A stretch of DNA of 64,000 bases from Octopus sinensis. Its lineage: Eukaryota. The translations under genes were made by a program, and so were the position numbers. The notes below the pieces were generated by a model. It saw only the letters and a list, made by a program, of their open reading frames with translations. It searched no databases and was not told the DNA's origin. Of the stretch, positions 1-64,000 are shown in pieces. The DNA is taken from positions 10,788,001 to 10,852,000 of the forward strand of contig NC_043007.1 of NCBI RefSeq assembly GCF_006345805.1. Direction: 5' to 3'. Every line of letters starts with the position of its first letter. Position 1 is the first letter of the stretch.

Positions 1-516
1 ATTATTTTGTTTTGTCTAATGATACTGACAGAAAAAAGACTAGGGTGAGGTTTGTTTATTTGTTTGTTTGTTGTTTTTTTTTCCAGAAGTCAACATGTTT
101 ATTTATTTATATATTTATTCATTTTTTTTTTTTGTCTTGTAAAGAATATTATGTAAGCTAAAGAATAAAGACAAAAATTAATCTTTATTGTGTGCTTTGA
201 AAGAATTTTTTTTTTTCTGCTTTCTGTAGACGTCTTCTTTCAAAAATAGGAGATTTAAAACGCGTCGAAGGAAAACAGATGGAATTCTTCAAACGTAAAA
301 AAAAAAATTAAAAAAAAACAAAAAACACAGTAATATAGATTAATATTGTCTTTATTCTGCAAGTTATATAATATTTTTTTTTTTATGTTGCCTTCATGAA
401 ACAGCCCTATTGTCACTACGGCAAACACAAAGAAAGTACTCTGTTGTATAAAACAATGTAAAAGCATTTATAAGATAGAGAAACCATATGCTCTATCTGA
501 ATATATATGTGTGTAT

Positions 517-576
<60 letters not shown>

Positions 577-1020
577 GACTAAATAAATAAATGGAGTTGA
601 ACGAAGATGTTAATAAAATTCTTTTACTTTCGACATATGTTTCGAAGACAACATGGTTTTATTCCAAAGGAATAAACGGTGCAAGATGCAATCTTCTCAT
701 CAGGAACGAAAGAGAGCCTCTCTCAACAACAAAACAGTATAACAATTACGTCTTGAAACGTCAACAAGAAATGTCTTGTTGTTGAGAGATTTGGGAGCGA
801 AATGAATCTCCAGTCCATGGCTGCGTAAAAACCATTCGCTTGTATGTCCCAACGATACTAACATAAGTAAAAATTGAAATATGAATTAGAAGTAGCGCTT
901 GTGTTGTAGACATTATCGACCACGTATACATAATGCACGTGCCTTGCTCGTTTGCTGGTAGGTTGCTATTTTGGCAAGGTACTAAATAACTGTGGTACCT
1001 TAACTCCTAAGCTATTGCAG

Positions 1021-1465
1021 GGATCTTTTCGGTTTGAACGGCAGTTTTTTCTAGCGGTGTCATATGAAATTGTCACCCATAATTATGACCCTAATATCGA
1101 TCTATTGCATTTCAATCTGTTTTAGGGTTAGGGTTAGAGTTAGGGTTAATTAGGGTTAGGGTTAGGGGTGGGGGAAGGGTATCTTTTTTTCTTCACAAAT
1201 GTAAATAAACCCAATCTCTTTCTTAAACGAGGGACATATTCATACGGCACAGAATGCTTTTTAACTCAATAGACGTCACTGATTGGTTGAAATTGCAGAA
1301 ATTGAAGAAAAAAAACCAACAAATATCTTACAAACTATAGAATTTTCTCAATAAAGCCAAGAGAAAAAGATGTTTTATAAACACATTCTACCAGTATACG
1401 AAGTTTAAAATTTTTTAGTTACCTAGAAATTATGTTAAAAGCTGCCGTTCAAACCGAAAAGATCC
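1021..1465. mobile_element. Non-autonomous TIR element (MITE), 445 bp, 8-bp TSD, internal TTAGGG repeats
   Basis: TIR GGATCTTTTCGGTTTGAACGGCAG at 1021 and its reverse complement ending 1465; TSD TATTGCAG at 1013-1020 and 1466-1473; second copy at 33792-34218. Confidence 0.9.
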
Positions 1466-1559
1466 TATTGCAGTACGTGGTCGTCACTCTAGATGGAGTA
1501 TCTGGGACCCTTAGTGCAGTGACGTCCTGTTCGGGGGCTGATATGGCTCTCGATGCCAA

Positions 1560-2185
1560 AGTTTGGTGCCAATCCCCCCCAGGGTCCTTCATACGCCTCC
1601 ACCGGTGCCTGTGGGACAGAAGAGAGATCTCCTCGGTGACCAAAGGGCGAATCTATCAGGTCGTCGTTCGTTCTATCCGCCTCTGTGGTTGTGAAACATG
1701 ACCTATGAGGGTAGCCGATCAGCGAAGGCTGGAGGTGTTCGACAATGACTGTCTCGGCGTATTCTTCGCTGTCGACGCATTGATTGGGTTCCTACAGCCG
1801 GTCTTCGTCATCGCCTGAATCTCCGGCCCCTCCCTTCGGTGCTTCTACAACGGTGCTTAGGGTGGTTCGGTCATGCAGCCCGGCGTCCAGAGGGTGAGCT
1901 GATTCGTGATGTCCTCCCCTCCACCTCCACTCCCCAGCTGGCGCAAACGCACGGGCGGACAGCTGAAGACCTGGGCAACGACGATAAAGAAGGACCTCTC
2001 CGAACTCTCAGGTCCGCAGGTGGTCGGTCTGCGCAGATGGAACCGCGAATGGCTCGCTATCTCCAGTGACCTCGCACAGGACCGTCGAGCGTGGGCCGCC
2101 ATGGTTAGTGATGCCGTCAGGTCCAGAGAAGAAGCCGGCTCAACCCGCCCTGGGTGAACGCCGTCATAAGTACACGTACAAGTTA
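1560..2185 (+). mobile_element. RTE-clade LINE, 3' fragment of ORF2 with stops and frameshifts
   Basis: Translates to LWDRREISSVTKGRIYQVVVRSIRLCGCET*PMRVADQRRLEVFDNDCL...WFGHAARRPEG...QDRRAW, typical of the RTE post-RT region; ends in a TACAAG-like tail. Confidence 0.85.
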
Positions 2186-2229
2186 GTATACGTGTGTCGC
2201 TGCACATCGCCCCCGTCTCCGCCCCAGGG

Positions 2230-2480
2230 AGCATTTCAGTTTCCCTCGATAATATTGATGCAATCTTCCAGGTGTAGCACCGATAAACTGCCTCAAGTTC
2301 TGCTATTAAGTTGAAACTGAGGTGACACACAGCTGAGAGTAGTAGTCCAGGCGGCCGAGTACAAATGTCCTCCACAGAACCAGCATAGTTTCCGGGTATC
2401 TTGTTCTGAAGATTCTCAGAATCCATCCGGCCATTCGCCTGTACATTGCCACCATCTCGGTGTTACGAGGCGTTGTTGCT
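2230..2480 (-). mobile_element. CR1/L2-group LINE ORF2 fragment
   Basis: Minus-strand RMAGWILRIFRTRYPETMLVLWRTFVLGRLDYYSQL, then after a frameshift IAELEAVYRCYTWKI; matches the CR1-group thumb motif (ILR.F...LW..FV..RLDY.S..W...LE.VQR). Confidence 0.8.
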
Positions 2481-2629
2481 CCTATTAATCCCCAGATCAT
2501 GCATTGTACTTGACTATGGCATTGCCACTCCTTCTGGTCCAAAGTACCGTTGTTGCAGCATGTAAGCACATGCTAACTGATGTGTGTGTGTGTGTGTACA
2601 TTTGTGTGTGTGTGTGTGTGTGTGTGTGT

Positions 2630-2790
2630 AGTTCAACTTTACAGAAAACAAAAGACGAAGACAGGTGTAGGAACAACAAGCAAGCGTATTAGTTTAAGCG
2701 CTCGGGAAGAGTAGAAAAGTCGTTTACGTTTCGAGCCTACGCTCTTCGACAAAAAGGATTAAGAGGCAAAAAAGGGGACAGAATGAAAAC
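2630..2790 (-). mobile_element. Penelope-like terminal repeat remnant with degenerate hammerhead motif
   Basis: Shares GAAGAGCGTAGGCTCGAAACGTAAA and downstream sequence with the opposite-strand copy at 59610-59815. Confidence 0.55.
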
Positions 2791-3049
2791 ATTGCGTCAC
2801 AAATTATTAAAGGCATAACATTTTAAAAAATCTTATTTAAAAACTACTCGTTGGAATTCAACGAAATTTTAACAGAATCATGGCAGAACTTATTCTTTGT
2901 AAACCTTAGTATTTAATCTATCGGTCTCTTTTGGTAAACTTCCAAGTAATAGGGACGTAAACACACTAACATCGATTATCAAGCGATGGTGGCCGTGGTG
3001 GTTGTGGTAGTGGGACAAGCACAGACACATGCGCACGCATATATATAAA

Positions 3050-3230
3050 CTCTTTTACTTGCTTCAGTCATTTGACTGCGGCCATGATGGAGCACCACCT
3101 TTAGTCGAGCAAATCGACCCCAAGACTTATTCTTTGTAAGCCTAGTACTTGCCGAACCGCTAAGTTATGGGGACGTAAACACACCAAGCGATGTTGGGGG
3201 GGGACAACACAGACACAGAAATAGTTACAC

Positions 3231-3320
<90 letters not shown>

Positions 3321-3486
3321 TACGACGGGTTTCTTTCACTTTCTGTCTACCAAATCCATTCACAAGGCTTTGGTCGGCCCGAGGCTATAGTAGAAGCCAC
3401 TTGTCCAAAGTGCCACACAGTGGGACTGAACCCGGAACCATGTGGTTGGGAAGCAAGCTACTTACCACACAGCCACTTCTACGCCT
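3050..3486 (-). mobile_element. SINE family A (tRNA head, internal microsatellite, CR1-like tail)
   Basis: Matches full-length copy 45159-45586; internal (TA)n at about 3240-3320. Confidence 0.85.
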
Positions 3487-3514
3487 GATACACACACACA
3501 CACACACACACGCG

Positions 3515-3890
3515 CGACAGGCTTTTTTCAGTTTACCAAATCCACTGGCAAAGTTTTGATCGGCCCGAGACTATGGTCGAAGCCCAAAGTGCCATGCAGT
3601 GGGACTGAACCCGGAACCACGTGGTTAGGAAGCAAGCTTCTTTCCACACAGCCACACCTATATCTATGTGTGTGTGTGTGTGTGTGTCTTTGTGTCTGTG
3701 TTTGTCCCTCACCACCGCTTGACAACCGTTGTTGATGCGTTTACGTCCCCGCGACTTTGCGGTTCGGCAAAAGAAAACGATATAATGAGTACCAGGCTTT
3801 AAAAACTAAGTCCGGTGGTCGATTTGTTCGGCTGAAAATCCTTTAAGGCATGGCCCGCAGTCAAATGGTTGAAACAAGTAGAAAGTAAAG
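3515..3890. mobile_element. SINE family A fragments in both orientations
   Basis: Head fragment on minus (about 3520-3660) followed by body and tail on plus (about 3690-3890). Confidence 0.7.
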
Positions 3891-3929
3891 ATAGGAAAAG
3901 AAGGAGAGGGGGAGAGGGGGAGAGAGACA

Positions 3930-3986
3930 ATGATAGACAGACAGATAGATAGATAGATAGAGAGAGAGACAGAGACAGAGACAGAC

Positions 3987-4021
<35 letters not shown>

Positions 4022-4072
4022 TGCAGGCAGGCAGACAGACAGACAGTCAGACAGACAGACAGACAGACAGAC

Positions 4073-4117
<45 letters not shown>

Positions 4118-4218
4118 TAGATAGAGAGACAGACAGACAGATAGAGAGACAGACAGACAGACAGACAGACATGCAGGCAGGCAGGCAGGCAGGCAGACAG
4201 ACAGACAGACAGACAGAC

Positions 4219-4277
<59 letters not shown>

Positions 4278-4370
4278 CAGATAGATAAAGAGAGAAAAGA
4301 GAGAAAGAGACAATGAGAGAGAGAGAGAAAGAGAGACAGACAGACAGACACAGACAGACAGACAGAAGGA
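3930..4370. repeat. Compound (AGAC/AGAT/AG/AGGC)n microsatellite
   Basis: Directly visible; explains ORFs 3806-4384, 4021-4224 and 4047-4415. Confidence 0.95.
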
Positions 4371-4749
4371 GGTGTATGTCGCACTTGAATGTAGAAAATC
4401 CTTTACCAATTCCATTTCGAACCCGGTTCCATTAACTCACACACACACGCGCACAACGCAATCTTGGCTTTGTGTCTGTGTGTTCGTTCCATTGTAAACA
4501 CTACTTACAATAACTGCACACACGCACACTTGATCACTCCCCGTTGTTGGTCTCTTAACTGACTGACTGACTGATAGTTCAGTGTGTCTGTGTGTTCGTT
4601 CCACAAAGCTATTGCTTGCCTATGCGTGTGTGCAGCTCTCTCTCTCTCGGTCTTCCTCGCTGTGTCTGTGTGTTCGTCTTAGCGCGTATTTTCTGTCTCT
4701 TAAGCGGTCGGTATATTCTGGGTTCGATATTTGCTTATGTCTCTTTCTA

Positions 4750-5120
4750 GGTGGAGGCGCAATGGCCCAGTGGTTGGGGCAGCGGACTCGCGGTTTCGAT
4801 TCCCAGACCGGGCATTGTGAGTGTTTACTGAGCGAAAACGCCTAAAGCTTCACAAGGCTCCTGCAGGGGGTGGTGGTGAACCCTGCTGTACTCATTCACC
4901 ACAACTTTCTCTCACTCTTTCTTCCTGTTTCTGTTGTACCTGTATTTCAACGGGCCAGCCTTGTCACACTCTGTGTCACGCTGAATCTCCTCGAGAACTA
5001 CGTTAAGGGTACACGTGTCTGTGGAGTGCTCAGCCACTTACACGTTAATTCCACGAGCAAGCTGTTCCGTTGATCTTATCAGCTGGGACCCTCATCGTCG
5101 TAACCGACGGAGTGCTTCTA
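4750..5120 (+). mobile_element. SINE family B (tRNA-derived), full length, 14-bp TSD
   Basis: A-box-like TGGCCCAGTGG, B-box-like GTTTCGATTCC; TSD TATGTCTCTTTCTA at 4736-4749 and 5121-5134; near-identical copies at 6680, 40441 and 50873. Confidence 0.92.
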
Positions 5121-5547
5121 TATGTCTCTTTCTACGAGGCAAAGAGAGAGAAAGAGACAGACAAACAGATAGAGAAACAACAGACAGGGCTTCTTTCTAC
5201 GTGGTTTTTCGACCTGCTAGGTAAGAACAAACAGCCAAGTCTCCCTCAAATCATGTTTTGTCGTTTTAGCTCGAAAACAAAAGAAAACAAAATTATGAGA
5301 ATTGTTATACAATTTGGAAGTGTTTGGTTTGATCGCAGATCTGTATGAAAGGGGCCGACAAGGGGCTAAATAACTGTAAACAATTAACGCTGTTTTATTG
5401 AAGAAGCTAGCTTTGAAAGCACGTGGTTTCAGTTTCAATTCCACCGCGCGGCATTGCGGATAAGCTTCTTACTGTCTTCAACAATAGGCCCAGGTCGACC
5501 AACGCCTTGTGAATGAATTTAGTAGAAGGAAACTGTGCAGAAGCCTG

Positions 5548-5581
<34 letters not shown>

Positions 5582-6391
5582 ATCTTTATCAGGTGATGAC
5601 CGGTGTTGGTGTGTTCCCCTCCCCTGTAACATTTGCGGTTTAGCGAATCAGATGCCATAGAATTAGATATTCCAGACTTCAAAAATAAATAACTACTGAC
5701 ATCGATTTGGCGTTGCTCCAGCATGACCGAGGTCTTCACTGAAGCAAGCAAAATATAAAAGATGTCACATCGCGTTTAAGGGGTCCACCGAATCAACTGG
5801 TTTTCTTGTGAATGCGACGGGATGGAAGAGTCATTATAGCCGACGGGTGCCTAACTAATTTTTTTTCCGATCCCTCTATGCTGTGAGTTCAAATCCCGCT
5901 GGGTGGGGGGAGGGGGTGAACTTTATCATTTATCTTTCTGGGGTCGATAAAGTAAAGTACCAGTCTAGGGCCGTGGCCAGTCGGAATTGTTCGAATGTTA
6001 GACAAATGATTTGCGGTGTTTGCTCCGGTACGTTGCACGCCGAGTTCAATACCCACTGAAGTCACCGATGCTTTACATCCTTCCAGATTCGATAAGTTAC
6101 CATTCCTTCTCCGCCACCCTCGCCCCACTTTCTCTCGAAATCGAAATGCGTCTCCTTTTGTTAAAGACAATAAGCTGATCTGTGGAACAGTTGGCTGCTA
6201 TTACTTGCAGGTCGACCAACCACATACAGTACGTCTAGTAGTAGTAGTAGTAGTAGTAGGCCTGGGATAGTTTTGCTGTTCTTGAACCCCAAGTCATCTC
6301 TGATCGAGCAGTTCTATGATCAAAAGCAATCAAGCTGTGACCATCACGTTTTATTATTATTATTATTATTATTACTTTTTCCTATAAAAGG

Positions 6392-6610
6392 TGGCAAGCT
6401 GGCGGAATCGTTAGCACGCCAGGCAAGAAGCTTAGTGACTTTTCGTTCGTCTTTCCGTTCTGAGTTCAAATTCCGCCGAGGTCGAAGGATGAAACACAGC
6501 GGTGTAAGTTTGATTGAGTGAAAGGCGGAATTTGAACCCAGAACGTAACGGCAGACGAAATACGGCTACGAATTTCGCCCGGCGTGCTAACGTTTCTGCC
6601 AGCTCGCCGC
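6392..6610. mobile_element. Two SINE family C heads in inverted orientation
   Basis: Plus-strand head at about 6392-6490 and minus-strand head at about 6525-6610. Confidence 0.75.
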
Positions 6611-6679
6611 TCAATCACTCAGTGTTAGCTTGCAAGCGGGATTTTCTTTCTTTTTTTTTACGTGGACTATGAACAGCTA

Positions 6680-7074
6680 GTGGAGGCGCAATGGCCCAGT
6701 GGTTATGGCAGCGGACTCGCGGTCATAGGATCGCGGTTTCGATTCCCAGACCGGGCGTTGTGAGTGTTTATTGAGCGAAAACACCTAAAAAAGAAAAAAG
6801 CTCCACGACGCTCCGACAGGGGATGGTGGTCATCCCTGCTGTACTCTTTCACCACAACTTTCTCTCACTCTTACTTCCTGTTTCTGTTGTACCTGTATTT
6901 CAAGGGGCCGGCCTTGTCACTCTCTGTGTCACGCTGAATATCCCCGAGAACTACGTTATGGGTGCACGTGTCTGTGGAGTGCTCAGCCACTTACACGTTA
7001 ATTTCACGTGCAGGCTGTTCCGTTGATTCGGATCAACCGGAACCCTCGTCGTCGTAACTGACGGAGTGCTTCCA
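6680..7074 (+). mobile_element. SINE family B, full length
   Basis: Aligns end to end with 4750-5120; no clear TSD. Confidence 0.9.
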
Positions 7075-7175
7075 TATGTGTTCGTCAATTTTGTTCTCTC
7101 CTTTATAAGGTTGCATGTATTTTATAAGTGAGAGGACACTGTCCAGGTAACGTCCAGGAACCGTACGGGAAATCA

Positions 7176-7242
7176 CTGACGAGGACCACATAAGGTTCGT
7201 TTGACAGCGTGCAGAATCAAGACCGTCCGAAAGCTTTCGCTC
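7176..7242 (+). ncRNA. Hammerhead-ribozyme-like core, stem I missing
   Basis: CTGACGA (7176-7182), GGAC...GTCC, GAAA (7229-7232), GC-TTTC-GC, TC; a SINE A tail starts at about 7240. Confidence 0.4.
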
Positions 7243-7630
7243 TTTTGCTTGTTTCAGTCGTTTGACTGCGGCCATGCTGGAGCACCGCCTTCAGTCGATC
7301 GAGAAAGTCGACCCCAGGACTTATTCTTTGTAAGCCTAGTACTTATTCTATCGGTCTCTTTTGCCGAAACGCCAGGTTACGGGGACGTAAACGCACCAGC
7401 ATCGGTTGTCAAGTGATGTTGGGGGGCGGGACAAACACACACACACACACATACATATATATGTACATATATACGACGGGCTTCTTTCAGTTTCCGTCTA
7501 CCAAATCCACTCACAAGGTTTTGGTCGGCCTGAGGCTATAGTAGAAGACACTTGCCCAAGGTGCCACGCAGTGGGACTGAACCCGGAACCATGTGGTTAG
7601 TAAGCAAGCTACTTACCACACAGCCACTCC
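7240..7630 (-). mobile_element. SINE family A
   Basis: Matches 45159-45586 in reverse complement. Confidence 0.88.
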
Positions 7631-7669
7631 TTATAAGTATACTTTATTTAAAGCAGCAGAAAATTCAAC

Positions 7670-7717
7670 AAAACCTGTTACTCTGAGTTTCCCGTTGCCG
7701 TTCGTCGGACAGTTTTT
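7670..7717 (-). ncRNA. Type I hammerhead ribozyme candidate (U4C variant) in a Penelope-like repeat
   Basis: Minus strand: AAAAACTGT-CCGACGA-ACGGCAACGG-GAAA-CTC-A-GAG-TA-ACAGGTTTT; stems I, II and III all form. Confidence 0.6.
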
Positions 7718-7960
7718 GCTAGCAAATAAATCATATTACTCTACCACTAGTATTTGAGTACTCTTTTTTCCACCTTGTTTTCCATTTATGTGTTTACTCC
7801 GGTATATATAAGTATATATATATTAAATGTGTGAAATTGTTATGATCCTTTAAACGCTAACTGATGAAGGAAGATTTAGCGACATTCTCTGCGTGTATTT
7901 TCCGTATAATTTTTCAACACACCCACATATAGTGTTGTGTCTCGAATGAGTAGTTATACC

Positions 7961-8557
7961 TGTTTCTTTATTACCCACAAGGGGCTAAACATAGAGGGGA
8001 CAAACAAGGACAGACATAGGTATTAAGTCGATTACATCGACCCCAGTGCGTAACTGGTACTTAATTTATCGACCCCAAAAGGATGAAAGGCAAAATCGAC
8101 CTCGGCAGAATTTGAACCCAGAACGTAGCGGCAGACGAAATACCTATTTCTTTATTACCCACAAGGGGCTAAACATAGAGGGGACAAACAAGGACAGACA
8201 TAGGTATTAAGTCGATTACATCGACTCCAGTGCGTAACTGGTACTTAATTTATCGACCCCAAAAGGATGAAAGGCAAAATCGACCTCGGCAGAATTTGAA
8301 CCCAGAACGTAGCGGCAGACGAAATACCTATTTCTTTATTACCCACAAGGGGCTAAACATAGAGGGGACAAACAAGGACAGACATAGGTATTAAGTCGAT
8401 TACATCGACTCCAGTGCGTAACTGGTACTTAATTTATCGACCCCGAAAGGATGAAAGGCAAAGTCGACCTCGGCGGAATTTGAATTGAGAACGTATAACG
8501 GCAGCCGAAATACGGCTACGCATTTCGCCCGGCGCGCTAACGTTTCTGCCAGCTCGC
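7961..8557 (-). mobile_element. SINE family C trimer (3 x 184-bp body, one head), 15-bp TSD
   Basis: TTTCTTTATTACC recurs at 7963, 8147 and 8331; TSD ATGAGTAGTTATACC at 7946-7960 and 8558-8572; central GTCGACTTTGCCTTTCATCC...GGTCGATAAA block recalls the MetaSINE domain (from memory). Confidence 0.9.
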
Positions 8558-9334
8558 ATGAGTAGTTATACCAATAATAAACACACGCACTACTTCAATC
8601 TCGTTATTATTCGTCAGTTGGTTAGCTATTTAACCAAATAATTAATCAAATGTTTGATTCGTTCGATCAATCATTCGGTTACTCAGTCAATCAATCAGCT
8701 TCGTTTGTCGAAGTTCCTTCATCGTCATTCGCAACGTTTACAATGCCATGCTCTCTCTCTGCTGCAGGTCAGTTTCAGATCTCTACTTTGACAAACGCTG
8801 CTGGTTGACTGAATTGACCTGAATGATTGACCAGATTAATCAGACAGTATTTGGTTAATTAGCCAGCCAATTGAATTATTTAAAGCAGTGAAAAATATAA
8901 GCAGTGCGTGTGTTTATTATTGACATAATGACGTTCCCGTGATTATATCAAAATCTGTTTCAACGCGCGTTCGCATCAAGAATCTTGCAAAACATACACG
9001 AAAATCATATATATATATATATATGATGTGTGTGTGTGTGACTTGCTTCAGTGAAGACCTCGGTCATACTGGAGCAGCGCCAAATCGATATCAGTAGGTA
9101 TTTTACTCTTACTCTTTAACTCTTTTACTTATTTCAGTCATTTGACTGTGGCCATGCTGGAGCACCGCCTTTAGTCGATCGAGAAAGTCGACCCCCGGGA
9201 TTTATTCTTTGTAAGCCTAGCACTTATTTTATCGGTCTCTTCTGCCGAAACGCTAAGTTACGGGGAAGGTAAACACACCAGCATCGGTTGTCAAGCCATG
9301 CCGGGGCGACAAACACAAATACTCTTACTAACAT

Positions 9335-9711
9335 AGGTGTAGACATGGCTGGGTGGTTAAGAAGCTTACTTCGCAACAATATGGTTTTGGGTTCAGTCCT
9401 ACAGCGTGGCATCTCGGACAAGTGTCTTTTGCTATGGCCTCTGGTCAACCAAGGCCTTCTCATTGAATTTTATACACGAATGCTATTTAGGATCTGGTCT
9501 TGTGTGTATGTATATACATGTATAATGTATGTATGTATGTATGTATGTATGTATGTATGTATGTATATATGTATGTATGTATGTATGTATATATGTATAT
9601 GTGTATTTATATATGTATGTATGTATATATGTATGCATGTATGTATATATGTATGCATGTATGTATGTATGTATGCATGTATGTATATATGTATGTATGC
9701 ATGTATGTATG

Positions 9712-9745
<34 letters not shown>

Positions 9746-9783
9746 TGTATGTATGCATGCATGTATGTATGTATGCATGTATG

Positions 9784-9817
<34 letters not shown>

Positions 9818-10140
9818 TGTATGTATGTATGCATGCATGTATGTATGTATATATGTATGTATGCATGTATGTATATATGTATGCATGTATGTATATATGT
9901 ATGTATGCATGTATGTATATATGCATGTATGTATGTATGTATGTATGTATGCATGCATGTATGTATGTATGTATGTATGCATGTATGTATATATGTATAT
10001 ATACATGTATGTATGTATGCATGCATGTATGTATGTAGTTCTCCCACCAACAAAATGTACTGGGGTCGATTTGTTGGACTACAAAGTTCAAGTCGGTGGC
10101 TCCAGCATGACCGCAGTGCAGTGATCAATGCAAATAAAAA
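9335..10140 (+). mobile_element. Diverged SINE family A with about 520 bp internal (TATG)n expansion
   Basis: tRNA-like head at about 9335-9410, microsatellite at about 9520-10036, tail GGCTCCAGCATGACCGCAG at about 10100. Confidence 0.75.
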
Positions 10141-10477
10141 ATAAAATAAAACATAAAAAGCATGCTTGCATCCATAAACAAATTGTACACTGTGTCCTTT
10201 CCTTTTAAGACAGTTAGCTAAGTAACTTGAGGAAATACGGCTGCTATTTCTAGCTGGGTGAACGACCGTGTAAGTGTAAGGTAAGCTAGGCTGCCTTACT
10301 AGCTGGTTTCCTGAGTAAAGGCAACGTTACGTTTCAACGTATGTTTGTAGTAAAACTCCACCACCCATCCCTAGCGAAAGAGAGGAGCCAAGTTTAGAAG
10401 CGCGGGAATGTTGTCAATGAAAGGGTCAGTCAGACGATCTAACTGTGACACGAAACGAACTAGAACCGTTCTTTTTT

Positions 10478-10508
<31 letters not shown>

Positions 10509-10685
10509 ATCTGTGTGTTTGAGCCTGTGTGTATGTGTCAATGTTAGTGTGTTTCGTGGTGAAATAGAAGGAAAACGAAGCCTAGTTTTCGACACCTAGG
10601 CTGTACCGTCTATTGTTAATGTCAGCAGAAATGCATCTACTAAATATAACGTGGCTGCCCCGACTGCTAGAAATAACAGCCAAAT

Positions 10686-11270
10686 CTCCCGTATATCATA
10701 TGTTGGGGGGGGGGGTTCTAAATAAAATGTCCCGTTGTATAAGGAATATAATCCAATATATTCTATATCTGAATAACAGACAGATCTCCTGTATATCATA
10801 TGTTGGGGGGTTTTCTAAATAGAATGTCCCGTTGTATAAGGAATATAATCCAATAGATTCTATATTTGAATAACAGACAGATCTCCTGTATATCATATGT
10901 TGGGGGGTTTTCTAAATAAAATGTCCCGTTGTATAAGGAATATAATCCAATAGATTCTATATTTGAATAACAGACAGATCTCCTGTATATCATATGTTGG
11001 GGGGTTTTCTAAATAAAATGTCCCGTTGTATAAGGAATATAATCCAATATATTCTATATCTGAATAACAGACAGATCTCCTGTATATCATATGTTGGGGG
11101 GTTTTCTAAATAAAATGTCCCGTTGTATAAGGAATATAATCCAATATATTCTATATCTGAATAACAGACAGATCTCCTGTATATCATATGTTGGGGGGGG
11201 TTTTCTAAATAAAATGTCCCGTTATATAAGGAATATAATCCAAGATATTCTATATCTGAATAACAGACAG
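10686..11270. repeat. 97-bp minisatellite, 6 units
   Basis: Unit starts at 10686, 10786, 10883, 10980, 11077 and 11174; explains the 97-nt-staggered minus ORFs. Confidence 0.97.
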
Positions 11271-11629
11271 GAATAGTCTCGGATGGAACGCTTTTCGGTT
11301 ATATGTCTGCTCAATCCGGGCAAACCTGCGGCTAATATAATATAAATGCAAATACCAACTGAAGCACACGGATAAATGTTTTAACTGATAGGAATATATA
11401 GACCCGAGTCTTTTCATTGGTATTTATAATTAACCTCAGAAATTACGCACCTGACAGGAATCGAACCTGGAACGCAAAATATCGTGACTAAATACCACGT
11501 CATTTCGCTCTGACGTTGCTAGAAATCTCGCCCATCACCGCTCGGGTGGATCATATCATCAAACGCGTTCCAGCTTTGACCATCCTATCTGAAATTATTA
11601 AAATATGTCTTTATCATATTAGAAGACAA

Positions 11630-11684
<55 letters not shown>

Positions 11685-13440
11685 TTAAAGTTTTGGCTGT
11701 TATTTCTAGCAGAATTGAATGAGCAGATGGACTCAGTTATTTTAGCTCTCACTCAACCAGCTGACCAATGAATAAAAGCATTAAAGCAATTGTCCGGTGC
11801 TCTGCCAATTTCCATGGCAATAATCGTAACATTACACACACACACACACGCGCGCATTCGTAATCTATATTCTATCAATTTTTTGTCTTATCCGTTATTA
11901 ATTCTATTGTTGTCAGTTATTGGGTAAAGCAATCTCCATATATCGGTAAATTTTGGCCTTGAATCGTAGAAAATTTCGAAGACAAGATGAAGAGAATGGA
12001 GATGGCATGACATGCATTTCTGATAGACATTAATTAACGAGCTAATTAGCTGAGAATTGAACCCCCCCCCCTGTTCCAGAAATGAAATGTTTACAAGTTT
12101 GGAGTAAAGCGAGATATGTGCATGTCTACATACATACATATGTGTGTTTTTGTGTCTGTGTTTTCTCTCACCCCTATACCGCTTGACAACCGGTGTTGGT
12201 CTGATTGCGTCCTCGTAACTTATCGGTTCGGCATGGGTGATCGATACAATACGTGCTAGATTTATTTGTTAGAAAAAAAAAAGAAAACGAAAAGCACTGG
12301 GGTTGATTTGTTTCACGAAAAAAAAAACGTCAAGACGGTGCCCCAGCATGGCCACGGTTCAATCACAGAAACGGCTGCTAAGATTAAATACACACGCACG
12401 CAACGGTGGAGTCCCAGTATGACCGCGTCTCTAAATCTTAAGTTAAAGTTTTGCGTGCGTGTGTGTGTGTGTGTAAAAATATAAGAAAAGATCCGAAAAT
12501 ATATAATAAGGATTGCATATCGGAAGAATTTAAAGAAAACTCGAAACTAGACCAAGAATTTCTCCGACTCGTATTTATTCAATGAAACCAAAGAGAGAGA
12601 GTTTCCCAGGAGGCAATTAGACGTGAATGAAGCGAAGCGGTTGCAACACGGAATAGAAAGCTAGGTCGCAGACTCGCTTTGTTGAGAACAGCACCCCCCC
12701 CATCATCACCACCACCACCATCGCTAATGCACTGAGTCTGGCTGGAATCGCGTGACATTTACGTAGAATAAGGGACAGTTGGATGTTGTGATGTTCATCA
12801 TGTTTTGTTATTTTTATTTTTATTTTTGTTTACCCCGATAAAGTTTGGAATGTTTGAACACGTGTTTGTGAGATGAACGTGGGAGAGAGAGAAAGAGAGA
12901 AAGAAGCAGAGAAAGAAAACAGAGAGAGAGAAGCAGAGAAAGACAGAAAGAGAGAGAGAAAGTGACAGCAGACGAGGAAAGAGACAGACAGAGAAATAGA
13001 GTAGAATTCCATCCATATAGGTAGGCCCTGAGTGACCACACCTTATGGTCAAAGTCCTTTTAGTCGTGACCATACCATTTAGTATATTTAAATATAACTA
13101 CTATGTCCGTTAAGTCCTTTTTATTAAGGTAGCAATAGAATATGGTTTGAGGGAATTTGGCTGTCTTCTCTCAAACAGTTCGGACGATCTCCGAGGTGCA
13201 TGGCAACGTGTATTTACTGTCTCACTTCCTCTTCATTAAACGTATGTCTGCGTTTGTTTATATTTAAAATGTCGATATATAAACGATACCTAGAACAATT
13301 TTCACTTCATAATGCATTATATATATATATATATATATATATACATACATCTATATGTATATATTGTATGTATATATATTATATATATATAACGAATATA
13401 CACATACAATATATATATATATAGAGAGAGAGAGAGATAG

Positions 13441-13477
<37 letters not shown>

Positions 13478-16046
13478 TGTATGTATGTCTGTGCCTGTCC
13501 ACCATCCGCTGCTTGACAACCGGTATTGTCTTGTTTACGTTTCATTAACTTAGCGGTTTGGGTAAAGGATCCTCCAATGGAATGAATACCGGTCTTTAAA
13601 ATAAGTAATGAGGTCGATTTGTTTGCCTAAGTCCTTCAAGACGATGCTCCAGCGTGGCCGCAGTGCAACGACTGAAACAGCAGACAAAAGACGTTTATGT
13701 AAAACACACACACACACGTGTCTGCGTACGCTAACCGACAAAGGTGACTAACCCGATGTTATTTATCCTACACGGTTGTTATGAGTTTAGGAAGAAGCTT
13801 CGCTGGAATATAAACAAATGAAATTAGCTTCGAGCTGGAATCGAAACTAGATCCTGGCGGCCGCGTCTGTCAATCAAATAGTTTATCATTCAGAAAGCTC
13901 AGAATTCGAACTTCAAAGAAGGGAGCCTTCCCATTTTCGCCGCAGTTAGAATCGAATGAAAGATGAAAAGTTGGCTGTTCTAATATTTTGTGAATGATAA
14001 CCATGCGAACCAGTCGCACACGTGAATCGAAACCGCGTCGCTGAGGTTGAGATTTTAATAAATAACTAAACGGTATCATATGACAGCATCAAGCTTCATT
14101 TTTATTTTTAATAGTATTTTATTAAAATAAAATTTCTTTCGAATTATTTTTCTACTTTAGGCACAAAGTCTGGAATTTTAAGGGATGGTTGCTGGTTTAT
14201 CACAATGACCGCAAGGCTCAACTAGTATTTATTTCATCGACCCCAAAAATGATGAAAGGTGAAGTCGACCTCGGTGGAATTTGAACTCATAACGTAAAGA
14301 CGGAGAAACACCGCTAAGCATTTTTTGTCCGGTGCGGTAACGATTCTGCCAGCTCGCCTCTTTGGTAATAATAAATGTTTTTATTTTAGAGAAGTAATTT
14401 TTTTTACAACACGGATGTAACTTGGCAAAATAAACAAATACTTTAACGAGGAGTGAGTATTATCTGTAATAACTAAGGAATGAAAATTGTTGCGAAAAGA
14501 GGGGGAGGAGGTGACAAAATGGGGCAAAAAAAAAAAAAAAGCGGGTTATCAGTCCGGTTGGTACAGACATGAGTATTTAAAAGGATAGTTCTGTTGTTAC
14601 ACATACATGTAAAAATATATATCGGACAGTTGAGGAAAGTTCGAAGTCACTGTCACCACAGTTCTTAAAGAACAACTGTATTGAGCGATCCTTCTGTTTT
14701 ATGTAAAATTATGAAAACCCGACATGAAAATTATATATAGATATGCATATGGGATGGCGGAGCAGTTAGAATGTTGGGCAAAAAAAAAGGCCTTCCAATA
14801 ATTAGCTGTTTGGGCGCAGGTAGTGAGTTCAAATCTCACCGAAGTGAGCCTTGCATTTCATCCTTCCGTACTCGAATAATTATATTGGCAATGTGTTAAA
14901 ATGCGAGGCGCTAGCGTGGTGCAATATACCACAAAATCCTCACCGAATCTCGGCCTCGAATGACAGGTGAAGTGACAGTCGTTCTAGTTCATCTGTGACC
15001 TTACATACACATCGTAATATTCAGGCACACATTCTCTCTTAAAGGAGATCCTTTGTCTAAATGTAAAGTATAATTTTTACTTCTAACATGCATCTCTGGA
15101 TGGTGAGTTTGTTAATTTTGTTTTTGCGACCCCGACTAAGAGTTTTCAACATACGTAATTAAAAAAAATAAGAAGAAAACGTGTGCGTGTATACATGTAT
15201 ATATTCTGAATAGTAAAGGCTGGCAAATAAAAAATTATAAGACGTGTACACTGATATATGTTCTAAAACGTGTTAGGGAATTTTTTTTTAAATATTTCTA
15301 GTACAGACATATATACAACAATGTATATAAATATATATACGTCTAGGTATATATACCATAAATGTGTGTGCGTGTGTTTACATAGAGCAAGAGACTACAT
15401 ACAATACAAAAACATCCCCGAGATGGTTTTCCCGCCTACGACCCGACTTTCCCGCTCTAACGTATCTCACATCCATGTGTGAGTGATGTCTGTGAAAGAA
15501 AAACGAATCAATATAAACATTGTGTGTGTGTGAACGAAGAGAGGGAGAGACTAAGAACGAAGAGCGATAGTTAGAACTAGAAAAATTCGAGGGAATATAT
15601 TAGGGAGAGACAAAAAAGGAACATGAAGGGGTTACACTGTTGGAAAGTGTGTAGAGGGAATATGATTTTTTTTTTCTTCTATGAGGATCTTTTGGAGGTT
15701 TTCGTATTATTTTTTTGTCCTCGAAACCTCCCACTACACACTATTTTTGCGCGCTTACTTTGTGCTAGTATTGAGGGTAGTAGTGATAGAGCTGTGTGTG
15801 AGAAGGCCCGACATTAAGAGACACAATAAACATAAAGAATGAAAGACAGACATATGAAAATAAAGGGAACGGAAAGATAGATAGAGAGATAAAGCGAGAG
15901 ATAGAGAGAGAGAGAGAAATAAAGCGTAGTAGTAGTAGTAATTGGAGGTAGGGGGGGAGAGAAGGAGTAAAGTAGTATTTAGTTGTTTTTGTTTTCACAA
16001 TTTCGTTTGTTTTTCTTTACAACTGTTCCTCAATCAGGTGCATTTG

Positions 16047-16168
16047 ATTGGTCGGATGATCTGATTGGTCAACTCACAACTCAGTTTTACTCTAACGTCC
16101 TTTTCCTTGTTCGCCTCTCACTCCACTCCTCTCTCTTTCCCCTCTGCCTCTCTTCCTCTATATTTAAA
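16047..16168 (+). promoter_or_regulatory. Putative Pim core promoter: two inverted CCAAT boxes and a TATA-like element
   Basis: TGATTGGTC twice (ATTGG at 16047-16051 and 16064-16068); TATATTTAAA at 16159-16168; followed by an ATG-poor leader. Confidence 0.5.
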
Positions 16169-16886
16169 CGCAACCCTCACTGTCTTACTATCTATCGTTT
16201 TATTTGTTTGTTTGTTATTTTTCTTCTTCTTCTTCTTCGCATTCCCTCCTCCTCCTCCTCTGCCTCTCTCTGTTTTCTTGTCGTTGTCGTCCTCCTCCTC
16301 CCTCTCTTCTTTTAACTGTCAGTTGTAAGAGAAAGAGAAAGGGAAAGAGAGAGAGAGAGAGAGAGAAACTCCTTGTTACAAATTCACAACATTCGCTGCT
16401 TTATATTCAGATTGTGTCTCGGTTGCAATCACTCAACATTTACGGAATCACCCCCTTCGCTTCTGCTGCAAAAATCTCCGCCAAGCAAAGGCGCTTATCA
16501 ACAAAAACACTAAATACTATTTACAATACATACCAACAAAACAGCTTCGGTGAAATTATTTACTTACCAAGAAGCAACTAGTAAAAAAAATCTTTCCTTA
16601 ATAATAATAATTACACACCTACCAAAGTGCTTGTTGGAGATTTATTTAAAAAAAAAATTTCTTTTCTCAAAACAAACGTACCGCACAAGAAATACTTTAT
16701 TTTGTATTTATATCACACACACACACACATCTATAAACCCATCTCTGTATATTTATGTATATACAGTCCTTTATCTGTTGTATACAAATACTAAGTTTTT
16801 CTTCATATATTTTATTATTCGGAAATTAACTCCTAAATATTTTAAATTTATTTAAACCAAACTTGGAATTACATTTAACGGTCAAG

Positions 16887-16902
16887 ATGGAAATTCTTAA
16901 AG
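16887..16902 (+). CDS. Pim: Pim-family kinase, coding exon 1 (MEILK-G)
   Basis: Strong Kozak context aagATGG; donor G|GTGAGT at 16903; phase 1 matches exon 2. Confidence 0.8.
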
Positions 16903-17419
16903 GTGAGTTCTCTTTCATTTATTACTTAATAATTAAAATGTTAAATGGGCTTAATTGGATTTTTGGAGCTAGATGTTTGAAAAACACAACCACGCGGCTT
17001 AAATTTCAACCATCGTTTTATTTTTCCTTGTCTCTGTTAACATAACCATAAATAAGTAAAAAGTCAGTTATAATCCGACTTCACTTAAATACTGTTTATC
17101 TTCACTAGAGAAATAGTTCTAATACTTTAGTCTTACGAAAGCCCCTTTACTACACATATAGGGCGATAAGCCATTTTGTTTATGTTTTTGAAAATGTAGT
17201 GTGGGGAAATTTGTAATTGTAAGGTTTAAATTATAGTAATTAAAGATTTCATTTTCAAGTTTAATAATTTAGTAATTGTGTGTTAATATCGTGTAAAAAA
17301 AAAAAAAAATTGTCTTGAGACTTTGTTATTGTAAGTTTAACTAATTGTTAGTTTGTGTTCATAGAAAAATTCAAATGTTGTTTTGCTTTACCATTATGTA
17401 CATTACACGTGTGTATGTG

Positions 17420-17466
<47 letters not shown>

Positions 17467-19359
17467 CACCCACGTGCGTATATTCAATATATAGGTCTTA
17501 GTGTATATTCAGCTTCTGGGCTGATAAAACGCGTGACTTAAAGGGCAGCGATTACTGAGTTTGACATAAACAAACCGTTTTGTTTAAATACGAATGTATA
17601 TATACATATATGTGTGTGTGTGTGTGTGTGGTTATATCTTTATGTATACACACGGACGTTTCTTGTTTAATCTTCAAATGTGTGTGTGTGTGCGCGTGTT
17701 TTGTGATATCTGGTTCTTAAAATCTTGAATAGTAAGATACTGTTTTACAACTATTATTAATATTACACATATTACACTCCCGCAATGCTCTCTCTCTCCA
17801 CCACCACCACTGTCGTCGCAGTCTTCATATCCCTCCCGCCCTTCCCACCGTATATATACTGTCTGACTTCATCTTTTAAGTAGGGTTGTGTATGTATGTA
17901 TGTGTGTGGGCTGATGATGGCTTGCGTGTGTGCTTATTTTATTATTATGTTGGGTGTTGAGACATTTTTAAAACTTGGTCTGTGTGTTCGTGTGTTCGCC
18001 CAGACTTGAAAGCAGCAGTACCATCATCATCGTCGCTGTTGCCCTGACCTCGCTAGCGATGTTCCAGGTCAAGTTAAGCTGATTGTGTGTGTGTGTATAT
18101 ACGTCTGTGTCTGTGTGTCTGTCTTGGCAGCTGACTGACTGCTTGATTACTAGTGGTGGTGGTGGCGACGGAGTGGATGCGCCATTGCACTAAAGTGGTC
18201 TGTCTAGTGTGTGTGTGCGCTTGTGTGTAAGTGTTTTACAGTCAGCCTATATATATATGTATATATATGTATGTATGTACATTGCCAGTGCACTTTGGTA
18301 TGTTGTGTGTGTGTGTGTGTGTGTGTTTTCTGTCTGGAGATTACCAGGCTGTGTATGTTAGCAGGCGGGAAGCTTTTTAGAGAGGTGAGAAGAGGGTTGT
18401 AGTAGCCGAACCAGACATGAAATGGGAGGTCGGCAATTTGATACAACAATGTTATTCAGTGTGTGTCTGTTCTTATCTTAGTCAAGTGCGACGGTCTTTT
18501 TAGATTTTTCGGCCCGACTCCAGGCAATCCTTTTAAATAAAACCCAATATTGGAATAAACCATTTTTCATTTTTTTAAACGGGTTCTTTATTGGCGTCTT
18601 GGAATAATTTTTGCGTAATAATTTAAATGTTATGTGGGATTTTTTTTTTCAAAAAATTTCTAAGTATTCCATATTTAAGAAAATAATTTGGTCTAATGCC
18701 AGATTTGTGATATCGGGTTTTTAAAAAAAAAATTTTTATGTAATATCATTTAGGTCTTGCGCATAATTTCTGTAGTCTGAATTTTAACCTCTACGAGTGT
18801 ATATAGTTAAAAATACGTATTTAATTTACAACTGATAATAATTTTTAGCTGCGTTATGTAGGGGGTCTGCGAATAAGTCCTATATAAACGAAAACGCTTG
18901 TCCGAAAAGGGACTATTGTTTTATTTCTGGAACAAGAAACCGAATTTAGTGTTGCTAGATCTATTCTGTATTTGCTTTGCGATGCCTAGAGATTTAGTTT
19001 TTTTTTCATTAATAGCCTTTGTTTTATTTTCCCTAAAAACAAAAACAAAAGTTTAAGCTAGCTGCCGAAGTGAATTGGAACACGTAGTAGTTTGATCAGA
19101 TATAGTAAAACTCGACAAGCGTCAATGGTCTGTGGTGCGCGCGCTTTTTCCGTGTCTGTGTGTTCGCACCTGTCACACTCGTTCATGCTCACCTGCATTT
19201 TTCAGTCTTCCTCTCTTCGGTATTTCACTTTTTTCTTTTCTTTTTTTTTTTTTTTTCTCTTGCTAGTGCTTTCCTTTTTAATTTCTCTTGTTCGCCATCT
19301 ATCCACTTGTATTTATATTTTCGTTTTTTTTTTTTTCTTTCTCTCTCTCTCTCTCTCAG

Positions 19360-19466
19360 GTCGAGGTAAAACAAGTTTTCAAGACCAATACCATATCCAC
19401 CATCTTCTGGGCAAAGGTGGTTTTGGAATAGTTTACAGTGGATCGCGGAAAAGTGATAATCGACCG
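19360..19466 (+). CDS. Pim: Pim-family kinase, coding exon 2 (P-loop LGKGGFG)
   Basis: Polypyrimidine tract and CAG acceptor; GRGKTSFQDQYHIHHLLGKGGFGIVYSGSRKSDNRP; donor GTATGT; 107 nt. Confidence 0.95.
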
Positions 19467-19910
19467 GTATGTATTTTTAAAAAATACTTTTTGTACGTTT
19501 TACAAGTTAGGATGTGTAGTGAAAAATTATATATGTATATATATATGGGGCTGAAGAGGAAAACCAGAAAATTAACTGTTTTATTATATAAGCTTTTTAA
19601 CCGAAGGGAATTTACGTTCGATTCTTAGATCCGAGAATAATATTTAAGGGGTTTCTGTCTCCCGCTCCCTTCTAAGATTTGTAGTTCTATAGTTTACTCT
19701 CCGTAGACATCTGGTTTACTATTTGTTTTATGGAGTTTGGGTAGGTTATTAGTAAATTTAGAATGCCATCTTCCCAGCCCGAGTTAATTTTTATGGGATG
19801 CGTCTTGTAAATTATATTGTGGGGGTTTTTAAAGAAAAAAATATTTGAATCTGTAGTTCGTGTTAATTATGTGATGTTGATATTTTTTATTTTTGTTATT
19901 TTTACAATAG

Positions 19911-20322
19911 GTTGCTATAAAGGTAATTCAAAGAAGAAAGGTGATCGACTGGGCTCAACTAAATGGTGTTCCCGTAACGCTGGAGATTGTTCTGTTAAAG
20001 AAAGTTGCTGGCATTCCAGGCGTTGTTCGCATGCTGGATTGGTTCCTTACAAACAACTGTTTTATCATTGTCATGGAACGTCCGGACCCAGTTATGGATC
20101 TCTTCGACTACATCACTTCTAAAGGACCATTGAGCGAGGATGTTAGCCGTCGTTTTTTCACTCAAATCGTACATACTGTGATGAACATTCATGAGTCTGG
20201 TGTTGTGCATCGCGACATCAAAGACGAAAACATTTTGGTCGATTTGAAGACTGGCATGCTTAAACTTATCGATTTCGGATCTGGTGCTCTCCTTAAGGAT
20301 TCTGTCTACATGGACTTTGATG
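19911..20322 (+). CDS. Pim: Pim-family kinase, coding exon 3 (VAIK, ERPDP hinge, HRDIKDEN, DFG)
   Basis: TAG acceptor, GTAAGC donor; Pim-diagnostic ERP hinge, HRDIKDENIL and LIDFGSGALLKDSVYMDFDG. Confidence 0.98.
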
Positions 20323-21002
20323 GTAAGCATCAGTTTATTGTTGCTGGAATGTGTGGTTAGCCTCAGATTGCTTCTGTACTAGTAACACTTGCGAGCAAAG
20401 GTTCCTTCCTATCTTTGCTTATTAGGACAACGGGATACCTTGCTATTTCGAAAGTCGAGTGGTTGAAGACCTGTTTCTTCGAGATGACCAATTTATAGTA
20501 GCATATATGGACAGTCAGGAGCTGTAACCATCCTATATAGTGCTTGAGATTGCTATTAATCAGTCCACCTGATTGACATTACTGCGCACTCACGGATTCG
20601 TTTGGAGGAGTGAGATGTGTGAGCAATCTAGGCCTCATTTCTTTTCCTTCGACATTCTAGGTCTTGGCGCACTAAAAATTCACTGCTGGTGTATAATGCT
20701 ACGCTACTGTTTCATGTTTTGGAATCAGTACTTCGGTTTACGGAGTTCAAATTTCACTGGTTCGATTTTTTTTTTTTTTTTAAATATTAGACCATTCTTA
20801 AACTCATTTTTAACTAACATCAGTTCATCAGAATAGTCGCTATCTAGTTTTAATTTCTATAGTAACAAAAACATCCTTCAACTTAACACTACTTATAAAT
20901 AGGAATTCTGTGTGAGAAAGGATGAATGTCTTAAAACAAAAGCCAGACTCTATAAATATCTGACGATTCTAATGTTTTCCATGGTTATTTTTATCTTCAC
21001 AG

Positions 21003-21179
21003 GTACCCGCGTGTACAGTCCACCAGAATGGATTCAGAGCCATAGCTACTACGGACGCACTGCCACCGTCTGGTCTCTTGGTATCTTACTATTTGACATG
21101 GTATGTGGCGATATTCCATTTGAACGTGATGACCAAATCGTTAAAGCTGAACTCCAATTCAAAGATAACTTATCCAAAG
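21003..21179 (+). CDS. Pim: Pim-family kinase, coding exon 4 ([10 protein letters not shown])
   Basis: CAG acceptor, GTAAGG donor; 177 nt; [20 protein letters not shown]. Confidence 0.98.
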
Positions 21180-21536
21180 GTAAGGACACATTTCAAACTA
21201 TATTTAAATGATACGTTTGTAAGTGCATCTAAAATTCGTAAAATCTAGATTTCGTTCAGGAATGACCATAACCTCACATTTTTTTCTTTCAATTCGGCTT
21301 ATTTTAGAAGCTAAAATTTAAGATTTGTTTTTCATAAAATTATTCTTTAATCCGTGTAATCTAAGTCGATCTTGGCAAACTATATCGAGTTGTGTAATTT
21401 TACATATCCTTACAATATCAAGTATGATTCTCAAAGTTAGAATTCTCAATATCGTTAACACTTGTAGGATGTATCAATATTTTTTTTTACCTATGATGGC
21501 AACTAATGTTTTTTTATTCTTTTTTTTTCTTTCCAG

Positions 21537-21724
21537 ATGTTAAAGATTTGATTCGCAAATGTCTGTCTGTCCGTCCATCTGATAGACCCAGCCTGAAAGA
21601 TATACTAAATCACAAATGGATGAAAGATATCTCCGCACCAATTGATTTTAAACAGATTAATCTTGATCATCCCCCATCAATAGCCGGTGCAGCTAGCTGT
21701 ATGGCAGAGGCCCGGAATATATGA
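21537..21724 (+). CDS. Pim: Pim-family kinase, terminal coding exon
   Basis: CAG acceptor; DVKDLIRKCLSVRPSDRPSLKDILNHKWM...ARNI*; total CDS 16+107+412+177+188 = 900 nt (299 aa plus stop). Confidence 0.95.
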
Positions 21725-23990
21725 ATGATTCCAAATTGCATTAGGATTTTTTTTAAAAAGAAGAAAACATGAACTTTTTAATTATTTAAAAGAAAAAAAA
21801 TCAAAGCCACGTCTGAGTGTGCAGTGGTGTCGTTCATTCTGTTCAAAATGAGTTCATTGTGTACATAAATATGAGCTAGCCAGAGGAATAGCTCCCAGTT
21901 TGGGTTAGCCCTGACCTCAAACAATGCAGCAACATGGGCAGTGATGATAATCGTAATCCAAGCCACAGATTTGCTTGCCAAAAGTGAAACATACTGGCCC
22001 TTGGAGATGGGGCTCTCCAAGGCCATCAGTGAAAGAAATTATGAAACCCATTTGGTTGAATCCAACCAGAACTTTTTTTTTTTTTTTTTTTTTTTTTTAA
22101 GAAACGTATTTAAGACTAAAGCAAAGCTTTTTTTTTTTTTTATCCATAATTTAAAATGGGTTGGTTTCTTTTAGTTTATTAGTTGAAGGGACCTTGTACA
22201 GTTTATATAGACTGTCAAAACAGCCTATGTAAAAAAAATCCTCTCCGTCCGAGAGGTGGATTTTTTTTTTTTTTTTTTTTTTTTGCAACATTACAATGCA
22301 TAATTTTCATTAAAAGATGGACGTGCTCTTCGTGTGTGAGCGCCCTGTTAAGTCAAGTGGTGCTAACTGCATCATGGATATGCAGCCAATCAATGCAAGT
22401 TTACTTTGAAGCCATTTTTTTTTTTCTTTTTTCCCCCCTCCCAATGGCGCTTCTATCATTACATTTGTATGTATGTGAATATTTATCCTCCATGTGTGTA
22501 TGTATACACACACACTCACTCACACATACATACACCAGCCGAAAATTCATTCTCTGCATAACCTTAGATTTCATTTTCAAAGTAACCCCCCCTCCTATTC
22601 ATCATTATCATTATAAATGTTCACATTTTTGTCGGCAGGTGTAGTTATTAACGTTTCGAGTCTTGTTTGTTTTTGTTTTTTAAGTATAAGAGGGTGGGGG
22701 TTATTTGATGAAAAATGTTTAGTTTTATAAATAAAAATATTTTTGAAAAACTTTTCTAATTTATATTGAAGTATAAAAAAAAATATATATATATATATAA
22801 GCAACTTCCCTCTTCATCACCTCTTAGCCACTTCTATTTGGGACCTTAAAATATGGCATGTGGAACTAAAACAATCACTGGGTACACGACTTTAAAATTG
22901 TAGATTAAATTCTATCAACAGATTTTATGAAAGAAATCTCATTCAAATCATCCCTCTCTCATCCTTCACCGTTATCTAGTCTAAATTTTGAGAACAATGG
23001 ATAATATATACAAATACATCAAAAGACACATTTAATAGACTGCTATGATATATGCGTTTGTGTGTGTGTATAATTATATTTAATATATATAGTTATTCAC
23101 AGCCCAGTTAGTCTGCTGGGTCAACAAGCGTAAGAGGGCCAAGATGTCTGTCTGCTTTTGGCTGTATAGGCACCAAAAGATTATAAGGAAGGCATATTAC
23201 AGTTACTAGGTTTAAACCTTAGTGATAGCTTTATATATCATATCTGTGCACACACGTTTTCCTCATTTCATGCAAAAACAAAATTTTTTATCCTTTACAA
23301 ATATACATACATATTTCTTTACACAGACACGACAAATTATTGCGGCAAGGCATCGTTACTTCATAGAGTATTCCATTATCATTGCTGCAATGATTTTGTT
23401 CCATAATTCCTCTTTGTCAAAATTTCCATTGTATAAAATCGTTTTTATTTCTCAGTCATTTTGTGAGCCCCCTTCATCCCCCCCCCCTCGCCACATTCCT
23501 ACATACTCTAAGGTAGCTTACCTATCATGAGAGAATTTACCAATCCAGCATCTTTCTGGCCACCAATCAACCCTGGTTGGTTGTGACGGTGGTAGTAAGT
23601 GTTGGTGTTCATCATAGTAGTTGGTCACTTTTAATTAGCCCTTCCCTTAACCTGCATCATTAGGTTAGTCCCTTAATCCTTCTGTCTCCAGAATATAAAA
23701 TTCAACTGGGTAAATGCTAGGGTGGGATGGGGGCCACCACTGCAACAAACAAACAAACAAATGTATATCTAAGAGGTCCTGGGAGCAAGGTCTCCTTTGG
23801 ATGTTGGTGATGAATCTCTTGGAGTTTTTAAGTTATCCACTAATTTGCATTGTAAATATGTTCAGATTCACATTAAATGCGAGTGAGTGTATATATTGAG
23901 TGATTGGTTTATCATACCAAAATAGGTGTGTGGAAGTGTGAGTGCATAAAAAATTGTATTTTTATTAATAAAATTAAAAATTCTGAATTT
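21725..23990 (+). other. Putative Pim 3'UTR with two candidate poly(A) signals
   Basis: Unique, TE-free sequence after the stop; AATAAA at 22729-22734 and 23967-23972, the second followed by a U/GU-rich tract. The end point is inferred. Confidence 0.55.
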
Positions 23991-24239
23991 TATTCACGTC
24001 TTCTGTTTTTCATGTTAAAAAGCAATAGCTGGCAAAAAGAAAAAAAAAACATCTTTTTGCCAAAATACCGAATTTGATGACATATCAGATGGGCTTTTTG
24101 TTTATTTTAATCCATAGTTGGACCTGTATTAGCTTCAATGCAGTAAAGCATAACATTATCTGCGGAAACTAGGTGCATTTAATGTGCCATCAAATGCGGT
24201 ATATAATCTTATATCTTTCACCCATATTGAATTTATGGA

Positions 24240-24650
24240 ATACGATCAGTCTAGACCATTTTCACCATCACAGAAGTTAAGTTGACACATTCTAGCCTGG
24301 ATTAAATTGCTAGAAGAATATAACCAGAATTAGAAGATCTAAGACAACCATTTTACTACCGATTACTAGACATCAGATATAAAGTACTCTGAGTGGTTTG
24401 TGTCAAGATCTGTTTAGAAGGTATATAGAAAGAGAAGCTGGTTGGAAACCTGTTCACCACATGATCAAGTCCTGTCATACTTTTCCTGAATGCTCTTACC
24501 AAAGATCAGATGTTATGGAGGTAACATGGGGTGTATTCTGCTACAGGTGGAACAGTGGGGAGAAATCATACTATAATATTAGGCCCATCCTGCTGAAGGA
24601 TACAGGTGAAAAATTCAGGAATTGAATTTTACTGAAACTGAAGCCCCCAC
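24240..24650 (+). mobile_element. Highly decayed LINE-like fragment
   Basis: Segment at about 24590-24640 (CTGAAGGATACAGGTGAAAAATTCAGGAATTGAA) resembles 26785-26830 of the CR1 3' end; no intact frame. Confidence 0.35.
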
Positions 24651-24763
24651 CTCTCTTCTCCACTGAGACTTTAGGAATCTCATTTCTTTACTGGCATGAA
24701 GGGTTTACAGAAGTGGGTCGTGGATTGGTAATTTTCTGCTATTTTTGGCTCCACATATACTCG

Positions 24764-24974
24764 TTTACTTGTTTCAGTCATTTGACTGTGGCCATGCTGG
24801 AGTACCGCCTTTAGTAGAGCAAATCGACCCTGGGACTTATTCTTTGTAAGCCTAGTACTTATTCTATCGGTCTCTTATGCCGAACCTCTTAGTTTCAGGG
24901 GCGTAAACACACAAGCATCGGTTGTCAAGCAATCTTGGGGGCAAACACACACACACATACATATACATATATAT

Positions 24975-25054
<80 letters not shown>

Positions 25055-25233
25055 CTATATATATATATATATATATATATGACGGGTTTCATTCTGCCAA
25101 ATCCACTCACAAGGCTTTGGTCGGCCCGAGGCTGTAGTAGAAGACACTTGCCCAAGGTACCACGCAGTAGGACTGAACCCGGAACCATGTGGTTGGTAAG
25201 CAAGCTACTTACCACACAGCCACTCCTGCGCCT
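24764..25233 (-). mobile_element. SINE family A, full length, internal (TA)n
   Basis: Complete head (AGGCGCAGGAGTGGC) through tail. Confidence 0.9.
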
Positions 25234-25698
25234 GGAAAATATACATCCATGGCTTCTGGTTAAAACATTCTCTGAATGGAATTTCCATAGAAATGTGTAC
25301 ATTTTTGGCAAGAAAAATGGCTGTAGCTTTCTAAACGAGGTTCTTTTGCAAGATTATTTCTTCTTACTTATTTCAGTCAGGTTGGGGTATTGCCAGTCAA
25401 ATGAATCTTTAAAAGCCTGGTACTAACTTAGCCAGTTTCTTTGGCCGAAATGCTAACTTACCATGATGTAAACACCAACACCGGTTATCAAGCTGTGGTG
25501 GAGTAAACAAACACACATACATGTGTGTGTCCACTGAGCTTTCAGTTTCCATCTACCAAATCCACAGGCCTTTGGTCGGCTGGAGGCTATAAGTAGAAGA
25601 CACCTGCCCAAGGTTCCATGCAGTGGGACCGATTCGGAACCATGTGGTTGGGAAGCAAATTTTTTACCACACATCCACGTCTGCGCCTAGGTCCTTAC

Positions 25699-26087
25699 AT
25701 ACCTATTTCTTTATTACCCACAAGGAGCTAAACACAGAGGGGACAGACATAGGTATTAAGTCGATTACATCGACCCCAGTGCGTAACTGGTACTTAATTT
25801 ATCGACCCCGAAAGGATGAAAGGCAAAGTCGACCTCGGCGGAATTTGAACTCACAACATAACGCAGACGAAATACCTATTTCTTTACTAAACACAGAGGG
25901 GACAAACAAGGACAGACATAGGTATTAAGTCGATTACATCGACCCCAGTGCGTAACTGGTACTTAATTTATCGACCCCGAAAGGATGAAAGGCAAAGTCG
26001 ACCTCGGCGGAATTTGAACTCACAACGTAACGGCAGACGAAATACCGCTAAGCATTTCGCCCGGCGTGCTAACGTTTCTGCCAGCTC
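25699..26087 (-). mobile_element. SINE family C dimer
   Basis: Two bodies joined at GACGAAATACCTATTTC, one head. Confidence 0.88.
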
Positions 26088-26334
26088 CGAGCTTGTTTGG
26101 TTTGTTGTGATGTTATTCAAAACAACACGGTTTAGTGTTCGCTCTCATCGCATGGCCTTCTGAGTACGCGCCTTTGTTTATGGCATTTGGTAAACAGAAA
26201 CTGAAAGCCTGTTGACTAATACGAAGTTTTACGATGTAAAGTTATGAATGTCTTCACAATGGGAGACATTCACTTGCGTCTATAACTTGTTTCTAAGCAA
26301 TTTCCTACTGATACAGGGTTGGCTGCTAATACCT

Positions 26335-26657
26335 CTGACTGCGGTCATGTTGGAGCATCGCTTTTAGTCGAGCAAATCGACCCTAGTACTTATTCTAACG
26401 GTCTCTTGCTGAACTGCTAAGTTACGGGGACGTAAACACACCACCATCGGTTGTCAAGCGATGTTGGGGGGACAAACACACACACATATATATATATACG
26501 ACGGGCTTCTTTCAGTTTCCGTCTACCAAATCCACGTCACAAGGCTTTGGTCGGCCCGAGGCTATAGTAGAAGATACTTGCCCAAGGTGCCACGCAGTTG
26601 GACTGAACCCGGAACCATGTGGTTGGTAAGCAAGCTACTTACCACACAGCCACTCCT
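26335..26657 (-). mobile_element. SINE family A, internally deleted
   Basis: Similarity to other A copies. Confidence 0.8.
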
Positions 26658-26739
26658 GTGTGATTTCTTGTTTTTCACCTCTTGTGTTTTGCTCTGAGTA
26701 TCGTCTAAGATCCTGTTTGTATTGAGTTGTGATTCCCAA

Positions 26740-27097
26740 ACTTTCAGGCTGCCGCCCCCTTGATTCTAAGGCCACATTCCTAGTGCCTGAAGGATACAGG
26801 TCAAAACGTCAGGAATCGAACTTTTCTGAATACTGGAAGCCATCACGAAAAGCTCTACCTGCGACAATTTCGTCTCAATCGAAGGAGGGGAGCTTTCTCC
26901 GTCCGGGTTGCGGATCCGTGGAATAAGCTGCCAGACGAGATGGTGAAGATGCCGACGACCGCTTTGTTCAAAGTCTCCCTTGACCTCAAGTGGCCTGAAC
27001 TCTTTACATAAACACCACCCTGTACTTCTTAACTCCATGTCCCCCTACATGGCCTTGCTATTTGCTTTTGAGCCAAATTAACTAACTAACTAACTAG
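26740..27097 (+). mobile_element. CR1-clade LINE 3' end with (TAAC)n tail
   Basis: KLYLRQFRLNRRRGAFSVRVADPWNKLPDEMVKMPTTALFKVSLDLKWPELFT* (stop 27009-27011) fits the CR1 C-terminal FS.RV...WN.LP...FK..LD motif. Confidence 0.85.
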
Positions 27098-27292
27098 ACC
27101 ATTTTTTGCAGCAAATTCAAAACAGCAGTATTTCACAAATGAAACTTAACCTAATTCTTTATTTCGTTTGTTTTTCTTTTTTACATCCATTGCCCCGTTT
27201 TGGTCTCTCCATTTTTCTTCAACGCCCTTTAGATCTTTCCATCATTCCCCCAGGGTGGCGGTACCGCCCACTTTGGGGACTACAGGTATAGT

Positions 27293-27803
27293 CCGCCGAG
27301 GTCGACTTTGCCTTTCATCCTTTCGGGGTCGATAAATTAAGTACCAGTTACGCACTGGGGTCGATGTAATCGACTTAATACCTATGTCCGTCCTTGTTTC
27401 TCCCCTCTGTGTTTAGCCCCTTGTGGGTAATAAAGAAATAGGTATTTCGTCTGCCATTATGTTCTGGGTTCAAATTCCGCCGAGGTCGACTTTGCCTTTC
27501 ATCCTTTCGGGGTCGATAAATTAAGTACCAGTTACGCACTGGGGTCGATGTAATCGTCTTAATACCTATGTATGTCCTTGTTTGCCCCCTCTGTGTTTAG
27601 CCCCTTGTGGGTAATAAAGAAATAGGTATTTCGTCTGCCTTTACGTTCTGAGTTCAAATTCCGCCGAGGTCGACTTTGCCTTTCATCCTTTCGGGGTCGA
27701 TTAAATAAGTACCAGTTACGCACTGGGGTCGATATAATCGACTTAATACCTATGTTTGTCCCCTCTGTGTTTAGCCCCTTGTGGGTAATAAAGAAATAGG
27801 TAT
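27293..27803 (+). mobile_element. SINE family C trimer, 5'-truncated
   Basis: CCGCCGAGG at 27293, 27477 and 27661 (184-bp period); AGGTATAG on both flanks. Confidence 0.9.
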
Positions 27804-28027
27804 AGAGGGTGTCCATGGGAAATGTTTCAATATTGAGAGAGGCAAGATTCTCCACATTTGAATCATACAATGTGATTAGGCTGTTGTTTCTTAAAGTGTG
27901 TTAACTCTAGGGGCCTTACCCTACCTCCTCCAATTTCTTGAACCATATCTAGCCTCCCTTTATATATAAAGACCAAGCAAAAGAAATCCCTGGTTTTTGT
28001 TTTAAATATTGTAGTAAATTAAACAAG

Positions 28028-28130
28028 GTAGTGGTTAAGAAGATTCTTTCCCAGTCACGTGGTCTTGTGTTCAGTTCCGGGTCGACGAAAGCCTTATAAG
28101 TGGATTAGGTAGAGACTATGGAAGCCCGTC

Positions 28131-28207
<77 letters not shown>

Positions 28208-28458
28208 CATCCATCCATCCATCTGTCTGTCTGTCTGTTTCTAGCGTAAGTGTCCTCCTCATACTATTGCTTGACAACCGGTGTTCGTTCATTAACATCC
28301 CAGTAAATTACCAGTCACCAAAAGAGACCGATGGAATGAGTACGAGACTTTAAAAGATATAAATACTGAGTCGGGGCGCAATTATTTTCGGCTGAAACCC
28401 TTCAAGGTGGTGCCCCAGCATGGTCGCAATCCAATGACTGCAACAAAATATAAAGGAT
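28028..28458 (+). mobile_element. Diverged SINE family A with internal (CTAT)n
   Basis: Head remnant, microsatellite, tail GGTGGTGCCCCAGCATGGTCGCA. Confidence 0.7.
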
Positions 28459-30057
28459 GTAGTATAAGATCTTGTTTGATTGCATAGCACCGCAAATTCT
28501 TGGTCTATCCTATTTGCCCGAGGCTGCAGGATGGCCGTAGCCATCCTGAAACCAGATAACTTGCCAGAAATGCTTGCAACCAAGTTGAATGAATTCTTCG
28601 AAAGGCACCCACGGGCCTGGTGATGGTGTTTGTTTATTTCCCAAGGACAGGAATGGAAAATCTTCAACGAAATGCATAGTTTCTGTTTATCAAATTTCGC
28701 TGGTGCCACATAGTAACATCGAAAATTAAACCGCGAATTTATTACACGTGGCCATGCGTCTTCGCGGTGTTTGTTCCGATTATCAACACCGAGGCCAGCT
28801 TTGCCTTTCAATTTAATGGGGAATCGATAAAGTAAAGTACCATCCAATATGTTGGATTAGCGAAATTGTTTGGGCGTCCGACGAAAATATTTGAGATATT
28901 CATTCCGTATGTTCTTGTGTTTCAGGTCCTTGGCTAGTTGATTTAATCCATTTCCTGTTTTATAACACCACACCTGGTATTCGGCCACCATTAGTGGAAT
29001 TCATTCTGTTACAAGCATTTGGGGCTAGATATCTAATTTAAAGTTTACTACCTTCCGCCAGTCTCGGAGTCACCGAAAAAGTAAAGCTTCATGGTTCCTT
29101 CCTCTTTTTTCCTTTCCCAGAGTCGAGAGAAATTTGGCTGCTACATTCTCGCGGTCGTTGTTTGAGATGGTGAAAAATGTTCTGAAGTCACAGGAACGGA
29201 TATTTTATATTCTACCAGCAGATTCTCGCCTGGTACTTAACTCACATTTTTAATACTTCCGCTTCTTACTATTTTCTTTCAGTTTTCACTCATTTACATC
29301 TAGTCACATGACCTCTGCAGTCGCTCGACCTGTTACAAACAGCGGCCATATTTCTCTTAATAAATAGCAATGATCAAGTAACTTAACTCACTTTTATTTT
29401 GTAGTTGGCTTAGATTTCCAGTTCGTGTTTGACTATTTCATAGGACATCCTCTGTGACGAGTGAGTTTGCGCTTGAGCAGCACAAATAGGATAAACCAAA
29501 AATTTACGGTGCCGGTAAACTTTGATACCAATTTGAACCCCGCAAGGTAGACGGGGAGGAGTGATGGGCAGTCCACTACGGGCGAGTCTGCTGTATAAGC
29601 TTGTAGAGGCTTGGGAGCCGCAGGGGGCGCGCAAACTGAAGAGCTACCCCGAGTGGTACACACTTCAGCTGTGCCACTGTTTAAACCAGCGAATTTTAAT
29701 TAAGTTCCCTGTGTGCTGTCGTTTTTTCTTTTTTTTTTTTTTTTTTTTAGTATTCCTTACTCTAAAATTATTGAACTTTAAAGCTAATATTTTTACGTGA
29801 TCGAATGATGGTATCCAGCGGAAATGAAAGTGTAAAACATCGGAATTTGTTGGAATAAAAACGAAATGTTCCAAACCCAAAACTTAAAATATGGAGAGAG
29901 AGATCATCTTCGGCATCTATAACCCAATTCAAGACATGAAGGCTATGGAAAGGAAAACTTCTAAAAAGTGATTACTGTGGAGAAAGCGAAAAGGTGTGAT
30001 GAAGAGAAGAGATACAAGTGTAGTTGGCACTCATTTAGCTTACTCTGATGAGATATA

Positions 30058-30413
30058 CTCTTTACTCTCTTTTACTTGTTTCAGTCATTTGACTGCGGCC
30101 ATCCTGGAGCACCGCCTTTAGTCGAGGAAATCGACCACCAGGACTTATTCTTTGGAAGCCTAGCACTTATTCTATCGGATTCCTTTGCCGAACCGCTAAG
30201 TTACCAGCATCGGTTGTCAAGCGATGTTGGTGGGGGGGGGGGACAAACACAGACACACAAACACAAACATACATATATATACATATATACGATGGGCTTC
30301 TTTCAGTTTCCGTCTACCAAATCCACTCACAAGGCTTTGGTCGGCCTGAGGCTATAGTAGAAAACACATGCCCAAGGTGCCACGCAGTGGGACTGAACCC
30401 GTAACCATGTGGT
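30058..30413 (-). mobile_element. SINE family A, 5'-truncated
   Basis: Similarity to other A copies. Confidence 0.85.
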
Positions 30414-31077
30414 CATTTTAATGAAAGTCATCGCGCTTGTGGACTTTAAGTTTGAAGTGTAATGGAGCATGTGCTCCATATTTTGGAATCGCTCTCAGAT
30501 GTTAACAGCAGTAATGTCCCACATTTTTTTACAAAAATCTCATTGTAGGTCTCATTTCAGATTTGTATTGTTCCTTAGTATATCTGGTTTGTTAGCGTTT
30601 CAAAATTTGATGAATTCTCTTCCACACGACGGTTTTCTGATCTCATCCAAACTCGAATTGAAGATAGTCCTCGAAAATATTTCAAGTGAAATCATTTTCT
30701 TTCGGAGAGGCAGAGTTTTTGACGCTATGTATGTATTTTTAAAACAGAGGATGGGGCGAAGACCCGAGCTTAAATAGTTCTCCCAAAAGCTAGTTCCGCA
30801 GTATTTGGTAGAAGAAACATAAAGCTGACCGTCAAAGACATTGGTGATGATGTTAGTTTCTGACTAGCAGTCACCTTTGTAACACAATGTGGGGAAGAGG
30901 TAAGCACAGATGTGACTGTTGGTTATATATTGTTGAGAGGAATCGCCATGAGCATACAAGTCTCCATAACATCTCCGTTTCCCGCTTTCAAATTTACTCA
31001 CAACACATTGGTCGGACCGGGATGATAGTAAAAGACACTGGCGCAAAGTGCCATAGAGTAGCAAGTACATCATATAC

Positions 31078-31305
31078 TTGGTTAGGGCAGCGGACTCGCG
31101 GTCGTAGGATCGAGGTTTCGATTCACAGACCGGGCGTGTGAGTGTTATTGAGTTGTACTCTTTCGCCACAACTTTCGCTCATTGTTTCTTCTGTTGGCCT
31201 GCTCGCTTAGCCAGCGGGGTGGCGACATTTCAAGGCTAAAACAATGCGAAGCGCATTGTGACCAGCGATGTGTAGCAACATCTGATGACCTGGTCGATCA
31301 CGGTG

Positions 31306-31308
<3 letters not shown>
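31078..31308 (+). mobile_element. SINE with family B head and a different body and tail
   Basis: GGTTAGGGCAGCGGACTCGCGGTCGTAGGATCG head, then internal deletion and a distinct 3' part. Confidence 0.6.
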
Positions 31309-31363
<55 letters not shown>

Positions 31364-31689
31364 TGACAGACAGACAGACTATGTATATGTATAGACTCTC
31401 TTTCTCTCTATATATATATACACACATATATATATGCATATATATGTGTATATATATATATGCATGTATGCATAATACATACATACATACATGCATGCAT
31501 ACATATATGTATATAAGTATTTGTGTATGTATGATATTTTGTGTTTGCTTTGTGTTTTTCTGATACCACCGTTTGCCAACCGACTGTGGTTCGTTTATGT
31601 CCCCGTAATTTAACTTTTCTGCAAAACAGATTGATAAAATAAGTGCCAGGTATAAATTTTAAAAATAGATAGATAAAAATAAACAACAC

Positions 31690-31960
31690 CCCGGGTTTCA
31701 AGGGCCCACAGCTTTTTAGTATTCTCCCAAAGAGACTGAGGAACTTGCACAAAGTAGATGTGGGGGGGGGAGGTTTAAATCAAAGCTGGACCTCTTCCTG
31801 TCGTGAGTCCCAGATGAACCTACCTCACGGCAAGAGGTGCAAATGAGGGTAGCTATATCATTCTTCATCAAGTGCCACATATTAGAGGAGGCTCCTAGTA
31901 ATAACAGTGTAGCGGAAAACGGCGGTGCTTCAGCATGGCCGCAGCTCTGAGCTGAAACTT
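31690..31960 (+). mobile_element. CR1-like LINE 3' end whose tail matches SINE family A
   Basis: GFKGPQLFSILPKRLRNLHKVDV / FKSKLDLFLS*VPDEPTSRQEVQMRV, then GGCGGTGCTTCAGCATGGCCGCAG; second copy on minus at 57677-57892. Confidence 0.8.
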
Positions 31961-32631
31961 TAAGAAAAAAAAAATGAAATTTTAAAAAATAACAACAAAT
32001 AAATAAAATAAGTACTTCAAGACGGTGCTCCAGTTACTGAAACAAATAAAAGAAGAAAAAAAACATATATTAACGATGCGGTGCAGAAGAATCGAAACCG
32101 AGTTACGATCATTAAATCGCCTGGGACGTCATCGCCAGCACACACTCCAGCACGCCAGCTAGCCAGCCAGCCAGCCAGCCAGTCGTCAGCATTCGGGTGC
32201 ACGCATACTTAAGAAGAGAAGAAAAAAAAAAAAGCACAGCTGTTTAATAGACACAGAAGAAAGACTTCGGCATCAGAAATCCCCTTACGTGTGTGTGTGT
32301 ATGCTCGTTCGGTGTGGTGTGTAAGTGAATGTGTGTGTGTGAGCGTGTGTGTATATGTGTGGTGTGTGTGTGTGTGTGTGTGTGTATAAGCGTGCGCGTG
32401 TATATAAATAGTACGGTGCTTCTTTTTTTTTTTAATTCTTTTTTTATCAACGACTTAATGGGGGGTTGAGTTACTGACTAGCTGGTATCGTGTGCTCGTT
32501 TTCTTTCTTAAAAAGGCAAACGTCTCAGACAAGAGATTCTCTCTCTCTCTCTCTCTCTCTCTCGAGTTACTCTACTCCCTTCTTCGCGTTCTTTGGCCGT
32601 CTGTTGAGAACAGCTGAAGCGAACTGGTACC

Positions 32632-32663
<32 letters not shown>

Positions 32664-32793
32664 ATATATATATATATATAACCACACATTATATATATAT
32701 ATATATACATATGTATACACACATATATATATCATATATATATACACATATATACATATATATATATAATATATATATATATTATATATACAT

Positions 32794-32840
<47 letters not shown>

Positions 32841-33003
32841 TATTATAGATATATATAAATATATATACGTATATATATATATATCTATATATCTATATAT
32901 ATAAATATATACGTAGGTGCGTATGTAAAAGTATATATATATATATATGGTAGGGGAGACGGCGAGTGTATGTTGGAGCGAGATGTAGTTTAAGTAGTAG
33001 TAA

Positions 33004-33052
<49 letters not shown>

Positions 33053-33494
33053 TAGGTTTCTGGGTGTGTGGCAGAACACATGAATGGCGGGGACTTCCAA
33101 GTAAATTGAGAACGTACGAACTCGGGAGTTGCCGTTCTTTGCTATTATAGCTGTTTGTATAGCCCCAGGTCAGACCTATTCCAAGGGATACATCACCATC
33201 ACAAAACACATCCCAGCCACTAGCCTTTTCCATTTATTCCAGCTATTGCTTGTAATGTTGAATGCATTCTTTTTCTTTTCTTTGTGTATTTCCTTTTCCT
33301 TTTGTTTTTTTTTGCTTTTTGGTTGGTAAGGTGTAATTTTAAAGGTAATTTGGCTGTTGTTTCTAGCGGATCGAATGACCATGTAGAAGGAACCACGTTA
33401 GCAACTGCTGCTGCCGTTGGAGAGTGTTTGTCTCTTATTGGAAAAGGGTCTGCTGTTTCTTTCCCCACGACCATCTCTTACCATCCCCCTTCCG

Positions 33495-33525
<31 letters not shown>

Positions 33526-33791
33526 CCTCACCCCCTCTCCCCCTCTCCCCTCACCCTCCTCTCCCTCTCTCTTGCCTTTTATCTTCCCTTTTCCTCCAAA
33601 TCTGCGTTCCTGTAGATATTTTTGAAGTAAGGGAGTTCCTTCCAAATATACAAAGAACATATATATGTACTTACAGATACGCGGGCGCACGCACGCACAC
33701 ACACGCACACACACACACACACACATACACACACACACACACACACATACATTCAGGAATATGTAAATGTATGTTTATGCTTATGAGACAG

Positions 33792-34218
33792 GGATCTTTT
33801 CTGTTTGAACGGCAGTTTTTAAAAATAATTTCTAGTTCACTAAACCCTTTTAAACTTCGTATACTGGTAGAATGTGTTTATAAAACATCGTTTTCTCTTG
33901 GCTTTATTGAGAAAATTCTATAGTTTGTAAGATATTGTTTTTTTTCTTTAATTTCTGCAATTTCGACCAATCAATGACGTCTATTGAGGTAAAAGAAACA
34001 TTCTGTGCCGTATGAATATGTCCCTCGTTTAAGAAACAGATTGGGTTTATTTACATTTGTGAAGAAAAAAAGATACCCTTACCCCACCCTAACCCTAAGC
34101 CTAAGCCTAACCCTAAAACAGATTGAAATGCAATAGATCGATACTAGGGTCATAATTATGGGTGACAATTTCATATGACACCGCTAGAAAAAAACTGCCG
34201 TTCAAACCGAAAAGATCC
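33792..34218. mobile_element. Second copy of the TTAGGG-bearing MITE, opposite orientation
   Basis: Same TIRs; TSD TGAGACAG at 33784-33791 and 34219-34226; CCCTAA repeats at about 34087-34116. Confidence 0.9.
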
Positions 34219-34419
34219 TGAGACAGAACAACTAACATGCATAAATACACATTTAAAACATACATATAGTTTCAAATTTTGCCACAAGGGCAGCAGTTTT
34301 TTTGGGAGGAGATGAGTCGATTACATCGACCCCCCCCCCAGTGTTCAACTAGTACTTGTTTTATCGATACCTAAAGGAAGAAAGACAAGGTCGTCCTCAA
34401 CGGATCAGACATTCTTTTA

Positions 34420-35265
34420 TTCTTTTATTTGTTTCGGTAATCTTGACTGCGGTCATGCTGGAGCCCCCCCCCCTTTAGTCGAACAAATCGTCCCGAGGAC
34501 TTATTGTTTGTAAGCCTAGTACTTATTCTATCGGATTCTTTTGCCGAATCGCTAAGTTACGGGGACGACAACACATCAACATCGGTTGTCAAGCGATGGT
34601 TGGGGGACAAACACAAACACACAAACACACACAAATACACACACATACACACACATACACACACATACACACACACATATATATATGACGGGCTTGTTTC
34701 AGATTCCCTCTACCAAATCCACTCGCAAGGCTTTGGTTGGTCCGAGAGAGGACACTTGCCCAAGGTGCCACGCAGTGGGACTGAACCAGGAACCATGTTG
34801 TTGGTAAGCAAGCTACTTACCACACATCCACTCATGTACATATATATACATATATTCTTTTCTACTCTATGCACAAAACCCGAAATTTTGTGGGGGGAGG
34901 AGGCCAGTCGATTAGATCGACTCTAGTACGCAACTGGTATTTAATTTATCGACCCCGAAAGGATGAAAGGCAAACTCGACCTCGGTGGAATTTGAACTCA
35001 GAACGTAAAGACAGACAAAATACCGCTAAACATTTTGTCCGGCGTGCTAACGTTTCTTATTTCTTTACTGTCCCCTAGGGGCTACACACAGAGGGGACAA
35101 ACAAGGACAGACAAACGAATAAGTCGATTATATCGACCCCTGTGCATAACTGGTGCTTATTCAATCAACCCCGAAAGAATCAAAGGCAGTCGACCTCGGC
35201 GGAATTTGAACTTAGAACGTAACGGCATTTCGTCCGGTGCGTTAACGTTTCTGCCAGCTCGCCGC
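34420..35265 (-). mobile_element. SINE cluster: family A followed by a family C heterodimer
   Basis: A at about 34420-34830; C units at about 34880-35265 joined at AACGTTTC|TTATTTC. Confidence 0.8.
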
Positions 35266-35360
35266 CTTCATATATACATATATTAGCGTGCATGTTTGTG
35301 TATATATGCATGTACGTATGTATGTACGTATGTACGTGTGTGTGTGTGTGTGTATGTATG

Positions 35361-35391
<31 letters not shown>

Positions 35392-35482
35392 TGTGTGTGT
35401 GTGTGTGCGTTTGTAACGTACGTAACAAGGTAAATTTAATTATTTCTCGGTAGAATGAAAAAGAAAAAGTTATGAAAATTCT

Positions 35483-35520
35483 AAATCGATTTTCGGAACT
35501 TATTGAATTCTCATCAGATG
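35483..35520 (-). ncRNA. Degenerate hammerhead-like motif
   Basis: Minus strand: CTGATGA-GAAT-TCAATAA-GTTC-C-GAAA-ATCGATT; stem I does not form. Confidence 0.3.
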
Positions 35521-36383
35521 TTGTTTACATCGCTTGAACCAGTAGCCGAGCTTACATTATCATTTTATTTTGGTCACTTTTTGAGATAAAGCCATTTAAA
35601 TAACAGTGTTGTATTTCGGAATGGTCATTTTGCTAGTTTAGCCAATAAAAACACACGCACTATATATTTGGTGTTACTTTGCTTCAGTGTTATTTATTTT
35701 TTACATTAATCTTAATCTTATTTCGGCCAGTGTTCTTTCGTATATATATATATATAGTTAAACTGGCAAAATGACCATTTTGAAATACAACAATATCTGT
35801 TTCAACACACGACTTCACATAAAAAATCTTGCACAACAAATATATAAACATTTAAATAACAATAACTGGTTGATAACATTAAGCGGAAGATGTAACAATA
35901 ACCACAACGTGTTTCTTGAGACCCACTAGTTTTGATAAAAATGACTATGTGATTTTGTTTTTGGATTTGATGTGATCTATGATAGTAATAAGCAGTGTCA
36001 ACTGTGAGCTCAACCGTACATGTGTTTACACACATATATATATAACTGACCTTCCGTCAATTACGACGATTGAATTTCCAATAGATCCGATCAACTGAAC
36101 AGCTTGCTCGTGAAATAAACGTGCAAGTGGCTGAGTACTTCACAGACCCCCAGTACTCTGAATGTAGTCCTCAGGGAGATTCAGCACAGCACAAAATCTG
36201 ACAAGGCTAGCCATTTGAAATAAAGGTTAAAAAAAAAAAAAAAAACTAATTTTTGCCTGCTGAATGGACTGCAACGAAGTATTTTGTTGAAGGACAAAAC
36301 GCGTCGCTAGGAATCACACTCACGTTCCCACGATCTTGAATCAAATACCCCTAACCACTTAGCCACGCGTCTTTATGCACACG

Positions 36384-36422
<39 letters not shown>

Positions 36423-36427
36423 CACGA

Positions 36428-36461
<34 letters not shown>

Positions 36462-36690
36462 ACATACACACACACACACACACACACGTACATACACACA
36501 CACACACACACACACACACGTACATACACACACACACACACACACACACGTACATACACAACACACACCACACACACACACACGCACACACACACACCAC
36601 ACGTACACACAACACACACCGTACAACACACACACACCACACAACGTACATACACACACAACACACACACACACACACACACACACCACA

Positions 36691-36723
<33 letters not shown>

Positions 36724-36850
36724 CATATAATCTTTTTCAGTCATTAGGCTGCGGTTATGCTGGGGACATTGCCTCGAAGGATATTTAATCGAATGAATCG
36801 ACCCCAATACCTATTTGTTTTTTTTTTCTAAGCCTGGTACTTATTCTATC

Positions 36851-36950
36851 NNNNNNNNNNNNNNNNNNNNNNNNNNNNNNNNNNNNNNNNNNNNNNNNNN
36901 NNNNNNNNNNNNNNNNNNNNNNNNNNNNNNNNNNNNNNNNNNNNNNNNNN
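36851..36950. other. Assembly gap (100 N)
   Basis: Run of N, interrupting a SINE A and (CA)n region. Confidence 1.
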
Positions 36951-37162
36951 ACTCTTATCAGTTAGCTTGCCATACATTTTACTCATGTATCTATCAGCGT
37001 GATAGACAGAAACAAATATTACATCTAGTTTCACTTTATTCGTTGCACACTGTGTGTGTGCGTTTGCGTGTGCTGTAAACCAGACTAAGAAAAGCATTTG
37101 ACATACACACCAGAATGTGAGTTTTCTGTAAATTTTGCTTAATTGGAGTTTAAATTTTAAAA

Positions 37163-37295
37163 ACTGGACCTGGCATGACCCGATGCATTCTACTCTTAAA
37201 AATGCTAGGTAAATTGTAATTGAAGAAATCCTATATTGTAGATTTCTATAAGTTACAAAGGGAGGCAGATAAAATCTGCCTTTTATAATAAGAGA
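37163..37295 (-). mobile_element. Short Helitron/Helentron-like remnant
   Basis: Minus strand starts TCTCTTATTATAAAAGG; perfect hairpin AGGCAGAT-AAA-ATCTGCCT at 37263-37281; ends in CAGT. Superfamily assigned from terminal resemblance only. Confidence 0.4.
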
Positions 37296-37768
37296 TATAT
37301 TATATATGTATATATCATATATGTATCTGTGTATGTGTGTGTGCGTGTATGCTTAATGATAAGATTCAAGGATCTAAATTTAGGAAGCTTGTAAGATCCG
37401 AGCAGTCCGTGGTCGGTATAATAAAAATGTTCAGGAAAAATAATTTATTGCAGTCGAAGGTTGTTGGCTTTTCCCATATCGAAGTTCGCTAACCTGAAAA
37501 AGGTTTAAAACTATATCATCGACGAGTTAACTTGGGATCCCTTAACGACAATGTCACCTAAATATAATTACTATAACTTCGGCCTTATTAGTAGCTGGGT
37601 GAGTACCCTTCCTTTAGTAATTATTACATCAGAGGATCTGCTAGCTACGAAACATATGTAGGCTAGATTTTACCTGTCCCAATCTCTCAATTTGAAGTTT
37701 ATATATATGTATGTGTGAGTGTGTGTGTGTATATATATTATAAATATGTGTGTATGTATATATGTATA

Positions 37769-37813
<45 letters not shown>

Positions 37814-37853
37814 GTATACGTGTATGTGAGTGTGTATGTTTGTATGTATACAT

Positions 37854-37912
<59 letters not shown>

Positions 37913-38099
37913 GATGAATATAATGTATGTATTTTATAGAATCTAAAATATGAAAGAGCAGTGTCCTTGACCTTCTTGCAGAGCCCTCTAAGACAGGTGA
38001 GATAAGAATAGAAGGAAATATAATCCTTAGGTCCACTCAGATCAGTGTCCTCCTCCGAATTCTTGCAACAGAACGCAATCTTCGAAATATATCCAGGTA

Positions 38100-38327
38100 C
38101 TCTTATTTCTTTATTGCCCACAAGGGGCTAAACATAGAAGAGACAAACAAGGACAGACAAACGGATTAAGTCGATTATATCGGCCTCAGTGCGTAAACGG
38201 TACTTTATTTATCGACCCCGAAAGGATGAAAGGCAAAGTTGACCTCGGCGGAATTTGAACTCAGAACGTAGCGGCAGACGAAAAGCATTTCGCCCGACGT
38301 TCTAACGTTTCTGCCAGCTGGCCGCCT
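38100..38327 (-). mobile_element. SINE family C monomer, 10-bp TSD
   Basis: TSD TATCCAGGTA at 38090-38099 and 38328-38337. Confidence 0.9.
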
Positions 38328-38899
38328 TATCCAGGTATCCAGTTACTCTGGCACCCGAAAGACATGACGGTTATACTTATATCGAGTCCATCACACAAAA
38401 GCTGGGAAAATCCAGCTAACGAGTTATCCTACTCACGTGGCACGATTTGTTGCGGTGTTATAGGAGGGAGGCTCTTGTCCATGGTATTGTTAAGTGGAAT
38501 GGAATCCGGAACCCGCGAAAATGTTATTGGTGAAGCTAGCTTGTTAGCCATATTGCAAACGCTTAAATCCGAATACGCCGATTGGACAAATTGTATCCAT
38601 CTATCCGGGTTCATGAATAGAAACAAATAATAATCCCTCTCCCTATTACCTCTGTCTCACTCCCCCTCCTTCGTTTCTGACCTTCTGTCTTTTTTTAATA
38701 TCAGTTCTCTCCTTATGCTGAACATCTGTCTTTCCTCTTCCCCCTATCCCCGTTTCTCTTGTGTTTTTTAAGGACTTTCGGAAAGTCGCTCTCGAAATGT
38801 ATTGTTTACAATTATATCAAATAAAAATGCCTCTTTGCCGGGAGACGAAACCACACATTAACACGCACACACACACACGAACACACGCACACTCACACG

Positions 38900-38959
<60 letters not shown>

Positions 38960-39274
38960 TACACACGCACACACGCACACACAAATACACACAAGCACAT
39001 AAATACAAATACGTATGTATATGTATGTATGCATACATGAAAGGATGTATATATACATACACACACATATATACATATGTGTGTGTGTGTGTGTGTGTAT
39101 ATGTATATGTATATAAAATACAGTGTACATTTAAACACATTAAGAGTATTTTATATGAATAATATATAGTCTATTGACAAATTTTTCTATACACTAGGCC
39201 AATGGTAGTAAACATTTCTAAAATCTTTATTATCCTGATATTATTAATTATATATATATATATATTTATATATA

Positions 39275-39654
39275 CACTTGCGTCAGAAATTAATTAGCAC
39301 TTCTCAAATTTCTACATTAAATAGGTTAAATCAATTAACCTATGAGCTGTTCAAAACGTCTTACGCGATGAGAAAACTTAGTATGGTGTGATTTCGGTCC
39401 TTGCGAGGCGCTACCTATATCTATTAAACAAAGGAAGATTTGTCTGCATCCGCACTCCAAGTTGTTGTTGCACTGCTATGTCAACATCATAAGGCTGTAG
39501 ACTCTCAAACTGCTCTGCAAACAAAGTTACGTCATCGTTCTGCGCAACAGTGAACTCGCAACAAAGCAATAGTTCGATATATGGCCACTAGGTGACAGCA
39601 CATACCTTGAATGAAGAGCAAATCAAGGGTGCTAATTAATTTCTGACGGTAGTG
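39275..39654. mobile_element. Tc1/mariner-type MITE, 380 bp
   Basis: 26-bp TIRs CACTTGCGTCAGAAATTAATTAGCAC / GTGCTAATTAATTTCTGACGGTAGTG (24/26 match), flanked by TA. Confidence 0.9.
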
Positions 39655-39729
39655 TATATATAAATTTATGCCTATGAATATGTAAGTTCATCTGTGCATG
39701 TATCTACGTACTTACACACACGTGTACAT

Positions 39730-39900
39730 ACACAAGGGGTGCTAAAAATTTCTGGTTTTGGGTAAAAGAAAATACAGGAGGATCAATTGATTATGAGTTC
39801 CTTCAGCATCTCTCAGATTCACACACTTATTGCAGCTGTCCTTTCCCTTTTTCTAATTCCCGTAAAAGAACTCGGGAGTTTGGACCGCCAACCGGGCCCT
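39730..39900 (+). mobile_element. mariner-like terminal remnant
   Basis: TACACAAGGGGTGCTAAAAATTTCTGG resembles mariner TIRs; no partner TIR seen. Confidence 0.45.
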
Positions 39901-39932
39901 TTTTAGTTACCCTTTATATATATGTATATATG

Positions 39933-40016
<84 letters not shown>

Positions 40017-40440
40017 GCCCAAAGTTTTGTTATATATATATGTAAGTATGTATATTTGAAAATATATGAAACATAAATAGAATCCTGCTTCTGCAAATGC
40101 CGGATTTCAATTTCATCTCTTCGGCCCAGAATCTTGTTAGTGCTGTTGACCCGAAATATGAAACGATAAAAATACTAAGTCGATAGTCGATAATCGACAC
40201 GAAATACTTAAAACAGTCTTAGATGGAATGTTATCATGAGTACTTCAGCGTTCAAAAAATATGACAGGAAAAATTAGCATGCGGTTTCAAACACCACAGA
40301 AGGAGATTTCTCAGTTCCTTTCCGGTTTCAAATTTAAATTTGTCTATGTTGATTTCAAACTCTTGCACAAAGCCAGCAATTTCGGGCTGGGTGGAGGATA
40401 AGTCAATCACAATGTTCGATTGGTACTTATTTTATCGTCT

Positions 40441-40826
40441 TTGTGGAGGCGCAATGGCCCAGTGGTTAGGGCAGCGGACTCGCAGTCATAGGATCGTGGT
40501 TTCGATTCCCAGACCGGGTGTTGTGAGTGTTTATTGAGCGAAAACACCTAAAGCTCCACGAGGCTCCGGCAGGGAATGGTGGTGATCCCTGCTGAACTCT
40601 TTCACCACAACTTTCTCTCACTCTTACTTCCTGTTTCTGTTGTACCTGTATTTCAAAGGGCCGGCCTTGTCACTCTCTGTGTCACGCTGAATATCCCCGA
40701 GAACTACGTTAAGGGTACACGTGTTTGTGGAGTGCTCAGCTACTTACACGTTAATTTCACGAGCAGGCTGTTCCGTTGATTTGGATCAACCGGAACCCTC
40801 ATCGTCGTAACCGACGGAGTGCTTCC
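40441..40826 (+). mobile_element. SINE family B nested in an older family C copy, 12-bp TSD
   Basis: TSD ATTTTATCGTCT at 40429-40440 and 40827-40838; host SINE continues on both sides (about 40350-40940). Confidence 0.92.
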
Positions 40827-41274
40827 ATTTTATCGTCTCCCGAAAGGATGAAAGGCACAGTCAGCCTCGGCGGAATTTGAACTCGGAGCGTAAAAACGGA
40901 CGAATACCCGGTGTGCTAATGATCCTGCCGGCTTGACGCCTTAATAAATTTGAAAATACAATATTCGAAAGTGAATATTGGTTCTACATTTTGGCAGACG
41001 GTCAGCTATTTTGCCGGAGGAATTTGAACTGAGAAAGTAAGAGCGGACGAAATGCCGCTAAACATTTTAGTTCGGCGTATTAGCTGTTCTGCCAACTTGC
41101 CAGTGCATTATTTGTATCTGTAACAAAACCAGGGTAACTGTGTTTCAGAAGGTGAGAGTCCTGGGAAGGAGAGCAATGAATACGAAGAAAAACTCTAGCC
41201 AGACCTTTGCCGAAACCCTTCAAGTCAGACACTTTTCAGCACCCACACGTATCCTTCTCCTCTCTTTTTTTTTT

Positions 41275-41694
41275 TACTCTTTTTACACTTTTACTTGTTT
41301 CAGTCATTTGACTGCGGCCATGCTGGAGCACCGCTTTTAGTCGAGCAAATCGACCCCGGGACTTATTCTTTGTAAGCCCAGTACTTATTCTATCAGACTC
41401 TTTTGTCGAACCGCTAAGTGACGGGGGACGTAAACACACCAGCATCGGTTGTCAAGCAATGCTAGGGGGACAAACACAGACACGCAAACGTATACACACA
41501 CACTTATATATATATATATATACATATATACGACAGGCTTCTTTCAGTTTCCGTCTACCAAATCCACTCACAAGGCATTGGTCGGTCCGGGGCTATAGCA
41601 GGAGACACTTGCCCAAGATGCCACGCAGTGGGACTGAACCCAAAACCATGTAGTTGGTTAGCAAGCTACTTACCAGACAGCCACTCCTGCGCCT
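41275..41694 (-). mobile_element. SINE family A, full length
   Basis: Complete head to (TCTTTTAC)n tail. Confidence 0.9.
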
Positions 41695-41997
41695 CTCCTC
41701 TCTCTCTCTCTCTCTCTCCTGAGGAAAATTGCCCTACTTAAACTTGAAGAGGGTTGCTTGGCTTCCACACGTTTAAAATGCGCAAGACATGAACGTTTGT
41801 AAGACGGGGTTTCTCCGACTCCAACAGCAAAGGACCGACTCGTGTTTGATAAGACGTTTTGAAGCAAACAGTATAAGAAACCGATTCATGGAAATTATTG
41901 TATATGCATGTGTGTGTGAGAGAAAGAGAGAAAGGATTGAGAGTGAGGGAAAGAGACAGAGATTGAAAGAGGGAGAGAGAGAGTGTGTGTGTGTGTA

Positions 41998-42040
<43 letters not shown>

Positions 42041-42235
42041 GTGCGTGTGTGATGACTGTGTATTTCTATGTTTTATTCCATTTTACAACGCGAGAGCGTT
42101 CCTTGGAAAAGCACGTGTTTTAGTATCATCCTTCGCTTACACACACTAACTCATACTTGCTCATACACATACACAGGATACACAGTTACATATATGTGTT
42201 TTGCGGTTATGTATGTATGAGTGTGCTTGTATACA

Positions 42236-42296
<61 letters not shown>

Positions 42297-42301
42297 CTCT
42301 A

Positions 42302-42396
<95 letters not shown>

Positions 42397-42433
42397 TGTG
42401 TATATGTGTGTATACATACATGCATATATATAT

Positions 42434-42481
<48 letters not shown>

Positions 42482-43275
42482 ATATATATATATATGTATA
42501 TATACAGATATAAATTATTAATTAGCTACAATGCACTTAAAATTTGTTCACAGAAAGCGGAAAATATTATTAAGCGTCGAGCGTGCATCATTGGGACGTT
42601 ATTTCCTAATAATCGCTTTGGTGCATGACACCAATTATACAGAAATGGTTAATATATTTACCATGGGTCCTTCCCTTTCTGTTTCATGGTGAACTCGTGA
42701 CTCAGTAATTATCCGCAATGACCTATGAATTTTTTTGCATGCGTTCTGCTGTTGGCGGGAAAAATTTAGTGTTGCGCGCATCACTACACAGTGTTATTCT
42801 AGTGACAATAGCGCAGTTTTGAACTTGAAAGGGCCAATTATGTTTCTGTATTTATTGCGTTAACCAGGATCATGTTTGTTGTGGATGGTTTCGCATGCGG
42901 GACTGTATCTAATCTGTATAAATTTTTGCCGCTTCATCAATAAAACTTCGAAAATCAGGGTGCAGCGTTTTGGACAGTGACGATCCGGTTCGACTGACTG
43001 GACATTCAGACTGCTTTAGCGACAGTACTTTTTGGCACTGGAGGCAAACAGACAAACACACGCCACACAGATGTGTGCATAGAAATATGCACATATAAAT
43101 AGATTCAAACAGAGAGAAAGAGTGAGTTAGTGAGTGAGTGAGTGAGTGAGAGACAGAGTGAGTGGGTGAGAGAAAGCGAAAGTGGGGGCAAATATTACGC
43201 ATACAAACATAACGTGACGCTTACGCATATAAACAGAGAGACATTCGAGATTCAAGGAGAAAAAGGCACTACAAC

Positions 43276-43754
43276 TATTATTACCCGTCTGATAAGGGTA
43301 CACTAGGCACATGCATCACAACCATACGTGCGCGACATAGTGATCTCATATCAAGATAAACAGTACATGACCTTGCAGATGTGGGCCCAGTTAGAATTTT
43401 CTTCTGGTCGAGTAACCCATCCCGCTCAAAAGGTCCCTGAATAAGAGTTGTTTAAGGATGTTGAACGAAACACCCATGTTTCAAGAGGTGAAGTATCCAT
43501 ACCTCAAATAATTCCTCTCAACACATGGCTATTTGCTCCCTACTACTTCTGCTCGTGATCTGAGATGCACATATCGTCAGCCACTAAGGGACATGCTCGA
43601 CTGGTTATGGACAAGCAAATCTGTGGTATTGAGCAGAATATTTGCTGTAGCCCATCTTTTATACCAAGTCAAAACAATGTACATGATAACACTTCCAATC
43701 AGTTAAGATCAGAAGGCATGAGAGCCATTGCCTGGTACTGCATCAGGGCATTTA
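43276..43754 (-). mobile_element. Non-coding interspersed element abutting a (TAA)n array
   Basis: Minus strand starts TAAATGCCCTGATGCAGTAC directly after (TAA)n; a 19/20 stub of the same start lies at 45611-45630. Class is inferred. Confidence 0.5.
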
Positions 43755-43820
<66 letters not shown>

Positions 43821-44000
43821 CATTATATTATTATTATTTTATTATTATTATTATTATTATTATATCATTATTATATTATTATTATTATATTATATTATTA
43901 TTATTATTATTATCATTTGGCGGAATATGAAAATTTGAAACATTCCAGATAGAAGTAGTTAACTGTCCCAAAAGACCAACGCGGCGGGAAAGGGTTTTGT

Positions 44001-44043
<43 letters not shown>

Positions 44044-44640
44044 TGTGTGTGTGTGTGCGTGCGTGCGTGCGTATGTGAGTGTGAGAAAGCGAAAGGACGA
44101 GAGGGATCCCGCGCGTGACAGTGTGTGAGAGAGAGAGGGAGAGAGAGAGGGGGGAGAGAGGGGGAGAGAGAGATGGGAAGAGAGAGAGGAAGAAAATGAG
44201 AGGTTTGTAGTTGTGTTTGTTTAAATGTATATATATATCCGTATGCAAATACAACTTCATTCAGGATGCGATTTTCTTTTTCATTCTGCTGCACGCCTGC
44301 TTTCGCAGATAATTCTTCAAGCTTCCGGCTGCTACTTGGTCTGACCGCACAATGTTGTTGGCCGACACATATTCTAACACGGACACGGAACTTCGAGTTG
44401 GTCTCATGACTCCAAGCTGGTGTCCAATAACAACACCACATTATCATTTTTCAATGACGGGAACAATAGCAGCAGCAGCAGCAGGCTCCGCCAGAAATAT
44501 TAACTAAATTTACATTAGATCTTCCGAACTATCTGGAAAAAGAAATAGAAGGAAAAACTTTTCCTGAAAATAAGATGTAGTTATGGCTTCCAACCCTTTC
44601 ATCGTACAGTTACTAAACCAGGACTGAACTACGGCTGAAC

Positions 44641-44731
<91 letters not shown>

Positions 44732-45067
44732 TTAATAATAATAATAATAAAAATAATATTATCATTATTATTATTATTATTATTATTAATAATAATAATT
44801 ATAACAATAATAATAACAACAACAACAACAACAATAATAATAAGGGTTTCAAATTTTGCCACCAAGGGTCGCCATTATTAGGGAAGGGTTTAAGTCGATT
44901 ACATCGACCCCAGTGTACATCTGGTACTTATTTTATCAACCCCGAAATGATGAAAGTCAAAGTCGACTTAGGCGCAATTTGAACTCAGAACGTACCGGCA
45001 AACGAAATTACACTAAGCACTTCGCCCGGCGTGCTAACGTTTCTGCCAGCTCACAGCCTCAATAATG

Positions 45068-45137
<70 letters not shown>

Positions 45138-45158
45138 CAATAATAATGAGCTCGCCAA

Positions 45159-45586
45159 TAGGCGCAGGAGTGGCTATGTGGTAAGTAGCTTGCTTACCAA
45201 CCACATGGTCCCGGGTTCAGTCCCACTGCATGGCACCTTGGGCATGTGTCTTCTACTATAGCCTCGGGCCGACCAAAGCCTTGTGAGTGGATTTTGTAGA
45301 CGAAAACTGAAAGAAGCCCGTCGTATATATGTATATATATACGTGTGTATGTGTGTGTATATGTCTGTGTGTCTGTGTTTGTCCCCCCGACCAACATCGC
45401 TTGACAACCGATGCTGGTGTGTTTACGTCCCCGTAACTTAGCGGTTCGGCAAAAGAGACCGATGGAATAAGTACTAGGCTTACAAAGAATAAGTCCTGGG
45501 GTCGATTTTCTCGACTAAAAGGCGGTGCTCCAGCATGGCCGCAGTCAAATGCCTGAAACAAGTAAAAGAGTAAAGAGTAAGAGTAA
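45159..45586 (+). mobile_element. SINE family A, best-preserved copy
   Basis: tRNA-like head (TGGCTATGTGG, GGTTCAGTCC), central domain, microsatellite, tail GGCGGTGCTCCAGCATGGCCGCAG...(AAGAGT)n. Confidence 0.92.
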
Positions 45587-45740
45587 TGATGATGATGATG
45601 ATGATGATGATAAATGCCCTGGTGCAGTACTAATAAGTGGCTAAAGATTCTGCTAGTTCGCCGTTTAACAATTTATCGATAAAGATTAATAAGTTTATAT
45701 TTTTTTACAAAGAAAGAATGCTCTGCCCACTTGATATTAG

Positions 45741-46173
45741 TTTCAAATTTTAGTACAAGGCCAGCAATTTCGGGAGAGAGGGTGGATCTATTACGTCGAC
45801 TCCAGTGTTCAACTGATACTTATTTTATCGATAGCGAAAGAATGAAACGGAAAGCCGACCTTGGCGGAATTTGAACTCATAACGTAAAGACTGAGAAAAT
45901 ACCTATTTCTTTATTACCCACAAGGGGCTAAACACAGAGGGGGCAAACAAGGACAGATATAGGTATTAAGTCGATTACATCGACCCCAGTGCGTAACTGG
46001 TACTTAATTTATCGACCCCGAAAGGATGAAAGGCAAAGTCGACCTCGGCGGAATTTGAACTCACAACGTAACGCAGACGAAATACCGCTAAGCACTTCGT
46101 CCGGCGTGCTAACGTTTCTGCCAGCTCGCCGCATTTTGCCCGACGTGTTAACGACCCAGTTAGCTCGCCGCCT
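45741..46173 (-). mobile_element. Full-length young SINE C inserted into the head of an older SINE C
   Basis: Old body to about 45898, young copy about 45899-46130, remainder of old head 46131-46173. Confidence 0.8.
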
Positions 46174-46527
46174 TCACATCCGTTCTGACAATAATAATAA
46201 CACAACAACAACAACAACAACAACAACACTGCAGTGGAAGCAACAACAACAACAACAACAGCAACCAGAAATACTCACGCATATCATATGATCATTTCAA
46301 TCGGTTCATGTTTGGTGTTATTGTACACTACATTGTAACTATTTTATATAATGACCTACATAGCACATGATTATTAATAATGTTTTCGAATTCTGGCACG
46401 AGGCCAGCAATTTGAGGTTTGTTGGGTAAGTAACATCGAACCCAGTGCTTGACTGGTATTTATTTGATCGATCCCGAAATATTCAAAGTCCGAGATTTTT
46501 TTTTTCATCTCAGGAAGTAATAAGATG

Positions 46528-46767
46528 AAGAAATACCTATTTCTTTACTAACCACAAGGGGCTAAACACAGAGAGGACAAACAAGGACAGACAAACGGAT
46601 TAAGTCGATTACATCGACCCCAGTGCGTAACTGGTACTTAATTTATCGACCCCGAAAGGATGAAAGGCAAAGCTGACCTCGGCGGAATTTGAACTCAGAA
46701 CGTAACGGCTGACGAAATACGGCTACGCATTTCGCCCGGCGTGCTAACGATTCTGCCAGCTCACCGC
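46528..46767 (-). mobile_element. SINE family C monomer
   Basis: GAAATACCTATTTC tail to CCAGCTCACC head. Confidence 0.88.
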
Positions 46768-46810
46768 TGGTATTAAGAAATACCGTTAAGCTTTTTGTCC
46801 GACGCACATA

Positions 46811-46858
<48 letters not shown>

Positions 46859-47635
46859 AACACATTCAGAAGGACACATACACAAACACACACAAACACA
46901 CTCAAACGCACACATACACAAACATCCATCTTCACACTCACACACAAACACACACTCGCATTCACAAACACATACATACGTAATCACACACACACAAACA
47001 TAAACACACAAACACACATAGTCAAAGACACGCGCACAAATACACACACACAAACACAGATACACAAACACACATGCGCAAAACGCTCACACACAAACCC
47101 ACAAACACAAGCCCACAACCTCAAACATTACTCACACGCAAACACACATACACAAACACACATGCAGAAAAAACTTACACACAAACATACAACACACACA
47201 CACATGCTCAAATAAACACACATATACTCAAACATATATACATATAATTAAAAATATTATTTCAACCTCGACAGGATTTGAACTCAGAACCTAGGGGAAA
47301 GCAAGGCGTTTTGTCAGACAGTTTAGCTCATCAAAGCCAGGGCTTTTCTTATTCATAAAATATAGGATTGTGGTACGAAGAGGAAATAGTTGAATTATTG
47401 TTCTCAATGTTGATCTGTGTCCATAGAAAGGGGACATAACTGGTGCTGGAAAACTTTACTTAACTCTTAACATTTAACCTAAGCACTTGTGATATCTTTA
47501 AGTAGGAAGTCTTCACAATTTTGGCGGGAAACGCTTCTGTTCGTAGTCGAGTGCGGGGAGGGCACCGCAGGTGTATATGCACATGCACACACACCACACA
47601 CACACACACACACACAACATATATATATATATGTA

Positions 47636-47674
<39 letters not shown>

Positions 47675-47798
47675 ATATATACATATATATACATACATAC
47701 ATATACACATATATGTGTATATATACACATGTATGCATATCTATACACCCACACAACACAACATATATACATACGCATATATATTCTCTCTCTCTATG

Positions 47799-47841
<43 letters not shown>

Positions 47842-47955
47842 CAACATATATATATACACACATACACACATATACAACACACAGAAACATAAACATATAC
47901 ATATATATATATATGTTTATGTTTATATATATATATGTGTGTATATATATATGTG

Positions 47956-48008
<53 letters not shown>

Positions 48009-48109
48009 CACATATATATATACACACACACACTATACAAACACGCAGAAACATAAACATATACATATATATATATATGTTTATGTTATATATCTATATG
48101 TGTGTATAA

Positions 48110-48157
<48 letters not shown>

Positions 48158-48189
48158 TCATACAAACATACATATATATATACATACAA

Positions 48190-48249
<60 letters not shown>

Positions 48250-48934
48250 TGTGTGCGTTGTGTGGTGCTCTAGCACTATGCCTGGGTTTGAACTTACCAT
48301 TATTTCATTGAACTCACCTCTGAGAAAGCGATTAACAGAGATCGAAAGATCGTACGTTTTATCTCACTGCTTCCCTTTGTCCCCCAAACAAAATCAATAC
48401 TCATAACGATGAATGGCAGACGGACACCATTGGGTTAAAATCCATACTAATAAAAATCACATGATTTATTGAGACCACGTGATTAAAATCTTAAACTAAT
48501 GAGATCACGTGATTTAATAAAAAAAAACAAAAAAAAAACAGAAAAAAAAACCACCCCAGCTAATTAGAACGCGTGATTATTATGAAGTCCATTGTGACTA
48601 GTAGCTTTTCTTTCAGCCATTTCTCTGACAACATGGTACCTGTCACATGCTGCTCTCATTAGCTTGGTTTTTAACCCAAAACAAACAATAACAGGCAATA
48701 ACAATAATATTACTTTGTTTACATATTCCTCATTGATTACGTCATAGGGTTGTTTGAGAAAATAAGCGCCGAGCTGATTAATTGAGTAAGTGCAATATAG
48801 TAAATTGCAAAATTTGAGTTCATATCGATTGTGAATCACAACACCACCACCCCACAACAACAACAACAACAACAACACTAGCAACAAAAATAATGATAAT
48901 AATGATGATAATAATAATAATAATAATAATAATA

Positions 48935-48971
<37 letters not shown>

Positions 48972-49285
48972 CCTTTCTACAATGGGCACTAGGGTTAAAA
49001 TTTTGCAGGAGGAGGCCAACATCGACTCCAGTGCTTGACTCGTAATCATTTTATCGACCCCAAAAGGATGAAAGACGTAGTCGGCCACGATGGAATTTGA
49101 ACCCAGAACGTAAGGACAGACGAAATGCCGCGAAGCTGTCTGCTCGTCATGCTAACGATCCTGCCAGCTCTCCACCGTAATAATAATAATGATGATGATA
49201 ATGATGATGATGAGGATGATGATAATGATGATGATAATGATGATGATGAGGATGATGATGAGGATGATGATGATGATGATAATAA

Positions 49286-49325
<40 letters not shown>

Positions 49326-49648
49326 TAATATAATAATAATGATAATAATAATATTTTTTTCATTTTATATTGAGCTGTTGCCATTAAATGGGGCACCGCC
49401 ATTTAATAATAATAATAATAATAATGATTTCAAATTTTTGCTACACGAGCAGCTGGGGGGGGATTAAGTCGATTTCATTGACCCCAGTGTGAAACTGGTA
49501 CTTTTTTAATCGGGTCCGAAAGGATGTGAAAGACGATTTAACCACGGCGGTATTTGAACTCAGAACATAAAGACTTACAAAATGCCGCGAAGTTATTTGC
49601 CCTGCTTGCTAACGATTCTACCACTTCCCCGCCGTAGTAATAACAATC

Positions 49649-49713
<65 letters not shown>

Positions 49714-49714
<1 letters not shown>

Positions 49715-51577
49715 GAAGGGGAACTTAAAAGCGAACAAAAATACAGGTCACCGTACAGGAAGTATGTTATTGAAAGAAAAAGGGCCTGAAAAGATAATTG
49801 AGGAACTGAAACAGTGCCTCGTTGCAAAGAAAACAAAGAGAGTTAGCTACAACCAAAGGATGAAGGGTTACCAGCAGAATTGGTTATTCATAATAGATCA
49901 GAAGTGATTCTACAAAGTGTACAGATGAAAAGTTAATACCAGATAACGTTGAAAGTCAATGGTTTTGAAGCGACATCTGGAGTGATGGAGAAAGAAATGA
50001 CAGAAAAATTTAAGGTGGACTACTTGCGCAGACTGAGACTGATGTTTAAGTCGAAATTAAACAGACGGAATAAGATTGAAGCTATAAACACCTGGGCGGT
50101 TTAACAAGGAAGTTACTGACTAGATATTGAATATCTCACCCAAAAAGTGACACAGACAGACTGTATGTACCAAGTAAAAGAGGGGGAAGAGGACTGATTG
50201 GATGCGAACACAGCATTAGAGTAGAAGAAAACAACATAACATAGTATGTAAAAAGAAATTCCACAGAACTGCTATTATTGGAAGTAAGAAAGTAAAGCTA
50301 GTGTAAGATTAAAGATTGCAAAGATAAGGCACTGTACAAATGAATGTAACTGAAAATAGGTGGATAAAGAAAAGAATGCATGGACAATTTCATAGGGATG
50401 TTGAAGATAGGACAAAAAGAGAAAAAAGACTGTTCTGGACGACTAAAAGTGATTCACAACCGGAAACAGGGGCTCTAATCCGTGCTGTTCAAGAGCAAGC
50501 ACTAAGAACAAACTACATCAAATACAGAATAGAAAACACATCAGAAAGTGACAAGTGCAGAATCTGTGGACAAAATGGTGAAACCGTATGGCATATTACC
50601 AGTCAATGTACGCCACTAGCTGTGAAAGAATATAAGAGACGCCATGATAATATAGCAAGGATTGTTCTTTGGACACTTTGCAACCAATATGGACTTGACA
50701 GAGCAAAAAAGTGGTACGAACATAAACCCGAAGGAATCATCGAAAATGATAATGCAGAGTTTCTATGGGATTTTATGATTCAGTGCAACCACGGGACAGA
50801 GAATAGAAAACCAGACATAGTCTTAATTGTGAAAGAAAGTAAACGATGCAGTATCATATATATAGCATGCCCGGAGGCGCAATGGCCCAGTGGTTAGGGC
50901 AGCGGACTCGCGGTCGTAGGATTGCGGTTTCGATTCCCAGACCGGGCGTTGTGAGTGTTTATTGAGCGAAAACACCTAAAGCTCCACGAGGCTCCGGCAG
51001 GGATGGTGGTGATCCCTGCTGTACTCTTTCACCACAACTTTCTTTCACTCTTTCTTCCTGTTTCTGTTGTACCTGTATTTCAAAGGGCCGGCCTTGTCAC
51101 TCTCTGTGTCACGCTGAATATCCCCGAGAACTACGTTAAGGGTACACGTGTCTGTGGAGTGCTCAGCCACTTACACATTAATTTCACGAGCAGGCTGTTC
51201 CGTTGGTCGGATCACCCGGAACCCTCATCGTCGTAACCGACGGAGTGCTTCCATTGCATGCCCAGCTGATAACAAGGTATGCGATAAGGAAGAAAGAAAA
51301 GTCGATAGATATGACTGGTTAGCTTAGAAGATTAAGCAGTTGGGTGGCTGAAAAAGGTGGTAGCAGTACCAATAATTGTCGGATCCCAGGGAACAGTGAG
51401 TAAAAATCTTTGTGAAGTACATGGAACAAATAGGGGATGCAATAAGGGTGGAGCACTTGCAGAAAACAGCAGTGCTTGGAACCGCTCGAATACTCCGGAT
51501 GGTGCTCGAAAAATAAGGGGTGCTACCTTACTTCAGTGGTAGTGAACAGCTGGCATAGTTAGAAGCTGTGCAAAGGC
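49714..51577 (+). mobile_element. R4/Dong-clade (RLE) non-LTR retrotransposon relic within (TAA)n, RT core deleted
   Basis: IEELKQ...YQQN; YLRRLRLMFKSKLN..NKIEAINTWAV; HPKSDTDRLY..RGGRGL; CCHC knuckle CRICGQNGETVWHITSQC; RLE RKPDIV..IIYIACP; LQKTAVLGTARILR; (AAT)n on both sides. Confidence 0.92.
50873..51255 (+). mobile_element. SINE family B inserted in the R4 endonuclease region, 8-bp TSD
   Basis: TSD GCATGCCC at 50865-50872 and 51256-51263; removal restores IACPADNKV. Confidence 0.92.
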
Positions 51578-51683
<106 letters not shown>

Positions 51684-51705
51684 TAATAATAACAATAACA
51701 ATAAC

Positions 51706-51770
<65 letters not shown>

Positions 51771-52009
51771 TAATAATAATAATAAAATGATAAATGCAAC
51801 TATAATTTTAGCACAAGGACAGCAAGTTTAGAGGAGGGCTTAAGTCGATTGCAGTGACACCCACACCAACCCTCGCCGAGTTCATCGACCCCCGAATGAA
51901 TAAAAGGTAAAGCTGACCACGACCGTCGTTGAACTCAGGACGAAAAGATGGGAGAAACGCTGCCGAGCATTTACTATATCAAAAACAACAATAACAACTA
52001 TAATCCTTT

Positions 52010-52525
52010 CTACTATAGGCACATTGACCCCAGTAGTCAACTGGTACTTAACTTATGAACTCAGAGCGTAGCGACTGGCGAAATGCAGCTAAGCATTTCG
52101 CCCGGTGTGATAACGTTTCTTTTCTATTCTACGCACTAGGTACGAAATCTTGTGGGAGGGGGCCAGTCGATTAGATCGACCCCAGTACGCAACTGGTATT
52201 CAATTTATCGACCCCCGAAAGGATGAAAGGCAAAGTCGACCTCGGCAGAATTTGAACTCAGAACGTAGCGACTGGCGAAATGCCGGTAAGAATTTCGCCC
52301 GGCGTGCTAACGTTTCTTGTTTCTTTACTGCCCACAAGGGGCTACACACAGAGGGGACAAACAAGGACAGACAAATGGATTAAGTCGATTATATCGACTC
52401 CAGTGCGTAACTGGTACATATTTAATCGACCCCGAAAGGATGAAAGGCAAAGTCGACCTCGGCGGAATTTGAACTCAGACCATAGCAGCAGACGAAATAC
52501 CGCTAAGCATTTCGCCCGGCTCGCC
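52010..52525 (-). mobile_element. SINE family C multimer or cluster
   Basis: Units joined at AACGTTTC|TT junctions (about 52118 and 52317). Confidence 0.8.
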
Positions 52526-52754
52526 ACCTTAACACTAACGACTATAAAGATAACCATAACAGTAAAACCAACTATGATAATAACCATAACACCATCAATA
52601 ACCACCACCACAACAAGAAGCGCAACAACCATAAAAATAACCACAACAACGACGACAACAACAACAACAGCTACATGATGTCAAGGTGATGAAATTAATT
52701 TCACCTTTGAAAATGTCAAGAAAACAACTGTTTAATTGGTGACATTAACCTGGC

Positions 52755-52932
52755 ATTTACATCGTTGTCGTCGTCATCGTCGTCATCATCATCATCATTA
52801 TTATCATCATAATAATCATCGTTATCGTCATCATCACCACCACCACCACCACCATCATCGCCACCATTTTCATCGACGTCATCATTATCATTATCATTAT
52901 CATCGATGGCATTACCGTTATCTTCATCGTCG

Positions 52933-52972
<40 letters not shown>

Positions 52973-53252
52973 TATAATTATCATCATCATCATCATCATC
53001 TTCTTCATCATCATCATCATTCCCATTACCGCCATCGTCACAATCGTCATCTTCGTTGTCGTCGTCGACATCATCATCATCATCATCATCATCATCTTCT
53101 TCTTCATCATCATCATCATTCCCATCACCGCCATCGTCACAATCGTTATCATCTTCGTTGTCGTCGCCATCCTCATCATCATCATCATCATCATCCTCAT
53201 CCTCATCATCATCATCATCCTCATCATCATCTTTATCTTCATCAACATCATC

Positions 53253-53301
<49 letters not shown>

Positions 53302-53302
53302 A

Positions 53303-53336
<34 letters not shown>

Positions 53337-53344
53337 TTTATCAA

Positions 53345-53380
<36 letters not shown>

Positions 53381-53404
53381 TATCATCTTCATCTTCATCA
53401 ACAA

Positions 53405-53459
<55 letters not shown>

Positions 53460-53689
53460 GTCATCATCCTTCGCAGTCATTGTCGTCTTCGTCATCATAA
53501 TCACATCATCGTTTTTGTTGTTATCATCATTCTTATCATCAGTTGATGTTGGTAAATATCAAATGTGGCAATCTACAATATGACGAAAACCAGGCAACGA
53601 TCAACATTGTCACACAAAAGGAAGTAGGAGGGGAATGGAGGAGGAGGAGGAGGAGGTGGAAAGAAGAAGTAGAAGAAGAAGAAGAAGAA

Positions 53690-53722
<33 letters not shown>

Positions 53723-54000
53723 AAAGAGGAAAAAGAAGGTGATGATGATGATGATGGTGATGACGATGATGACGATGGTGTGGAAGCTGAAGGAGAAGGT
53801 GATGATGATGACGATGACGATGATGATGATGATGAGGAGGAGGAGGAGGAGGAGGATGATGATGACGATGATGATGAAGAAGAAGGTGATGATGATGATG
53901 ATGATGATGATGATGGTGACGATGATGGTAAGGAAGCTAAAGAAGAAAAAGAAGAAGAACAACAACAACAACAGCAACAACAAGGTGGTGGTGATGATGG

Positions 54001-54032
<32 letters not shown>

Positions 54033-54058
54033 GTGAAGAAGTTGAAGGAGAATAAGAA

Positions 54059-54089
<31 letters not shown>

Positions 54090-54135
54090 AAGAAGAAGAA
54101 GAAGAAGAAAAGAAGAAGAAGAAGAAGAAGACAAT
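52755..54135. repeat. Imperfect trinucleotide arrays: (CAT)n, about 110-bp unique spacer, then (GAT/GAA/GAG)n
   Basis: Directly visible; generates the poly-D/H/M/S/E ORFs. Confidence 0.95.
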
Positions 54136-55945
54136 AGTAAGTATCAGAAAGCGTTCAGCAGAGCGAAGACTACGACTCGACATACATGTAAAATTAACGT
54201 GACCCTTCAAATGATAACTAAGAAGAAAGACAAGGGAAAGAAAACTTTTACCTTGCTATTTTGTTACGGTTATACCTAGGTTTCAAATTTCCTCAGCAAA
54301 TATAACAGTTTATATTTTTCATTCCCTTCGAAATTGCTCTTAAATGTGGTTTCAGTCGTTTTGAATGCTTCTTCTAGCATGTAAAATTACCTGTTAAAGG
54401 CAGTTTCTCTTGTGCTTAAATGTACAGTATTTTATATCGAGAATGTGTTGTCTATTGACTTTTTATATATGCTAGGCCACTGGTAGTGAAATTTCTAAAA
54501 ATATTCGCTGCCCTGTATATTTTACGTATATGATTCTAGCATTTCGAAGATCAGTTCGGCACTTTTCATTTACTGCCGTCTTTAACTGCGCTTGCGCGGT
54601 GAATTTGAAAAGTTATGACATATAAAGATGAGCCACGTGTTGTTTGTCTCTAAATTATTTGTTAATGTTATGGCGCGGTTACTGATGAGAGTTTCGACTG
54701 ACAAATTGTTTTATTTGCTAAGGAAATTAGAAACCCTAAGGAAATTAGAAACCTAGATATAACCGTAAAAAGGTAGCAAGGTAAAAGTTCTTCATTCCCT
54801 TCGAAATTGCTCGTTTTGACTTCATCCTCTAGCATATAAAATTACCTGTTAAAGGTAGTTTCTCTTGTTCGGGGTTGGTAAAATAAGTACCAGTTGCAAA
54901 CTGATGTCGATGTAATCGACTTCCTCCTACTCCTAGCTTGCTGGCCTTGTGCCAAAATTTGAAACCACTATTATTATTACTATCATCATTACTATTATCA
55001 CCATCATCATCACCATCATCATCACCATCATCATCAAGGTGACGATTCGGCAGAATCACTAACAGCCCGGACAAAATGCTAAGCGTTGTTTCGTTCGTCA
55101 TTAACTTCCGAGATCAAAAGTCACTGATGTCAAATTTGCCTTTCACTATTTCGGGGCCAATAAGTACCAGTTGAACACTGGGGTCGATGTGATCAATTAT
55201 CTTCACCACCTCTTCCATAATTTCAGATTCAGTGCCTATCGTATACAGGGTTATGTATTATTACCACGATGGAGGCAGTCGAAAAACCGTTCTCACGCCA
55301 GGTTACATACTTAACGGCATTTGTTTCGGCTCTTTACGTTTTGAGTTCAAATTTCGCCCAAGTTCACTTCGCTTGTCATCATTAAAAGTGAAGCCCTGTG
55401 TCCAATGTAATCAAGGTGGCGAGACGTCAACATTTCAGACCTTGTGCCTTTAATAGAAAAAAATATTGTTAGTGCTAGCTAGCTATAGAAAGAACAATAA
55501 ATTAAAGATCAAACGTATGTTGCGTGAGAAATACAAAAAAATTGCGCAGGGATTTCGAAACCGCAGCAGCTGGAAATTAAGCAAATTATAATTAAAATCT
55601 TTATCTATTTATTCATTTATTTATATATTTACATTTTAATTCAATGTTTTGCAGTGTTTCTATTTATATTATTTTTAGCTGATTTCTTTGTATTTCCTAT
55701 ATTTATATTTTTGTAATTAATTATTATTATTTATATTCATTATTTTTTTATACAATGGCTTGTTTATGTTTTACTAAAGCACACACACATACCTACTCCA
55801 CCCACACACCCCACCACTGCACCCAGCCACACCCGACACACTCAGAAACAAATACGCACGCAGTTATATTTATCTAAATATCGTATATATTTCTTCAAAA
55901 TGTATTCCTTTATTGTAATATATTTATCAAGGTTTATATACAATA

Positions 55946-56021
<76 letters not shown>

Positions 56022-56154
56022 TATATACACCCATATATATATATATATATGTATGCATGTATATGTATATATATCTGTGTATATGTGTGAATGTTTGTAC
56101 ATATATATGTGTGTGTGTATATGCAAGTATATGTATACATATGTATATGTATTT

Positions 56155-56185
<31 letters not shown>

Positions 56186-56203
56186 ACCACAAACACACAC
56201 ACG

Positions 56204-56271
<68 letters not shown>

Positions 56272-56911
56272 TGTATGTGTATATATATATGTGTGTGTAT
56301 ATATATATATACATATATATATGCAATGCGTGTGTGGGATTGTTTATTCGTTTATTTCATAAATATTTATTTTCTTATGTATATAAATATGTTTACATTT
56401 ATATTAAAAAAATTTATTTAATTTATTATTAATACAGTTTTTTTATATATATATTTATTTTTTATACTATCTATTTTTTACTAAAGAAAAATTATTTATT
56501 TATTCGTTTTTCTATTTATTTTTATTTATCTATTTATTATTATTTTTTTTTTCTATTATTTATTGAAGTCTCTGAAAAAGGAGAGGGAGACTAAAGTTAT
56601 GACGCAATTAAAGCGTTCGGTCACCATGGTAACCACAAGAAATCAATAATTACATTTAGCAAGCGTTTATCAATAATAATAATATGACCTCACTTTAAAA
56701 GAGACATTTCCTTTGTTCTTGATTTCTTTCTCCTTTTTTTATTTATTTATTTATTTATTTTTTGTTTGCTTTGTTGGTTGATGTTGTTGTTGTTGATGTG
56801 ATTGTTGATGTTGAGTTTTTGCTTGTTGTAGGTGTGTGCGTGCGTGCGCGCAGGCATTAGGGTTTTGACAGAAAAAAATATTTATTTATGTGTGTATGCG
56901 CGTACATATAT

Positions 56912-56967
<56 letters not shown>

Positions 56968-57053
56968 TAAATATATACATACATATATATATATACATAT
57001 ATATATATAATACACACACATATATATATAAATATATGCATACACACACACAC

Positions 57054-57092
<39 letters not shown>

Positions 57093-57676
57093 TGTATGTA
57101 TGTGTACATAAATACGCAGACACACACATACGAATGTATGCATATATATATATAGGTATATATATATATATATTATTATTATTTTATATATATTGTTATT
57201 ATTATTATTATTGTTATTTTATTATTCTTATTATTATTATTATTATCATTATTAATATTATTATTGTTATTATTATTGTTATTTATCATTTAATGAACGT
57301 GACGCATCCTTTTCCAAGTATATATATATATATATATATAATATATTATATATAATATATATATATATATATAATATATATATAATATATATATATACAC
57401 ACATATATATATGGACTTTTCCTGTGTACACTCCCACGCACATAAACGCGTGATTGCATGATCCCACGTACACACTTTTATGTTAGTGTTGTGTTTCTTT
57501 AATTAAAAACAACAGGTATCTTTGGTACACTCTGACGAATCGTTGCCGGCGATCGCTTGAAGTCACAGCCAACCTAGATTTCGTGTGAACTAAAAACAGC
57601 ACGCGAGCACAACTGAACCCAAACATGCATGCGCGCAAACATATATATTAATGTTTAGATGTTATTTTTGTTTTTT

Positions 57677-57892
57677 AGTTTTAGCTCAGAGCTGCGGCCA
57701 TGCTGATGCCCCGCCTATTTCGTGCTACACTGTTATTACTAAGAGCCTCCTCTAATATGTGGCACTTGGTGAAGAATGGAGTTTGATATAGCCACCCTTA
57801 TTTGCACCTCTTGCCGTGAGGTAGATTCATCTGGGACTCGCGACAGGAAGAGGTCCAACTTTGATTTAAAAACCGCTACATCTACTTTGTGC
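57677..57892 (-). mobile_element. CR1-like LINE 3' end, second copy
   Basis: Reverse complement of about 31745-31960. Confidence 0.8.
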
Positions 57893-58659
57893 ACATTCTG
57901 TGTATCACGAGAGTCCTATTTTAGTGTACCAAATGCATTTAATGGGGAGATATTAGTTTCATATTTTGGCACAAGGCTAGCTATTTCGTGTTGAAATGGC
58001 ACTTAGTTTATCGACCACAAAATGGATGATAGACAAATTCGACCTCGGCCAAATTTCAACTAAGAATGTAAAAAAGGACGAAATGCTATTAAGCTATTTG
58101 CTCGGCGTTCTAAAGATTCTACCAGCTCGCCGCCCTAATTTAATTATGGGATATTAAACTAGCATTCGGATTTCGGTAATATTTTACCCAAGGAGGGTAG
58201 ACTCCACATTTCTCACCGCCTACATTAAACCAAATATTGAGGCTTAGTTAACGAGGCTTATATCCTGGGATATCACAACTGCTCATTCTTTAATGGAGTC
58301 GGTTTCCGCGTTTTCCAGCTAGATGGGTGCGCTATTTCTGCAGAAGATTGGTCCGGAGCAGAGACAACTGAAAAAAATCCACCTAGAGATAAAACGAGCT
58401 CAAGATTACTGTGGTTGATAGGAAACCAGAGGTAGGATCCTTCCTAAAACAATGGATAATTTAGTCCTCGTTGCTCCACTCAAGTGAAGCGTACAGGATA
58501 AGGAATGAAGTGCCTGTGAACCTGAGAACCTGCTAGAAAACCAGTTATCAGGACTTTGCTGATGAGGCACTAATCAACGGATAGCAAGTGGCTTCATTCC
58601 CTATTGTAGACGGCTACTGAGGGAGGGACCGATCGTGAAGTTCCTTTTTGAGCAATATA

Positions 58660-58872
58660 TACTCATAGGGCCAGTATTCCGGTTTCCATGACTTATATAT
58701 TTCCCACCTGGACGGGACGCTGGTCCGGCGCAGGCTTATGATTACTCCCTTTTGCCGGCTGAGTGGACTGGAGCAACGTGGAATGAAGAGTCTTTGTCAA
58801 GAATACAAGGTGTCATCCGGTTCAGGAATCGAAACCACAATCTTACGATCATGAGTCCAGCACCCTAATCAC
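58660..58872 (-). mobile_element. tRNA-headed SINE with V-domain-like core
   Basis: Head with GGTTTCGATTCC; CCTGCGCCGGACCAGCGTCCCGTCCAGG recalls the V-SINE domain (from memory). Confidence 0.5.
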
Positions 58873-59690
58873 AAATCCAAAAAACTTCCACGACCGTGAA
58901 AAACCCACTGAGGATACGGAAAGATTTCCGTCATTGTGATGGATTCAGAAAAAGAGCAAGCGATATCTCTGAGTAGCTCCTACAGCTTCTGCGTGGGGCA
59001 AAGCATTTCCGATATATATTTCCACTATTGGGTCCATTCTAAATACCTTTACACATAAAATATATCTTATCACCCTAAGAAATGTATTTCAACGTGAATT
59101 TAACAATACACGCAGCATAATTTGATATCAAGTTATTTTACTATCATTCCTGTATTCTATAAAGTTATTTTAAACGCAGATTGTACATAAATAAGAGCCT
59201 TTTGTACTTCTTTATGTTGCTTATAAATTGTATACATTACGGACTACATTTCATTTTTTAGTCTGTCTGTATTAAACCTCAGATGTCTACAGCTACAGAT
59301 ATTTCGCGGGTGCCCGATACTTCTTTATGTACATATATATATTTCTCTATGCGTGATGATAGTTCGTTTTTCTTGTATTAAATATATTTGCCTATGTAAT
59401 ATTTAATATATAGACACAAATCGAAAATATTCTGTATTCTTCATTTTTTTTGCACACGTGACAAATTTTTTGTTGTGGAGTTCATTTTAATTTTAATATA
59501 TAAAGAGATACATATACAAACATACATCCGTCCACCATCCATCCATCCATCCATCCATCCATCCATCCATTCATTCATACATAGTAGAGTCCACAGTGAT
59601 TCATAGGTAGAAGAGGTGCAGCCGGAGTCGCCATCATAGATCGGTAGCCACTACACACATTTTTTTCTCTCCTTGTATTTTTCTGTGTCC

Positions 59691-59726
59691 CTTTCTGTAG
59701 AAGAGCGTAGGCTCGAAACGTAAAAG
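59691..59726 (+). ncRNA. Minimal type I hammerhead-like motif (A6U variant) in Penelope-like repeat 59610-59815
   Basis: CTTT-CTGTAGA-A-GAGC-GTAG-GCTC-GAAA-CG-TA-AAAG; stems I and II form; ACGT palindrome in the stem III position. Confidence 0.5.
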
Positions 59727-59819
59727 ACGTTTTCAATTCCTGAGCGTTATACTAATACATCTGTTTGTTTTCTACACCAACTGTCTTCCTCTTTTGTTTT
59801 TTTTTTTCGTGAACTCTCC

Positions 59820-59993
59820 CCATACATACATACATACATACATACATACATACATACATACATACATGCATACATACATACATACATACAAACATACATA
59901 CATACATACATACATACATGCATGCATACATACATACATACATACATACATACATACATACATACATACATACATACATAATACATACATACA

Positions 59994-60025
<32 letters not shown>

Positions 60026-60075
60026 CATACATACATACATACATACATACATACATACATACATACATACATACA
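59820..60075. repeat. (TACA)n microsatellite
   Basis: Directly visible. Confidence 0.97.
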
Positions 60076-60831
60076 ATTGCTTTGAAACAGTTAGCGCGCG
60101 CACACACAGATGTCCTACACTGGAGTGTTATAAATAGGTGGAAGTTTCGCAGTTGGATCCAACGGTAATATTCTGCAGAGAACGAGCAAATGAGAACTGT
60201 GATCTTCAGTCTGTCCCAATGTGTATTAAAAGAATATGTGAAGTATCAGCTCATCGAAACCACCGAAATCCCTAGCAAGGCAGCTGATCATGGGTATTTT
60301 TTGATTTGTCTAGCATGTTGAATTTTCTCATTATTTGTAACAAATTCCTTTTAATTGTGATACTAATATACAAAGCCTCATTTTCTTACATGTTACTATG
60401 CTAATTAAATTACTGTAACCTTACCCAGTCTTTCTTTACGACTCATAGTTCTTTCTTCTCTATACTATCTTTTCTCAATCTCATTCTAGTCTCTCCTAAA
60501 TACCTCGTTATCACCTTGCAACTGCTTCTCTTATAGCTTGGCCTATTATATTTCTATCTCAGTTCAGTTCCATTATCAAACACACCAATTTCTCTTCTTT
60601 CCATTATATAATCCTGAACGACATCCAAACACGTAATTGTTCATTCATTTTTTTCCCCTTTTAGCTTTTAACATCATACTAGTGTTGTTATGTTGTTCTT
60701 ACTTTTTCTCGTAAAAGATTGATAGCTTCCTTCTGTTTTCCTGTCTTATTTGCTATATCTCATCCGTATATTTTCATCTTTCTGTTTTCTCGGTTTCAGT
60801 CTACAAGATTAAACAAGATAAATATTTAAAC

Positions 60832-60895
60832 CACCTGATGAATGGCTGTAACTCGAAAATTTAAAGAAATTAACAGCCATGAAACGATCGTAGTG
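60832..60895 (+). ncRNA. Type I hammerhead ribozyme with canonical catalytic core
   Basis: CAC-CTGATGA-ATGGCTGT-(23 nt)-ACAGCCAT-GAAA-C-GATC-G-TA-GTG; all conserved core nucleotides present; GUA cleavage triplet. Confidence 0.75.
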
Positions 60896-61789
60896 ATATA
60901 TTAATAATATTTTTTTAATAATTTTGTTATATATTTAAATAATATAAATTAAATAATCTTATGTATTGGCTTAAGTTTTTATTGTATGATTTGCCTAATA
61001 GTGGTTTTGTCTCTAATTTAATATAATATTATAATATATATTATATATATATAATATATATATTAGGCTGGGATTTCGTTATTTTCTTTCTCTTTATCAT
61101 ATACGGGGTGCAAATTCTGTTTGTTTGTGGAGACTTTTTTTACTAGTAGGAGAAATGGTGATCTATTTGGCTGCCATTTCTAATATTTTCGGTATGTGGT
61201 TTTGAGCAACTTGTTGCAATTAACCCTTTATTATAATTAATATAATCCTTACCAAATATGGTCTTTTCCATATCGATAAAACTACTAGGTGAAATTTATT
61301 AATTTTATTAAATTAATTATATTTCACCCTTTTTGTATATTATATATATATATATATATACATACATACATACGTATATATATATTCTTTATTTTTTCTT
61401 GATTCCACAATATCATTTCCATAACAATCGTATCTATTGGTTACTCACACTACCAGGGTAACTGACCTGCCTAACTATGTTTTCTATCTTTAATTACTTC
61501 AAGTCTTTCTGTGAGGGAAGACTTGGTCTGTAGCAAAAATACAGAGCTCCATCGTTGTAAGGTAGATAACCAATATAAATTCATACTCTGAACTTGAGAA
61601 AAGAATTGCACATTCATACTGTTCCGCTTACTAATTACATTTATTATGTATGTATGTCATTATTCAATTTCATTTCAAGATTTCTTGCCAACAGAGAAAG
61701 ACTAACCTAGATTCAAGGCTCCTTCATAAGAATTTCAACATCAACGACAGGGTACCTTTGTTTGTATTTAAGTATGCATGCGTGAATGT

Positions 61790-62030
61790 ATGTATTATGT
61801 ATGTATGTGTGTATGTATGTATGTATGTATGTATGTATGTATGTATGTATGTATGTATGTATGTGTATGTATGTATGCATGTATGTATGTATGTATGTAT
61901 GTATGTATGTATGTATGCATGCATGTATGTATGTATATATGTATGCATGTATGTATGTATGTATGTATGTATGTATGTATGTATGTATGTATGTATGTAT
62001 GGATGGATGGATGGATGGATGGATGGATGG

Positions 62031-62060
<30 letters not shown>
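61790..62060. repeat. (TATG)n-(GATG)n microsatellite
   Basis: Directly visible. Confidence 0.97.
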
Positions 62061-62061
<1 letters not shown>

Positions 62062-62749
62062 TTCTCTTCAATTTTTAACAATCTGATGTTTTCCTGTCCG
62101 GTAGGAATAAGCTTCTACCAAAGATACAAAGTTTATCCTTGGAATGTACATAAAATCAAATTAAATTCACATTTTGAAATTGATAAAAGTCTTGCATATT
62201 TTTACCGTTCCGCTTACAGCTTGTATTTGTAAAATTCGTATTAGCTATTTATAACAATCCAGTGTAGGGCATCTGTGTGTGTGTGTGTCTGTGTGTGTGT
62301 CTGTGTGTATGCAACCATAATAATTTCGCATATATACTAGAATGTGTTACAATAACGTTCTAAGCAATTATTGAGTACTGTGAGATTTATAACACAACAA
62401 CGAATATCGAGATATATTTGATGATATATGTGTGTCTGTGTGCGTGTGTGTGTATAAGTGTATGTGTCTGGAGTGTAGTGTATGTGGTGTGCAGTGTATG
62501 TGTCTGGAGTGTAGTGTATGTGGTGTGCATGTGCAGTATATATGGGTTGTACATATGAGTGTATGTATGCAGTGTGTCTGTATTCTTACATAACCAAACC
62601 GTGCACTGACAATGTGACAACAATTCTTGCAGACTTAAACATCACACGGGGAAAAAATTTAGAAAAAAACAAAAATGAAATAAAACTGATGTCAGTGGGG
62701 AAAAAACAATTATTTTAGAATGATTAGCTAGTAATTATATATTTCACTC

Positions 62750-62777
62750 AATAATAACAATAATAATAATAATAATA

Positions 62778-62824
<47 letters not shown>

Positions 62825-63075
62825 CAATAATAATAATGATGATTATAATGATATAATAATAATAAAAAGAAGAAGAAAATTAAATATGATGATGATGATG
62901 ATGATAATAATAATCATAACAACAACAACAGCAAAAACAACAACAATAATAATAATGATGATGATAATGATAATAACAATGAGAATAAGATTTGATGATG
63001 ATGATGACGACGATGATGGTGATGATGATGATAATATTAATAACAACAATAACAATAAAAAATATAATAATAATG

Positions 63076-63130
<55 letters not shown>

Positions 63131-63180
63131 TGATGATGATAATAATAATAATAATGATGATGATGATAATAATAATAATA

Positions 63181-63218
<38 letters not shown>

Positions 63219-63250
63219 AACAATAATAATAATAATAATAATAATGAAAA
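62750..63250. repeat. (AAT/GAT/AAC)n compound array
   Basis: Directly visible. Confidence 0.95.
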
Positions 63251-63814
63251 AATACAGACGCACAATATGAAAAGAAAAAAAACGAAAACAGATGGAATTA
63301 ACTCCAAGATATTCTTTGATGACGTTGACTGCATTCATATGTGTTAAAGATTTTGTTTAAAGTTAAAAGGACGACAGAGATCTTCTGGTAGACGTTAGAT
63401 TTCTCAACTAAATAGGAAAAGATTGTATTTCAGATATAAATATTAACTATGTCGTCTACTTTTCAATGTGTATGGAGATATATATATATATTTGTGTTAA
63501 GTACGTTTTGATTGTTAGAAATTGATAGAAACAATAGGGTATAATTAAGAAATTAAAAAGAATTATAAACACACACACACGTACACGCACTCACATACAC
63601 ACTCACATGCGAACACACACACACACACATATGTATATATAGATAAATATCTGTATTTATTCATATACGTGTGTGTATATATTTATATATATATATATAT
63701 GCACATACAAATGTGTATGTGTCTATATGACCGTGTTTATGGACATAACTATGTATAAATGTATGACTACAAGTCTATATAACATACATATATACATACA
63801 TATGTCAGTATGTG

Positions 63815-63847
<33 letters not shown>

Positions 63848-63935
63848 TTATACATTTTGCATCTAAGTCTGTTTCTGTCCTTTTCTTTTTCTTTTTCACT
63901 TATTTTTTTCTGTTTATATATATATATATATATAG

Positions 63936-63989
<54 letters not shown>

Positions 63990-64000
63990 TATATATATAT

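What the first reader, a model, noticed from the sequence alone, without database searches (positions are those of the whole stretch)
21922..22398. Three miR-33 sites in the Pim 3'UTR: candidate deeply conserved miR-33/Pim circuit
Seen: CAATGCA at 21922-21928, 22294-22300 and 22391-22398 (8mer CAATGCAA), with a fourth at 24136-24142. The middle site, TGCAAC-AT-TACAATGCA, pairs miR-33 (GUGCAUUGUAGUUGCAUUGCA) nt 2-10 and 11-16 with only a 2-nt bulge. My rough estimate is well under 0.1 chance heptamer in the first 0.7 kb of UTR, and I noticed few elsewhere in the window. Known: miR-33 is a bilaterian family hosted in SREBP introns, and mammalian PIM1/PIM3 are reported miR-33a targets. Inference: this regulation predates the protostome-deuterostome split or arose convergently.
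Basis: partly seen in the sequence, partly recalled or inferred. Interest (0 to 1): 0.8.

Follow-up and report, generated by a model that had tools for sequence, protein, structure and literature searches.

The report
Ancient miR-33 sites in octopus Pim
The 3' untranslated region of the Octopus sinensis Pim kinase gene carries two binding sites for microRNA miR-33 that recur in Pim genes of squid-like cephalopods, bivalves, limpets, chitons, brachiopods and annelids, so a pairing known from human cancer biology looks hundreds of millions of years old.

Summary
Three copies in the 1046-nt proximal UTR compare with 0.13 expected (P=3e-4).

Only two of the four sites are old. Site 2 (22284-22300, seed plus TGCAAC pairing to miR-33 nt 11-16) and site 3 (22380-22398, 8mer) sit in the few islands conserved with Argonauta. 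Both also occur inside mRNA contigs of a third, unnamed cephalopod. Site 1 is mutated in O. bimaculoides. Site 4 lies beyond the distal poly(A) signal.

An unbiased scan of all octamers in the first 1 kb after the Pim stop codon covered seven lophotrochozoan lineages. Only TCAATGCA and CAATGCAA occur in all seven (0.004 expected). This was replicated in environmental Pim mRNAs: 7 of 12 lophotrochozoan-like clusters carry the 8mer (P=6e-9), against 0 of 23 arthropod-like clusters.

Flanks are enriched for pairing to the 3' half of miR-33. Published data show that miR-33 is expressed in octopus and that human PIM1 and PIM3 are validated targets.

Conservation across Lophotrochozoa is well supported. 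Bilaterian ancestry is plausible but unproven, and repression was not tested.

The parts
16887..21724 (+). Pim kinase coding region. Exons: 16887-16902 (ATG), 19360-19466, 19911-20322, 21003-21179, 21537-21724 (stop TGA 21722-21724).
   Evidence: Splice-site reconstruction and translation. The product equals P0121, 299 aa, named pim-1 [O. sinensis] / pim-3-like [O. vulgaris]. It shows 55-83% identity to Pim kinases across animals.
21725..22770 (+). Proximal 3'UTR, up to the conserved block around AATAAA 22730-22735.
   Evidence: Window 22708-22770 is 91% identical to Argonauta, one of only four conserved islands in the 3' flank. It is also present in O. bimaculoides.
21922..21928 (+). miR-33 site 1 (7mer-m8). 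Young and not conserved.
   Evidence: Present in O. sinensis and O. vulgaris. It reads CAACGCA in O. bimaculoides and is absent from Argonauta and the third cephalopod. No supplementary pairing.
22284..22300 (+). miR-33 site 2, 'type A': TGCAAC (pairs nt 11-16), a 2-nt bulge, then TACAATGCA (pairs nt 2-10).
   Evidence: Conserved island shared with Argonauta and O. vulgaris, where A22293 is G, giving a G:U pair at nt 9. The same architecture is seen in cephalopod mRNA L005 (CTGCAACGTCACAATGCAA) and in scallop (CTGCAACACAGCAATGCAA).
22358..22365 (+). miR-29 8mer TGGTGCTA, 25 nt upstream of site 3 (start-to-start offset 33 nt).
   Evidence: Conserved in Argonauta and in L005 at a similar spacing. 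TGGTGCTA is the published 8mer for Ovu-Mir-29-P1_3p.
22380..22398 (+). miR-33 site 3, 'type B': 8mer CAATGCAA (22391-22398) preceded by ATGCAGC, which pairs nt 11-17 with one G:U.
   Evidence: The 25-nt stretch ATATGCAGCCAATCAATGCAAGTTT is identical in Argonauta. The motif GCCA-N2-3-TCAATGCAA recurs in L005, scallop, Lottia and environmental contigs L019 and L025.
22771..23990 (+). Distal 3'UTR extension, up to AATAAA 23967-23972.
   Evidence: A weak conserved island at 23951-23992 matches Argonauta. Zolotarov et al. Data S3 lists a conserved Ovu-Novel-19 8mer CACAGACA (window 23322-23329) in the 3'UTR of this gene, LOC115217041.
24136..24142 (+). miR-33 site 4 (7mer-m8). Probably outside the mRNA.
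   Evidence: It lies about 170 nt past the distal AATAAA. It is kept in the three Octopus species but absent from Argonauta.

Best explanation
Sites 2 and 3 are functional, selectively maintained response elements for miR-33 in the 3'UTR of the single octopus Pim kinase mRNA. Argonaute loaded with miR-33 would bind the seed matches. Both sites add a second helix to miRNA nt 11-17, making them 3'-supplementary sites. Binding would recruit the usual GW182/CCR4-NOT machinery, which shortens the poly(A) tail, destabilises the mRNA and lowers translation. In mammals Pim kinases are constitutively active and controlled mainly by abundance, so this would set the Pim dose. An adjacent conserved miR-29 site may add to the effect. 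SHOWN: the sites exist. They lie in mRNA in a related cephalopod. They are conserved far above chance across Lophotrochozoa. Their flanks complement the 3' half of miR-33. miR-33 with this seed is expressed in octopus (from the literature). INFERRED: that repression occurs in octopus. That miR-33 sits in the octopus SREBP gene, so that, as in mammals, sterol/mTORC1 signalling would feed through miR-33 onto Pim. That the lophotrochozoan and vertebrate sites descend from one ancestral site.
For: (1) Cephalopod conservation: only four short islands of the 3' flank align between O. sinensis and Argonauta, and two of them are centred on sites 2 and 3. Both sites, with the miR-29 site between them, are present in mRNA contigs L005/L006 of a cephalopod whose Pim is 72% identical, at 592 and 663 nt from the stop against 570 and 667 in octopus. 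(2) Unbiased k-mer scan of the first 1 kb after the stop in 7 lophotrochozoan lineages: only TCAATGC, CAATGCA and AATGCAA among 16,384 heptamers, and only TCAATGCA and CAATGCAA among 65,536 octamers, occur in all 7. The expected number of such octamers is 0.004, and the Bonferroni-corrected P for CAATGCAA is 6e-6. There are 13 sense-strand sites and 0 antisense. (3) Independent replication in environmental Pim mRNAs: 7 of 12 lophotrochozoan-like clusters carry the 8mer against 0.34 expected, P=6.5e-9. CAATGCAA is the top octamer in the combined 19 lineages, at 14 of 19. (4) The ligand looks like miR-33 in particular: 9 of 23 sites carry a helix of 6 bp or more to miR-33 nt 11-17 or 14-20, against 5.5% of random UTR positions, P about 0.001. 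(5) Ovu-Mir-33_5p is sequenced in O. vulgaris tissues, and its published 8mer is CAATGCAA. The 21-nt miR-33 is identical in human and mosquito. (6) Human PIM1 (8mer at UTR 734-741, with a luciferase seed mutant) and PIM3 are validated miR-33 targets with vertebrate-conserved sites.
Against: There is no functional data for any invertebrate. The 3' end of the O. sinensis mRNA was not mapped directly. The O. bimaculoides assembly has an N gap exactly over sites 2-3 (L004 12123-12609), so that species is uninformative. Predicted local accessibility of sites 2 and 3 is unremarkable, at the 25th-32nd percentile. The mature 3' half of cephalopod miR-33 is assumed from other phyla, not read here. Five of 12 lophotrochozoan-like environmental clusters lack a site. 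In Lottia and Liolophura an AATAAA lies before some of the sites, so some isoforms may exclude them. The environmental clusters are taxonomically unnamed and may not be fully independent.
Confidence: 0.82

Rival explanations
1. Convergence rather than common descent at the deepest level. miR-33 sites in Pim arose independently in Lophotrochozoa and in vertebrates, because a short seed match is easily gained and both lineages benefit from damping a growth kinase. On this view there is no ancestral bilaterian circuit.
For: Limulus has no site in 4 kb. None of 23 arthropod-like mRNA clusters has the 8mer, and 1 of 23 has the 7mer, which is at or below chance. Lytechinus has only a 7mer-A1. Amphioxus has only a 7mer-A1 at 773 and a 7mer-m8 at 1417. 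No vertebrate flank was available to compare site context.
Against: Both vertebrate paralogues, PIM1 and PIM3, carry conserved sites, which suggests the pre-duplication gene had one. An echinoderm-like mRNA (L049) has an 8mer at 459 with the same TCAATGCAA core. Within Lophotrochozoa, shared flanks (TGCAAC-N2-3-, GCCA-N2-3-T) and a fixed order of type A before type B argue for descent, not repeated gain. The arthropod pattern can also be read as a single loss.
Confidence: 0.4
2. The conserved TCAATGCAA core is read by something other than miR-33. Candidates are an RNA-binding protein, or, at DNA level, a POU/octamer-like (ATGCAAAT) enhancer downstream of the gene.
For: The T at the position opposite miRNA nt 9 is conserved in many lineages although it cannot pair with U9. 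Three sites happen to read ATGCAAAT. Predicted accessibility is not high.
Against: Conservation covers exactly the 8mer, including the A opposite nt 1. What follows varies (AAT, AAA, AGT, AAC, AGG, ATA), so the octamer motif is not conserved, and octopus site 2 reads ATGCATAA. The motif is strictly sense-strand, 13 to 0, and lies in mature mRNA contigs. The flanks are enriched for complementarity to the 3' half of miR-33. The same 8mer is experimentally miR-33-dependent in human PIM1.
Confidence: 0.06
3. Site 2 acts mainly as a trigger of target-directed miRNA degradation (TDMD), so that Pim mRNA lowers miR-33 rather than the reverse.
For: The complementarity is unusually extensive and conserved: 15 of 21 nt, with a small central bulge, in cephalopods and scallop.
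Against: Pairing stops at nt 16. Nt 17-21 face a U-run and are unpaired. By established knowledge, known TDMD triggers pair through the miRNA 3' end. The architecture fits an ordinary 3'-supplementary site.
Confidence: 0.05
4. Chance cluster with no function.
For: Seed matches are short. Sites 1 and 4 do behave like neutral sequence.
Against: Cross-phylum conservation and an independent replication, with P from 6e-6 to 6e-9 after correction.
Confidence: 0.02

Closest known systems
miR-33a/b targeting of mammalian PIM1 and PIM3 (mTORC1 -> SREBP -> intronic miR-33 -| PIM3/PIM1)
   Same: The same miRNA family, the same target gene family and the same 8mer CAATGCAA in the 3'UTR. The distance from the stop is similar (human PIM1 734-741, octopus 667-674). 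The site is conserved within its clade.
   Different: The octopus gene is the single pre-duplication Pim orthologue. It has two conserved sites, both with 3'-supplementary pairing, plus a companion miR-29 site. Repression, the SREBP host gene and the upstream signalling are untested in any invertebrate. Orthology of the site itself to the vertebrate one is unproven.
let-7 : lin-41/TRIM71, the textbook miRNA-target pair kept across Bilateria
   Same: An ancient miRNA with sites in the 3'UTR of the same target gene in distant phyla. Both cases show two sites and pairing beyond the seed.
   Different: let-7:lin-41 is validated genetically in nematodes, flies and vertebrates. Here the evidence is comparative only, and the pair appears to be missing from arthropods.
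Conserved 8mer miRNA response elements catalogued for Octopus (Zolotarov et al. 2022, Sci Adv, PMC9699675)
   Same: The same species pair, the same definition of an MRE, and the same gene (LOC115217041), which is listed with a conserved Ovu-Novel-19 site. Ovu-Mir-33 8mers are catalogued for other genes.
   Different: The miR-33 sites in Pim are not in the held part of that list. The most likely reason is that the O. bimaculoides assembly has a gap over them. That study compared only two Octopus species, whereas the conservation here spans phyla.

Membership tests
Canonical animal miRNA response element (miR-33) | Watson-Crick match to miRNA nt 2-8 (7mer-m8), or with A opposite nt 1 (8mer), on the mRNA sense strand | tested here: met
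   Four 7mer-m8 matches on the + strand. The one at 22391-22398 is an 8mer.
Canonical animal miRNA response element (miR-33) | The site lies inside the mature 3'UTR | tested here: inconclusive
   Not mapped directly in O. sinensis. Indirect support: conserved AATAAA blocks lie downstream at 22730 and 23967. The orthologous sites lie inside intron-less mRNA contigs L005/L006. A published UTR alignment for this gene reaches at least 1.6 kb.
Canonical animal miRNA response element (miR-33) | The cognate miRNA exists and is expressed in the organism | tested here: met
   From the literature, not from sequence. Ovu-Mir-33_5p has 4334 reads of coverage in the O. vulgaris axial nerve cord, and its 8mer is given as CAATGCAA. 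The miRNA gene itself could not be fetched.
Canonical animal miRNA response element (miR-33) | Preferential evolutionary conservation of the seed match | tested here: met
   Sites 2 and 3 are conserved across cephalopods. CAATGCAA is one of only two octamers (the other is the overlapping TCAATGCA) shared by 7 of 7 lophotrochozoan flanks, and this is replicated in 7 of 12 environmental clusters. Sites 1 and 4 are not conserved.
Canonical animal miRNA response element (miR-33) | Seed-dependent repression of the mRNA | not testable with these tools
   Needs a reporter, CLIP or knock-down experiment.
3'-supplementary miRNA site | A second helix of 3-4 bp or more to the miRNA 3' region (around nt 13-16), across a short loop | tested here: met
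   Site 2: 6 bp to nt 11-16. Site 3: 7 bp to nt 11-17, with one G:U. Such helices are enriched across lineages, 9 of 23 against 5.5%. The octopus miR-33 3' half is assumed identical to the human/mosquito sequence.
Vertebrate SREBP / miR-33 / PIM axis | miR-33 is encoded in an SREBP intron and co-regulated with its host gene | not tested
Vertebrate SREBP / miR-33 / PIM axis | The target site is orthologous to the vertebrate PIM1/PIM3 site | not tested
   No vertebrate Pim 3'UTR long enough was available. The mammal-like contig L035 has only 309 nt of UTR.
TDMD trigger | Extensive pairing to the miRNA 3' end in addition to the seed | tested here: not met
   Pairing ends at nt 16-17, and nt 17-21 are unpaired opposite a U-run.
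POU octamer element (ATGCAAAT) | Conservation of the full octamer | tested here: not met
   The 3' half varies among lineages. The octopus sites read ATGCATAA and ATGCAAGT. The conserved core extends 5' instead, as TCAATGCAA.
miR-33 gene or paralogue on the minus strand | A pre-miRNA hairpin, or a match to Rfam mir-33 | tested here: not met
   No Rfam hit in the window. The minus strand around site 2 forms no miRNA-like hairpin.

The most novel reading that the evidence does not exclude
miR-33:Pim is an ancestral bilaterian, or at least nephrozoan, miRNA-target interaction. The ancestral Pim 3'UTR would have carried miR-33 sites, probably two (a 3'-supplementary 'type A' upstream of an 8mer 'type B'), with a neighbouring miR-29 site. 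These would have been kept for more than 500 million years in molluscs, brachiopods, annelids, at least some echinoderms, and both vertebrate PIM1 and PIM3, and lost in arthropods. That would place it among the very few miRNA-target pairs, beside let-7:lin-41, traceable to the base of Bilateria. It would also tie a growth/survival kinase to a miRNA that, in the animals where this has been examined, is encoded in the lipid-sensing SREBP gene.
Probability: 0.45. Interest if true: 0.75.

Novelty: new member of a known kind. Interest (0 to 1): 0.6.

Why it matters
Individual miRNA-target pairs conserved across phyla are rare, and the field still leans on let-7:lin-41 as its example. This case has a clean, unbiased signature: the miR-33 8mer is the single most shared octamer in Pim 3'UTRs across Lophotrochozoa. 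The vertebrate counterpart is already validated and medically relevant, since PIM1 and PIM3 are oncogenes and mTORC1/SREBP/miR-33 provides feedback on them. If the link is ancestral, then miR-33's role in restraining a growth kinase may be as old as, or older than, its well-known role in cholesterol and lipid homeostasis. The apparent loss in arthropods would then be a natural experiment. The finding also shows that the published octopus MRE catalogue misses real conserved sites where the O. bimaculoides assembly has gaps.

Tried and rejected
- **Rfam and tRNA scans.** An Rfam scan of the whole window at gathering thresholds gave no RNA family, so there is no mir-33 gene here. ARAGORN found no tRNA.
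- **Minus-strand miR-33 paralogue at site 2.** Rejected: no hairpin forms there.
- **Repeat or transposon origin of the sites.** Rejected: the UTR has no copies elsewhere in the window apart from one simple-sequence hit at 23048-23097.
- **O. bimaculoides conservation of sites 2-3.** Could not be tested, because the assembly has an N gap at L004 12123-12609.
- **Naming the third cephalopod (L005-L009).** This failed. The run accessions appear in no held paper. A second protein search found no closer named relative than octopods, at 72-73%. It is therefore called 'an unnamed cephalopod, probably a decapodiform'.
- **Direct transcript evidence for the O. sinensis UTR end.** None was found. The exact protein occurs only on two genome assemblies.
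- **Octopus miR-33 mature sequence.** It is not in the held supplements.
- **Printed vertebrate site sequences.** Not found in the papers read.
- **Accessibility prediction.** It gave no support: sites 2 and 3 fall at the 25th-32nd percentile.
- **TDMD and POU-octamer readings.** Both were considered and rejected; see the membership tests.
Full report
**What the window is**

The 3' flank of the gene is 100% identical over 2676 nt to Octopus sinensis assembly GCA_006345805.1, chromosome CM016869.1. The gene is the octopus Pim serine/threonine kinase.

The coding exons are 16887-16902, 19360-19466, 19911-20322, 21003-21179 and 21537-21724, with the stop TGA at 21722-21724. The product equals P0121, which sources name pim-1 [O. 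sinensis] and pim-3-like [O. vulgaris]. It is 55-83% identical to Pim kinases from Argonauta to human. The stop codon corresponds to NC_043007.1:10809722-10809724, that is LOC115217041.

**The observation**

- The heptamer is not enriched in the window as a whole: 8 copies on both strands against 12.8 expected.
- It is enriched locally: 3 copies in the 1046 nt after the stop against 0.13 expected from 20,000 dinucleotide shuffles, P=3e-4.
- Allowing for a post-hoc choice among roughly 138 octopus miRNA families, the window alone gives only about P=0.04. The case therefore rests on conservation.
- The middle site pairs miR-33 nt 2-10 and 11-16 across a 2-nt target bulge, dG -20.4 kcal/mol.
- Site 3 also has a second helix: ATGCAGC pairs nt 11-17 with one G:U, dG -18.6.

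**Are the sites in the mRNA?**

There is no direct 3'-end evidence for O. sinensis. The exact protein is found only on two genome assemblies. Three indirect lines agree.

- The 3' flanks of Octopus and Argonauta hians align in only four short islands. Two of these contain the AATAAA signals at 22730 and 23967, both downstream of sites 1-3.
- Intron-less RNA contigs L005/L006 come from a cephalopod whose Pim is 72-73% identical to the octopod proteins. They contain two miR-33 8mers 592 and 663 nt after the stop.
- Zolotarov et al. 2022 list a conserved Ovu-Novel-19 8mer in the 3'UTR alignment of this very gene at column 1619-1626. This is window 23322-23329.

Site 4 (24136) is about 170 nt beyond the distal AATAAA and is probably not transcribed into the mRNA.

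**Conservation within cephalopods**

| Species | Site 1 | Site 2 | Site 3 | Site 4 |
|---|---|---|---|---|
| O. vulgaris | kept | kept (G instead of A22293, giving a G:U pair at nt 9) | kept | kept |
| O. bimaculoides | mutated to CAACGCA | in assembly N gap | in assembly N gap | kept |
| Argonauta | absent | kept | kept | absent |

In Argonauta, sites 2 and 3 sit in islands that are 87% and 85% identical. ATATGCAGCCAATCAATGCAAGTTT is identical there, although its UTR is about 1 kb longer through insertions.

The unnamed cephalopod has CTGCAACGTCACAATGCAA (TGCAAC helix plus 8mer) and GCCATGTCAATGCAA. Between them lies the same TGGTGCTA. Two sites are therefore old; sites 1 and 4 are not.

**Beyond cephalopods: genomes**

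I fetched Pim loci from eight further species:

- Mizuhopecten
- Lottia
- Liolophura
- Lingula
- Capitella
- Branchiostoma
- Lytechinus
- Limulus

Every lophotrochozoan has at least one CAATGCAA on the sense strand within 700 nt of the stop. That makes 13 seed matches in the first kilobase of seven lineages, none antisense, against a background of 0-0.17 per kb.

To avoid bias from the hypothesis, I counted for every k-mer the number of lineages in which it occurs in that kilobase.

- Of 16,384 heptamers, only TCAATGC, CAATGCA and AATGCAA occur in all seven.
- Of 65,536 octamers, only TCAATGCA and CAATGCAA do.
- Poly-T does not.
- Under a first-order Markov null, 0.004 octamers are expected in all seven.
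- The product of the per-lineage probabilities for CAATGCAA is 1e-10, or 6e-6 after Bonferroni correction.

Outside Lophotrochozoa the signal is weak. Limulus has nothing in 4 kb. Lytechinus has only a 7mer-A1 at 518. Amphioxus has a 7mer-A1 at 773 and a 7mer-m8 at 1417.

**Replication in environmental mRNAs**

One scan of JGI metagenome and metatranscriptome contigs returned 80 intron-less Pim mRNAs. I extracted their ORFs and 3'UTRs, clustered them at 85% protein identity, and assigned each cluster to its nearest named relative. Clusters with at least 500 nt of UTR gave these results.

| Cluster type | Clusters | With 8mer in first 1 kb | Expected |
|---|---|---|---|
| Lophotrochozoan-like | 12 | 7 | 0.34 (Poisson-binomial P=6.5e-9) |
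| Arthropod-like | 23 | 0 (one has a 7mer) | 0.69 (1.67 for the 7mer) |
| Echinoderm-like (L049) | 1 | 1, at position 459 | 0.06 |

In the 19 combined lophotrochozoan lineages, CAATGCAA is the most widely shared octamer (14 of 19). It ranks ahead of the AU-rich-element-like TATTTATT (11 of 19). The taxonomic labels are only nearest-relative guesses, and the clusters may not be fully independent.

**Is miR-33 the ligand?**

- miR-33 5p is sequenced in O. vulgaris, and its 8mer is given as CAATGCAA.
- The 21-mer GUGCAUUGUAGUUGCAUUGCA is identical in human and mosquito. I assume the cephalopod form is the same.
- Upstream flanks of the sites are enriched for helices to the miRNA 3' half. Nine of 23 sites score at least 6, against 5.5% of random UTR positions; the resampling test on the mean score gives P about 0.001.

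Two recurring types appear.

- **Type A** is TGCAA(C/T), 2-3 nt, then NCAATGCA. It occurs in cephalopods, scallop, Lingula and L029.
- **Type B** is GCCA, 2-3 nt, then TCAATGCAA. It occurs in cephalopods, scallop, L019, Lottia and L025.

Where both types occur, A is 5' of B. In Capitella and Lingula a second CAATGC or CAATGT upstream pairs nt 14-19 or 14-20. This works because nt 3-8 and nt 14-19 of miR-33 are the same hexamer. These features fit miR-33 and are hard to explain by a protein or DNA motif. The POU octamer ATGCAAAT is not conserved.

**What is known**

- Human PIM1 has a vertebrate-conserved miR-33a 8mer at UTR 734-741, validated by luciferase assay with a seed mutant (PMC5601135).
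- PIM3 has a site conserved across vertebrates and mammals and is repressed by miR-33 downstream of mTORC1 and SREBP (PMC5701013; PMC4546478).
- I found no paper on miR-33 and Pim in any invertebrate.
- The octopus MRE catalogue does not list these sites in the part of the file that is held. The O. bimaculoides gap would explain that.

**Verdict**

Sites 2 and 3 are very probably real, selected miR-33 response elements. The miR-33/Pim pairing is conserved across Lophotrochozoa. Whether it is ancestral to Bilateria and lost in arthropods, or convergent with vertebrates, remains open; I put it near even odds. Repression itself, the SREBP host relationship in octopus and the exact mRNA 3' end are inferred, not shown.

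Noticed in passing
window 22358-22365 (+); L001 about 20217; L005 about 1709: An 8mer TGGTGCTA for miR-29 (the published Ovu-Mir-29-P1_3p MRE) lies 25 nt upstream of miR-33 site 3. It is conserved in Argonauta and the unnamed cephalopod at a similar spacing, within the range usually considered cooperative. miR-29 7- or 8-mers also occur in the Pim UTRs of Capitella, Liolophura, Lingula and several environmental lophotrochozoan-like mRNAs (13 of 20 sequences, counting Argonauta).
   Followed up: partly
window 22737-22770 (+): A 34-nt stretch, ATATTTTTGAAAAACTTTTCTAATTTATATTGAA, lies just after the proximal AATAAA. It is perfectly conserved between O. sinensis and Argonauta and is also present in O. 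bimaculoides. This is longer than a poly(A) signal needs. It contains an AUUUA, so it could be a downstream cleavage element or an AU-rich or other regulatory element.
   Followed up: no
L004 12123-12609 (O. bimaculoides GCA_001194135.2): An assembly gap of 487 N covers exactly the orthologues of miR-33 sites 2-3 and the miR-29 site. Published two-species octopus MRE conservation lists therefore cannot have scored them.
   Followed up: yes
L010 rel. 471 (Mizuhopecten); L019 rel. 753: In scallop and a bivalve-like environmental mRNA, a miR-34 8mer (CACTGCCA) abuts the miR-33 type-B site: CACTGCCACTTCAATGCAAA. The 'GCCA' that precedes type-B sites in other phyla may be related to it.
   Followed up: no
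environmental loci L018-L097: The octamer TTAGGAAA (often CTTTAGGAAAT) occurs in the 3'UTR of 8 of 12 lophotrochozoan-like Pim mRNA clusters, which is as widespread there as the miR-33 8mer. Its ligand is unknown. It may be specific to one clade, possibly annelids.
   Followed up: no
environmental loci classed as arthropod-like (23 clusters) and L017 (Limulus): Arthropod-like Pim mRNAs lack miR-33 sites (0 of 23 with the 8mer), although miR-33 exists in insects. This suggests a lineage-specific loss of the interaction.
   Followed up: partly
miR-33 sequence; L014 rel. 684; L013 rel. 490: miR-33 nt 3-8 and nt 14-19 are the same hexamer, GCAUUG. Two CAATGC-like motifs a few nucleotides apart in a target can therefore pair both halves of one miRNA. 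Capitella (GTCAATGCTCGAGTCAATGCAA) and Lingula (GCAATGTCAGTCAATGCAA) show this arrangement.
   Followed up: partly
window 7955-8470, 25696-26019, 27300-27800, 38104-38260, 45904-46060, 46538-46694: An interspersed repeat of about 140-185 bp, often in short tandem arrays, is shared at 70-77% identity with several places in the Argonauta Pim locus (L001 about 1567-1712, 3046-3192, 20472-20609, 25061-25221).
   Followed up: no
window 3320-3389, 7471-7540, 26496-26566, 30287-30356, 34683-34740, 41528-41597, 45257-45326: Seven copies of a roughly 70-nt element match L001 6262-6331 (Argonauta) at 81-89% identity. ARAGORN does not call them tRNAs. They may be the conserved core of a SINE.
   Followed up: partly
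window 22232-22285 (+): An A8 run, a short GC hairpin (CCTCTC-CGTCC-GAGAGG) and a long T run (about 30 nt) lie directly upstream of miR-33 site 2. The T run is conserved in Argonauta but the hairpin is not. The T run faces miR-33 nt 17-21 and leaves them unpaired.
   Followed up: partly
window 36851-36950: A run of 100 N, which is an assembly gap in the source genome.
   Followed up: no
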